A DNA stretch of 64,000 nucleotides from Auanema rhodensis (lineage: Eukaryota; Animalia; Nematoda). The stretch spans positions 13,764,001-13,828,000 of the forward strand of contig OZ059894.1 of NCBI GenBank assembly GCA_964057225.1. The letters run 5' to 3'. How positions within the stretch are numbered: position 1 is the stretch's first letter; each line of letters begins with the position of its first letter. The notes beneath the pieces were generated by a model. The model had not been told where the DNA came from. It made no database searches and saw nothing but the letters and a program-made list of their open reading frames with translations. Of this stretch, positions 1-64,000 are shown piece by piece. Both the position numbers and the translations under genes were made by a program.

Positions 1-2826
1 AAACAAACTTCTACGACAGCCCAGAGCAGCAACATTCTCATCGTAACGCATGCACAGCGTCAAATCACGAATTAGCTGATCACTGTGCTCACAATTAAGC
101 ATATATAAAGTATTTTCGTTTTTCGTTTTTAGAAAATAGAGAAGGAACAAACAGTAACATTATTTCAGCCTGTTGTTTCACGGGGACAATTTGATGAATC
201 GACATCTATCTGCTCAGTCAACTATAAAGTGTCTGACTAATTGGGATAGCAAAACGGAAGAGCCAAGACATGTAGCTGACTTATCGGAGAATACTGTTTT
301 TTTTGCTTGCGTAGGAGGTTGAAACTTCCAGGAAAAGTTTGAATGTTAGCTCAAAAATAGCGATCAAGGCGAGGTGCGGAAAATAAGTTTATTTTCCAGG
401 CGAAAAAAAGATTTATTTAGTACAGTGGAAGTGCCAAACAGGATTCTTCAAAGCTCGTTCCGAAGTAGAGCAGTAAACGTTATGATCGATGAAGAATGAA
501 ATAGAAAAGCACAAATACAAAAGTATGAAAACATAAGAGAATAAGAATGATATAGATATCAAAAATAAAGAGTTAATATTTAGAAAAATAAGTTTCAAAT
601 GTTCAAGTTGAAAACTTTAAAAACTTAAAAGAAAATTAGAGAAATTCACAATATAATAGAAAACACAAAAAATTATATTTAAATTAACGGAAAGTCAAAA
701 AAAATAGACAATGGCAGAGTCGAAAATTAGAATTTAGTAATGAATAACAATGCATGGAACATGAGTTGAAGTGAAAGACTGAAGAAAATGAAGCTATAGC
801 TCTTCCAACTCTTGGCTGGACAACTGGAGTGGCCGGCGGCAGGATTTTGAAAATGCAAAGTCATCAGGCGGCATGCTTGCTCTTCTACAAGAAGGTGATG
901 AAGGGATAAAACCAGAATTGCGTAGATCCATTGCGGAATTTTTGGAACTTACGCATAGAATATGTGGGGCAGAGAGAAAAAGAGAAGGAGCCTCAAGCAG
1001 AAGCATTGAAAGTGGGCGGATCATCTCGCCAACGGTGTACAGTAAGCTGATATAGTGTTGAGTTTTAGAGAAATTAGAGAAATGTTACATGAAATCGATT
1101 GATGGACTTGATGGATTAGAAGAGAGACGACAATTATTACAAGAGAGAGCATTGAATAACTGGAAAAGAAAGAACATGAATCATTTGGAGCTTTTTATCC
1201 CTGTACATCTATAACGATGACAACGGCGCTACGAAACACACATAAACAGAGCGAAGACATCTACTACATCAACAGATATGCGTTATTCCCCTCTCCTAAG
1301 TTCAAAGTCTATCCAAGATCTAGCTAAATGTAAGTTAGATTAAGCTCCAGGTACGTGAAGAGCGCCGTAGAACTTGATGCAAACTTTGGTCAACTGTAAA
1401 CTCTTATGCCAAGAATAAGCCGACGGACATATTCAAATAGATGAGCCGCAAAAGATCTTAGTTGTTTCGTAATGATACAAAAACAGATAGAAAGAAACTA
1501 TGATAAATTTAAAAAATAAATATACATAAATTGCATAGTAAGTTGCAAGTTTTGAATTCTTAGCGTATTTCAGATGCCAGCTTACCATTACATGAATAAA
1601 CTTTTGAAATAAATTTAAGATAAAGAATATAATCGTATTCGAATGAAAACTTTACAAAGATTGTCTGAAATAAGATCAAAGAAGAAAGCTTAAAAATGAT
1701 CGAATGTTATTAAAAACGACGAGTATCACCACGTGTGTAAATTTGCGGCTCAGACATGTGCATGCGCTGAAGAATCCCGAAGATTCAGAATTAAGTATTT
1801 GGAACGGCCGTGATTTATCAGCACAGAGAAAGTACTGCTGGTGATCGAACATCTTTTTTCTCTTATCCTCTTCATTCATCTTTCATCCCTCTTCACTTCT
1901 CCAGATCATTTTATATATTTTGTTCCCGCTTCTGTCACTCCACATTTCAAATTTTTGTATTTGATTATCATCTGGACAAAGTTTAGGGTCATTACGGCAT
2001 TTGTAACATCTGATACATTAAAAGTATGGAGATCGTTAAGCAATTGAATCCGAGGGAGTAACGATGAAACAACTTGAATATAATTAAACTAATAAAGACT
2101 TTTTTCTACTTTCATCTATTGAATATAAAACAACTCTTTCATTAGTTTTCTTTAAAAAAGTTGCGAAAAATTATAAGAGTCTGTTAGATTCGCAACTTTA
2201 TATCAACATGCTGGTAAAAGGAAACATATTTGTTTCGAGAACTTTATACAAATAGTATCAGGACTTGAGCTAGTATATAGTAGACCAAGGTGAATTACTT
2301 TTTCAATTGCAGGTTGTATCATACAACATGTTTGAACTGAGCACTAACAGGAAATCATTGAGCTGTTCCTGAAATTCTTCTTCAAAAGCCACTTCATTGG
2401 ACATGTGAAATGTTTAGTTACACCTAATAACTCACATGTAAAAACTACTTTACTGTTGAAAATTGAAACAATTTGTCCAAGTAACAAAGTGTCTTCATCG
2501 AGGCTTGAAGCCAGCCATTGAAATCGTCAAGTGGCAGACACTTTAAATTTTACACGACATCACTATCCCACAGTTTGTCATATCTCAAAGATGTGACTGA
2601 TTCTAATGTGTTAAAAATAAGAAATATTTCAGAATATGCTTATTGAAATTTTAGGTTAAAATCGAAATACGCGGTAAAGATGTTAATTAACACATTCATT
2701 TCTATTTTATTTAATTAGTATGCCGGTTGCATTTTTTTATACTCACGCATGTTGATACAGAATTAATATTATTTAAACAATGGTATATTGTAGAAGAAAT
2801 ATGCATAGTACTTCGATTAAAATCAC

Positions 2827-3461
2827 ATGCTTTATTTCTTGATTCTCAACATCTTAAAACAAAAGCCAGATATTTCACAATTTTACAGCATTATTTCATT
2901 GGAAACCTTTTTTTATCATTTGCTCTTCTCGGATTTAATTTTTAATGCACGTGAGTTAACCAATGCCTGTCCCAATAGGAAGCCTCCTATCGATGTAATA
3001 GGCAAACAATGCTTTTTGGTGTGTGACAGCCTCGACGTTGACGTGCAACCGGTTCTGCTCCACCCCATTCTCGATTCTTTTGGCAGTCAGCAATGCCCAC
3101 GGCGGTTTAGGTCATTCGACATTGATTCGTCGTGTCTTTATAGTATTCGAAGAAGCATTCTACACTTCGTCACTACTAAGCAATACAGCTTTACTCAACA
3201 GATGCGTAATATAGTCCTACTTTCAATTCTATTTGTAGTATGCTGCAGCGCCTGTAATAGTCCCTGTACTAATGAAGACTCTAGCACCTTTCTTGGTGCC
3301 ATAAGGTAGGCACTAAATAACTTATCTTATCTGACACATCGTAACCTAGATCAACAATGACTCTCAACTCACCTAATAGAAAATTTTCTCGTATAGACAC
3401 TATTGCCTGCGTACTTCTTTTATATGTTATTGATATTTTATTGTTGTCATTCACTCTTTGA
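2827..3461 (+). CDS. Small orphan Cys-rich protein with hydrophobic C-terminus (putative GPI- or tail-anchored), about 196 aa
   Basis: The ORF from ATG 2827 reaches a donor at 3306 (AG|gtaggc). A typical 44-nt intron (3306-3349) joins it in frame to ...[27 protein letters not shown] (TGA 3459-3461). AATAAA lies at 3473. An optional in-frame 51-nt intron lies at 2951-3001. The start codon is uncertain. Confidence 0.55.
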
Positions 3462-3511
3462 AAAAAATGAAAAATAAATGTATATAACAATTTATTGAAA
3501 ACAACAAGAAA

Positions 3512-4033
3512 TTAACGGTAAGATTTCTGGTAGCGAGCACGGGCACCTGGACCTCCGAACTTCTTGGACTCACGGCGGCGAGGATCAGAGACGAGGAGAG
3601 ACTTGTCGTAGATAGCAAACTGCTCCTTGAGTTCTCTCTTGCTCTGCTCATCAACGTACTTGTGATAGTAAGCAACCTGAACGTAGACAAATAGAAAACT
3701 AAAAATTCAAAACCGCATACCAGAGCTCTGGCGATAGCCTGGCGAATAGCGTAGACTTGGGCGACATGTCCTCCACCATTTACTCTGACTCTGATGTCAA
3801 CATCTTGGAAGCGGTCCTTTCCAACAACGAGGAGAGGCTCCTATAAATTTTGTTAAGGAATTAATAAATATATACAAGAATACCTGAAGCTTCAAACGGA
3901 GGATCTGGGGCTCTAAGTGCTCCAATGGACGTCCGTTGACCTTGATGAGACCACGTCCTTGCTTGCAATGAGCAACAGCGGTAGCAGTCTTCTTACGTCC
4001 GTAAGTCTGCACAGACTTAAGCTTATCAGCCAT
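3512..4033 (-). CDS. rps-16: 40S ribosomal protein S16 (uS9)
   Basis: Exons 4033-3884, 3840-3721 and 3676-3512. Translation [24 protein letters not shown]...[13 protein letters not shown]. Unpaired TTTTAG acceptor 6 nt before the ATG; AATAAA at about 3492-3497. Confidence 0.98.
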
Positions 4034-4222
4034 GGTACCCTAAAACAAAGTTAAAAATAACATAAAGTTGCAAAGCACTAGATATAGAAGCTGATCAAAA
4101 CAGCTAACTTAACAAAATATGAAGAAAAATATGTACAGGATTCAACTTTGAACAATTCAACAGCAAAAAGCAACAAGTTCAACAAATTAGTCAAATAACA
4201 ATAACGGATAACAATTAACGAA
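4034..4222 (-). promoter_or_regulatory. fib-1 3'UTR / fib-1-rps-16 intercistronic region with trans-splice acceptor
   Basis: About 180-nt U-rich spacer ending in TTTTAG (AG at 4041-4040). Same order and orientation as the C. elegans fib-1/rps-16 operon. Confidence 0.8.
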
Positions 4223-5399
4223 TTATTGTTTCTTTCCCTTGGGCCTGTACTCAGCAACAACAATAGCGTGGTCACGCTCATATGGTTCTAGTGTGACTTG
4301 CTCTCTGGGTTTGAACTTTTCTTCCTTTAACTTATTAACTTCTCCAGTAAAAACAGCAGCTGGTTCAGCAGTACTGTCAATACAGTTAGCCTTGATAGAA
4401 ATAACGGCATGTCCACCGTTTTTCAGGAAGTTATGAGCGTTAAGGGCAACAATTCTAGCTTGATCTGGCTGGGCAACATCGGAGAAGATAGTATCGACCA
4501 TTCCAACGAGCATTCTGTATTTGTGGGGGTGACGAGCATCCTCAACAATTGGAACGATGTTAGTACGTTTCTTAGCAACATTAAGAAGATCTCTTCCAGA
4601 ACGGTGGGAGAATTCAACAGCGTATACAATACCTTCCTGCAAAATAAAATATTGCCAAAGAAAAAGAAATTTCACTAACAGGGCCAACGAGATCAGAGCA
4701 ATGAGATACAGTTGTTCCAGAAGCAGCTCCCAAATAAAGAAGCTTAGTTCCGGGTCCAATATGAATATTTTCTAATCCTCCCATCATACCAGCAGCTAAC
4801 TTAGATCTGAAGGGATTCCACACACGGTATTCTACAGAGGTACCAGTAGCATCTTCTACAGAAACACGCTTCTCTCCATATACAGACTCTCCTACAACCA
4901 TATTCTTGGTGGCAAGAGCATCTTCCTTTCCCTTAGCAATGAAGACACCTAAATATCTTAATTAAAAAAGAATGGAAAAATAATACTTACCGTCGTATCT
5001 GTGAGGCTCAACAATAACACTCTTTCCACCTCTCATTCCACCACCACGGCCTCCTCTTGGAGCTCCACGACCACGGGGTCCACCGCGTGGGGATCCACGT
5101 CCACCACGAGGAGATCCTCTGAAAATATATAACTATAAAAGTACCAAGATATAATCATACCTGCCACCGAAACCTCCACCAAAACCTCCGCGATCTCCAC
5201 CGCCACGACCACCTCTGAATCCTCCTCTATCTCCAAATCCTCCTCTGTCTCCGAAACCTCCGCGTCCACCTCTGAATCCTCCACGGTCACCGCCACCGCG
5301 TCCACCGCGGAAACCTAAAGTATCATTCGATAACTAAAAAAATTAAAAAAAAAAGCACTAACCTCCGCCACCACGAGGAGAGAATTCGGGTCTTCCCAT
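4223..5399 (-). CDS. fib-1: Fibrillarin (box C/D snoRNP 2'-O-methyltransferase)
   Basis: Exons 5399-5363, 5314-5161, 5118-4991, 4948-4680 and 4636-4223. MGRPEF start, RGG/GAR domain, [33 protein letters not shown] and LEPYERDH motifs. Confidence 0.98.
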
Positions 5400-6079
5400 T
5401 ATAAAAGCTAAATAGTTACAACTAAATTCAATACACGTAAGAGGGGTTCAAAACAGACCACTATGCAAGGATGCAAGAGTTGGTGTTTTAACGAGTAAAT
5501 TAAGAGAACTTTCACATTATATCCTACTATGGTTTCATATCACGCACTGATTACGTTCATACTAATTACACGTAATCAGCATCAAAAAAAAACAATTCTC
5601 AAATTTACTATAAAAGAAGAACATCGAGCAGCAATTTTCCTTTAAAAACGAGGAAAAATTGGGATTCAACGTTCAAAAATATGTATGTGGTTTTTCGGCA
5701 CTGGAATACGGTAGGTTTGTAATCGCGTCAGGACGCATACTACAATGCTGTAAAAAGTGCGCGCCGTTGGAAATAATTAAAGTAGTGATTTGAATCTATT
5801 TATTTTTTCATACATGGTCAAACACTGAGTAAGGGTTAATTAAAGTAGAAATAGAGTTATAAATACAGTTAAGTATATATCTCAAGTTATCAATTTTTAT
5901 GGGTTCTAGATTATTAGTATCGTGTAAAACAAGTAAACTTTTCTTTAAATTATTCGATCTAAAAGGCATTGATGTGTAAAAGTGTATCTCTACATAAATT
6001 TACACCGTTTAATGTAGAATTACATTATGTATAGTTTGTTTAGGGGAAAGCCACATTCTTCTGACAATATGAATAAAGC
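5400..6079. promoter_or_regulatory. Divergent promoter region between fib-1 and the DEAD-box gene pair
   Basis: Head-to-head ATGs about 680 bp apart. Unpaired TTTAG acceptors near both starts (about 5408 on -, 6043 on +). GC-richer motif block at 5707-5765. Confidence 0.6.
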
Positions 6080-8179
6080 ATGATCAAACTAGAAGACATA
6101 GGTCTCATTAGTCTCGTTTTATCCATTTACTAGTTAATTTAGGGTACTATGATTTTTCGTTTACTCAAGGACTCAGCCCTTCACAACTTACAACTCCAAA
6201 ATACAAGAATGTAAGGTGTCTCAACTAAATTTAAGTCATTCTATGTTTTAGTTTGACAAGCTTTTGCCTTTAACGGATAGTTCTTTCTCAAAATGTAATT
6301 AATTTCATTTTAATTAGTTAATGAACTATTTTCAAGTTAATTTTAATGCTGGATACACTACTGAAGATGTGGATGTGTTTAATGACACGATTGAATTCGA
6401 AGCTTCTGCGAAAAGCGGACTCGACAATGTGGACATGAATCTTCTCTTTAGAGACTTATATCCTAGGTCTTTAGGAAAAAACATGTTATCTAATTTAGAA
6501 GAAGCAAAAATTCAATCTTTAAATTATCTACAGGAATATATGTTTACGTTATGTTGCCTAGGTATGTCATTCTGAAATTTAAAAAGTTTGAAAAAGAAAT
6601 TTAGATCAACCATTTGTTTTGTATGGTGATATGAAATCGGGGAGACAAACCGGTTATTTGTTACCTTTACTAGAGAAACTTTCTCAAGCCAAAGAGGGTA
6701 GACCAACGGTAAAACTACTTCAATTGATTCAGAAGTAAATTATGGAATTGCAGAAATGGGAAGGTCCCTCTATGCTGATTGTAACATTCACTGAACAAAG
6801 GGCGAGGCATATATCGCTTGTCTTAGAAAAATTAATTAAAGGTTTAGTTTTGGTTATTTTATAATTATACAAAAGAGATTGAAGGGCTGCGAGTCAAATC
6901 TGTTTCCATGCTTCACGAATGTGATTTTTCTTTAGTTGGCGCTGATGTATATATAAGCAGAATAAGCCATCTTACCGATTTTATCAAAAAGAATGAAGTA
7001 GGTACAACATACGATTGTTATATTACTCTATGACTTTAGGTTGATCTTAGTGTAACTGATTACCTAATTATTGAAGAATGCAATAAAGCTTCAAATCCCG
7101 ATTATGCACAAAAGCTGAATAAACTTCATCATATTTTTTCGCGTTGCTCAGGCATTGTGAATTCTAACTGGTTATTTTTATTTTTAAACTGTGTTCTTGC
7201 AGCCATATCAAACATATTTAATATACGAAAAGTATACTAAAATGGAGCCTGTGCTTGAGGGATTTCATAGTGATCGTCACTCAATTTTAAAATTTCATAA
7301 GTCTTTGAAAACGTCTTCATTCCATGTGCATGTAGTGATGTTTTACGAAGTGATATTTTTTTGGTAATTTTCATCGAATTCTGATAGTTTAGAAAAGCAA
7401 ATGGTTAAACTATCGAAAAATGCGAGCTTTGCAAAAGCAATTAATAAGTTCTGATGCCATGGAATTCGGTAAGACAAATGCTATTTATTCAATATAAAGA
7501 ATTATTCAATAGAAACGAAAGAAAATAGATGGCTTATATTTACGTCATCAGCCTCTTCTGTTAATTATCTTTGTGGGTATTTAAGTAACCGTCTAAGAGC
7601 ACCACCAATTCCTTTGACTATGTTGGAACAACTTATTCTATTAGTTTATACATTATACTATACAGGGCGACAGATCAAATAGGAATAGAGAATGCAACTG
7701 GCAATTTCCGCGAAAGACATAATGTTATGATAGCAGAGTATGCCATGATTGATAAGATTCCTGAATCTGGATATATAGGAAATGTATGTGTTTGAGTTTT
7801 TATAGTTAAAATGTTCATTAATTACAGATTATATGTTTTGACTTGCCAGAGACACATCTATTTTTCCAGTATTTGACCAAGATGAAAATATTAGCCCGTA
7901 ATGTTAAAGGAAATCTTTGTATCTTTTTTAACCCTTTAATTGATGTGAATAAAACGCCTGAAATTTGTAAAGTAAGTGTTTCCTGTAAATCCAATTCCTA
8001 ATGCAATTTTTAAGTTTCTACGCAAGTGTAAAGAACCGTTAAGTAAAGATCTCCATGATTTGGTTGAATGGCATCGACAGATGATGACTAAAGAAAGGAT
8101 CCGTGGAAGCTATCCGTTAGTTTGGGCAAAGCTCAAACATACGGAAAGCCTTCCAAAGTTTTATCATAGTGATTTATAA
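6080..8179 (+). CDS. Degenerate DEAD-box-fold protein (predicted pseudo-helicase), Vasa/GLH-related
   Basis: 13 exons splice via short GT-AG introns into one open frame (MIKLEDIG...FYHSDL*). The motif order of a DEAD-box core is retained but degenerate: Q region LNYLQ, motif I GDMKSGRQTGYLLP, motif II IIEECNK, motif IV WLIFT, and CFDLP followed by no HRIGR. Confidence 0.75.
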
Positions 8180-8373
8180 CGTAATTGCTTTTTTACCATA
8201 AGCTAAAGCATCACATTGTTTTTAATAGTTGTATATTTATTTTATATTCATAATGTTATTATTTGTTTTACTAAAACACTAATTTAAAAAATCTTAATTA
8301 ATTCTTATTAAAGCGTTGTGCTTCGTATACTTTAAAGTCTCTCATATTTTGTTTTTATTTGAAAACATCTTAG

Positions 8374-10728
8374 ATGCTTTCAACTGGCATATATAAGCCT
8401 GAACTGAAAACAAATGGAAATGAAAGGCGACGTAGAAGATTCGGTAGGATTATCGAAACTTCTCATTACCAAACCGATTGATTATTGTAGTGGATCTGAA
8501 TATCGAAACCGATGAACTTAAGCATACGACAGGTGAAAATTTAACAGAACATTGGGAATATCATTTGACCAATATGAAATATTTTGGTCCTGCTAAATGT
8601 GCTAATATAGAGCCTATTAGGTATTTTCTAATTCGTAAATTTATATTTCTATAATAATAGTGGGTTCCATGATTGTGGCTTGGATGAGCAATTGATAAAA
8701 AATGCCCAATCCATATTTCAAGAACTATCCCCTCTTCAGAGATATACGATTCCTATAATTTTGTCGAATACTGGTTCGTATCTCTTTGTTTCTCTAATAA
8801 GTCTTATTCTAGGCCATGTATTGGTTAAAGCACAAACTGGGTCTGGTAAAACAGCCTCCTTTGCTCTTCCGGCTATTCAAACTGTTATTAACGCTCATAG
8901 AAATGAAGGGTATGGACTTTCAAAATATTAACTAAAGCTAACATATTTAACAGGAAGAATGATTCACCTTTGGTAATTATTTTAACAAATACTTGTAACT
9001 TGGCTCTGCAAACGTTTAAACATTGTTCCAAATTCGCTGGGTTTAATCAAGCAACTCATGGCATGTGTAAGCATGGTTATCACTTTATTATTTAATGTTT
9101 TAGAAAGTAATGTTCAATGCTCCGTATCCGTTCTAACTAGTGGGGCTGCAGCCAAGTAAGCCTCAAAGGCGTATTGAATAACATATTTCGAATTTAAGGA
9201 TGGCAGGACAGAAAACAATAACCAGTGATATAGTTATAGCAACAATGGGAAGTCTTTTAAAAGAATTATCAGAACAACGAGTTCGTATCTTCATAGAGTC
9301 ATATTTTCATATATATGCATATTCAGCTGTCTTTAAATAAATTGAAGTTGCTTATATTAGACGAAGCAGATAAGATGATGGAAAATTCTGCTTTTGGTCA
9401 GGATGTAATTACCATGTACGAATCATATATACCAGAAATGACCCAAGTTTGTTATCATGTTTTTTTAAATTGTAAAATTGAAACTTAGAAAAATTTACTT
9501 GTTGGAATGTTCTCTGCAACGTATGAAAATGATAATGGGCAAATGATTTTTAATAATGTGATGGACATCGTTTTTAGGTTTTGTTGAGTGTTTCTTTGAT
9601 TTTTATTTTTAATTATTATAGAAAGGAAACAGACATTAATATTGTGATGGTCCCAAGCATGAAAGGATTTATTGACCAGAGAATCATTCAAGTTAGAATT
9701 TCTCTTTCTGATTCCCTTGAAATTACACGATTAAGATTAAAATGAGTGATCGTATGACGTTTGTCAACTCGACCATTCGTCGTATGAACTGTTGTATATT
9801 ACAAAAGAAATTGAGTTGGCTTACTGCTCTACTTGATGCCGATCTAAGAGAACAGAATACTAGTAAACAAGGTGATATAAGTTGTTCATTTCAAATTTAT
9901 TGAAATTTACTTTCAGGGCCTTATGAAAAACTAACTTTCATATTTGTCGGAAAGAAGATGATGTGTAACTATTTGGCTAGCTACTTATCTGTGAAAGGTT
10001 ATAATTTTTGTCCATATAATAGGTTTGAATAGTAGGATTTTCCCACTTTTTAATTATTAATTTTAGCGATTTTGATCTCACCTATACAAATGAAGTTGAT
10101 AAAAAAATTCGAAATAAATCAGTTCACGGAATTGTTGCTACCAACAAAGTTGCTAGGGGAGCTGACCTGCCTTTTGTTGCTCACGTATGTTGAACCATGT
10201 TCTACTTTCTTTTATTTCCATTTTAGGTTATTATTTTTGATATGGATCCTGATTTTTCTGTTTATGAGCACAGGTTTGTTTGTAACTTTGTTTTTAAAAA
10301 ATAGAAATATTTAAATTAGAATTGGACGTACAGGCAGAGCTGGTCACAAAGGAACATCTACTATACTTTTTGATACTACACAAGATTTTAAGTTGACACC
10401 TCAGATATATGAAGTTGGATTAGTTTTTAAAAATTGATATAATTATTTATCACTATTAGTTTTTTCTTGAACATGGTCAAATGATTCCAAGCTGGCTCCA
10501 ATGCAGTGCATTTGAAACATTAAGACAAGCTAAAAGGTATGCTAATCTTTGATGATGTTGTATTAATATTTATTTGTTTTCAGCTTTTATCAAACCGACT
10601 TGTAAGTTACTTTATTCACTTAATAAATAATAACTTTGATACATTGACTTTGTAGCGGAGATGATACTGAACTTCAAGATGACGATGACGATGATGATTA
10701 TGGTGTATGCGAATATATACAAGAATAA
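8374..10728 (+). CDS. DEAD-box RNA helicase, Vasa/GLH/DDX3-related (divergent)
   Basis: Multi-exon ORF with SPLQ (Q), AQTGSGKT (I), LDEADKM (II), FSAT (III), FIFV (IV), ARGAD (V) and HRIGRTGRAG (VI). It ends QMIPSWLQ followed by an acidic tail DDTELQDDDDDDY. Includes an 18-nt microexon at 10584-10601. Confidence 0.9.
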
Positions 10729-13700
10729 AATAGCACTTTCAATCTTTTTCCCAAATTTCAAGCCAGGAATGTATCATATACATTATAAGTTTCCAAATCT
10801 TGCCGTTATTTCAACCCTTTCGTCTATGCAATGACAGTGAAGGTCAGATGGACATGCATGAGACACAAGAAACAAACGAGATTTGTGGTTTATATCAATG
10901 GCTGTTGCTTTTTTGACAACTTGAACCAGATGGTTTCCTATGTAGCCTTAAAGGATTAACACCTATGATTGACAAAAATGTATTTATCTGGTTTTTGTGG
11001 GAAAATTGTTTCAGTGATTTGTATGTAAGTCCAATATTTTTTTTGCGATTTTTCCTTAAAATAGAAAAATATAAATAATAATTATTTAGTCATTATTTTT
11101 GCGTCAGAATAAAAAATTTTTTTTTCAATATGAACGCAACCACTTTGTTATGTATTTTTTATTAAAAATAAACTTTTACTGAATAATATATTAGTTTATT
11201 ATTATCTTTCTAAGATTCTGACATTATGAAGTTATTTTAGTAAAGCTCGTAATCGTAGTTCCAAATACAGTTTGAAGAGCCCTGAAACAGAGGGACGCGT
11301 TGACGTCATCAATTTCTTCTCAAAGACAACTTTCTCTAATGAAAATATGCATATTGGGACATAGAAGCTCCGCAGCAGCATAGTCAAACATGGAATCGTG
11401 AGCTGTACGGCTAAGGTTCTGCTGAAGAAGATGACGACAGAGAAGACGATGAGAGACAGTAAATGAGAGATAGATGGTAGTCTGATGAAGAAGGAGAATT
11501 TATATGCACACTTCTCTCTCCTTTTGACTATCGTTATACCATTTAGCTTCCATAGACTGTTGGGTCGCGCGCCTACTCATAAGGTTGTAGAAGCTAACGC
11601 AATGTTTGATGAAGATGAAGACGGTTGAATCAAGTAAGTGAAGCTTCTTTCTCTCCTCTCATTCATTTATACTTTCTATATCTTCTCCTTCTTTGTCCTA
11701 TTCAACGTCAATCTCTAAGTTTACACACTGTCTAGCCGTGCTTCACCAACCAATTCTCCGTTATGCAATTTGCATGTCCTTGTGAGCATCAGAAGTCGCT
11801 GAAGAGACAGTCGAATACGGACAAGACTCTCTTGCTCTAAACAGAGTGTATTGTTGCAACTACCTAATATTGAATTCGAATGCTTTTAGCTCAGTATTAT
11901 CATGCACCCCAGTTTGATCGTTCCCCAAACCATCCTTGTTCTTTATTTTGTTTTGATTTAATGTTTCTCTTTCTAAAAGATCCATTCCTATAAATGCATA
12001 ACTTACAAATCATTTTGTCAATCATTCCTCACATACGACATTCCAGATGTTTTATTGCGAACTATAAATTAAATCCAAAATGTTCATTCACACTCTTTTA
12101 GTCTTTCTATTCTTTTAAAATTTGATTATCCTTATTACGTTAAGGTTTTATTTTTTAAATTCATCATTCTTTTCATACAAATTTAAAATTTTATTAAATA
12201 TTTAACTAAGATCTAAGATGTATAAGCATATTTCTATTACAATATTTTCTTTTAAACTACAGTTTTCGCATTGTTTAATTTTTTATGGAATGATATGGCA
12301 TACATTATTAGTTATGTATCTCAGGAGATGAGCTTTGGAGGAGAAACTCTTCTTTTACATTTCGTCTAAACCAATAATAATGTTTTTTTATCAGATCCTG
12401 ATAAATTATAATCGTATGTTAAAGGCAAGATACAACATAACAATAGTTGTTACGATGCCTAACCCTTAGAATTTAAGTAGTGACCAGAGATTCAGGAAGA
12501 CAAAGAGAAATGGAGTGATAAATACGTATAAAGCTAGAAGGAGGGAAAATATGATGTGAAAGATATGAAGACAAAATGCATTTCGTTGTACTGCGATGAA
12601 CCTTTCTATCTCCAATAAAGCCTCTTATTTCCCGTATCTGTCTTCATATCTTCTTCCTCTCTCTCTTCCTTTCAATTCTCCCTCGCCCTTTTCTTCACCA
12701 TATCGGCTCTCTTTCATTTTCAATCGTATGTCTATAGTCTATCTTCATCATCTTAGGGTCTTTTCTGTACCATTCTTCATCCAAGATATAAAGTATGTTG
12801 TAACAGAAATGGAAATATCGTTGTAAAGCTACTAATACGGATGTCAGATGAGAGATGCTGATTTCTATTAATGATGAGAAAGTAGCATCACATTTTGTTT
12901 AAGGACCTCGTATTTGAACCATTTGTTCTATTCGAAGTCCATCTTCTTTTTCTTTATTTCACTTTTTTTTCTGACTTTTGCCAAATGAATCGGAACATTT
13001 ACACCGATCTAAGTATACTCTTCTCGCAAAATTTTGTGCATCTGTAAGAAGTATATATCTCTTCTTATCTAATTATAGCTATTTACTTCCATTAAGGGCT
13101 CTTTGTCACTACAAAACATATATGAGTCTCTTTGATATTGGTGAGAGTAATACTTTACATCGAAAGATTCCCTTAAATCTTCTTTGTACTTTAAAATAGA
13201 ATCTATTTGAAATTTCCTTTTTTTATTTTGAATTTCATACATAGCCTAATCAGTATAGTTAGTTGGTCATTGGCCTACTTAAGGAAATCCAAGTATATGA
13301 ATCTGTAACACTATATTCATTGGAACATCTACGAAAATCCGTCATTAGTTCAGTGTTGACGAGATGTTTTCTTTTCTTTTTCGTGTGGTTACCAATAACT
13401 ACGGACTATCATCAGTCAAGAAAAAAAGTTACATGAGAATATGAACAAGATTATTGCTAGTCATTATTTGGCTAAAAAAGAGACAATAACTCTGAGATTT
13501 GCATCGTACAGGTCTGTGACGTTCACGACCTTCTTCAGACTTTCCCTCATTCAAACTAGCTATAACTCTAGTATTTCTCGCCTGTCTCACCAGTTTTTGA
13601 TTTCTGGAAGGCCATTCATATGGATGTTGGATATGAGACAAAATCTTATTCCAAGATTCGTATGATTGGCATGATTTAAAGGCCAATACATGCATTTTGA

Positions 13701-16700
13701 GAAAATCAGATTAAAAGCTGTTTTAATAAAGGTCCCAAACTGTCCTTTTATGTAATTCCATACTGTTTAGTTTAAGGAATATAAACAACTGTATTTCTAT
13801 TCCATGCTTCTTTAAACTAGCTCATCCTTCTATTCTAGATTATTGTATGAAAAAGCTAGATTTGAGCAGATACATATGTATGTTGGAGCTATACAATCAC
13901 ATATTTTCCCTTTTCCTGAAGAAGAACTTATAATAAAAGGAAGGATTGTCTTTTGTAATGAATCATCTTTAATTCATCCATGACAATTATTATTTCGGAT
14001 GCTTTTAAGAAAGATAGAAAGCAACATATTTTAGGTGCTATCATCAAGCTTGCTTCCCACGCTACGGCTCGTCGTTTGTTGTATCGCCTTTTACTGAATA
14101 AACTGTAATATTTACAAGAAAGATGTCTTATCTTGGAAGGTTTCAGCACAGTTCTTACATTTTTTTTGAACATCTATCCTATCATAGTCAATTATTTCTT
14201 TTTAATTTATCATTATATATAATTGTTATATTCTTTAATCCTGACATATAATTAATATTAAAAAAATATTTCCAAATTCGGGTTACGGTATAGATGGGAC
14301 ACCTCGATTTGTTTTTAGAACCTCTTTAGGATTGTGTGGGAGATATTGCATCTTCTCTTCTTCTGGAGCAAACATTGCATAAAGAAATAGGAAAATATTT
14401 CCGGAAAAGAAAATACGGAATTGCCGGATGCCGGTTGTGTTTCCTAATTGGACCCCCTTGTCATCTTCGTCGACTGCGAAAGAAAACCCGGAATTAGAAA
14501 AAAAATTCCAAAGAAGACGGTGTCTAAATCTCTTTTCCGTCTGCTCTATTTTCTTGAGCTACTGTCCACACCAGACGACAAGCTGGAGGGTCGCCGTAGA
14601 AGCTGAAAGAAGAATAAAAGCTCACGGAGAGCCCAGTCATTGAGAGCAGAAGAGAAAGGAAAATTGATGAAGAGACAGTTTTCTTTTTGTCATGTTCCGG
14701 AATCAGCCAGCTTCTGAACTATCCGTAGAAGCAGCCTGACTTTTTGTTTGTCTAAATGGAGACTGTTGCAGGTTTGTCTTGGAATTGTCGTCGACAGTCT
14801 CTTCATTCAATCTCATCTTTCTTCTTTTGTTCATTTGTCTTTCTCTCTTAGTTTGGAAGCACTTTATACATCCCTCAATTTCTTTTCCATCTAGCAAACT
14901 TTAAATTTTCGTTCACATCATCATATCATCGGCATGAATAAGGAACTATCGTTCACCAAAGCAGGCTTTCGTCGACGTCATCCGGACTTCTGGAACGTTT
15001 TTTTCAACCATAAGCTCCACCTCATCAACATTTTGTTTTGCAGTCCTTCCCCATAAGGCATTAGAGCTTTTGCTTTCATACAAAGACGTGGACCACTAAA
15101 AGTGATCTCACATGAATTCACATTTGCCTGTTTTGTTGAATTTTGCTTTTCTCTTATTCGTATTTTCCCAAAGAGTATAGTCAACTGTTACCGTATTCGA
15201 CTTGTCTGTGTCCAAAGATTGAGAAAGTATATTCAAACATGAACATGGCAGTCTTTAAATCCCCTCACATACATAGTTGCCATTTCAAGCCGTCACTGCC
15301 CTTTCCCCCCACTTCAGATACAGTCCTAACGACGATTTGTTTGAAGATCTTGATGATTTTGTTTCAATTCTGAATAGAAGCCATAAAGCCATCATCATTT
15401 GGAGCCTGAGGGATAGGAGAGTCAGCTGAAACACTGACTCCTCCTCCTGTCTGCCTTCAGTTCTCCCTTTCCTTCAATTATCCCCCCACATTCTTTCTTT
15501 GTGAAGCGAGGAAAGACTGTCAGTTGAGATGCCATGTTCTTATTTGCGTCTCCTGTTCTTTCTTCATCTCCGTCTCTGTCTGTCTATCATTTTCCTGCCT
15601 TTCTCTCTTATTACATCCAAAAGTAGTTGAAGTTGTGGTTACAACGATCTATGAACATTACTTCAAGCACCTTTATCTCATATCTTCTTCAGCATATTTC
15701 GTAAAGAGCCGGGAATGTACTTCGTTGTTATGAAAATGAGTCCAACAGCATTACCTTCACCTGCGTTGTTATTTGAAAAAAAACAATCTTCATCTACCTT
15801 GAACAAGTTTTGTATTTTGAACTTTAGATATCTGAAAGTCACGAATACACCCTTTGACAAGCATGAGATCTTACTTGTTTCCCTCAATGTTCAAATTTTT
15901 ATCGGATAGAAAATCATTTACAAGAATGATCAACCGCATCCTGCATTTGCTTGTTTAAAAATGAAATTACTCACTAACTCATTTGTACATTCAACACACA
16001 TACGGTTCGCTCTAAAAGTTGATAAAGCGTTCAATCTTTGACTTATTTAATACATAATGAAACAAATTCAATATATTATATTTATATTTATAGTTATTAT
16101 ATTGAAATATAATATAAGATATGTAAACGTTTCTTGTGTATTATTTGACCTCATTTCTTTTCTCATTTTATTCTTTTTCAAAAGATAAAGAGAGACTGTT
16201 TCTTTTACATTGAATTAACCTCAAAAGGAAGCGCATAGCCTTTTAAGACTAATGATACTATGTTAAGAAGCAACAGACACCTATGCTCTAACTTTGTTCA
16301 TCAGCAGCAGCTCCGAACAGTTGTTCCAACAGACGCCCTCAAATACACCCTCCTTCTTCTTTTATTCTCTGTCGGTTAAAGGTGTAAAGAATGCGAAGGC
16401 CCTATATGACCTGGTCATTAGAGCCAACAGATTCCTTTCCTTTAGCTGTATATACCCCTCTCCGCCCTTTTATTCCAAAAAAGAAAAGCCGGACAATCCT
16501 TATGAACAAGCAGCCGGAAATTTGCTTCGTTTCGTCTCATTAGTCTCCGTACACGGTTTCGTTATCTGAAAATCCGTTTTTCGTATTGTTTATCGAGACC
16601 TAATCTCGCTGTATCAGAGCTTCAGGGCATCGAAATCTTGATTTCAAGTTTTTTCTTTTCATTAATCATCATTATTATCCCTCTTTTTGGTTCTTATATT

Positions 16701-18882
16701 ATATTTTATTTTCCAACAACTTTTAATCGTTTTCACAAATTTAATGAGATATATTCATAGAGTATGCATATTTGGTTCATTTGAATCACCTCACTCTTAT
16801 TTTAACAAATATTCATTGTATAAGGTCATCAACTTCAACAATTCGTGGGATTTTTTACACTCAACGGTCTCGTCATCGAAGTTGAGTCAGTTTGTTGCAG
16901 TCAGATGTTAGTTAGCGTTTTGGACAATTGCTATTTCAGTCCGACCATCCTATCTCCTTTATCAACTCATCTTGTCCTCTGTTTGATCATCAAATTTGTT
17001 GAAACTTATTCCAAACATCACTCGTTCACTCTATACCATCACGATACTTTGATCTTTTCCATCCTTTTTCCTCATTTCGTCAACATTTTCGTCATGAGCT
17101 TCAGTCTTTCATTTATTGAAAAAGGTCCGGATTCTCCTTGTTCGAATCACTAAAGCAAAAGAAGAAATGACGATGACGACTATGATGACAACGGTGACGA
17201 CGACGGAGGATAAGTGGAAAGAGGATACATGCAAACCGTTATGCCATTCCCGCCTACAGATATAAATATATTTTTAAACAATTGCTTATATCCCTCTCTT
17301 TGTTTCATATTCTCTCTATATATCTTTCTCTTTCTTTTTAAATTCTTATTCTGTCTCATCCATTTCTGAATGGAAAAACAGAAGAAGCATCAGAGGTGTA
17401 AAAGAGAATAAAAGTGAAGGAGTGTTCCAGGTTGTCATACGAAACCTTTTGCTTCAAATTCAAGAAAAGCTTGCAATAGTAAAACAGCATAACTGATTGA
17501 GAAGTACAACACTATATTCTATTTCTATCTTCTTTCATGTCATGTGGTTGATCTAACTGGATCAGCTTCTCTACCTTATTTCATCATTTCAACAAGATAA
17601 AGCCAGGAGTATCGGTCAATACTTTGAGGTATATGATGCTCATTTAATTAATCAATGAGTTAGTTTTTTCAATCTATAACCGTTATTTTACATTCTTTGT
17701 TGGTAAACAACAAACTAATTCTTACGCTAAATCGGGTGGGACAATACTTTTAAGTTTACTATCATTCAGGCAAATAGGTTTTTTCTTTCTCTTATTTTCT
17801 TTTAAGATAACATATACATACATCAATTCTAGAGATTATTCTTTCAAAATTCCCATGAATTCACTCTATATGTACAGTATTTCTGAATATGTCTAGTGTC
17901 CTCATCCGGAACTCGTTCATGGTTTGCGCTGCCTCGCCTCTATTATGTCCCGCCCCCATGTGACAACCGTATCCCCCATATTCCTTCCCATCCTTTCCAG
18001 TCCGGCTTAACGTCTTTCCACAGACTAAAAATCTTTCTTTTTCATTTGTCCCCGTTTGTCATTTTCTTTTTCTCTCTCGAAGCTTTACTTAGTCTTTCCT
18101 TCTCTCTCCTACTCTATTTCTCTTACATTTTACATTCTATTCCTTTTCGTAACATATCGTTTATCTAACCACGATGGCAGCAGAAAAAGCAAAAAAAGCT
18201 TAACGCACACGAGACGGGTGCTGTTTCTGTCTGTATGTGTGTGTACGTTCATCATCTATATTCCAATTCTTCTCCACCCACTCGTTCCATTTCCCTGGTC
18301 TCTCGTAAGTCTTGTTTTATTTGGTTTTTTTTCATTTTTACTCTACTTTTAAAGTAAATTATATGTTCATTCTTTTATCATATTATATTATTTTAATTAA
18401 AATATTTAATTGGAAGCAATAAGAGATCTTTACAAACAACAAAGCATGTGAGAGTAAGGTGTTCAAAGTTGTTTGTATTGCTATCAAGATTCTTTTTTTT
18501 CTTTGCAAGCTTATAGCACAGAAATATATTTTTTAAAACTTCAGTTTGGAAAGTTGCAAGGCTAGAAGCAGTAGCACAATAATATTTTTCCAGCTTTCAA
18601 CTAGGTTTAAGTATTTCTCTTCTTAGATATTAAATGTTCTTACTTAACGTTTAAGCTTAATCAACTGATATACTATATAACTTTGCTATGTAAAGCTTTT
18701 TCCAAACCAAATACTGTAATCTTATAGGAAGTTTTCTTCCATAGTTTCAACTGAATTCTTCACTTCACTTTTGCTTTTCTCCTCTTCTGAGACTCTTTAT
18801 ATTTACATTGCCGCCATCTTTACTGTTTAACTATATTCAACAGTTACCATATATTTTACTCATATTTCTTATGGCTTTAAAG

Positions 18883-18892
18883 CCATTTATGG
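18883..18892. promoter_or_regulatory. Perfect CArG box (CCATTTATGG)
   Basis: Matches CC(A/T)6GG, 1.25 kb upstream of the SRF ATG; function is inferred. Confidence 0.4.
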
Positions 18893-19804
18893 AGTCGTAA
18901 AACTGCCAAATAAATGATACTATACCGCTCTTAGTATCGAAATATCTGGTGAAAGCTCTAAAAGTATCAACTTTTTAATATCAAACTTATTAAAAAAAAT
19001 AAAATGTATAAATCCTTGCATTATAAATGAATATAGTTTGCTTAAAAAAAATATGACCTTTTATTACAAAAATCTGTGAATTTGAAACGCAGCCAATTCC
19101 TTTTCTATGCCGACAACAGCTATATGGGTGGTCGAGACTTAGGCGCTTATTTTGAAAGTAAAGTTTTAATCATATGCTAATGAAGTTGGTCTATTTCTCA
19201 ACCAAGTTTGAGCTATCGCATTTATGGATTGAATTTCTATCACTATGTTGTTTTACAATTATTATGTCGAAACTAATAAACAATGTTTATTAGAATGATT
19301 TTAAAAAACATTTCCTTCTATGTAATATTGTTTTGTCTATATTTAAACCTTTTTCCCATCTTAATATCATAATGTGTTAAGTTGCAATGTAATAATTCTC
19401 AGTATTCACATACATATTCTTCTCATTTTGCTTTGTTTTCTTCCGCCGCCAAAAACTCCTCTCAGTACATCTTCAACGATGACGATTCGTTCTCATCCTA
19501 CCGTATCCCTCTTATGGCACATGTCTTTCCCGTCTTTGTTTGTCATATAGAGCTGCTAGATGCTGGCTGGCTGGCTTGCTGGCTGTTGCTGCCGGAGGAG
19601 CACTGCGACGGAGGTGGTGACTGCTGGCAGCCGACTGGGACAGGTCCTCTCTTTCATTCACATTTTCTCTATTGTCTCTCTTTCTCTGCATCTCTTCTTC
19701 TCCTCAACACTGACTTAGTCTTCCGTTCCTTTCCTCATATCATGTCACTTTCTCTTTTCTTGCTAACTTAAGTACCGATAGTAAGCTTAGATCCATACCG
19801 TATT

Positions 19805-19814
19805 CCTTATATGG
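19805..19814. promoter_or_regulatory. Perfect CArG box (CCTTATATGG)
   Basis: Matches CC(A/T)6GG, about 320 bp upstream of the SRF ATG; function is inferred. Confidence 0.45.
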
Positions 19815-20135
19815 CATTTCATGCTATTTTTAGTTCATACTAGGAAAACTCATAACAATTATCTAGAATAAATATTATTTTTCCACCGTAGTAGTGATAG
19901 AATGGATGTATTCACATGCCATCGATTCATCATATTCATGTGGACTGTTGAAATTTCTTTTTGATTCTAGAAGTATTTCGTTTATTATTATTTTTATATA
20001 AATCTTCGTAAGTGATATTCCTTGTTTCTTACTTTGATGTTTCTTCTGAAGTTATCTTATTTTCTTTTTTTGGTGGTTCTTCTTTATATTCCATGATATT
20101 TAAAGATTTCTTTATATAATTTAATTTTTATTAGG

Positions 20136-23100
20136 ATGTCTGAGACTACTCCAAACATTGACCTTGCTCAACTTATGCAGCAACTGCAAGGTGAATCAGG
20201 ACATTCTCTGTCCGAATCACCATCAAGTTTAAGATTGCTTCCTAATGGAAAAAAAACTAAGGGTTTGTCATTTTTCTCATATTTAAGAAAATTCGTTTCT
20301 TTGCTTCAGGACGTGTTAAGATAAAAATGGAATACATTGGAAACAAATTACGCAGATACACAACTTTCAGCAAAAGAAAAACGGGTATAATGAAAAAAGT
20401 AAGTTATCCTAAATTTTGATCATTATTACAAGTTTCAACTTTAGGCTTATGAGCTTTCAACTTTAACAGGAACTCAGGTTATGCTTCTAGTCGCGTCCGA
20501 AACAGGTCATGTATACACTTTCGCAACTAAAAAACTACAACCAATGATCTCATCTGATGCCGGGAAAGCTCTCATTCAGTCATGTCTGAATGCTCCAGGA
20601 GGTATCATATAAATGCTTTTTATTTCAACATACACAGAGAAGAGTTAAAAATTAGAACGAAGAGTTATTAAAGGCTTGCTGCTGTTCCTTTTTTTCTTTC
20701 GTTTCCGCGAAAAGAGAGGAGAAAGGAGAAGAAGAGATAGAGATGGGAGTATATTATTTGTCTTGGCTTCCGAGGAAAAGAACCGCTTTTTTGGATTCTT
20801 AACGTTGATTCTTCCGCTTCCGATATATTGATTTAAATTTCATGGGGTACAATCAAAAAATGTATGATAGAAACTGATAATAAAGAATAATAAAGAATAA
20901 GATATAAAAATAGATGGATAATAAAAATAATTTCTTTTCAGAGGAAACAGATTTACAACCATCCAGAACAGAATTCACTTTCGAAACAGGATCTACACCT
21001 AATAACTCAAGAAAACGTAAAATTACTGAAACCCCGGATCCCACTGCTGTAAGTTTTCATTTACTTTGATTTTGTGTGAAATGTTTGATTCATTCTTCTT
21101 TTCTACCAAGTATTTACTTATGCATTGGGTTACCGTATTCCTTTTTCGTGCATGCGCATTAAGCTCCGCCCACTTCCATGATCCATATTGGCTGAGGCAT
21201 GGGCGGACCAATGCAAGACGCCAGGCAGCTACCGTATGTGGCACAACAGCTGGCTTGGAATGAAAATTATTTCGCATACGCGTTGAATGAGTTTCGGATT
21301 GGTCTTAGAACTTATTTTCCAATAATTCTGATAGAACCATATAATCCAATTAATATCTTTGGGAATGATGTTTTCGGGAGATACGAGAAGAGCCATAAAA
21401 TATTTCTTTTGAGGCATCTGCTTAAAGTTACTGCTGTTACCATTACTATTTTTACCTCTTCTGTTGCTGTTGTGTATCTATTTGTTATTCGGTAGAGATG
21501 ACATAAGAATCGATCAATATCTTATTCCATTGTTCGAAAAAAAGGATTCGGCCATTGAAGCAAACTACCATAGTCAGAAGACGAGGAATGCCCATTTGGC
21601 AATCGTTCTTTATGGGATATCTCTTCCTCCACTTCAATTTTAGTATGTTTCTCTGGAGGGAAGCTGGGAGAAAATTTCGGATAAGTCTACCAGATGTTGG
21701 AGCCTATTTCGTCTTCAGAGGTACCAGATGTGGCTCTGATCCGAAAAGGGTGCTCAATTTCCGCTTCATCATTCCACTACTTTACTTAGTTTACAATCAC
21801 TAAGGATTCTTCTAATATTAAGACTCTTAACATTGCTTTCTTTTATACTCATGGGGAAATTGCTGAAGGGAAAGAGGAGGGAAATGAAGTTTGGAATTCA
21901 GACATTCCAATGAGTGATTAGATGGAGAAAGAAGGTAAGTCATTGAGATGGCTGTGCTTTCTCTGCATTCAATGTTTGCCGTAAAGGACGAAACAGTTGG
22001 CTTCCTGGATGGATGTCTTGAATGTCTGTTGTCTCTTCCACATATCATATATTGTGGTCGTTTAGCTCAAGCCTAATCTGTTTTGCACACCGGAGATGCC
22101 CGAACAGGCGCCACAAGAGCTGAGGATGAGCGCTAAGTTTTCGGAAATTGTTCGCATGGTTGAGACCTAGAGAGAAAACATCACATGTGCTTTCGTTGCC
22201 TTGTTTTTATCAGAGCCATTATTTTGGGGAAACGAAGTCGTTGATGCAATCGTAGGATAAGTATCAGCAAAAATTTGTTCATGTTGGTTCATGTTCACGT
22301 CGCCTTTTATTTTTCTCAAAAATGAGGACAGGGGGTGAGCGGACTGAACAGGCTGTTAAGCGTTCGAAGACGAACAAGACTTCAGATGCTAGTAATAAGT
22401 TGTTACTTGCCTTTGATCTGAACTCGTATCCACGAGGGATGTTTCATAAAATGTGAGACAAATCTCATCGTTGTACTAAGAAGGACTGTGGCGGAAATGT
22501 CGGAAATGGACTTCCAGCAGTTAATAGTGACCATGTGTTGTCGCATCTGTTTGTGACACAAATGTTTAAATTCATCTGTATAGATGGTTCCGGATATACT
22601 TCTTCATCTTCTTCTTTTGCCTCTTCTTCATATCCTGACTCTCCCGAAAAAGGCTCAGTGTAATGCTATGAGAGAAGATTCTTGGTCTCCGCTGCTCATA
22701 AGATAGGAAAAGGAAGATAGAAAAGCGAAAGGATATAAAATAAAGAAATGAGCCAGTGCAGAGCAGCAAATTCATCTTCTCTATTCTGTTTTTACTTTCT
22801 TAAACATTATTCGGGAAACATATGGAAGTAATGATACCTAAAGTAGTCGAATTGGGCTTGGTTCTGTGAAACATGTGTTTGAGTATAACTTGCACAATCA
22901 AGTACTTCTTGAAATTTCTTTACTGAAAGCTTATATTGCTATTCGGATAAGAAGCTTCTTCTACTCCACACATACACATACACATACACACATTTCACCA
23001 ACTTGACTACTCAAGCTGTCAGTGTTTCTCTCAGAGTTTTCGGAAGAATTGAGTGATAGTGGTTCTGGTTTGTTTTCGCTTCCCTTCAATTGGAATTGAT

Positions 23101-26048
23101 TGGCGATGAACTTGCTTCATTGCTGTCTTCAAGATAAATGAATAAACTGTTCAACTGCTGCTGTGACAGATGACTTTCTATAATAGAAAATAGGCTGAGC
23201 GGGGATTTAATGATAAGTTCGTAAGAAGTTAATACTTTAAAGAAGATCGCAAGTTACTCATCTATGTTTCTCTCTTCATCTTTGATATATACACTCTAAT
23301 TCTCTTTACTATCTCAATATCTATTTCTCTTTCTTCCTATATCACAACGAATAAGCACATTGACTTGCTTGACGGAGAGACCCAAATAGCTCTGCTGTCG
23401 TCTCGGGCTGGCTTACACTAAAATGGGCGCTCATCTGTTGGTGTAAAGCTGTTTTGGGAGCTTTCTCATCTCTCTCCTGTCTTCTGTTAGAGAAGCTCTT
23501 CCAATTTCATGTTTGAAAAAGAGCAAAAGCAAAATCGGGGCCATCTTAAACGTGTATTAGAAAAAATTCACAATTTCATTGTAAGTTACTATGGCGATAT
23601 GACATCATCAAGATGTATCATGTGTTGCAAGTCGTTGTGGATGTTATTGCTAATCAGACTTGAGTAAAATCTATCTACAACGATATCATGGCTGATACAC
23701 ACACAGACAGACGGCAATAGCGGCAGACGTCGTTTCAGGTATATGTCACCACTCACGATATATGTGGGGGATGTATTCGAACGAACAAAGCAGTAGCAAG
23801 AAATAGTAGGAAAATAAGCGTCAAGAGCACGTTTTGAATTTTGTTTGACAACTGTTTCTATTCGTTCGAGGCTAACGCCTGACGACTTGTTAGCTATAAG
23901 TTCAGAATGGAAACATTCTCATTTTACTTTATGCGTTAGTATAGGGCAAAGCAGGGGCTGGCTGATAACTCATCTTCTTCTTTTTCACCTTTTTCTTTCT
24001 TCTTCTGCTGATTGTCATCTCCAAGGGCGAAGTTAAATGGAAGAACTGATGATCACGATTTTATGAAGAGAGCAAGATTATTTGGGACGAGCAGTAGAAA
24101 GAAACCGGTCCTAAAGGGAAAAGCACCATCCGCAGAATCTTGTGCCAATTGTCTCTTGACTGCTCTCACACGGCATATTTAGACAAGTTGAGCAAGGGGC
24201 TTTTTTTTAAAAAAAGAAGTAGAAGAAATAATAGCTGACATTGATCTTTAGCAATATTCATCATGCTCTCTTTTCAGGCTTCAATCGCAAGCTTCTTACC
24301 AACAATGGTTCCAAGTACTTTGTTCACACAGTACAATGAAGATGAATATAATGCAAGTTGATCTCTTTAATCTATTATGAATTTCCAGCTTGTAGACGAA
24401 TCAACGTTTATATTTTTAGGCTGACAGTGGAGATGATACTGACAGTGAAGAGCCATGTGAAGTTAAAGAAGAACCAGATGAATCAAAAGACTTGAGTACG
24501 TTTTCCGTTTTTGTTTTGAACATGGGTGCACCTATCTTTTCTTCTTTCGTCCACTACCGGATTGGACTGTTTTCCTTTCCGGGAGGTTGACGACTTCCTG
24601 TCCTAGCGATATCTGTTTAGGGAAGGAAGAAAAAGCTACAAATAAGATAGAAATTTTCGCAAAAGACTAAGAGATGAGAAAGAAAGATTTGAAGGATAGA
24701 AGAGAAATGATGAGAGAAATCGCTAGAAGGGAGTCTGTATACTGTGTGTATATATGTATGTCTCTCCTATGTGTGCGTGTCTTCTCAAGACATGGAGGCA
24801 AAAGAGGCAAGAAGAGGCTTCTCCTCTCTCTATTTGCCTATTTTCGGTCGGACCTACAGACAAGATTCAACAGCCAATTCCTTCTGTCTGTTCCAATACA
24901 GTTGAGAATGAGATAGGAAATAAAAAGTGCAGAATAGTAGGAAACGAAACCTATTGAGGGAGTGAAAATTTTAATTTTTTCAAGAAAAAAAATTTTAATC
25001 TAAAATTATCTATTTAAATATTTCATAATTATTTATTTACAGCTAATGCTGCTGATGTTGAAGCTAAACGTCAACAGACTTTGAAGGAAGTTCTCAAAGC
25101 TGCAGCTAACCACCGCCAGCAACAAATGAAAAAGGCTAAGATGTCGTCATCGCCAGTTTCTGAATCACCTCAACTTCAACAGCAACAACAGACAATGAAA
25201 TCCATCTTGACATCATCTGCTAATAACTCCTTTATTGCTCCATTCCTTTTATCGGGTAAGAATCCAATCTGGTATCCATACATTCCACAAGAGACGAACC
25301 AACGTAGTTTCTATCAAAATCCGCATGCAAATTTACCCCTCCTATACCCTCTAATAAGAAAATATAATCAAAATCTTCAACAAGGTTTACATTATGCTTG
25401 ACTTTATATTCTGGTGACCATCGTTGATTCAGTTCTAGGAATGACGAATGCAGCTGCATCAACCTCTTCTTCTTCTTGCTCTACCTCTATCACCCCAACT
25501 TCTCTTTTATCACTGTCACAGCAACTCCTGAACGCACCTCAATCCCCTACAGACAGTAACACTTATGAAGGTTTGCACATAATATCATCTATCACTTCTA
25601 ATCTACGTTAGCCAGCTATTTCTTTATTTCTTATTAATCCACTTTTTCCTTTTCTTTTGCATTTTATTGGATAGGAAATAACGAAATAGCTTCATATTGT
25701 GAGGCTTTTTGACACTCAGACGTTTGCATGATACGTCGAAGCACGGCTTTTTTCCCTATTTTGTTAGCCTGAGTATTCAAAAAGCTTCATAAGGCTTACG
25801 CTTCATATGTTTATGGTATCAATATTGAAAATTTCTTTGTTTTAGGTGGTGCTAATGCTAACAGTTTACTGATAAATGGAGCAAAAAATGCAGATGAGGC
25901 TGCAACTCCCAACCCACTCTTTTCGTTCCCATTTCATTTCAATTTTCAACAGGTTTGTTATCACCTAACCTTTTATCTCATATATAAATTAATGATTTAG
26001 TTGATGGAATCAGCAACTATGCCAGCTCAGGGCAGCAGTACAGACTAG
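20136..26048 (+). CDS. unc-120: SRF-class MADS-box transcription factor
   Basis: MADS box GKKTKGRVKIKMEYIGNKLRRYTTFSKRKTGIMKKAYELSTLTGTQVMLLVASETGHVYTFAT, followed by the SAM region GKALIQSCLN. Later exons at about 20942-21047, 24278-24352, 24420-24496, 25042-25255, 25439-25570, 25846-25952 and 26001-26048. Confidence 0.95.
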
Positions 26049-28300
26049 GATTTTGAATAAAGCTATACATTGCTGATCAAATGTGATAGGCATGATCCCC
26101 TCATCATAACGTCATGTCAATGTATTACCTAAATATGCTAGCACAGTTATGAAAATGCAATCAACGTCTTCATCTTCTGAGAGTTAGATGTTTGTATTTT
26201 CTTTTTGGTCGGCTGATTTATTTATTTAATCTTCTAAAATAAACTGAAGAACCTTACATGTTATGCTACTGTCAGCCCAACCCACATTTCAGTCATTGAT
26301 TTCAAGTAATTTTAATATAAATATATTATGATTAGAGTTAAAGAAAGCATTTAAAATGTCATTTTGAATATTTTCCATCTTTTGTTTTTCTTTAAAACTT
26401 TTTATAAGCATTTTCATACAAAATATATTATATACATTGTATATATGTATATTACTTATTAATGGGCTGGACAGAGCATTACAAATGAGTTTTTTTTGTT
26501 AATTTTCTTTATATAGGAAGAGATAATCATTTATAGCATTTGTATATAACTATGACCTATTCAATATTTTGTCTCTACTGCCCCAACAGTCTATCACGAA
26601 TACGATAGATTCAGTCCAAATGAAAGCTTTACTAATCGGTTACTAAAAACAAATTTCTCGCCGTCTTTTCAGGACCCACGTACTTCTCTCTCCCTCTCTC
26701 TCTTCTTTTTTCTTCTGTTATATTTGTTCTGTTAAATTTAAAATAAAAATAGTAGAGTATAGGCCAATATGGCTTCCGGTAGTAGTCATCATTTTGGGTG
26801 TGTTTCTTTGTTTTTCATGTAATATTCAATTTGATAGACAATGCTTGTTTCTTTTATCATACTTTAAACTATATTCACCTTTCTTTTCCGCCCATTCGTA
26901 ACATAGTATATTTGAGAAGGTTGCCTTTATTGTATCCCTCTTCGAGTGTCTTTTGCCCTCAAGTGCCTTTACTTTGCGAGAATGACAATAATGTATAATG
27001 TGAAGACTAATATTAATGAATTTCATTTTTTAAGAACATTAAAAGACATTAATTTCAATATATGTGACTCTGTTTCTGTAACTTTAGACCATAAAATATA
27101 AAGATCTTAATCTTGTTTTTTCTTTAAGTTTATGTTCGTGACGTGTGAAAGCTCCCAGCTCTGACCTCGCCTCCGGCAACTTTAACATTAAGGCGATAAA
27201 GGGCATTTACCGCATTCAAATATATGCGAATGTCGTATTTCATATATTATAATCGTGAGAAGCATGTATATAACTATACATTACAAAAAGGAAAATACTT
27301 AAGTTACACAAAAAATCTTTAAAAAAACATCAAAATACTTTCTACAAACTCTAATTTTAAAACTCTAAACTAATGCCAACCGTTGATGCACCGCATATCA
27401 ACTTTTGAGATAAAAATAAAATTTGAATTATTATGATCAAAAGTTCTTATGATTCTGAAGTAAACTGAGTGTTAATACATTGAATACATCAAGTGTTGAA
27501 ATAAGTTTCGGCTAGTTAAAAGAAAGAGAGAAGAGAGAAAGCAAAGAATATATGATATTCAAATTATAACAAGATACTAACTACCTAACCCACGGAATAC
27601 AAGTATAAATGCTACAGTGCAAAATAACCGCGCTTCATAGTACAACTATGATGGACGAATACAGGTCTAGATACGCATGCTTCTAAATCTAACTATATCA
27701 ACAGCAAATATGAAACAAAAAAAAAGAACTATAACTCACACTTAACTTTTCATTGCTATGCAAGGATAGGAATATGCGAGAATAATCGCAGAACAAAACA
27801 ACAACAAGTCCTTCTACATTGAATCTTAAGATCAATTAAGGGTAAGGGAACAGGGATAAAAAAAGTATAGCAACAACATGTTTATCTAATATCAGTAGTA
27901 AGGTTATATGAAAGAATCTACACGTTTCTTATAAATGAAGGCCTAATTTAAGCCGTGACTACTAATTAGGGGGACTAGAGGAAATGTTAGCAGTTTCATG
28001 AGCTAATCCATACAAATTCACCTTGCTAGGCTTTGCAAATACAAGAAAACTTCAGAGAGGAAAAGGAAGGTTTAAGGAGATTTTAAACGTAAAAATGTTT
28101 GGATGTGGAAAAGTGTGAAAACAGTTTGATGGAAAATTGTGTACAGTAGCATAAAACAAAAAACAAATCCAGTTAAACTAAAGTAACAAATACGCTGCGT
28201 TTGGACAGCAATTAATGATATAATAGCAGCATTACTATGCCGAATGCGGAATTGGCAAGCCCTTATTTTCTTAAAATCACGTCGTCGTATACACAGAGAA

Positions 28301-30149
28301 TCAAGCAATTAATGGCATGGTATGAAAATTGGCTACAGCATAGGTACCTGTGGTCATCCACTGGTAATCATCTCCATAACGAGATAATACATGATCAACC
28401 ACAGAACGGTCTAATCCCACAACTGTTTCAGATTTCAATGTTCGAAGAGCAAGGAAGGGAGCAATTTTGAAATTCCCAATTGCATTCTAAATTCAATTTG
28501 AAATGATAAACTTAAGTAAGTCATACCTTTAACGGTGTTTCATAATTCCAATCGCGATCTTCTACTAGTTTTCTATAGTTTAAATCTCCCTTCAGAACAA
28601 CCAAAGAAGAATTTCCAAGATCCTATATTCAGAAATTATTCAAAAACTATCTGAATTGTGATTACCGAATAAAGTGAAGGAGCCCTTGTTGGCATTTCTG
28701 TATAAGCAAATGGTAAGGTCCAAAAATTCTCACAATGGAATTCATAAACCTTCTAAAATATAATTTAACTTTAATGAATTTTTAGAAAAAACTAACATTA
28801 TCTAGTCGTTCCTTAATAACGGAAGCAAATCTTTGACAATCTTCTCGAACTGCACCTTTTTTGTCTTTTAGTTCAGAAATTGCTTTGATAGTCCAGGATA
28901 AATCATCAGGAGTAGTATCGGAAACAAACCACGGAATTCTCTGAAATAGATCTTCTTCAGTACCCGATAAACAAATAAAATTTTTACTTTTCCATGGAAA
29001 ACAACTTTATCTACGAGACCCATTGTTACGAGGTAATCAGCAAATGTCAAGTCACCAGCCAATTCGACGCCACAATTATCAAGAATAATATCTATTCTTC
29101 GAACATCTCCATTCTTAGGTCTGAAATAAGGATTGATGAAACAAATGAAATAATAATAAAATTACTTGATGTCAATTATATATTGGATAACCTCAGGCAA
29201 ATCGTTGATGAGAATATACTTATCACGGGCCTCTAAATCTTGAGATGTTTCGTCCTTAAAAAAATTAAATTAAAACAATTAACAATTCTACAACTTACAA
29301 AAAGTGATGCGATACCCCCCGATAATGATAAATCGGATCTGTTCCCCCAGAGACAGATCTATAAGCAGGCATATAACACTTTAAAAAATAAATAAAAATT
29401 ACCTGTAGTAAGGACATTAAGGATAGTTTAAACTTAGCTGGACCTTTACCAAGGGCAATAAATTTATTTAAATCTTCTATCCCTAATATTATTTGATCAG
29501 CACTAAAAATACAGAAAAGACTTTAAGTAATGTTGAAGTTCACTTACTGAGTATGAAAAGCTGCCGTTTTTTGATGGAAAAAGTAGTCATGACCCTTCAG
29601 TAGATTGGTTTCGAAAACAAAGCCGAACATCAAACGATACAAGTAGCATTCAACAAATAGCCATGTTTCTTTATACCATGAGACTACTTTATCTTCAGTC
29701 TGTTAATAACACACATGTATACATGTACAAATAAAGTAAAACATTAACAGTTCTACTTACCTCGATTTCAAGTTCTCTGAGACATTCGTTCCAAATGTTA
29801 ACATCATCAAAACTATCCGTAAAGTTTTTTAAAGGCTTGTCTGTAGCCATACGATAATGTACTTCACTTAGTTTGGTTAGTACATCCTTAATATCTTGAT
29901 CAGCTTCCTGAAAATATCTTTGAATACATTTAATAGCTATATTCGTTACATTTCCATATCTTTCGAGAAGTTTTTCTCTTCCACTAGAAAAATGATCAAT
30001 AACCCGAGTCAGAATAGCGGGCCATCGTACACGGATTGTTTCGTATCGGAAAGTGCTGTAAAAGGAGAACTAATACTAAACTTGTAGAACAAAAATTACC
30101 CTTCTTTTTCCCCAGTTAGGCGAGGGGCAATGTCTTCAAGCTTGCTCAT
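28301..30149 (-). CDS. ARMT1/DUF89 damage-control phosphatase
   Basis: TFRYETIRVRWPAILTRVID, WLFVECYLYR, LWGNRSDLS, DNCGVELAGDL, PWFVSD, KGDLNYRKL and RTLKSE motifs, read across short introns. Confidence 0.93.
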
Positions 30150-32660
30150 CACAATCGAAAATCCAGTGTAAGGTTCTATAAAAGAAATTTTAATATGAAC
30201 TTAATGTAAAGCGCAATTTGTTTCCATTTGAAGGAGTGCATTAGAAACAGCACCTCTCACACTTTTCTTGTCACGGCAGTACGCAAAATGGACTACATAC
30301 GGTACACATTAATGTCTTTTTTGAAGATTTTACGTGCATAACCCAAAACTTTTTGTTTTTTTTTAATGACATCATTTTCCGCGATTATTATTTGTATTCG
30401 GTGAACTGGTCTCTACTTATTCGGTCTACAACTAACACTATTTTAAAATTTTACTTTTCAATTAAAATGAATCGAGTGATATAAGTTGTCAGCGTTTATT
30501 ATAAGAACGTTAAAGTAAATATGATAACTTTTATGAAACTGTTTATTAGGTATAATTTTACAATCATACGAATGTCTTGATACACAGACTTTAACAGTAA
30601 TCGATTTAAAAAAATGGTAAAACTTCTACTTACGTCTTACCACTCAAGCAATATATACGAGACGTTGAGTTTTTTGTTAGTTCAAATGTGCTGAGTAATT
30701 TTCTGAAGATTTAATCGTGTGCAGTCTTTCTTCCTTAATTCATATATCGTAACTGCCAATATTTCAGTATTAATACTTAGGAATCTTCTAGTTTATCCTT
30801 TCAAATTGATATGTATCGATTTGTGCTAATAATGTTCTAACTATCCTATGTAGTTCGCTTTTTGGAAAACGCAAGGTTACATATCGTTTCGTCTATGTTA
30901 TATCTCATAATAAGAAAAGTATATGGACTGCTGGTTTGCATCTTCTATTCCTTGAACAGATAGACAGGCGAAACATACGGAATTACGTGTATAATATTAT
31001 TACATTACATATTTTAAAAGCTATAGCTTTTTATTATTTAAAATAAACATTTTTCCTCAGAAAGAAAGCTTTAAATATATGTTCTCTTCCCGAAAAATTT
31101 TGTAATAATACAATAACTATCATACAATTCTATATCAGCTGGTATTATAAAATACAAAGTGCAGACCTTTCCTCAGTCTCTTGTATCCTCTTTAAATTTC
31201 ATTAAAATATATCATCTTTAATATGTCAATAACACTTATATATCAGTCTACTCTAGTCATAATACTTTTCTCATTAGATACATATGTTTGTAATGTATTT
31301 TGGATTATAACAAGAGAAAATGCATTATCATATCAAGAAAGTTCACAATTTATCATTTTTATGCATTTTTTTTATTAAAACAAACAAAACCATTTCTTTT
31401 TTGCCAATTGTAAATTCCTAAGAATAAAAGACTGTATAAGATTTATTGGGGAAGAAATCATTAATTTGTTCCTTTTTTGTAATTAAACTCTTATTCTTCA
31501 TATAATACAGTTAAAATAAAAAACATCGATTTAAAGCTTTTATTTCATTTGGTTTCCATTAGAGCGGAAACCAGGAGGATCCGACTAAAATTTGTCAATC
31601 CAGTTATTGGATTGTTGAAAACTACAGCTTTATACACAAACCAAATATAGAGATAATAGAAGAAATATCAGGCTAATATAACTAAAATAGACTATAACAA
31701 TGCTTATTATGATAAGAGTGAGAATTGAACATAAAATATGCTTTGACTATGTACAGGTTTTATGATGATGGTGCCCAGCACACAATCAAGTAGTGAGAAA
31801 TAAGGAAAAAAGCTCAATAATCCATATAATTTAGTATGCTGAGACATGCCAAGAGTTCGACAAAAGAGAAAAAAAACATACAAAATAGATATGAAGATAT
31901 GAGGCAACTCTTCAATATCATTCCATTGCAAGCATAGGCGTTGATTTTGATTGCGACTGAAACACCGATGAAACTTACATGCTATCTCTTGAGAAGAGAA
32001 GAATGTTTAAAAAATGTTGGGGAAATGCTTAGAAAAACTAAATACACAACCGATCATGAGAGAAACAATCTGGGATTGAGATAACACACGTATTTTGAGA
32101 GTATAAAGGGTAAAAGAAGGTAAATAGGAGATAGTTTCAGTATGAATAAGCCCGAAAAGTTTAGTTAAGTGGTAAACTCAGGAATAGGCCCGGTCGACTA
32201 ATCTCAGCTAATGATTTTAGTTTAGTTAGGAAATAAATTTCTTTGGGGGGAATGTGTCAACACAGTAGACAATACTGTTTTCTGAATTTGTATCTTTCAC
32301 TCATGAATCTCAAAATTTCAAAATTTTAGTTTTTTCTATGCATTAGAAGATTCTAGAAATGCTTTGTAAATGGCATACCTAAAGTGGAAGGTCGATTAAA
32401 AAGCATTGAGAGAAAAGAAGTTTGAAAATCAGAAAAACAAATGCTCGCATAAAGAATTTTGATTAGAGTATTAAGATGTTGATTAAAACCTTTTGAAAAT
32501 GAATATCATAAAGGTGGTATACTCGTAGTCATTGAATCAGCTCGTACATATTAACTGCTTAAGTTGTGGGAGATAATTTAAGAGAAAAAAAATGATATTA
32601 TGTGCATTGGGAGATATTTTGAGTAAACACAATTAAAAAAGAAGGGTAAAATAGACGTAT

Positions 32661-32667
<7 letters not shown>

Positions 32668-32718
<51 letters not shown>
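32668..32718 (+). repeat. (GA)n microsatellite
   Basis: About 25 perfect GA units, just downstream of the crm-1 stop codon. Confidence 0.95.
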
Positions 32719-32722
<4 letters not shown>

Positions 32723-32885
32723 AGGAAAAAAAGACTGAGAGAAGTTTGCAATAGAACAAAGCTTTCGGCAAAGCATGACCATAATGACACATATCGAAGA
32801 GTTGAGAAAAATTTAATTTTTCTCAACTGGGAGAAAAATTAGAAAACGTTGATTTTAATTTGAATTTAAGAGATACGTTGTATAT

Positions 32886-35800
32886 CTAAACATTAAAATC
32901 ATGATGCTTAGACTTTGAAGATGCTCCATTGGCCCTTGTAGTTAAGGGGATAGTGTCTGGCTGAGGACCAATTCCAGATGATAGCGATGAAACTGCAGTT
33001 GATGTATCGGAACTGTAATCGAAAATTATAAGTGAAGTTAAGCGTCTATTAATATCTTACGCAGTAGACAGGAGGCTTTCTGACTGCCCATCTGAATGGG
33101 AATCATGTCGTGTTTTGCCCGACCAATCATCCAAATGAGGAGATGATCCAATATGTTTCGTTGCTGATAATCGAACCGATGAATCCTTGATTAAATGAGG
33201 CTATAAAAGATTTAGATGCTGAATTATTAGATACAACATCTGATCGTTACCTTGCTATTAAAGCGGCTTCTCTTGTAGAGAATCAACAGCAGAACCAGTA
33301 AGCCCAAAACAGAAAGAAAGGCTAAAAGTGTTAAACCAACAAAAGAAAGGCTAATGATACTATGAGGATGATTTATAGATCCACTATTTCCTTCACTTAA
33401 CAATAAAGGTTCAACATCTATAAATTTCATTATAAAATAGTTAAAAGATATGTATAACCTTTACAAAGAGGACAACATTGGCCATCTATCGGAACTGGAT
33501 CAGCGCAAGGTGGACAAACGGTTTCTTTGCAAATAGTTTGTCCTCTAGCAACACAAGAACATTTGAGACAGTCACCATCCTTAAATATATCAGTCAATAA
33601 CTTTAACATATAGAAGTCTAGTTTACCCTCCATTCTTCGTTTACAGAATAAACAGATGATTTATATGTACAGACATCCGCAGAAGATAAAGCATCTATGA
33701 AAAATCATTACAGTTTAATTTAAAAAGTGAAATTTACCTGAGCAAATGGGACAACATCTTCCTTTTATAACCAATGGTGTTCCTTTACAAATTGTTACAT
33801 TGTCACATGATTCGCGAAAGCAGACAACATGACCATTCTTCAAACAAGTACAAGATGTACAATCATCAGTACGCCAATCTGATGCTAAAAAGTTTTATCT
33901 TCGTTTATTAGAATATGTAAGCGAGCTTCACCGTATTTATGAACTGCTCCATTTTCGTCAGTACAAACAGTTGATACATCAGATTTCGCAAGCACCGTGG
34001 AGTTTTCAGATTGACATCTTAAATGAAAAAGTTTAAAAAATTTTAATAGTACTTTTTATACCTTGGGCAACACTGATCGTTTGGTAAGAGAACTGGACTT
34101 TTACAAGCTATAGGTGGACATTCTAAAGTATGACACAACACATGACCAACTCTGCAAGTGCAAGATATGCATGGAGCAAGCTGCCACGTTTCGCCATCTG
34201 TATAAAACATTTTACTCAATTTTTGGAATGTTAACTCCAACCTGTAAAGAGACGTCCAGTTCCTGGAGATTGGCATACAGTATGTTCATGCTTATTCAAT
34301 GGAGCAGGAGTGAGTTGAGATGTGGTACATGTTGGGCAACAATCATCTTCAAAACAATTGAGATAGCATATATTGAACAGAATAAATTAAAGCAAAATAC
34401 CTTCTTTCTGAATCCAGTTCTCATCAGCACACTCAGCTGGTTTTGGCGGACACGATATTAAAGAACAATATTCCTTAAAAAAATGAATGAAAATACTAAT
34501 TTAAAATAATTATATAAATACCTGTTTCTGCTCACAGAAACAATGTCTACAACCATCATTCCACCATTCACCACCATCACGCTCAATAACCTAATATATA
34601 TGTATATACATAGATATTGTTAAAATATTTATAAATATAAAAAAGTATTGTTTACCTTTCCATTACGCGTCATCGAAATGCATTTATCCCATCCTGTCAG
34701 CTTTCCAATTTTATCGGTGATTGTTAGCTTTGCTTCAATTCGAGACATAGCTTAAGCAATATATTTACACATTAGCTAACTATTTTTTATTATTACCTCG
34801 ACATTTACAAACGGGGCATCCGACAGAATTAGCTTCGAAACCGTATAAGCAATGTTTGAAGCATTGATGTAGTGGAGGGCATTTAGCACATCGGCATACC
34901 CCACAACCAACTGAATCTTTAAGGTATCCATGAGCACATTGTCTTAAACAATTAAAATTTGTATTATAATTTTAATTAGAAGAATATATATTTAAGAAAA
35001 GGCTAAATATCTTACTTATCACATGTTTCTTTGCTGAGTTCTGGACAATCATTTCGTTTTGGATGTTCTGCTGGTAAACATCGACATTCGAAACATCCTC
35101 TTAAAATATAAAAATATTAGTTTCAAACAAAAACAAATTTTGATATTGTACCTGTCATCTCTTTGTAATCCATTTTCACATCGTAGAGGGCAATGATCCA
35201 ATGATGGACATGTAGCAGGTAAGGTAAGTACAGTAGGTTCTTAAATATATTAATTTCAAATTTATACATTATATATTATTCAATTACCATCACAAACAGG
35301 ACAACATTGTCCTTCAATTTTACGTGGATTTTCACAACTAACTGTACACATAAATTTTTCACAAATTGCTGTACCTTCTTCCGAGCAAGTGCATCTAGAC
35401 ATAAGTAAAATTATTAAAATATAATTGCAATTAACATTTTTTAACAACCATTCTTCACGTATATTGTTTCAAAATAAAGGATTCACGTAAGAATATACGT
35501 TACGTGTAATTGTTATAAGCTAATTATTTACTCACGTGGTACAATCGTCCTTTTGCCAAGTTTCATTTTTCTTCATTTTTTCCAATTTTTCAGTTTGACA
35601 TCCAACACATACAGGACAGCATTCGTCTTCCGGAATCATAACCCATGTGCAGTCAACTAAACATATTCAATTTCAAAATATAAATAAAGTATTTCTTTTC
35701 ATTCAAAATGACAATTATTTACCTGGTGTTTTTGGACAGGTCATCTTTCTACATACAGCAACACCTTTCTTACATTTGCATCTATCACATGCATTTGACA

Positions 35801-38513
35801 TCCATTCTTGACCATCAGAATAGACTTTTCCATCCCGCTCACACGATTTTCCCTACAATATTTTAGAATTATATCCTTGAATTTGCTCTTTAAATGTTTA
35901 TACAGATATATGAAAGATTTATGTACATATTAAAAGTTTTTTTTAATATTCTAAACGATCACAGATTCGCTTTTTCTGTATTTTCCCAGAGACTTCATTG
36001 ATACAGCGAGTAACCGTCTATTCAAACACCATTCTTTGCACAAAAAGGACTTTCTTGATCAAAAATCATAAAAAAGGCGAAAAGATAAATCTAGCTACTT
36101 GAAAAGGTCACTTGCTTGCTTCAAATTACATATATTAACGCTTTGAAGTCCAAATACTTACTAGTGCTTTGACGTCATCGTCACATTCCCACTCATCACA
36201 ACACCTTCCAGGATTTCCATTTCCTTTTCGAATAATTTTTAATTTTTTGCCTTCTGGACAAACGGCTGGTCGACATTCAGATGCTCGACAACGACATCTA
36301 AACAAATTTAAATCAGGTTTATACGTGATATTCTCACAGGAAAATATATATCTTACCCAGGGCGAACCGGACAACATCCGCCTAGTGGAACATGCTCAGC
36401 TGGTCTGATACTGTCAGCTGGGCAGTCAACTCCTTCATTCTCGTCCAGTGGCAATGGGGGGCAGTGAACAGACGCACATTCTGATTCTGAAACAAAAAAA
36501 TTTTTATACATTAGTATAATATTAACTCACGTCTCTCCCTACACTCAAAAACATCACAACATCTTCCTGGTTCTGCTCGTCCATCTTCTACAAGCACTCG
36601 CTTCTTTCCATCTTCACAAGTGGGCACAAGTGATTCGCATTTCTAAAGACAAGCACACTTTTGTTTCTCTCAAATTAAATTTTTACGAGAATAAATGGAC
36701 AGAAAGCCCAAGTTTCTCTCTTGATATGGACAATCTCACCTGTTGATCACAGTGGCAAGTACCTGGCTGACCACAACATTCTCCTGAAGGAGGAGGTAGA
36801 ATAACCAATCGTGAATCAAATGGACAATTAGGATGGAAAACAACAGAACAATTAGCTTTTAAGCATTTAGATGATGGATCTAAAAGGGCAATTAAAAAAA
36901 ATGATATCTATGAATATGAAAAGATAAGTTTTAGTAGGATAATAGAGTTCAGATGATCTCCTATTCATATCATATTCAAACATTTTTACATTTTAATCTT
37001 ACAGTAAATAAGTAAGATTTTAGCTATGCATCATATAATATGCATACGAATATTTAAATCCCTAAAAGAAGTTATTTTTATCCGATAAATATATACTACA
37101 ACAACGTTTTTTTTAATTTTTTTTGAAGTGTTTCAACCTTTTCATAACACAGTTCTCTGTTTTTTTTAAACGAAACAAAATAAATGAATAGAGTACGATT
37201 TTTCCCGTCAATTGTTAACTAAGTGCTTCCCCACAATCATATCTAACATGTTGAAAAGAGAGTTTTGTGACTTGGCAAGTAAGTCTTCGCCCCCTTTTGC
37301 TCTCACACAAAGTCTATTTGCTCGAAGCTCTGTCGTTTGTTTCACAGTCAACCTGCCTTGCATGTCGTGCTCTTTTCCCCTTCATTCTATCCTCATTTCA
37401 TCTCACTCATTGCTCTCTTCTTTTCCCCTGTTTTTCGGTTATCGCTTTACCCAAACAAAGCTAGAATAATTCGCAATCTTTGATTCTCACCTACTTACAC
37501 ATACCTTATAAGGCAAAAGAAAAAACATAAAAGAATCAAATACACGAGATTCATACAACAAAATACTTATCCTATTATTAATATTCAAACATTTCTACAA
37601 ACATTTCATCTGAAGGTCATTTTTCTCAACGAAGAGTATCGGAAAACTTTTATTTGCAAAGTACCGCATGAGGAGCTAAGAAATTATTCTCAAACAGAAG
37701 CTAAATTACTAATTTTCCTATGAGAAATTAATTTGATCACTCATAACGTTTTTATGTTGAGTTGGAAAACTAAACTTTATGCTCAGAGAGTTGTGCCAGC
37801 TAAAGCATGACTGATCAAAGTAAACACAGACAGTAAGAAAAGTGAAAGCAGATCCTGCTTTCAAGTACACTGCACACATGGGAATGTAATCGTAAAAAAA
37901 GAAAAAATGATGGAAATCCTTGCTTAAAAATTCAGCATATGCTCCAGCTTAAATATAAAGCATAAATGGTTACATAAGTACTTTTATCCAAAATATATTT
38001 AAGTAATAAAAATTAATTTCAGGTTTAAAAAACAATTATCAAGCTTGATGGGTGAAAAACTATAGATAATTTGTGTTATTGTATGCCATAAATGACAGAA
38101 AAATTACTTACAATTAATAGAAAACATATAATTTTTATAGAAAATTACATGTGTCCCTAAAAATTTTTAGGTGATGAAGGGCCAGGAAAGGTACAATATG
38201 TAATTGTATACTACTTCATCGTAATTATAATGGCCTCTCTAGTTAAATACTAAAGAAATTGCCCTTATACATGTGCACTAAACTAGAAAACAAACTACGT
38301 TTTTGCTGTAAAATTGTTAAAAACAAATATATTTTCTTATATTATATGTACTGTTGTCAATTAAGTTAAATCATGAACATTATCAAACCGATATGGATAC
38401 ATAGATACTTAGATAGGTTGAACTCTATGAGAGACAAAATCAGAGTAAAAAAGAATACAGAGAGAAATGAATATAAAGAGAGAGGGAAAGAGAGAGAGAA
38501 AGAAAGGGAGAGA

Positions 38514-38545
<32 letters not shown>

Positions 38546-41192
38546 TATTCGGCAAATATTTTCTGCTTTATTGGTCAATTTTGGATGACCATTATTCTAG
38601 ACAGCTATTCTATTTCATGTAACTAAGTTGTAGAACATACGAGAAAAACAATTTGAGTTTTGAGAGGAATCACAAATGTAGTTGTAATAGTAAATTCAAT
38701 TAGTAGTAAACAGAATTAGTTAGATATGTGTATATTAGGTTATGTGTACATAAATGAAAAGATTTAAAGCTTTTCAATTAGATATTCAATGAAAAAAGAT
38801 ATAGCATTCAAGTTTTTCATAAATATTTCTATTGTATTAAATTGAACAAAAACTGAACAAACTATATGTATAATTAGGAAGAATAACATTTGTTTTTTTT
38901 AAATTTTAATTGACTTATATTATACTATTATAAGTTAACTACTAATTTGCACGAGATGTTACATTTTATGAGTTTAAAGATCTTTTTTTTTGAGTATGTA
39001 CAACTCTAAGCTATTAAAGCATTCATTTCACAAAAAATATCTTGGGAATTATTGAAATATGAGTCAGGATAAGCATATAATTCTCAAATTGAATTAACGT
39101 TTCACCAAAAATTGTCTTTTTATGTACCGCCTGATCCAGAATGTATTCAAAACTATCCCCATAAAAACTCTTGGGATAACCTATTCTGCCAATAAATATT
39201 GAAACCAAACACGAGATAGCCTTCTGGAGCAATTTGACACGCCATCTATAGGCTAGCAAAGGCTTAAATTTCTAGTCCCAGACAATAGAAATAGAAAAAT
39301 GAAAAACGCTTTGAAAACTGTCTATTATTTTAACTCGAAATGATGTGAAAAATTAAAAAATGGAAATTAATAAACATACCGACACATACGCCATATTCAT
39401 CATTATCATTCAGTTGTTGGCATATGAGGTTTGCAGAGCAAACGCCAGCAGATGATCCACATTTTTCTCCTACTGACCTAACACATACCTGTAAAAAATA
39501 ATTTTTATAATATAATATTAGTTTTTTTTTTTGTAATTTTGTGTAAATTTTCTATAAGAATTAATTCAGCTTTAGATTTATCCGTTTTAATCATTTGTTT
39601 AAATTCGATTTTTTTTTATTTTCGATGTTTGCTCCATCTAACGGCTTCCATGTCATTTGCAGAACACTTGTTTAAATTTTCAAAATGCGACATCAGGTGA
39701 TGTCTGAAAATGAAGTTTTTCCCAATGTGGACTATCCGACGGGTTCAATTCATGCAGCTCTTCAAGGAAAGGAAAAGCGAAGCCGGCTGAACGGTTCTTG
39801 AGTGGTTGATCTGCTCCGTCGGATTTCATCGATCTCTCCCCGTCTCTCTCTATGTCAATCTCTCCCTTTTTAAACCTTTTTAGACATCTTTGTTTCATTT
39901 TTCTGTTTTTCTAATACAAATAAAATGGATAGAAACATTACAAAATAATAAAATATATAATATACTTACGTGTTACGTGAGATTTAACGTGTGTTACAGT
40001 TGTTCACGTCACGTAAATATTATTAAATGAATAGAGTTACCATGCTGATCATGCAGAACGGTTATTTTGCCTTGAATTTCTCACATTATCTATACCATTC
40101 TCACAGTTTTTCTATAATTCATTCAATTCTTCTTAGAAGTTATTCTAACCCCTTGCTAGACACTGTTTTACTTCTCGTCTTCATCAGCTTCTTGTACCCC
40201 AATACAAATTGCTGCGATCGTCGTCATTGTCTACAGTGAGTTTGACGATGAGACGCACATACACTCTCTTCGGGAAGCACAAGGATCAAGTTCGAGCGGA
40301 GAAACAGAGAGAGAGTATAGAACAGATTGCAAAAAAAGTTCGAAAAGAGCAAGACAAGAATAGAGAGAGGGGGAATAGGGCATAGAGGAGAAGCAGCTCT
40401 TCCTGCAACTGCTCTTTCTCCTCATTCTCGTTCTTGTCGTCCTTCTCTTACATCAACCTCACTAGCCATACACCTATGTCTCTTCTGTATTTCGATAAAG
40501 GGATTAAGACGAAAGCTGCTCCTCGAGAAGCAAGACACTATTTGACTGGAGAAGTTGAAGACAAAAGTTTTTTTCGAAAAGGACAAGGAAATGATAAAAC
40601 TAACTTTAATCTAGTTATGCTCTCAAAAAAATCAAGAATTTATACTTATTCTGTCCAATTATCCATAAACATTCCAGTTTTTAGTTTTCGTCTTAGTTGC
40701 GAAGTGAGTACAGAATACGCTATTTCGAATCTTTTCGGAAATTCCGAACTCGAAGTAAAAATTCACAGTAAATAGAACGAAATGGCTGATTCTTTCAAAG
40801 AAATAGTAGAAAAGCTCAAAAAACTGCTTTTGTATATAGTAAAGAATCCAATGTTATACTAATAAATGATTTATACGTATGTATGAGAATACACCTACCG
40901 GACAACATTTACACTGATCCAAGACCGTCAATTCACATTCGGGCTCTGGACATTCTGGACACGGGCTCGGACATACTACTTGATGTCTCAGATGATCTAA
41001 TGCGTATGGCAGAACATCTTTTTTTACTTGAGATGAAGACAGAATGAGATCATGCGATACTTCGAATGAAGAATCTGCTTCTGCTGAAGTCAGTGACGAC
41101 GTCAGAAGTTCAGATGCAACGAAGCCAGATGGCAAAATGTACAGGCTGACGACTGCCAGGTACAGCAGTAGCCAGCTTGGACGGCTGGACAT
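32886..41192 (-). CDS. crm-1: CRIM1-like cysteine-rich transmembrane BMP regulator (IGFBP-like, VWC and antistasin repeats)
   Basis: Signal peptide MSSRPSWLLLYLAVVSLYIL. IGFBP-like CKCCPVC. Several VWC repeats (e.g. DGETWQLAPCISCTC...CCPRC). Antistasin-like repeats (C..G...D..GC..C.C). TM segment IISLSFVGLTLLAFLSVLGLLVLLLIL. Cytoplasmic tail ending HDFNV*. Confidence 0.93.
38477..38545 (+). repeat. Imperfect (GA)n purine tract
   Basis: GA/GGA/GAAA repeat in crm-1 intron 2. Confidence 0.9.
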
Positions 41193-41205
41193 GCTGGTAA
41201 GGTCT

Positions 41206-41286
41206 TCAGGATGGTGATGATGACGACGTGAGAACGACGACTGCGACGTCGGCGACGACGACGACGATTCGGAGGTCGCGGCGCAT
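41206..41286 (-). other. Upstream ORF (26 aa) in the crm-1 5' leader
   Basis: ATG at 41286-41284, MRRDLRIVVVVADVAVVVLTSSSSPS*, stop 13 nt before the crm-1 ATG. Translation is not demonstrated. Confidence 0.45.
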
Positions 41287-44200
41287 CCGCGGCGCGTCAC
41301 CGCAGATGCGACGACGCGCAGATGTCTGTGTCTCCGCAAACGATTAGCTATTTCGCTACTGGCTCCACCCACTGCGATCAGAAGGAGGAGTTAGAGCAGC
41401 TCAACAGAAGAAGAGGCGGACCTTCGGACACCCAGTGGACACTGAAATCTAGATTTGATATGCTAGAGGGTTATCATACTAGGTTGGAAATAAGAAAAAG
41501 CAACTTACGACGTGAAATGCTTTTAGCTTCGTATTAAAGCTATTGTGAGCTTCAGTTGAATTATCTGCGGAACTACAAGTTCCACTGCGATAGCGAAGTA
41601 AAAGTCGGATTCGAGCTTAAGCTAATAATTAAGATACGACGGTTGCAGTTGGTAATATCGGATGTGCAAACTGCAACTTGCTATTTAAATCGCGATTATA
41701 TTGGAAAATGTAGATCTGAAAGTAAGCGATTATAAAAAATCTGTTCAATTATAATAGAAATATAGAAATATAGAGATAACAACTGAAGTAATATCAGAAA
41801 ACAAGAAGAATTCTTCAAGAATAATGATGAAGAACACGATGCTCATAGAGAAAATAGATGGTTTGTAATATCTTAAAGTAGTTCTTGAATAGATCAAGAA
41901 ACACAAACGATTACTAAACATTCCAAAGATTTTCCGTTCATCTACAGAACATCAAATACTGGAATACCAGAGAAAAGGGTAGGTATGATTTGAGTGGAAA
42001 AAATACACCTTGACTCAGCATTTTCGCATCATTTCTGTATTTTCACTTGTTCTTATGTACTGATAAAGTAGTTTTTTTCATGTGATTATGTTCATGTCAG
42101 CTGTTTACATAGAAAACTAAATACTTAGAATTGTATAACATATATACACATACATATAGATAGATAGATAGCTAGGTTATAAAACTATATCTAAGAGATG
42201 TAAGTTTTCGGATGTAACATAGAGAATTCACAAAGAATTTCAGGTATGTGCGTTCAGATTTTTTTGGCAGAAATATAATCAAGAATAATAAAAACGTCAA
42301 AGAGATTGAGCAATATATAGGAGAGATGGCGCGAGAGAGTAAAAGAAAAACAAATGTTGTCATTATCCTTATATGTACAACTTTTTGGAAAAATTCAAAA
42401 TTTGAATGAATCATCGTGAATGTTATTTGGAACGAAAAGAATGGAATGCAAAAGTGAGTGGGATATCCTTCTTTCGAACAACTGCTGGTGAACATTTTCA
42501 TGAAAATCAGCTGCTTTTGTTTGAGAAACATACATAAAGAGTATGAAGAAAATGCATAAAAAAAATGAAAAAGAGAGAAGGAACTCAAGGCAAAAGAAAG
42601 AAAATCGCGGAGTAAAGTTAAAGGAAGCAAACGATCAAATAAATAGAAAAAAATAATCGAATACTCTATATACATATGTATAGACATATGTATATATGAT
42701 TGTATAATCACATTCACATTTTATATTTGAAATAGAGATTGCTGACAAAAAAAAAATCAAAAAAAGTTGCTAAATTTAGATGGCATGTACATGGAACGTT
42801 CGCCACGAGGAACATTTTCGTGAAGTAATACAACTAAAAAAGTCAATCCAGATTTTACAAACAATCATATATTCCATATGTGTGGTTGATCAGCTGTCAA
42901 ATACTGCTGAAAATCAAATAGAAAACTGTTTTAGAAATAGTTAATTTAGCAATAGTCTGATGATGTCAACATTTTAGCAGCCTTGATGATAATATGATAA
43001 TCCATCTAGTCAGAATAAAAAAGATTTTTTCGATGAACAGAAGAAAAATATTTGAAATATTTAAAGAATTGAGAGTTAAAAAAATGAAAAAAAAACATGG
43101 GTATGATGACTAGTTCATGTTTATATAAAATATCATTTAAAATAGGAAATAAATTAACATTAAATTACATTTATATTACGATAAGGAGATGAATTTCAAA
43201 TTTTAATAGCTTATAGAGCACTTTTTTTACAAATAGTAAATAAAATAAAATTGTTTTGTTTGAAATCATGAAATAAATCTATCAATCTGATTTGCTGGTG
43301 AATGAAAAATGCTGAAAAGCTGTGATAAAGAATGATGGCAGGAAAAGAGAGCGGGAAATAAGATAATAGAAAACTAACTGACCATTCTATTTCTCTGTCT
43401 GCTTTTGCACAGCAAGAAATTATTTTGAGAACTCTTATTTCTCGATAAAAGATGAAACAGAATGAGGTATGTGATATCTTTATGTTCAAAGAAATATCAA
43501 AAAGAGTGTTTAATCTTAAAACTGTTTACAATTTCAGTTGTATTAAGATAAGAAAAGAAAAAAATCAAAACCACGTGCTTTACGAAGAGCCAAGACGTGA
43601 AAATACGTGAAAACGATCAATGTATCCAATCTCATTTCGTTACTTCAAAACGATGATAGCGGTTGCATTTAAATACTGAATACTCTTTCTTTTATTAATT
43701 TTCATTTCAATGGATTATTTAGTTGAGAATAAAACCCATTAATCTTATCAGGTGAGTACAAAATACTAAAACATTCACAAAATACCGATTATACTTACTT
43801 AAAAAATTACATATATAGTAAATATTTGATCAATATATCTATATATCTATATTATATTATTTTGTTTTTAATATTTATTATACTTTATTCATTTATTGAT
43901 TTTACAAAAATGATCTATTTTTCTTTTTGATCCATAAATAATTAAATAGTCGTAGTTGTATGTTAAAGAATAAATAATGAGAATAAATGACAAGAATAGT
44001 ATCTGATGCTAGTTTGAAGTCACAAATTAGCAGATGCACCATATGTATATTATCTTAATTGAGATTATATAGAATAAGGTTGAGGATTAGTCAATTAGAA
44101 TACAGGATTAGCTATGAGCTAATAAGCATGGTGAGCATGAACTTCTATTGAAAAGATATTAAATATAGACAAAGATGAATCTTTCAATTTATGAAAAACT

Positions 44201-47200
44201 TAAATTATAAACAACTTTATTGAGAAAACCTCTCCTTATAAAAGATTGAGAAGATATAATTTCAAAGAAATGGTTGTACTTTTTAAACAATGAGCTTACT
44301 AGTCTAATCCCAATCGATTCAACAATAAGCTTTTTGAAGCATTTTCTCATCTTTTTTTGACTAATAGAATACTTTTGTGATTGAATACTACATATCTAAC
44401 AGAACGATAGGTGAGATTAATGATTAGTTGATTGTTGATGAGGTAGATTTTCTATGTTGAGGGTTAAGAAAATAGAAAAGTTTTCATCTAAAATAGCCGT
44501 ACAAGACTTATAAGATGATCGATCATTTATAGATAGAAGAAAACCAGTTCTAAAAATGACATAGGGGGGAATACTTTTCTTTTAAATACGGTATGTTAAA
44601 TCGTACTTATAGTATTATTACATGAATTTGATGATGTAGGTCGTTAGAACATCAACAATAAACGAATCTGAATATTCAACATGTCATCTGAATATCAACA
44701 GCAATATGTATTCTCATAATAAATTAATGATATCTGATAGAAAATAGCGAGAATGTCAACACATTAGATCATTTTTTATCAATGAAAACTTTTTTCCGTA
44801 AGTGCGAAAAAAGAAATTTCAAAAAAAAATATTAGAAAAACTGATTATTACGAATGAGAACATTGAAGATGGCGGAACAAATTTTTTCTTTATTAAAGAA
44901 TAAAATAAGAAGCTTTTGAAATTCTATTCATATGTTAGTTATAAAACGTTAATCGTAATCATAAAGTACTAAAAAAATAATTAAATTGAAATGTATTATA
45001 TTATATTTCTTCTAATATAGTACAACTAATCACAAACTCAGAATATACAACTAAGATATGAGTAGAGCTGTCACAATATTCCAGATGTAGTACTTGATAA
45101 GGAATGTCCAAGCTATATGTCAGTCAAAAATTAAAAAAAAGGTCCCTATAATACGTAGACATAGAAATTGATCATTTTCAGTGATAAGGAGGTGGAAAGT
45201 TCAATATTTTTTATACGACAACTTCCGCTGAGCTTAATAAAAAAAGGTAATTTTGAGTGATTAATTAGTAAAAAATGAGAAGATTTTTCCAATCAAAATG
45301 AAGTTTAAAATGGATTTCACAAAAAAGTTCATTCTTGTACACATCGGGAGTGTTCATTGAGTTTAGGAAATAGGAATATTGAACAAACAGCTGCTAAGCC
45401 TTCCGTAAGATAGGCATTAAATAGAATGAAAAACTTGATGAAGTTTCAAGTTGTTACAGAAAATTATAAACAAGTTTAACATATAGTAAAGTTCAGCTTA
45501 ATTTAATGAATTGTTCAAAACAATTAAGCAATTAGACGACAAAAAACAATAATAGAGAGAGAAAATTAAAAACATTTGATGATATCTTAGAGATATGTAA
45601 CGGAATTGCTCAATAGTGGTCAGAATATTAGGAAAGCTTTCAAATTAGATAAAGAATAAAAATAAAGATGATAATGACGATGAGGATGATGACGATGCGT
45701 TGACGATGACGATGAAGATGATCTTCAAGAGGAATATGAGCTTGCCACTGGAAACAGACAAATCCGGTTGTTATCAACGTAGGTCAACTTTCTTTCATTT
45801 GCAATTATGTCACAATTTTTCAATTCTGATGAAAAGATCCGAATGTTTTATACTTGAATGTTAGGAAAAACGTGATTTATTTGTTTTTAATTTATTTAAA
45901 TCAAATAAATGGCGCTTTTTTCATCCTCTTCATGAATGTTCACTTCTAACTGTTAAGTGAAAAACATAGAAAAAGTCGGATAGAAAACTGTGAAGAATTT
46001 GGGTGGGGCGCCCACATCGGGACGTTGATTTTACGTTAAAAATGCGATCTTGCCATGAAAAGTAGGTGATTTGGTAAGAGGGGGATGATAGGGTCAAGTA
46101 ATTGATTATGTTACAAACAGACATTACGTCTCCAATTAAGTATTTTTACACAAAAAGCTTCAGGCATCAATAAGTTTACTTGTTTTCAAATTCTGTAGTT
46201 GAATGTCGATTATGAGAGAAAGATACAGAGAACAAGAGAAAGGAACAAAAAAATTGCAACAAAAATGAACAGAGTGATGGTAAAATGAATAATTAGCTCA
46301 ATTTCTATGAATCTGTGTACAAATGCTGGTGCACTTTACGAATGTGATGAAGATTCAGATGACGAGTGTTCAAGGACGGAAGCACCAACAAATAAGTGAT
46401 TTGTCTTCCTTCTTTCCAGTTAATCCTTTATTTCATTAGAAAAATTATAGAAAAACTCTTAATAGTTAAGAAAACAAACAAGAAATCTTTTTTTCTCTTT
46501 AAAAATACTATAAATTCTGATTCATGCTCGTTGGGTGAGATTAGAAATCCGATAAATATTATGTTAGCGATAGAGTATCGAAATTCCGGAACAAAATCTT
46601 GACTGAAACAAGAACAATATGTCATAAAAATGGAATATTGTTCAATAAAATGGTCTTGGATAGCTTTTGCAACAAATATTTATGTTTTTTGTTTTTTAAA
46701 TGCATTATTTGCGAAAATAATTTCGCAATGAGTATTAACCTTTTTTGAAAAATATTTCTGATACATTTTTTTGAGAAAGTGCAATCAAGGTATAGCACAA
46801 AACTAGACACATACATATATCATATTTTCCGAAATAACCGAAATATTTTGACGGATCGTTTTTGGTACAACAAAAAACGAAAAAAAAAGAAAAAGATATA
46901 GCACAACGATAATAATGTTTTTCAGCTCAAGGAAATAAGAAAAATATTCTTTTCAATGACAACAGATGATAATACGGTTAGAAATTGTTATATAAAATCT
47001 AGTCTTCTTTCAGCATTTAAGTAAGAGAAATCATATGGGCAAATACAATAGTAAATAGTATTTAGGACTATCTTTCATCATTATTTCATAACAAATTGCA
47101 CCAGAACGACGATGAAAGAAGATGATGGCGATTATAAAGAAAAATAAGATGAATGTGAAGATGATACCAATGAAGTGATAGTTGAAACGATTGTACGTAT

Positions 47201-49181
47201 GGATGCTTCTGTTGTTCCATTCGCTCATCCGACAATCAGATCACTATGACATCGGGTAGACAAGGTTATCCAACTTGGATAGGTCAGAACCTTATATAAT
47301 AAAGAAAATTGATATGAATTACATTAATATTTCAATATTTTTTTTAGATTTTCAAGATTTTTGTCTGCTCAATAAGCAGAAAAATAAAAGAAAAAAACTT
47401 AAAATACGAAATAGACATATGAACAAACAGTTTATTGATCATGAATGAAGCTCATAAAATACCGTCGAAATGCCTCAAAGTGTCAAACAGTTCATATTTA
47501 CGAGACAATACGACTAAGAGTTTGTACGACCTACACACATTTTATTTTTTCCTCACTAAATTATTGACAGTTTTTCCTTAACTTTAGAGCTAGGACAGGC
47601 GATGCAAATAGTTTCACGTGAGTCACGTGCATGATTACTCACTTACGTAACTTCATTTTGAAAACATGTTGAAGCTCAACCGGTTGCTTTTCATTTCTCG
47701 TCCTTTAGTCCTCACTTATAAGGTTGATTACCGAAAAAATACATTTACATGGAAATTTAAAGAAATAATATTATTGACGAATAATATAATTGATCATTAA
47801 TTTAATGCATTAAGCCGCAAAAGGGACGAAAAAAGATTAATGCATTTCTTATCTTCTTAACATAAACATCAAATTTTGACAATGACATTAAGAGGAAAAT
47901 ACAAATGGATTGAAAAAAACAGAAACAGTTCAAAAACAAGAATAAATTATATTATTCTCTGTCATTCAAATACAAGTGTCTTAATATAGTCTATTTAGCC
48001 TATGTAAGAGGTCTACGACAGAAATAAGATAAACTAGAAGATGTTCTGAAAGATAGAGACAAGAAAGAAAGATGGGAGAAAGCTTTGCCTATCACTAAGC
48101 GAGAGATCGCCTGTGCAAATTGGACTATACCTCATTGATGTGACCTTCATGACCGTATAGGAAGTCGTTATATGCAAACGATTTGGAGAAACAGGTGAAT
48201 GTTCAGACTTGATATTTCAATGAAATAAATGTAAATCTGACGATTTATGTCATGAAAAACCTTATGCAAACGTTTCAAGCTTCAAATAGTTAAGCTGAAA
48301 ATTCTTCAACCGGAAAGCAGCATATATCACGAAGAACAGATGCAAAATGATAGGAAGAGTTTAGTGAACGAAATGGATGAAATGTTTAGAAACACATTGG
48401 TTCGAAGAGAAACGGGAAAAAAGTAACGAAAAACGGACCCCTGTGAATCACGGAATCGGCTTCGTACACTACAGAGCAGACGAAACAAACCAGAAAAGTA
48501 TCGGTGATTAGAATGTTCCAAGGAATCTAGAATAGATTACGTAATGGTTTCATTCATAGTCAAGCTGGTAATAAATAAGAATAGGTATACATACAACAAG
48601 CAATGTCTAACAACTGCTATATTGTACTAGATATTGTACCAGACAGCGAATAAAATATTTTCAACATAGCTTCAATATCTGGCCTTCAAGACGTCTGAGT
48701 GATTCATCTGATGAGAAAACCGTTGAATCTGAGATTACATTGGTCGGGTCGACATTGATCTCCAATTTTCTTCAATCTTTCTTCCATATACAGAAGACGA
48801 GGCAGACATGTTCAATGACTCTCATTAGAATAAAACGATGGCCTCAATATTGACATGGCGTGGATGTACACGCAACGACTGGGTATCAATCACCAGAGCA
48901 CAAACAAATGCGACACTATTTTAGGAAAGATTTTACAAAGCAATTTACGAAATTAAAAAGTGCATACCACCGTCTTTTCATAATACATAAACTATACAAA
49001 TGAATAATTAACTATGAATGAAAAATAAATACGATAAAGCACAACGTGGGACACAAAAAAATTCCGGACCGCGTGATAAGCAGAACACGCATTATTTAAG
49101 AGCTTTAGTAATGAGCATGGACAAGTGAAACGTTTAGCAAAATTAAATTATATAAATAACAACAGTTTATAAGAAAATAGT

Positions 49182-51201
49182 TTACTTAATTCCCAGTTTC
49201 TTCATGCAATGTTCCAGGCCAGCTTCTTCGTATTCTGCCTTTGAGATCCAGAAGTCCTAAAATTAAATGGTTTAATGAAATTTTCGTAGTGTTCAACGAT
49301 ATACCTGATCTCTATCTCTCATCAGATTTGCTAAAACAGCTCCTCCTAAAAATACCATATGCTTACGTCTTGGAGGAGCTTCAATCCTTATTTTGAATTT
49401 CTGAAATACAACATATATAATTACAAAATGTAGAAGACAAAATTAGGATGAATTTGTTAAAATAGACTTCAAGTTCAAAAATAAAGTTCTAACCAAAAAG
49501 TATGAAATTAATAATAAACCCAATTCAATTATAACTATGACATTTTGTATATTAAAAACCTCAACAAATGAAAAGTAGACCAGAATTGTAAAATGCACAG
49601 AAGATGATACAAAAAGTATAAAGAAAAACCAAAGAAATGTATTCGAACCCTACTAACTCTTTTAATCTAAGCTTGTGCACGACGCGACCTAGTGCAAACA
49701 TTATAATGTTCGAATACTATTCGCCATAGTAAACATTGTGCTCCAATAAGAAAATATCACATATGTATATCATGCTTCATAAAAGTTAAAACCAACCTGG
49801 AATGCCTCCGCATTTCCCTTCAAAACTCTGTCAAAATACAATTGTTTCAATTCCCGTTCTAAACGACTTGGAAGGCCAGGGTACATTGTCGTACCTCCGG
49901 AAAGTACAATATGTTTGTAAAAATCAAGACGTGTATCTGATAATATTAAGAAATACAATAAATACAGGTTCAGAAACACTTACCTATATCACTTGATTGA
50001 ATACAACCAAAGAGTAACTCAGATAATCCTGGTTTTTCAATATTTATAAGATGAGGTTGGAAAAGAACTTCTGGAGCTTCAAATCGCTCCCCACCAATTC
50101 TTATTACACGACCATCCGGCAACTGAAAAAGACGTATGATAAAATTAAAGTACTTGAAATACAAACTTGATAATTTTGAGTTAATACAGTGGTTTCCAAG
50201 GCTAATTTTTGCTCTTGTTCAACATCATAAGCTACATAACAAAGCTTTTCCTTCATTTGACGGACCGTTTCAAAGTCAGCAGAATGATTGAAATTATATC
50301 CTCGGAGAAGAAGAAGCTGCAAAGGAAACAGTTTAAAAAACAATTACAATTTAGATATAACTTTGATAAGATATTTGGTGATATCTCTACCAGCAATATC
50401 CAATCTTCTTGTTAAATGATGAAGAGCAAAGCCTTCATAAACAGGACAGATATGAGTAACGCCATCTCCTGAATCTACAACAACTCCAGTCAACAATCCT
50501 TGAGCGTACAAAGTTAGAACAGCCTGTAATAATAAATCTCGCTGAATCAAACTTAAAATAATAATACCTGAACAGCAACGTACAAAGAATGGAATCCGTA
50601 TTGTTCGAACATAACTTCGAAAAGCCTCTTTCTATTAGATAAAGGATTGAGAGGAGGCTCAGTAAGTAGCAATTTACAATCCTAAAGAAATTCACATTTT
50701 GACAACTACACCATAATTAAAGTGAAAGAAGAAATAATCTCAACTTAATACTTAAATTGAGGTTTATAATGGAAAACACAAAGTTTACAACATGTTAAAT
50801 CCTTACCTTGGGATCAATATCAAGTTTTTCAGGACCAAAAGTGTGGTCCCAAACGTGAGCCATGTCTTCCCAGTTTCGCACAATTCCATTATCCATTGGA
50901 TATGAAATATCAAGCATTTGCCTAAGTTGTGACGCCTCTTCTCCAACCATCAAGTCCTAACATTAATAACAATAGTTTGCAAAATATATATCCAACTAAC
51001 CTTAACTTCAATGTTTCCTACACGTTGAGAGGATCGAACAATAGGTCTTCCAACAAGAGAAGGAAAGATGTGTGAAGGGAAATTTGTTCCCGCATATCCA
51101 CATTTCACAAACTTAACAATGATATAAAAAATTAATCTTTACATTAAAATTACCCCGGAACCATTATCTACAACAATTATTTTCCGGCCTGCCGAATCCA
51201 T
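49182..51201 (-). CDS. arx-2: Actin-related protein 2 (Arp2/3 complex)
   Basis: [74 protein letters not shown] and [18 protein letters not shown]. Confidence 0.98.
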
Positions 51202-52333
51202 GACCCAACAATCTTAACACACAGTTAAAAAACAATAATTTTCACAAACAATTATCAACGTTCTCGAGCATAAAAGGAGTAAGGATGAGTCATGCCAAGA
51301 AAAAATATGTAAAAAAAATATATATTCAAATAAGAATAAAGCATATCTGTATAAAAATATTTTCTAATGTAAATTTAATACCATGAGATAATATTACTAT
51401 ATAAAAACAGAGAAATCGTATGAAAACAAAGAAAACTTTCAAACTTGTAGCAGTAACCTCGGCATGTTGAAGCGTCCAAACGTGTCATTAAAAATAGAGA
51501 CGCAAAAGGGGCGAACAAATAATACAGTATTCTACCGACAAACTTCTTCACTTCTTACATAACATTCAAAGCTTTTTTAAACTTAGATATTATTATAATT
51601 AATAATTCAACTTTCGAATTAACTATGTAATTATTTAAGTGAATATAACCGTTTTTTATGTCTTCACCTTACCCTTGCTTAAACAAATTTAGACTTCTTG
51701 CTAACTTACATTTAACTTCGGATGAGACAAGAAACTTTATTTTTGACTTTATTATATATTTTTGACTTTATTCAATTCTTTTTCTTAATTTATCTATATT
51801 ATCTGAAGATTTTTTTTATCGTTTTCCTATTTAAAAAGGAAACTAAAAACTATTATACACTTTTTTCTGTATGGGCATACTGTAGTTTGGTTCGCATTTG
51901 GCATCACTTAAAGCAACATAATATACATTTGAGCTATTTCGCAAGGTCTTTCTTTTTTTTGTCAAGCTTAAAGAGTTTTTCATAACATTTTTATCTTAAT
52001 TATGACCTGATTACTTTATCTTTTTTATTAAGGCCGCTTATTTTCTCGATTTTTAAATGTTTCATTGTTTTCTTTTTATTACATCAAGCTTAATATTTAT
52101 TCTATTGGTCCTGTAATTTGCTTAAATCCCTAATTGGGTTAAGGCTACGATACTACTGCTTGTCTGCAATTGCGTACTTACGGTTCTGTTCAAGGACACA
52201 TGGAACATCTTAAGTTTCTTCTATGTTACTGTGTACCATGTTTCTTGATATATCATATATTTGAATCATGAATCAACATTTTCTATTATCTCTAATTTTC
52301 AGACTTCTATGCATTATATAGTATTCTAAAAAC

Positions 52334-55300
52334 ATGATTAATCGTCGACGATGGGCTTTTGTGTATATGTTCTGCATTTTATTCAACGATATTGTGGCAG
52401 TTCATCATTGGAAAGTTAGTGATAATGGAAAGCAAATTGAAGCAGTGGTTTGTTTAAGTTTTATTATCATGTTGAGTTTGAATTTACAGGAAGATTCTGC
52501 TTTCACTGTCACTTACGCTGGATCACTTCTAGATTTCCTTTCTCAATATGATAATATTAAATTGCTAGGACAAACGACAAAGGAATTAAAAAATACAATG
52601 GTATGACACTTAAAATTGAAAGATGTATTTTTGTTTTTCAGAAAACTATTGATAAAAGAGAAAAAGAAGATGAACCAGATGTTGAGGACCGAATTCGTAA
52701 AAATAATCCTCATTGTAAAGCTGCAGAGCCTTTAGAAATTAATGATTTTTCTTTTCGCACAACTTATACGGGAGAGTTTTGTCCAGAATATCACGCACTT
52801 CATGCCAGGTTCTTATCTTATACTCACAAAAATATAACTTAAATTTTAGAAACGTTTTGGTTGTGAAAGATTCTGACTTTGAATCTGGAGATAGTGATCC
52901 AATTTGTGCTAATTTTCATCCGTTATATGATTTTGGAGAGTTTGATGTATACTTTATATTTCTTGTCTATTTTGGTAATTTTCAATTATTAAGGTTGATT
53001 CAGTGATATATACGCAGGATTTGGATGAATTTTTAAAATATGAACAGTTACTAAAGATGTACTATGTGTATCTATATCCCACAGGAACAAACTTGAATCA
53101 AATTTCACAGTTACTCACTTATTTGTTAAAACACTCAGACAAAGTAATAAAAAAGTCTGTTTTTTTTTTTTTAATTTTTTATTTAGTCTGTCTCCCAAAA
53201 TCCTTATCTTCATATGGCTTGCGCAGCATATTGGCGACTAGGCAGAGATTTTAAAAATGCTTATAAGTGCTATCAATCAGCTGCCTATTACATAAAGTAA
53301 AAATTTATTTGAATTTCTAATATTACTCTCGACTTTTCAGTGAACGTGCAAATAATGGAAACCTTAAGAGTGATTCTTATCTTCAGCTTCATTTAGCATT
53401 ATCTAATTTACTTCAAAAGGCTGTTAAGTCTAAAGAAGCAGCGGAGTTCATTGAGGTAAATTCAATAAAGTTTCCATCTGTTAATTAATCGTATTTAGAA
53501 AGTACATTTACATGCCAATCTCCGTAAAATGCTACCTTGTTTCCAAAGCTCATTATATGCTGCTACTGGTGATATTGCTATGACTTTGTCAGTTGTTAAA
53601 AAAATGTTTTTTATCTTTGGATTATATATTTTCAGGGGTCGTCAACATAAATCTCAAATATTTCCAATTGATGATGGAGACAATCACAAAGTTGCTGAAA
53701 CACATTACAGAAAAGCAATCGAAGTTCAAATTGTAAGCTCCAGAAATATTCAAAATCTAAAATTGAATGTAGGGTGTTGCCGTGGATCATGTACCAATGG
53801 AATGGGGATCAATTATTGAACATGTGCATGTCAAAATAGCTTATATTAATTGTATGTTTGCGTTGTCATCAAAATTGGAAAATCAAAAGGTAATCGTTAA
53901 AATATCACTTTATTTTTAAATTCTTTTATTTAGAATAATCTGGAAAAATTAGTGAAGGATAAACATCATTTCAACAAAATTTATGAAAATCTTGTATGCT
54001 ATACTTCTTTAATATGTATCATATCATTAATTACAGAAGACGATTGAAAAAACTGTTGGACAACGTTTTGTTACTCCTGAAGATCGCCTTATCTTCCGAT
54101 CTGGTTATGAAATGACTAAATATGGTTACAATCCGCGTATGTTCAAAAACAAAAATATATTTAGAATTATACTGTTTTCAGACAGTGAATGCTATTCCAC
54201 AATAGCCAAGAGATTTGTACTTTCTAGTAATCCGAATGATATTACTGGTTTAATTGTGTGTTCAATCAATGATGCTCAATTGTATGAAGAACATTTTATA
54301 GCAAAAAGGAAGGAAACTGTTAAGAATAGGCCTACAGTAAATATGTTTTTACGATTTAAAAAAAAATCTTGAATTGCAGTTAAATGATACTAATTGGAGA
54401 GTTGTAGAGTTATTTGCTAGGGATAGAAACTTTGAAAAAAAATTAAAACAGCTCAGAGAAACACAAACCGATATTCCCACGTTCAAACAGGAATCCAAGC
54501 AGTACGTTGTTTCATTCACTATAAATTGTATGTTCTTTTTTTCAGAAATATCATGTATTCAGCTGTTAATCGTTATTGGAGACGAGCTGATTGGCCGAAT
54601 AGTGTTGATTGCCAGATGATTATATCTCGATCTGACTTGTTTGACTCTGCAATGTTTCCTCAAATCATACTATCATTTGAAGATCGTGGCGTACTGTAAG
54701 TGATATACTTTAAAATCAATAGTAGTCATATATTACAGTGTTTCTGAGCTTTTAACTAAAAGCATAGGCTTGGAATTTCATGAAGAACATCCTTTACCGT
54801 GGGAAGAACCATTTTGTAACCAAGAAGATGTTGATAAAAATCCTTTATTAACTGTAAGTTGTCAATTCGTAAAATGTTTTTCTCATTTTATTTTTTTACA
54901 GTTTAAAGGGTTTGTCGAAATGCTTGATATGCCACATTCTAAGCCCGAATATTCTGAGCAAAAATTGAAAACGACATTTGTTCGTTTGTCGGACAAAATC
55001 ATGGAAGATATTGAAGTAGCTCAACGTATTCGTACTCTTTTGTATAATGTATTGAACATTGTTTTAATGTTTCTAATTTTTTATTGCTTTCTTCAGGACA
55101 TTGGCCCGAAGTGGGTTGCATTAAATCTAGCAGCTATGTATTGGAGAATCAAGGGTAACCCTAGACAGACTGCGTTATGTCTTGCATCTGCTGTGATGAA
55201 AAAAGTCATTTTCATCTTCTGACTCTTATCAAATTGTTCAATTTAGGAAGAAATGTCCGATATAGCTTTAACGCAACTTGCTCAAGCACTTTATGTTACG

Positions 55301-57647
55301 ACTGGCAGAAGAGATGAAGCTATTAACATACTAGATATGGCTGATGGAATTACCAAGGCTCAAGTAGAGTGTTAATAACTTGGCCTTATTATATGTTTCT
55401 GTTTTAGCCTCAAATTCCTTGGCTTCAAGGGCGTCTTCATCTCCTTCGTACAGAAGTTGATGATGCTGTTCGTCGTTTCAAAGAGGCAATGGACCGAGAT
55501 CCTCTAAATGAGAAAATATCTGAAGATTTACTCAAAGTTGCCTGTAGCGGAAAGGTACACATGAGTTATGAATTATTTTACTGAATAATTAAATTTAGTC
55601 GTCAAGACCTGCAATATCTTCACGATTCCCTACAGTATGCTGTTCTATTTATGTGCATAATGCGGTCTGTTTTAAAGTAAGTTTTATTGTTCATTATGTA
55701 CTTATGCTCTGATATTTAGGATGAAAAACTTGGGGAGCAATGTTTTGTTGTTGATCCTGAAACGCAATACCTTGTGTATCATAGATGCAACGGAGTTTAT
55801 ATGGTATTTTTAATTTATGTATTAATCAAAATTAAAAAAATTTTAGGGATTCAGTTATAAGCCACCACCATATGTGTATATTATTTCTCCATTTTTACCT
55901 ATTTTCAATACAGGTTTTTATGAATTTCAAATCAAAACTATATTTGTGTCTTTTCAGTGTCGAAAAATATTCTACCACCATTTGAAGATGATACGGGCGG
56001 AGTACAAACTATCGAAACCAAAGAACTTCCTTTGGATTACGGTGGTTCTGCTGCTTTCTTCCTCAAGCCTCCACCATTTTGGTGGACTAACACACAGGTT
56101 TCTATTATAATTATTTGTTTTTTTTTATTTTAACTTAAGAACGAAGTTCGGTATGAAACAAAGCGTGAGGTTGAAGTGGATTCTTGGGAAATTGAATCAA
56201 CTAGTGATCTCGCAGCCTTACCACCTGTATGTTTTGTTCCTTAAATATTTAAGAAAAACTCTTTAAATTCAGAAACCTCTATCTTTCCTTTGGGTAAGAG
56301 ATAAAAAAGAGATGTTAAAATGGGATATTAAACTACCAAATGTATTGCCTGCACCATTCCCTCATCAGATTAGAAAGTATTAACTTTTTCTCTTATATTT
56401 TATAAGTTTTTATATCATTTCCAGAGGTCTTAGTCGTTTCCCTCCCCCAAGGAAAACTCTAAATATGTGTAACGGTGTTAATAAAGTAAGCATCTCTACC
56501 ATATCGTTAATTAATATATCATTGTTAAGTTATCTGTATTACTGGAAAATCTATCAACGTGGGTGTCTGTGACTGCTAAAGGAGAAGACATTGAGAAGTA
56601 TGTAGATTTGAGAGGCCCAGTTCCAGGAATTGCTGGACTGCAACCAGTTTGTCCAACAATAGGTATGGTTGTTAAAGCTGCTAATTGTAATTTGATTTTT
56701 TCAGGTGTTAGTAATAGTTCGCCAATTCTCGGATTAGATCATATCCCTGCATTTGCTCTAAGCGATCAATTTTTATTTTATAAACCTGAAAAAATGTTAA
56801 CTGAGGTAGGTCATTTCAAAGTACCATGACACGAGTAGAATAGCAGAAAGGATCTGTTCTACCTAGTAAGAGAGAGTCGCTGGTTCGATTCCTCTCAGCA
56901 TTAACGTGCAATGAAGACCCAATACATGACCTAACATTACTGTGGATTACCTACATTATCCGAGCGCAATTCTTTTGAAATAATATTATTTTTTTCAGGC
57001 GTTAAAGACTTTGGGAAATGAACGTGATTCTATTGAACATGTTGCTGCAAGACTTCATACCGCCATGGTTTCTGAAGGCGTGGGACAAAGTATAGTTTTT
57101 TTTCCTTTTTCTTCCACTAGAAACATATATTGATATGTATTAATCTTTATCTGCAGAGGGCAATGTCAATTGGCTGTTGTGTGTTCTTTCATCTTTGTAT
57201 TGGAGAGTAGTCGGTGATGCACCTCGAGCTGTTGGATGTCTTCGTTGTGCACTTCAAACTGCTCCCAGTCACATGAGGGATGTAGTATTGGTACATACTG
57301 TGTTGCAACTATTTAAAAAAAATTATATCTAGGTCTCTCTTGCTAATGTTTGTCATCAAGCTGGACTTTTGAACTCAGCTCTTATAGCAGCAGGTGCAGC
57401 ATTGTCAGCCTCACCTAACTTAGTTGCCATACATTTCACCATAGCTAATATATACGCATCAATTGTGAGTTTAAAACATAATTTCTTTCCTTATTTTAAT
57501 TTTTGTACTTTTTAGGGAGATTATCAGAAGGCCCTAGAATTCTATTACTCGACATTATCTTTACAAGGCAATTTTGAACCTGCTAAAGAAAGAATCAGAG
57601 CTATTTATTGCAATGTTGATGAATCGTTTGCCTTCCAAGGCATTTAA
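52334..57647 (+). CDS. ttc-17: TTC17-like tetratricopeptide-repeat protein with signal peptide
   Basis: Signal peptide followed by HHWKVSDNGKQI (resembles the TTC17 N-terminus). Three repeated modules (ACAAYWRLG, LAAMYWRIKGN and LSSLYWRVVGD...CLRCAL). C-terminal TPRs. More than 25 short introns. Confidence 0.85.
56834..56905 (+). pseudogene. Degenerate tRNA-Thr(AGT)-derived sequence (pseudo-tRNA or SINE head) in a ttc-17 intron
   Basis: A-box-like TAGCAGAAAGG (56841), D stem GCAG/CTGT, anticodon loop CTAGTAA (56863-56869) and GTCGCTGGTTCGATTCC with a perfect B box (56882-56892). Acceptor and anticodon stems do not pair well. Confidence 0.65.
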
Positions 57648-57900
57648 ACTTTTATTTAGTTTGCTAGAAAAAATTTTTTTGAAATAGGTTTTTTTGCATA
57701 TACATTTATTGCCAAATATAGAATCCTCGTAATTTTTGAAGAAGCCTTAATTACATTCTTGCCTTTTCATTTTAAAATCATAATACTAATCATTCATTTT
57801 ATAATATAACATATCCAATTTATTTTCTCAGTTGTTGTTATATTCGATTATTGTTGGCTGGTTATGGGTTTATGTGATTGCAAATGTGATTTTATATTGA

Positions 57901-57975
57901 TCTATTATAATTGTTCCTTATTCAAAAGCTTAGAAATACACGGATATTCCGTGTTTTTCAAACGGGTGTCACTAG
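57901..57975 (+). mobile_element. Putative miniature non-autonomous Helitron
   Basis: Structure a|TCTATTATA...CCGTG..AACGGG hairpin..CTAG|t: 5' TC, subterminal hairpin, 3' CTAG, between host A and T with no TSD. Confidence 0.5.
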
Positions 57976-58045
57976 TGTGAAATTAAAATAAAGTTCTTAA
58001 TATTCATTCTTTTATCAAATTATTATATTAATATATTTATAAGTT

Positions 58046-59233
58046 TTAGGTACATTTACATTTACCTACATTACATGGCAATCCGTGACAATTATCTCCT
58101 TCTGGTGTACATTTCTTTTGATTGCAGAAGTTGAGAATGGCATCAATCATGAAGTAAAAGCCATGATCACCCAAAGCCTTAAAAACATTTTTTTCATCCA
58201 AATTTAGATCACGAAAGGTCATTAGTCTTTTCTTGAAGATTTTAATGCATCAGTCATTCTCATCTTTTTTGTTCACGAAGAAGTAATGGATTTTTCGGAG
58301 AATGAATTGATGTTTTTACCTGAGAACACTGACAGAAACCGTTTCGACAGGCTGTCCGTAAACCACCGCAATCGGAATCGGATTCACAAGTCTTTCCATT
58401 GAAACAAGTACTACAATTACAGCGACCTAAAGCTGAACCCATGCAGCGGTTTTTCTAAAAGTATATTTATTAGTTTGAAATTTTTTCAAGGCAGTTACCC
58501 TTGAATAAAAAGAACCACATTCCGCATCACTCAAACATGTTTTGTCAGCTTCACATACGGGCTCAGGTTTAGTTGTAGTTGTGGTTGTAGTTGTTGTAGT
58601 ACTAGTTGTCGTTGTTGGTGTAGTAGTTGATGGTTCTTCTGTCGAGAGTATTGTGGTTTCAAGTTCTGAATTAAAAATTATTTCAGAATCTTGAATTTTC
58701 ATAATTTCACCATGAGTATCTGTGATTAGATTATCATCCAGGTTCAACAAATTCTATAAAAAATGTTTTTGTGAGAAAACTATGAGATAGGAAGTTCAAA
58801 ATCAAAGATTCATCTACAGACCTCATCCAAATCAACTTCTCCGCTACCTTCTTCACTAGAAGGAATAAGTAAAGGCAAATCACTTAGTTCTTTGCGTAAT
58901 TCTGAAGCAAATTCAGAAACCAATCTTTTCATCAACTCCAACTCCAAAGCAGTTGTTGTGGAAAAAACTAGAATGTTATATAAATCTTATAAAAATATAT
59001 GAATCTATTACTACTTTTTTATTGGAAATCATTAACATTTAGAAGAAAATATAATTAATTATAACAATTTTATTACTAAAGTCTTTGAAACTGGATTCTT
59101 TTAAATGTTTCTATTTATCACACAGGATGATCACAAGATCATAATAAGTAGAATAACTCTTGTAGAATAAATGAAAACTAAAAAAATAAAACTTACCAAA
59201 TATTGATAAAATAATGAATATATAGGATGTCAT
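58046..59233 (-). CDS. Chondroitin proteoglycan CPG-3-family secreted protein
   Basis: Signal peptide, EEGSGE glycosaminoglycan site and Thr-rich stalk. The C-terminal Cys domain CMGSALGRCNCSTC...DSDCGG...FCN...CHGLPCNVGKCKC matches the Cys pattern I recall for C. elegans CPG-3. Confidence 0.8.
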
Positions 59234-59896
59234 GAATAATTAATTTTAGTTATAATAATAACAATAGCAATAGATTTAGCGAAAAGATATAAGTGGTTGT
59301 ATCAAAAAGAAAATATATAGTTGACGGTTGCGAGAAGAAATGAGAAAATTAGACGAAAATGGAACGGTCTTCTTTCTGGTGGAAAGTGCGATGAAAAATA
59401 CGAAAACGAGAGAATAGATGATAAAGATTGTTAATGAGAACAATAAGTTAAGAGAAATAAAGAAAGAAAGAAAAAACTATAACCTGGAAGGACGGCGGAT
59501 AAACTCATGATTTTCCTGATCATATTTATAATAATCATTATATGTTATAGAACCAGAATACGAATCAATTAATTTTGTATGATTCTCAAGAAAATTAAGG
59601 CCGAATCCTCATCAAAAAAATTAGAAAAACTAGCCAATTAACGATAAAAATTGTGATTATTCGGTTATATCCTCATTTTCTATGTGTTAAACTCTCAGCT
59701 TTTAAAAGCATTAAATACTAGATACATATAAAATATATTTAATTTAAAAGAAATACATAGAAGAAATTGTCGATATGATGATGATGATGTTCATTTTATG
59801 AGCAATAAACTCGAAGCTTCTCAGTTCTTAAAACTCAACAACTGTTTATTTATCCTATATAATGAGAATCTTTCTTTTATAATTCTCAAACACGAA

Positions 59897-61476
59897 ATGC
59901 TACAACTTTTGTATTTTTTAATTTTTCTTCAACATGTTCAAACAAATCCATGTTCTATGCCTGATTATTCTGTATATAATCCTGATTACAGAAGGTTATA
60001 TATATATACATAACATAATATATTTATAAAAATATTTATATTTAAGATGTTATCGTACAATTTTATTTCCACGAACATTTGATGCTGCAAGAGATCATTG
60101 TATAACGTTAGGAATGTTTTTGGAGGAAAATCCTAACTCTGCTGATCGCAAATTCATATCTAGTTATATATTATTCAAATAAATTGAAATTATTTTCAAA
60201 TTCACAGGTTTAATGAAAAGTGAATATGGTTTGCGATATCAATATTGGCTTCGAAAAGAACTTTCTGCTGATGGTTTAAATTAATTATATTTCATTATTT
60301 ATGTAATTATATGTATTAAGGTCATGAAATTGTATGTAAAACATTAACATCAAGGTATCCTGTTAGTTATCCATGTACTAATTATCTTCCATTTGTTTGT
60401 GTATTTCAATTTCCTGAAATATTTGAAACACGTAAGTTATTTTATTGCATTCCATTGATATCAATATGTCAAAAACTATGTTAAGTTCCAAGTGAAATTT
60501 CACATGAATTTATCATTTTATTATTATTTTAATCTGAAAAACGGTTGTATTGTACTTATTCAGATGATCAATTTTGATTATTTGTTTCATATATGAACTT
60601 TTATTTGCTTTGTTTCGTTTCAGTGGAAATGATAGAAATCAATGAGACCATGTATCTACCAGATATTTCTTTGGGCTTCAACTATACCGATATGATTACA
60701 ACTCTATTATCAGGAGCACCAGTGATACAGGGTATGATTATCTCTTGTTATATAACTATTCAATTATCATTTCATAAACTATTCTCTCGAACTTCAGAAC
60801 CAAAAAAACCAAATTTTATCATTGAATGCCCTAGCCAAGAATGGAAATTATTCGAAAAAAAACAGAGCTGCTATAAGGTAACGTAATAACATTGATTGAC
60901 TTCAACATGTACGTCAAACTCTTTGCAAGACTATTAAACAGAAAAACATATCATTACATATGAATTCTCCATATCAAAGTATTGTATCAAGTTTAGATGT
61001 TTCGATTGAGCGTAGGCATGACTATTGATAATGCACATCAAATATGTTTGAATCTGAACTCTTCAATCTTAAAAACTGTTGATACAGAAGAAAAAACATT
61101 TATTGAAAGTAGGATTATGTGAATATGACATATTAAATAATCAAAAATTCTGTTGTAGCTCTAATAGTATCTGAATTACCTTCAACACAGCAAAGTACTT
61201 CAAATGTTATGAACTTACAGAAACGAGATGTTGCACCTCCACAACCTACTCAATGTGTTTGTTATTTTTTTATTACGCAATAGTTCAAAAACGTCTAAAA
61301 ACATTATAAATACTAATATATAATGTTTCTCAAATTTGACCTAATAGAGTTGATTTCAGACATATTCGCAACGGATTGATGGTGTATTCATACCTCCATT
61401 ACATGATTTGAATTGTCATTCATTAGAACAATATTTTTATTGTAAAATAAGTGCTTTGAAAATAAATAATAATTAA
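59897..61476 (+). CDS. Secreted protein with two divergent C-type lectin-like domains
   Basis: Signal peptide. Domain 1 is RCYR...RTFDAARDHC...YWL...PCTNYLPFVC. Domain 2 is CPSQEWKLFEKKQSCYK...NAHQIC...C...YFYC. Confidence 0.75.
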
Positions 61477-62332
61477 TTTATAATATTATTAATAATATTA
61501 ATTTATAAAAAGTATTTTCATTATTAGTTTGATCATAATTTATATAATATATAATATTATATATTTTAATTTAATATATATTTCTATGTATCTGTTACCA
61601 TGGATGCTTTTAAGAGCTCGTCACCAAGCCAACCAGATGCTTTCAAGTTTAACTGACCTTTAGCCCATTGCTATGGTCAGTTATTATAATTTTTGATCTT
61701 TTATGAAACATCGTTCTGTCAGCGTTGTATTTGTTTATCAATTCAGATCATTTTCTCTTTAAAAGTTCATATGGTTATGTGGTTTTGATTACCGGCTCTT
61801 AACTATCAGAATGCAGCAAGTTTTTTTTCGTTCAGACTATGAGTGTAAGGCTTATCACCTGAGCAGAGCCTTTTTCTATTTATTGATAGCTGTTCTTGTT
61901 TTCAATTTTTGGTTGCATTTCACGACTTTTCAATATGATCGTCTTCATATTTATAAGAAAAAAAATAAAGAAAAGAGCTATTTTTTGAATTATTTATTTT
62001 CATTAAAATTAAATGTTTGTCTATTTTTTTTATTTTCTCACAAATTATAATTATATAATATACAATATACTATATATTGTATAAATACTATATGTATTTT
62101 TCTTGTTTCCCATGAATAAATAACAGTTGTTCAAAAAAGAAAATAATACCCATTTTCCCATATAAACTTCTTTCCACGACACTTAAAAATTCATTTTCAT
62201 TTTTATTAAAGTTCCAAAAAAAATGTTGATCTTGTACATATTTCAGTCTTTGCTCTCATTGTCGTTCCAGATTTCTAATCTAACACCATTGTGATTAAAG
62301 ATTTGAAGGAAGTAGATAAAACCTCTCAAAAC

Positions 62333-64000
62333 ATGTCTCACGATGTAAATTTTAATATTACCAAAGTAAGTTTTATTTTAAATTAATTATTCTGATTCCT
62401 ATATGTAATATATTTTCTGATATTCATGATAATTTCTTTATTTTCAGAAAAATATGTTCCTAAACTTCGGTTTATTAACTGAAATTGCATTAGTAGTTGC
62501 TATAAATCTTTCATTGCCATTCCTATTACAGTTAATGTATATGAGTATAAAGTAAATATTATTAAATATAAAATAAATTCAGATATCATCGATGTGTTCA
62601 ATTTGAATTCACATTATTCAATATTATGGCTTTACCATCTTTTCTATATTGCTTATATCATCTGAGAAAATATATTAAAGGAGCTCAATTTGAAGCTCCA
62701 ATTATGGCTACAGGAAAAACAATCATTGTAACTGGTGCTAATTGTGGAATAGGTTTATTTTTTTCTCAAATTTTCAACATAACATTGAAACTTAAAGGAA
62801 AATCATTAGCAAAACAACTCTGTCAACGACAAGCTCATGTTTATATGGTTTGTCGAGATCAATATAAAGCTATGAAAGCAAGAAATGAGTTGATACAAGT
62901 TGGCTTCAACTACTTTTTTTCTCAATCGAAAAAACATTTTGTAGGCGGGATGTGATGAGAATTTACTATACGTTAGATATGCTGATTTATCAGATTTAAC
63001 TACAGTTTCTCAATTTTGTGAAAATTTTAAAAAAGGTAGAAATTTGAAAAATAACTGTACCAAAAGAGTTTTTGTGTAGAAGTTGGAAAATTAGATGTTT
63101 TGGTATGCAACGCAGGAATAATGGCACAGAGGCTATTCACGCTCACCAAAGATGGCAATGAGCTAACTTATCAAGCCAACTTTTTAGGTTTTCTATTCTA
63201 TATCAATCAATATCGAATATATATTTTAATTTCAGCTCATCATTTAATGACAGAAAAGCTTCTTCCCCTTTTAGAACAGTCAGATGATCCTCGAATTGTA
63301 AATGTGAGTTCTATTGCTCATCTGTTACCAACAACGGCAAGGTTAGTGGTACATATAACTTAACATATAATATATACAAATAACATTATAATCTTATATA
63401 CTCTTAAATACTCTTAAATATTACGATGTTTATTGAAAATTGTAATTATTCAGAAGAAGTGCAATGAATGATATAAAAGAACATACTTTAGCAGGTATGA
63501 ATACGTATAACAGGAGCAAACTTGCACAGGTATGATGTTTACAAGTTCTTTTGCAAAATAAAGTTTAAGGTTCTCACTACGAAAGCATTATCGGATGAAC
63601 TTGAGGCTAAAGGTTCGAAAGTTCGGGTGTTCTCTTGCCATCCAGGAAATGTGGATTCTAATATACTGAATAATGGAACTTTCCGCTTTTTCTTATATAC
63701 ATGGCTTAAGTAAGTAAAAAATGAAATATTTAATTCAAATAAAACAAATAATTTAAAGAGTAATCATTTCTTATATATTAAAATCATCTGATGATGGTGC
63801 TCAAACTCCAATGTATATCTGCTTATCGAATAAAGTTCGTTCAGGAAGTTATTATCAGTAAGTCTTTTGGAAACCATTAATCCGTAATAATATTTTTTAA
63901 AAATTTTGTTTTTAGTGAATGTAATGAAGCATTACATAAAGTACATGATCTATTTTTTGATGAAGATGAAAGAAATGCAATATTAAAGGAAACTAGAGAA
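62333..64000 (+). CDS. Short-chain dehydrogenase/reductase, RDH11-14-like (3' end beyond window)
   Basis: TGANCGIG, CNAG, NVSS, YNRSK and HPGNV motifs, with N-terminal hydrophobic segments. The start at 62333 is tentative. Confidence 0.9.

Follow-up and report, generated by a model that had tools for sequence, protein, structure and literature searches.

In a 64,000-nt stretch of the Auanema rhodensis genome (contig OZ059894.1, positions 13,764,001 to 13,828,000; hereafter the window), two genes of DEAD-box origin were found side by side on the + strand, next to fib-1. Gene 1 (6080-8179) is a genuine, conserved gene of DEAD-box helicase descent that no longer has the catalytic motifs. On balance, we favor the reading that gene 1 encodes a scaffold, as a probable orthologue of Caenorhabditis elegans MUT-15, and that gene 2 (8374-10728) is a diverged helicase descended from the same ancestor, maybe co-transcribed with gene 1.

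Gene 1 comprises 14 exons and 512 codons, running from the ATG at 6080 to the TAA stop codon at 8177-8179, and its spliced frame contains no stops. Exons were placed using the spliced frame and an exon-by-exon match to the protein of a congener (P0002, described below) at 6080-6101, 6143-6210, 6252-6294, 6337-6561, 6605-6708, 6754-6841, 6885-6997, 7040-7156, 7203-7349, 7393-7468, 7513-7621, 7666-7783, 7828-7971, and 8015-8179. The N-terminus of P0002 confirmed the 5′ exons from 6080 onward. All 13 introns are of the GT-AG type, 41-46 nt in length, and correctly phased. A preliminary description of this locus had reported an uninterrupted frame over 13 exons; the frame was upheld and the exon count was corrected to 14.

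The motifs of gene 1 were read directly from the sequence. Motif I, the P-loop, is degenerate and reads GDMKSGRQ instead of AxTGSGKT (6625-6648), and motif II reads EECN instead of DEAD (7073-7084). At the place of motif III, YQT or, in another alignment, YEK was found and no SAT; at the place of motif VI, LTKMKILARN was found and no HRxGRxGR. The losses listed in the preliminary description were thereby all recovered. Gene 1 thus lacks the forms of motifs I, II, III, and VI that define an active DEAD-box ATPase, as does P0002, and its product is predicted no longer to bind or hydrolyze ATP while having a DEAD-box helicase fold. Pfam scans of single gene 1 exons returned nothing useful.

Following searches of 1.84 billion proteins, a single relative of gene 1 was obtained, the 510-aa protein P0002 of Auanema sp. 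JU1783, which can be aligned with gene 1 over 504 positions at 51% identity and with few gaps. It carries SEMKSGRK at the place of motif I and the same EECN at motif II. Conservation is uneven, amounting to 75% in exons 5-6 versus ∼48% elsewhere, and is highest (71% and 79%) around the former P-loop and motif Ia, in the exon of the P-loop and the one after it. A word search with an 80-aa gene 1 exon yielded no candidate, and neither P0002 nor a two-species profile, when used for word searches, returned anything but P0002 itself. This profile was derived from a clean alignment of five exons (A2); two all-exon MAFFT alignments to P0002 (A1 and A3) were scrambled and were set aside. Two other phmmer hits, a repeat protein (P0001) and a protein of 2175 aa (P0003), consisted of short local matches and were dismissed as chance similarity.

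Given that every catalytic motif of gene 1 is lost and that its exon-level Pfam scans are empty, it could be argued that the gene is a dying or untranscribed pseudogene, the frame of which is open by chance. We regard this as extremely improbable: no stop interrupts its 512 codons across 13 introns in correct phase, the counterpart in the second species is full-length and almost free of gaps, and neutral decay would not give the observed difference between exons 5-6 and the remainder. Neutral evolution, which had been named in advance as an outcome that would speak against the proposed pair, is improbable on these grounds, and the same degenerate motifs are present in both species. Judged on this comparison, gene 1 is not decaying and is kept by selection. 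As selection keeps it although the ATP motifs are lost, the product would most likely act as an RNA-binding and protein-binding scaffold.

The fold was assessed on P0002. Its Pfam DEAD match reached 16.7 bits (E = 0.006), which is below the cut-off. The best matches of P0002 to PDB sequences were DEAD-box proteins, led by DDX53 (E = 3.8e-4) and including the Vasa-like planarian protein DjVLGB, and these matches span RecA1 only. By ESM Atlas features, 29 of the 30 nearest clusters were DEAD + Helicase_C (score 0.96), and the stored Atlas model of P0002 superimposed with a TM-score of 0.63 over ∼400 residues on DEAD + Helicase_C clusters, DDX4 and DDX43 included. An AlphaFold2 model of P0002 computed with A2 reached a pLDDT of only 36, so that the evidence for the fold is the Atlas's own model (pTM 0.53). 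On that model, a tandem RecA1-RecA2 fold is present in P0002.

Gene 2 was modeled on the + strand with 532 codons in 18 exons; its introns measure 39-54 nt, its ATG at 8374 is immediately preceded by TTAG, and its stop codon lies at 10726-10728. Its exons lie at 8374-8443, 8491-8620, 8661-8773, 8813-8909, 8954-9064, 9108-9155, 9199-9280, 9327-9446, 9489-9577, 9622-9691, 9736-9871, 9917-10022, 10067-10184, 10227-10273, 10320-10413, 10460-10536, 10584-10601, and 10656-10728. A Q motif (F..SPLQ) is present and is followed by motif I, AQTGSGKT (8830-8853), motif II, DEAD (9360-9371), motif III, SAT (9513-9521), and motif VI, HRIGRTGR (10269-10338, split after HR by the intron at 10274-10319). All of these were read directly. 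Pfam DEAD also matched two pieces: the one that includes the Q motif and motif I scored 30.6 bits against a cut-off of 26, and the exon encoding DEAD scored 22.2 bits. Helicase_C was undetected in single-exon Pfam scans of gene 2. Motifs Ia and Ib depart from the usual form (TNTCNLA and TMGSL). An acidic tail was observed at the C-terminus. All five motifs of an active DEAD-box ATPase (Q, I, II, III, and VI) are thus in place, in agreement with the earlier view that gene 2 is the active member of the pair, and gene 2 is read as a very diverged DEAD-box helicase that is predicted to be ATP-competent.

The subfamily of gene 2 had been given as Vasa-like, and this label was not sustained. No zinc knuckles and no FG/RGG repeats were found in the N-terminal 100 residues, and single exons matched differing DEAD-box subfamilies in the PDB, with CshA, DBP10, DBP5, or SrmB ranking first; Vasa came first only with the exon that carries motif VI (E = 0.05). 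Within the genome, the closest matches were two DDX3-like loci (L019 and L005) and a GLH-like locus came fifth, which puts gene 2 closest to the DDX3-like genes, though by a narrow margin. Despite these likenesses to Vasa/GLH and to DDX3 proteins (VBH-1, LAF-1), and the resemblance of the P0002 model to Vasa/DDX4 and DDX43 on the side of gene 1, gene 2 is not an orthologue of GLH or DDX3, the true genes for which are located elsewhere in the genome.

Genes 1 and 2 align collinearly over 402 residues with 22% identity. Five introns are common to both genes, at the same alignment column or codon and in the same phase, where 0.16 would be expected by chance (P about 8e-7; none in 200,000 permutations). 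In gene 1/gene 2 residue numbers, these sites are 221/217, 335/356, 371/391, 410/430, and 458/477, and four further introns of the two genes lie within a few residues of each other. As a control, other DEAD-box genes of the genome were inspected at two of these sites, not counting tblastn matches with stop codons as read-through; under this strict rule, 12 genes read cleanly through the site of gene 2 residue 430 and 8 through that of residue 217. At L005, a DDX3-like locus, an intron lies two residues away from the latter site, and the intron at 217, at least, could predate the pair.

Profile A2 scored 9.5 bits against gene 2 versus 22.5 bits against human DDX53 and does not single out gene 2 as the nearest relative of gene 1; the argument for paralogy therefore rests on the introns and on adjacency. 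A gene 1 family HMM gave noise-level scores on the exons of gene 2 and of other DEAD-box loci. Because five exact intron positions are shared, the two genes are taken to be paralogues, which supports the earlier proposal of a dead/active pair, motifs being lost in gene 1 and intact in gene 2. We read the pair as an old tandem duplication, in which an intron-bearing ancestral helicase would have given rise to both genes. Separately, the possibility that the genome contains a second copy of the locus, homoeologous or otherwise paralogous, was considered and rejected.

Upstream of gene 1, the fibrillarin gene fib-1 is encoded on the - strand (4223-5399, ATG at 5399-5397) and was recognized by an RGG-rich N-terminus and a methyltransferase open reading frame. 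It is arranged head-to-head with gene 1, with 680 nt between the two ATGs. The 5′ part of rps-16 (3797-4033, - strand) follows 189 nt downstream of the fib-1 stop, with a TTTTAG acceptor 7 nt before its ATG; in C. elegans, fib-1 and rps-16 form an operon. The spacer between gene 1 and gene 2 (8180-8373) measures 194 nt and ends in TTAG directly 5′ of the gene 2 ATG. Spacing, TTAG, and the head-to-head position of fib-1 all agree with the preliminary description. Rfam and tRNA scans of the window returned nothing.

The layout of the two genes is that of an SL2-type operon, with a common strand, a 194-nt spacer, and a putative acceptor at the second ATG, and genes 1 and 2 may be transcribed together. 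Alternatively, they could be independent neighbors, gene 2 having its own promoter in or near the spacer and being trans-spliced to SL1, which we consider quite possible without being probable. Short same-strand spacers are frequent in compact nematode genomes, and the spacer has no canonical AATAAA (ATTAAA occurs at 8307-8312). TAYYTT occurs in the spacer at 8238, 8328, and 8345; with both strands counted, the window contains 493 copies, equivalent to ∼0.75 expected per 194 nt. With the motif so common, an Ur-like match in the spacer carries no information: the TACTTT noted earlier at 8328 is present, and its value as an Ur-like element is lost because such matches stand at chance level. Against independent transcription, the 194 nt must accommodate the gene 1 3′ untranslated region plus any promoter, their length is close to that of the 189-nt fib-1/rps-16 spacer, and the acceptor abuts the gene 2 ATG.

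The preliminary description knew of no report of such a pair. In a preprint of September 2026, C. elegans MUT-15 (UniProt Q22061) was presented as a DEAD-box pseudohelicase that serves as a scaffold in RNA interference, with tandem RecA domains, no Q motif, and NNAE in place of DEAD; it was shown to lack ATPase activity and to bind RNA (Busetto et al., bioRxiv 2026, doi 10.64898/2026.09.04.749402). MUT-15/RDE-5 is the hub of CPUG, the complex for cleavage and poly(UG)ylation, and binds NYN-1, MUT-2, and the eLOTUS domain of MUT-16 (Busetto et al. 2026). MUT-15 is described as poorly conserved, and a comparison of it covers Caenorhabditis species only.

Set against this published description, gene 1 has the degenerate ATP motifs and, by the P0002 model, the tandem RecA architecture of MUT-15. 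It is of like size (512 aa, versus a MUT-15 construct of residues 52-541) and, like MUT-15, it is nematode-restricted and fast-evolving. The position may be comparable as well: gene 1 lies beside fib-1 and rps-16, and in C. elegans the UniProt numbers of fibrillarin (Q22053), rps-16 (T01C3.6; Q22054), and MUT-15 fall in one block. We take C. elegans mut-15 to be T01C3.8, immediately beside fib-1. There are also differences. Motif II is NNAE in C. elegans and EECN in gene 1; the Q motif is reported absent from MUT-15, whereas gene 1 still has a Gln opposite that of the gene 2 Q motif; and C. elegans mut-15 has no reported active paralogue in tandem. An ESM Atlas search limited to unnamed clusters contained no MUT-15-like cluster.

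From description, fold, and locus position, rather than from the MUT-15 sequence, gene 1 and C. elegans MUT-15/RDE-5 are probably orthologues. A competing explanation, which we hold to be somewhat unlikely, is that the pair arose within the Auanema lineage: a rapidly evolving DEAD-box gene was duplicated in tandem, and one copy lost catalysis and took on a new role unrelated to MUT-15, the adjacency to fib-1 being coincidental. The only relative found comes from the same genus, no Caenorhabditis protein could be linked to it by sequence, and EECN is unlike the reported NNAE, all as this explanation would have it. However, MUT-15 is called poorly conserved, so that a sequence search would be expected to miss it. 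The 22% identity of genes 1 and 2 makes the duplication look far older than the genus, and DEAD-box pseudohelicases are rare, the C. elegans one sitting in the accession block of fib-1 and rps-16. With MUT-15 orthology preferred, the likeliest role of gene 1 would be that of a MUT-15-type scaffold and not of a regulator of gene 2.

Other components of the same pathway offer partial parallels. MUT-14 (Q17978) and SMUT-1 (Q9UAX9), located in Mutator foci and acting in the pathway of MUT-15, resemble gene 2 as small DEAD-box proteins (∼500 aa) with intact catalytic motifs and without long repeat tails. They have been assigned to a DEAD-box family separate from the GLHs. In C. elegans, their genes are not known to lie beside mut-15. 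The notion of gene 2 as a MUT-14-type helicase is offered as a hypothesis only. RDE-8 and NYN-1, of the same C. elegans complex, likewise comprise a catalytic and a dead paralogue of one fold, the dead one being kept as a structural partner; they differ in having a Regnase-type NYN nuclease fold, and an interaction of the gene 1 and gene 2 products would be hypothetical. More speculatively, and in our estimation unlikely, the locus may represent the birth state of MUT-15. An active Mutator-type helicase, possibly of the MUT-14/SMUT-1 lineage, would have been duplicated beside fib-1, and one copy would have become the ATPase-dead poly(UG) scaffold; the Auanema pair, adjacent and in one operon, would then act in one complex as a second active-inactive pair alongside RDE-8/NYN-1.

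MUT-15 was recognized as a pseudohelicase only in 2026. Should gene 1 not be its orthologue, it would represent a second, independent DEAD-box pseudohelicase in nematodes, the more surprising outcome. If it is, the scaffold occurs in one more rhabditid genus, which would imply the same for the poly(UG) amplification machinery, and the comparison of gene 1 with P0002 marks the surfaces under constraint, the former P-loop and motif Ia being the best conserved. A plausible origin would likewise be at hand, in an active helicase that still adjoins the scaffold gene and has introns in common with it, and the origin of MUT-15 and its relation to MUT-14 would become addressable by phylogeny and intron positions.

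The window lies at C1:13,764,001-13,828,000 of the 181-Mb assembly and is nematode DNA (32% G+C, introns of ∼44 nt). Gene models were obtained by enumerating GT-AG introns while keeping the reading frame; that of gene 1, the pseudohelicase, was then corrected against P0002, its orthologue from another Auanema. Database searches, family scans and structure prediction were run with single exons or P0002. Joined models, spliced by coordinates, served in two- and three-sequence alignments and were compared with previously fetched loci.

Gene 1 (6080-8179, +) comprises 512 codons interrupted by 13 introns of 41-46 nt. The uninterrupted frame reported in the preliminary description was retained, with 14 exons instead of 13. 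Gene 2 (8374-10728, +) comprises 18 exons and 532 codons, with introns of 39-54 nt. Its intron 3 (8774-8812), of 39 nt, is in frame and has no stop codon; its retention would place 13 extra residues between Q motif and motif I, leaving the frame unbroken. Head-to-head with gene 1, fib-1 starts at 5399 (-), and rps-16 begins on the same strand 189 nt past the fib-1 stop. Elsewhere in the window, a run of cysteine-rich von Willebrand C/CRIM-type exons (33200-36900, -; e.g. CPPC...CCPLC) suggests a crm-1-like gene. At ∼32600-32840 and 38370-38600, long dinucleotide repeats, (CT)n/(GA)n, give SLSLSL when read as ORFs.

Catalytic motifs were read directly, those of gene 1 being the residues at places aligned with gene 2 motifs. 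Gene 2 carries an aromatic residue followed by SPLQ (Q motif), AQTGSGKT (I), the atypical TNTCNLA (Ia) and TMGSL (Ib), DEAD (II), SAT (III), ARGAD (V) and HRIGRTGR (VI). In the Pfam scan, the piece carrying the Q motif and motif I reached 30.6 bits for DEAD, and the exon encoding motif II reached 22.2 bits. For gene 1, the Gln of the Q motif is still aligned and the rest is degenerate; the other motifs read GDMKSGRQ (I), FTEQRA (Ia), EECN (II), YQT or YEK depending on the alignment (III), IDKIP (V) and LTKMKILARN (VI). The motif description given earlier was borne out. An intron (10274-10319) separates HR from IGRTGR in motif VI of gene 2 and is absent from gene 1. The DEAD-box loci L006, L013 and L023 of this genome are likewise interrupted within or adjoining HRxGR, which may point to an ancient intron position.

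Conservation of gene 1 was assessed with an 80-aa exon. A word search with this exon gave no match; from 1.84 billion representatives, phmmer retrieved a single full-length relative, the unnamed 510-aa protein P0002 of Auanema sp. JU1783. The two match exon by exon, the first exon at 6080 included, with 51% identity across 504 aligned positions and very few gaps. P0002 retains SEMKSGRK and EECN at the gene 1 sites. Identity reaches 71% and 79% in the two former P-loop/motif Ia exons and is 40-60% elsewhere. Neutral decay of gene 1 is ruled out by the 512-codon open frame over 13 phased introns, the full-length counterpart and the patchy conservation. This genome has no second copy of its exons or of the locus.

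Pfam scanning of single gene 1 exons gave no hit, and P0002 scored below threshold for DEAD (16.7 bits, E 0.006; cut-off 26). Against PDB sequences, the top matches of P0002 were DEAD-box proteins, over RecA1: DDX53 first (E 3.8e-4), then planarian Vasa-like DjVLGB (E 0.005), DDX21, Prp5 and DDX23, with Vasa lower down. In the ESM Atlas, which includes P0002, 29 of its 30 nearest clusters by features were DEAD + Helicase_C (score 0.96). The Atlas model of P0002 (pTM 0.53) aligned over ∼400 residues with DEAD-box clusters, those of DDX4 and DDX43 among them (TM 0.63), and was taken as the fold evidence; an AlphaFold2 model from the two-species alignment (pLDDT 36) was set aside.

Genes 1 and 2 are collinear over ∼400 residues at 20-22% identity (pairwise BLAST E 2e-4). 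A profile of five gene 1 exons and P0002 (A2) scored gene 2 at 9.5 bits versus 22.5 bits for human DDX53, so gene 2 does not stand out by sequence as the nearest relative of gene 1, and the sequence case for paralogy is weak. Gene structure provides stronger evidence. Five introns share alignment column and phase, at gene 1/gene 2 residues 221/217 (phase 0), 335/356 (phase 1), 371/391 (phase 2), 410/430 (phase 0) and 458/477 (phase 0); four further introns match to within a few residues. Chance would give 0.16 coincidences for 13 and 17 introns placed on 460 aligned codons (P ∼8e-7); in 200,000 permutations, five were never reached. As a control, 29 other DEAD-box loci were fetched from this genome. 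Clean read-through was seen at residue 430 in 12 loci, at 217 in eight, at 391 in two and at 477 in one (gene 2 numbering); the DDX3-like L005 has an intron two residues off the 217 site. We conclude that both genes come from one intron-bearing ancestor via an old tandem duplication.

Gene 2 has no close paralogue. Its best in-genome matches were the DDX3-like L019 and L005 (summed bits 130 and 122), slightly ahead of PRP28-like (110), Gemin3-like (108) and GLH-like (103) loci. PDB matches differed by exon: CshA and DBP10 for the Q and motif I piece, DBP5 and DDX20 for motif II, SrmB for motif V and Vasa (E 0.05) for motif VI. Given this inconsistency, and since gene 2, in contrast to Vasa/GLH, lacks zinc knuckles and FG or RGG repeats, the earlier label "Vasa-like" was not upheld; at best, it assigns gene 2 loosely to the DDX3/DDX4 clade. 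Three DEAD-box loci (L023, L024 and L028) lie within ∼70 kb at C3:9183400-9258200; at least L023 is GLH/Vasa-like in appearance, and the group may be a GLH cluster.

Genes 1 and 2 may form an operon. The 194-nt spacer, ending in a TTAG acceptor directly 5′ of the gene 2 ATG, is compatible with one, the yardstick being the 189-nt fib-1/rps-16 spacer of the same window. The spacer contains no AATAAA. TAYYTT occurs there at chance frequency, and the Ur-like element previously put forward was dropped as operon support. On the opposite strand (3797-5399, -), a TTTTAG acceptor lies 7 nt 5′ of the rps-16 ATG. Gene pair and order are those of the C. elegans fib-1/rps-16 operon.

The C. elegans protein MUT-15/RDE-5 lacks the Q motif, has NNAE in place of DEAD and is devoid of ATPase activity, but binds RNA (Kd 0.26 µM; Busetto et al., bioRxiv September 2026, doi 10.64898/2026.09.04.749402); MUT-14 goes unmentioned there. 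UniProt accessions are Q22061 for MUT-15, Q22053 for fibrillarin and Q22054 for rps-16 (T01C3.6). Consecutive accessions of that era represent one cosmid, and we take mut-15 to be T01C3.8 and fib-1 T01C3.7. Gene 1 adjoins fib-1/rps-16, and the accession block and cosmid names place C. elegans mut-15 probably near the same genes. Searches with P0002 and with the A2 profile returned P0002 itself as the sole match. Judged by the same rare kind of protein, similar size and probably the same genomic neighbourhood, gene 1 is probably the MUT-15 orthologue. The observation of the preliminary description was confirmed and its interpretation partly supported; the dead member of the pair is most likely of a kind first described in 2026. 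New here are the occurrence of such a pseudohelicase beyond Caenorhabditis and a tandem partner that shares its introns and is catalytically intact, a neighbour that suggests how the pseudohelicase arose.
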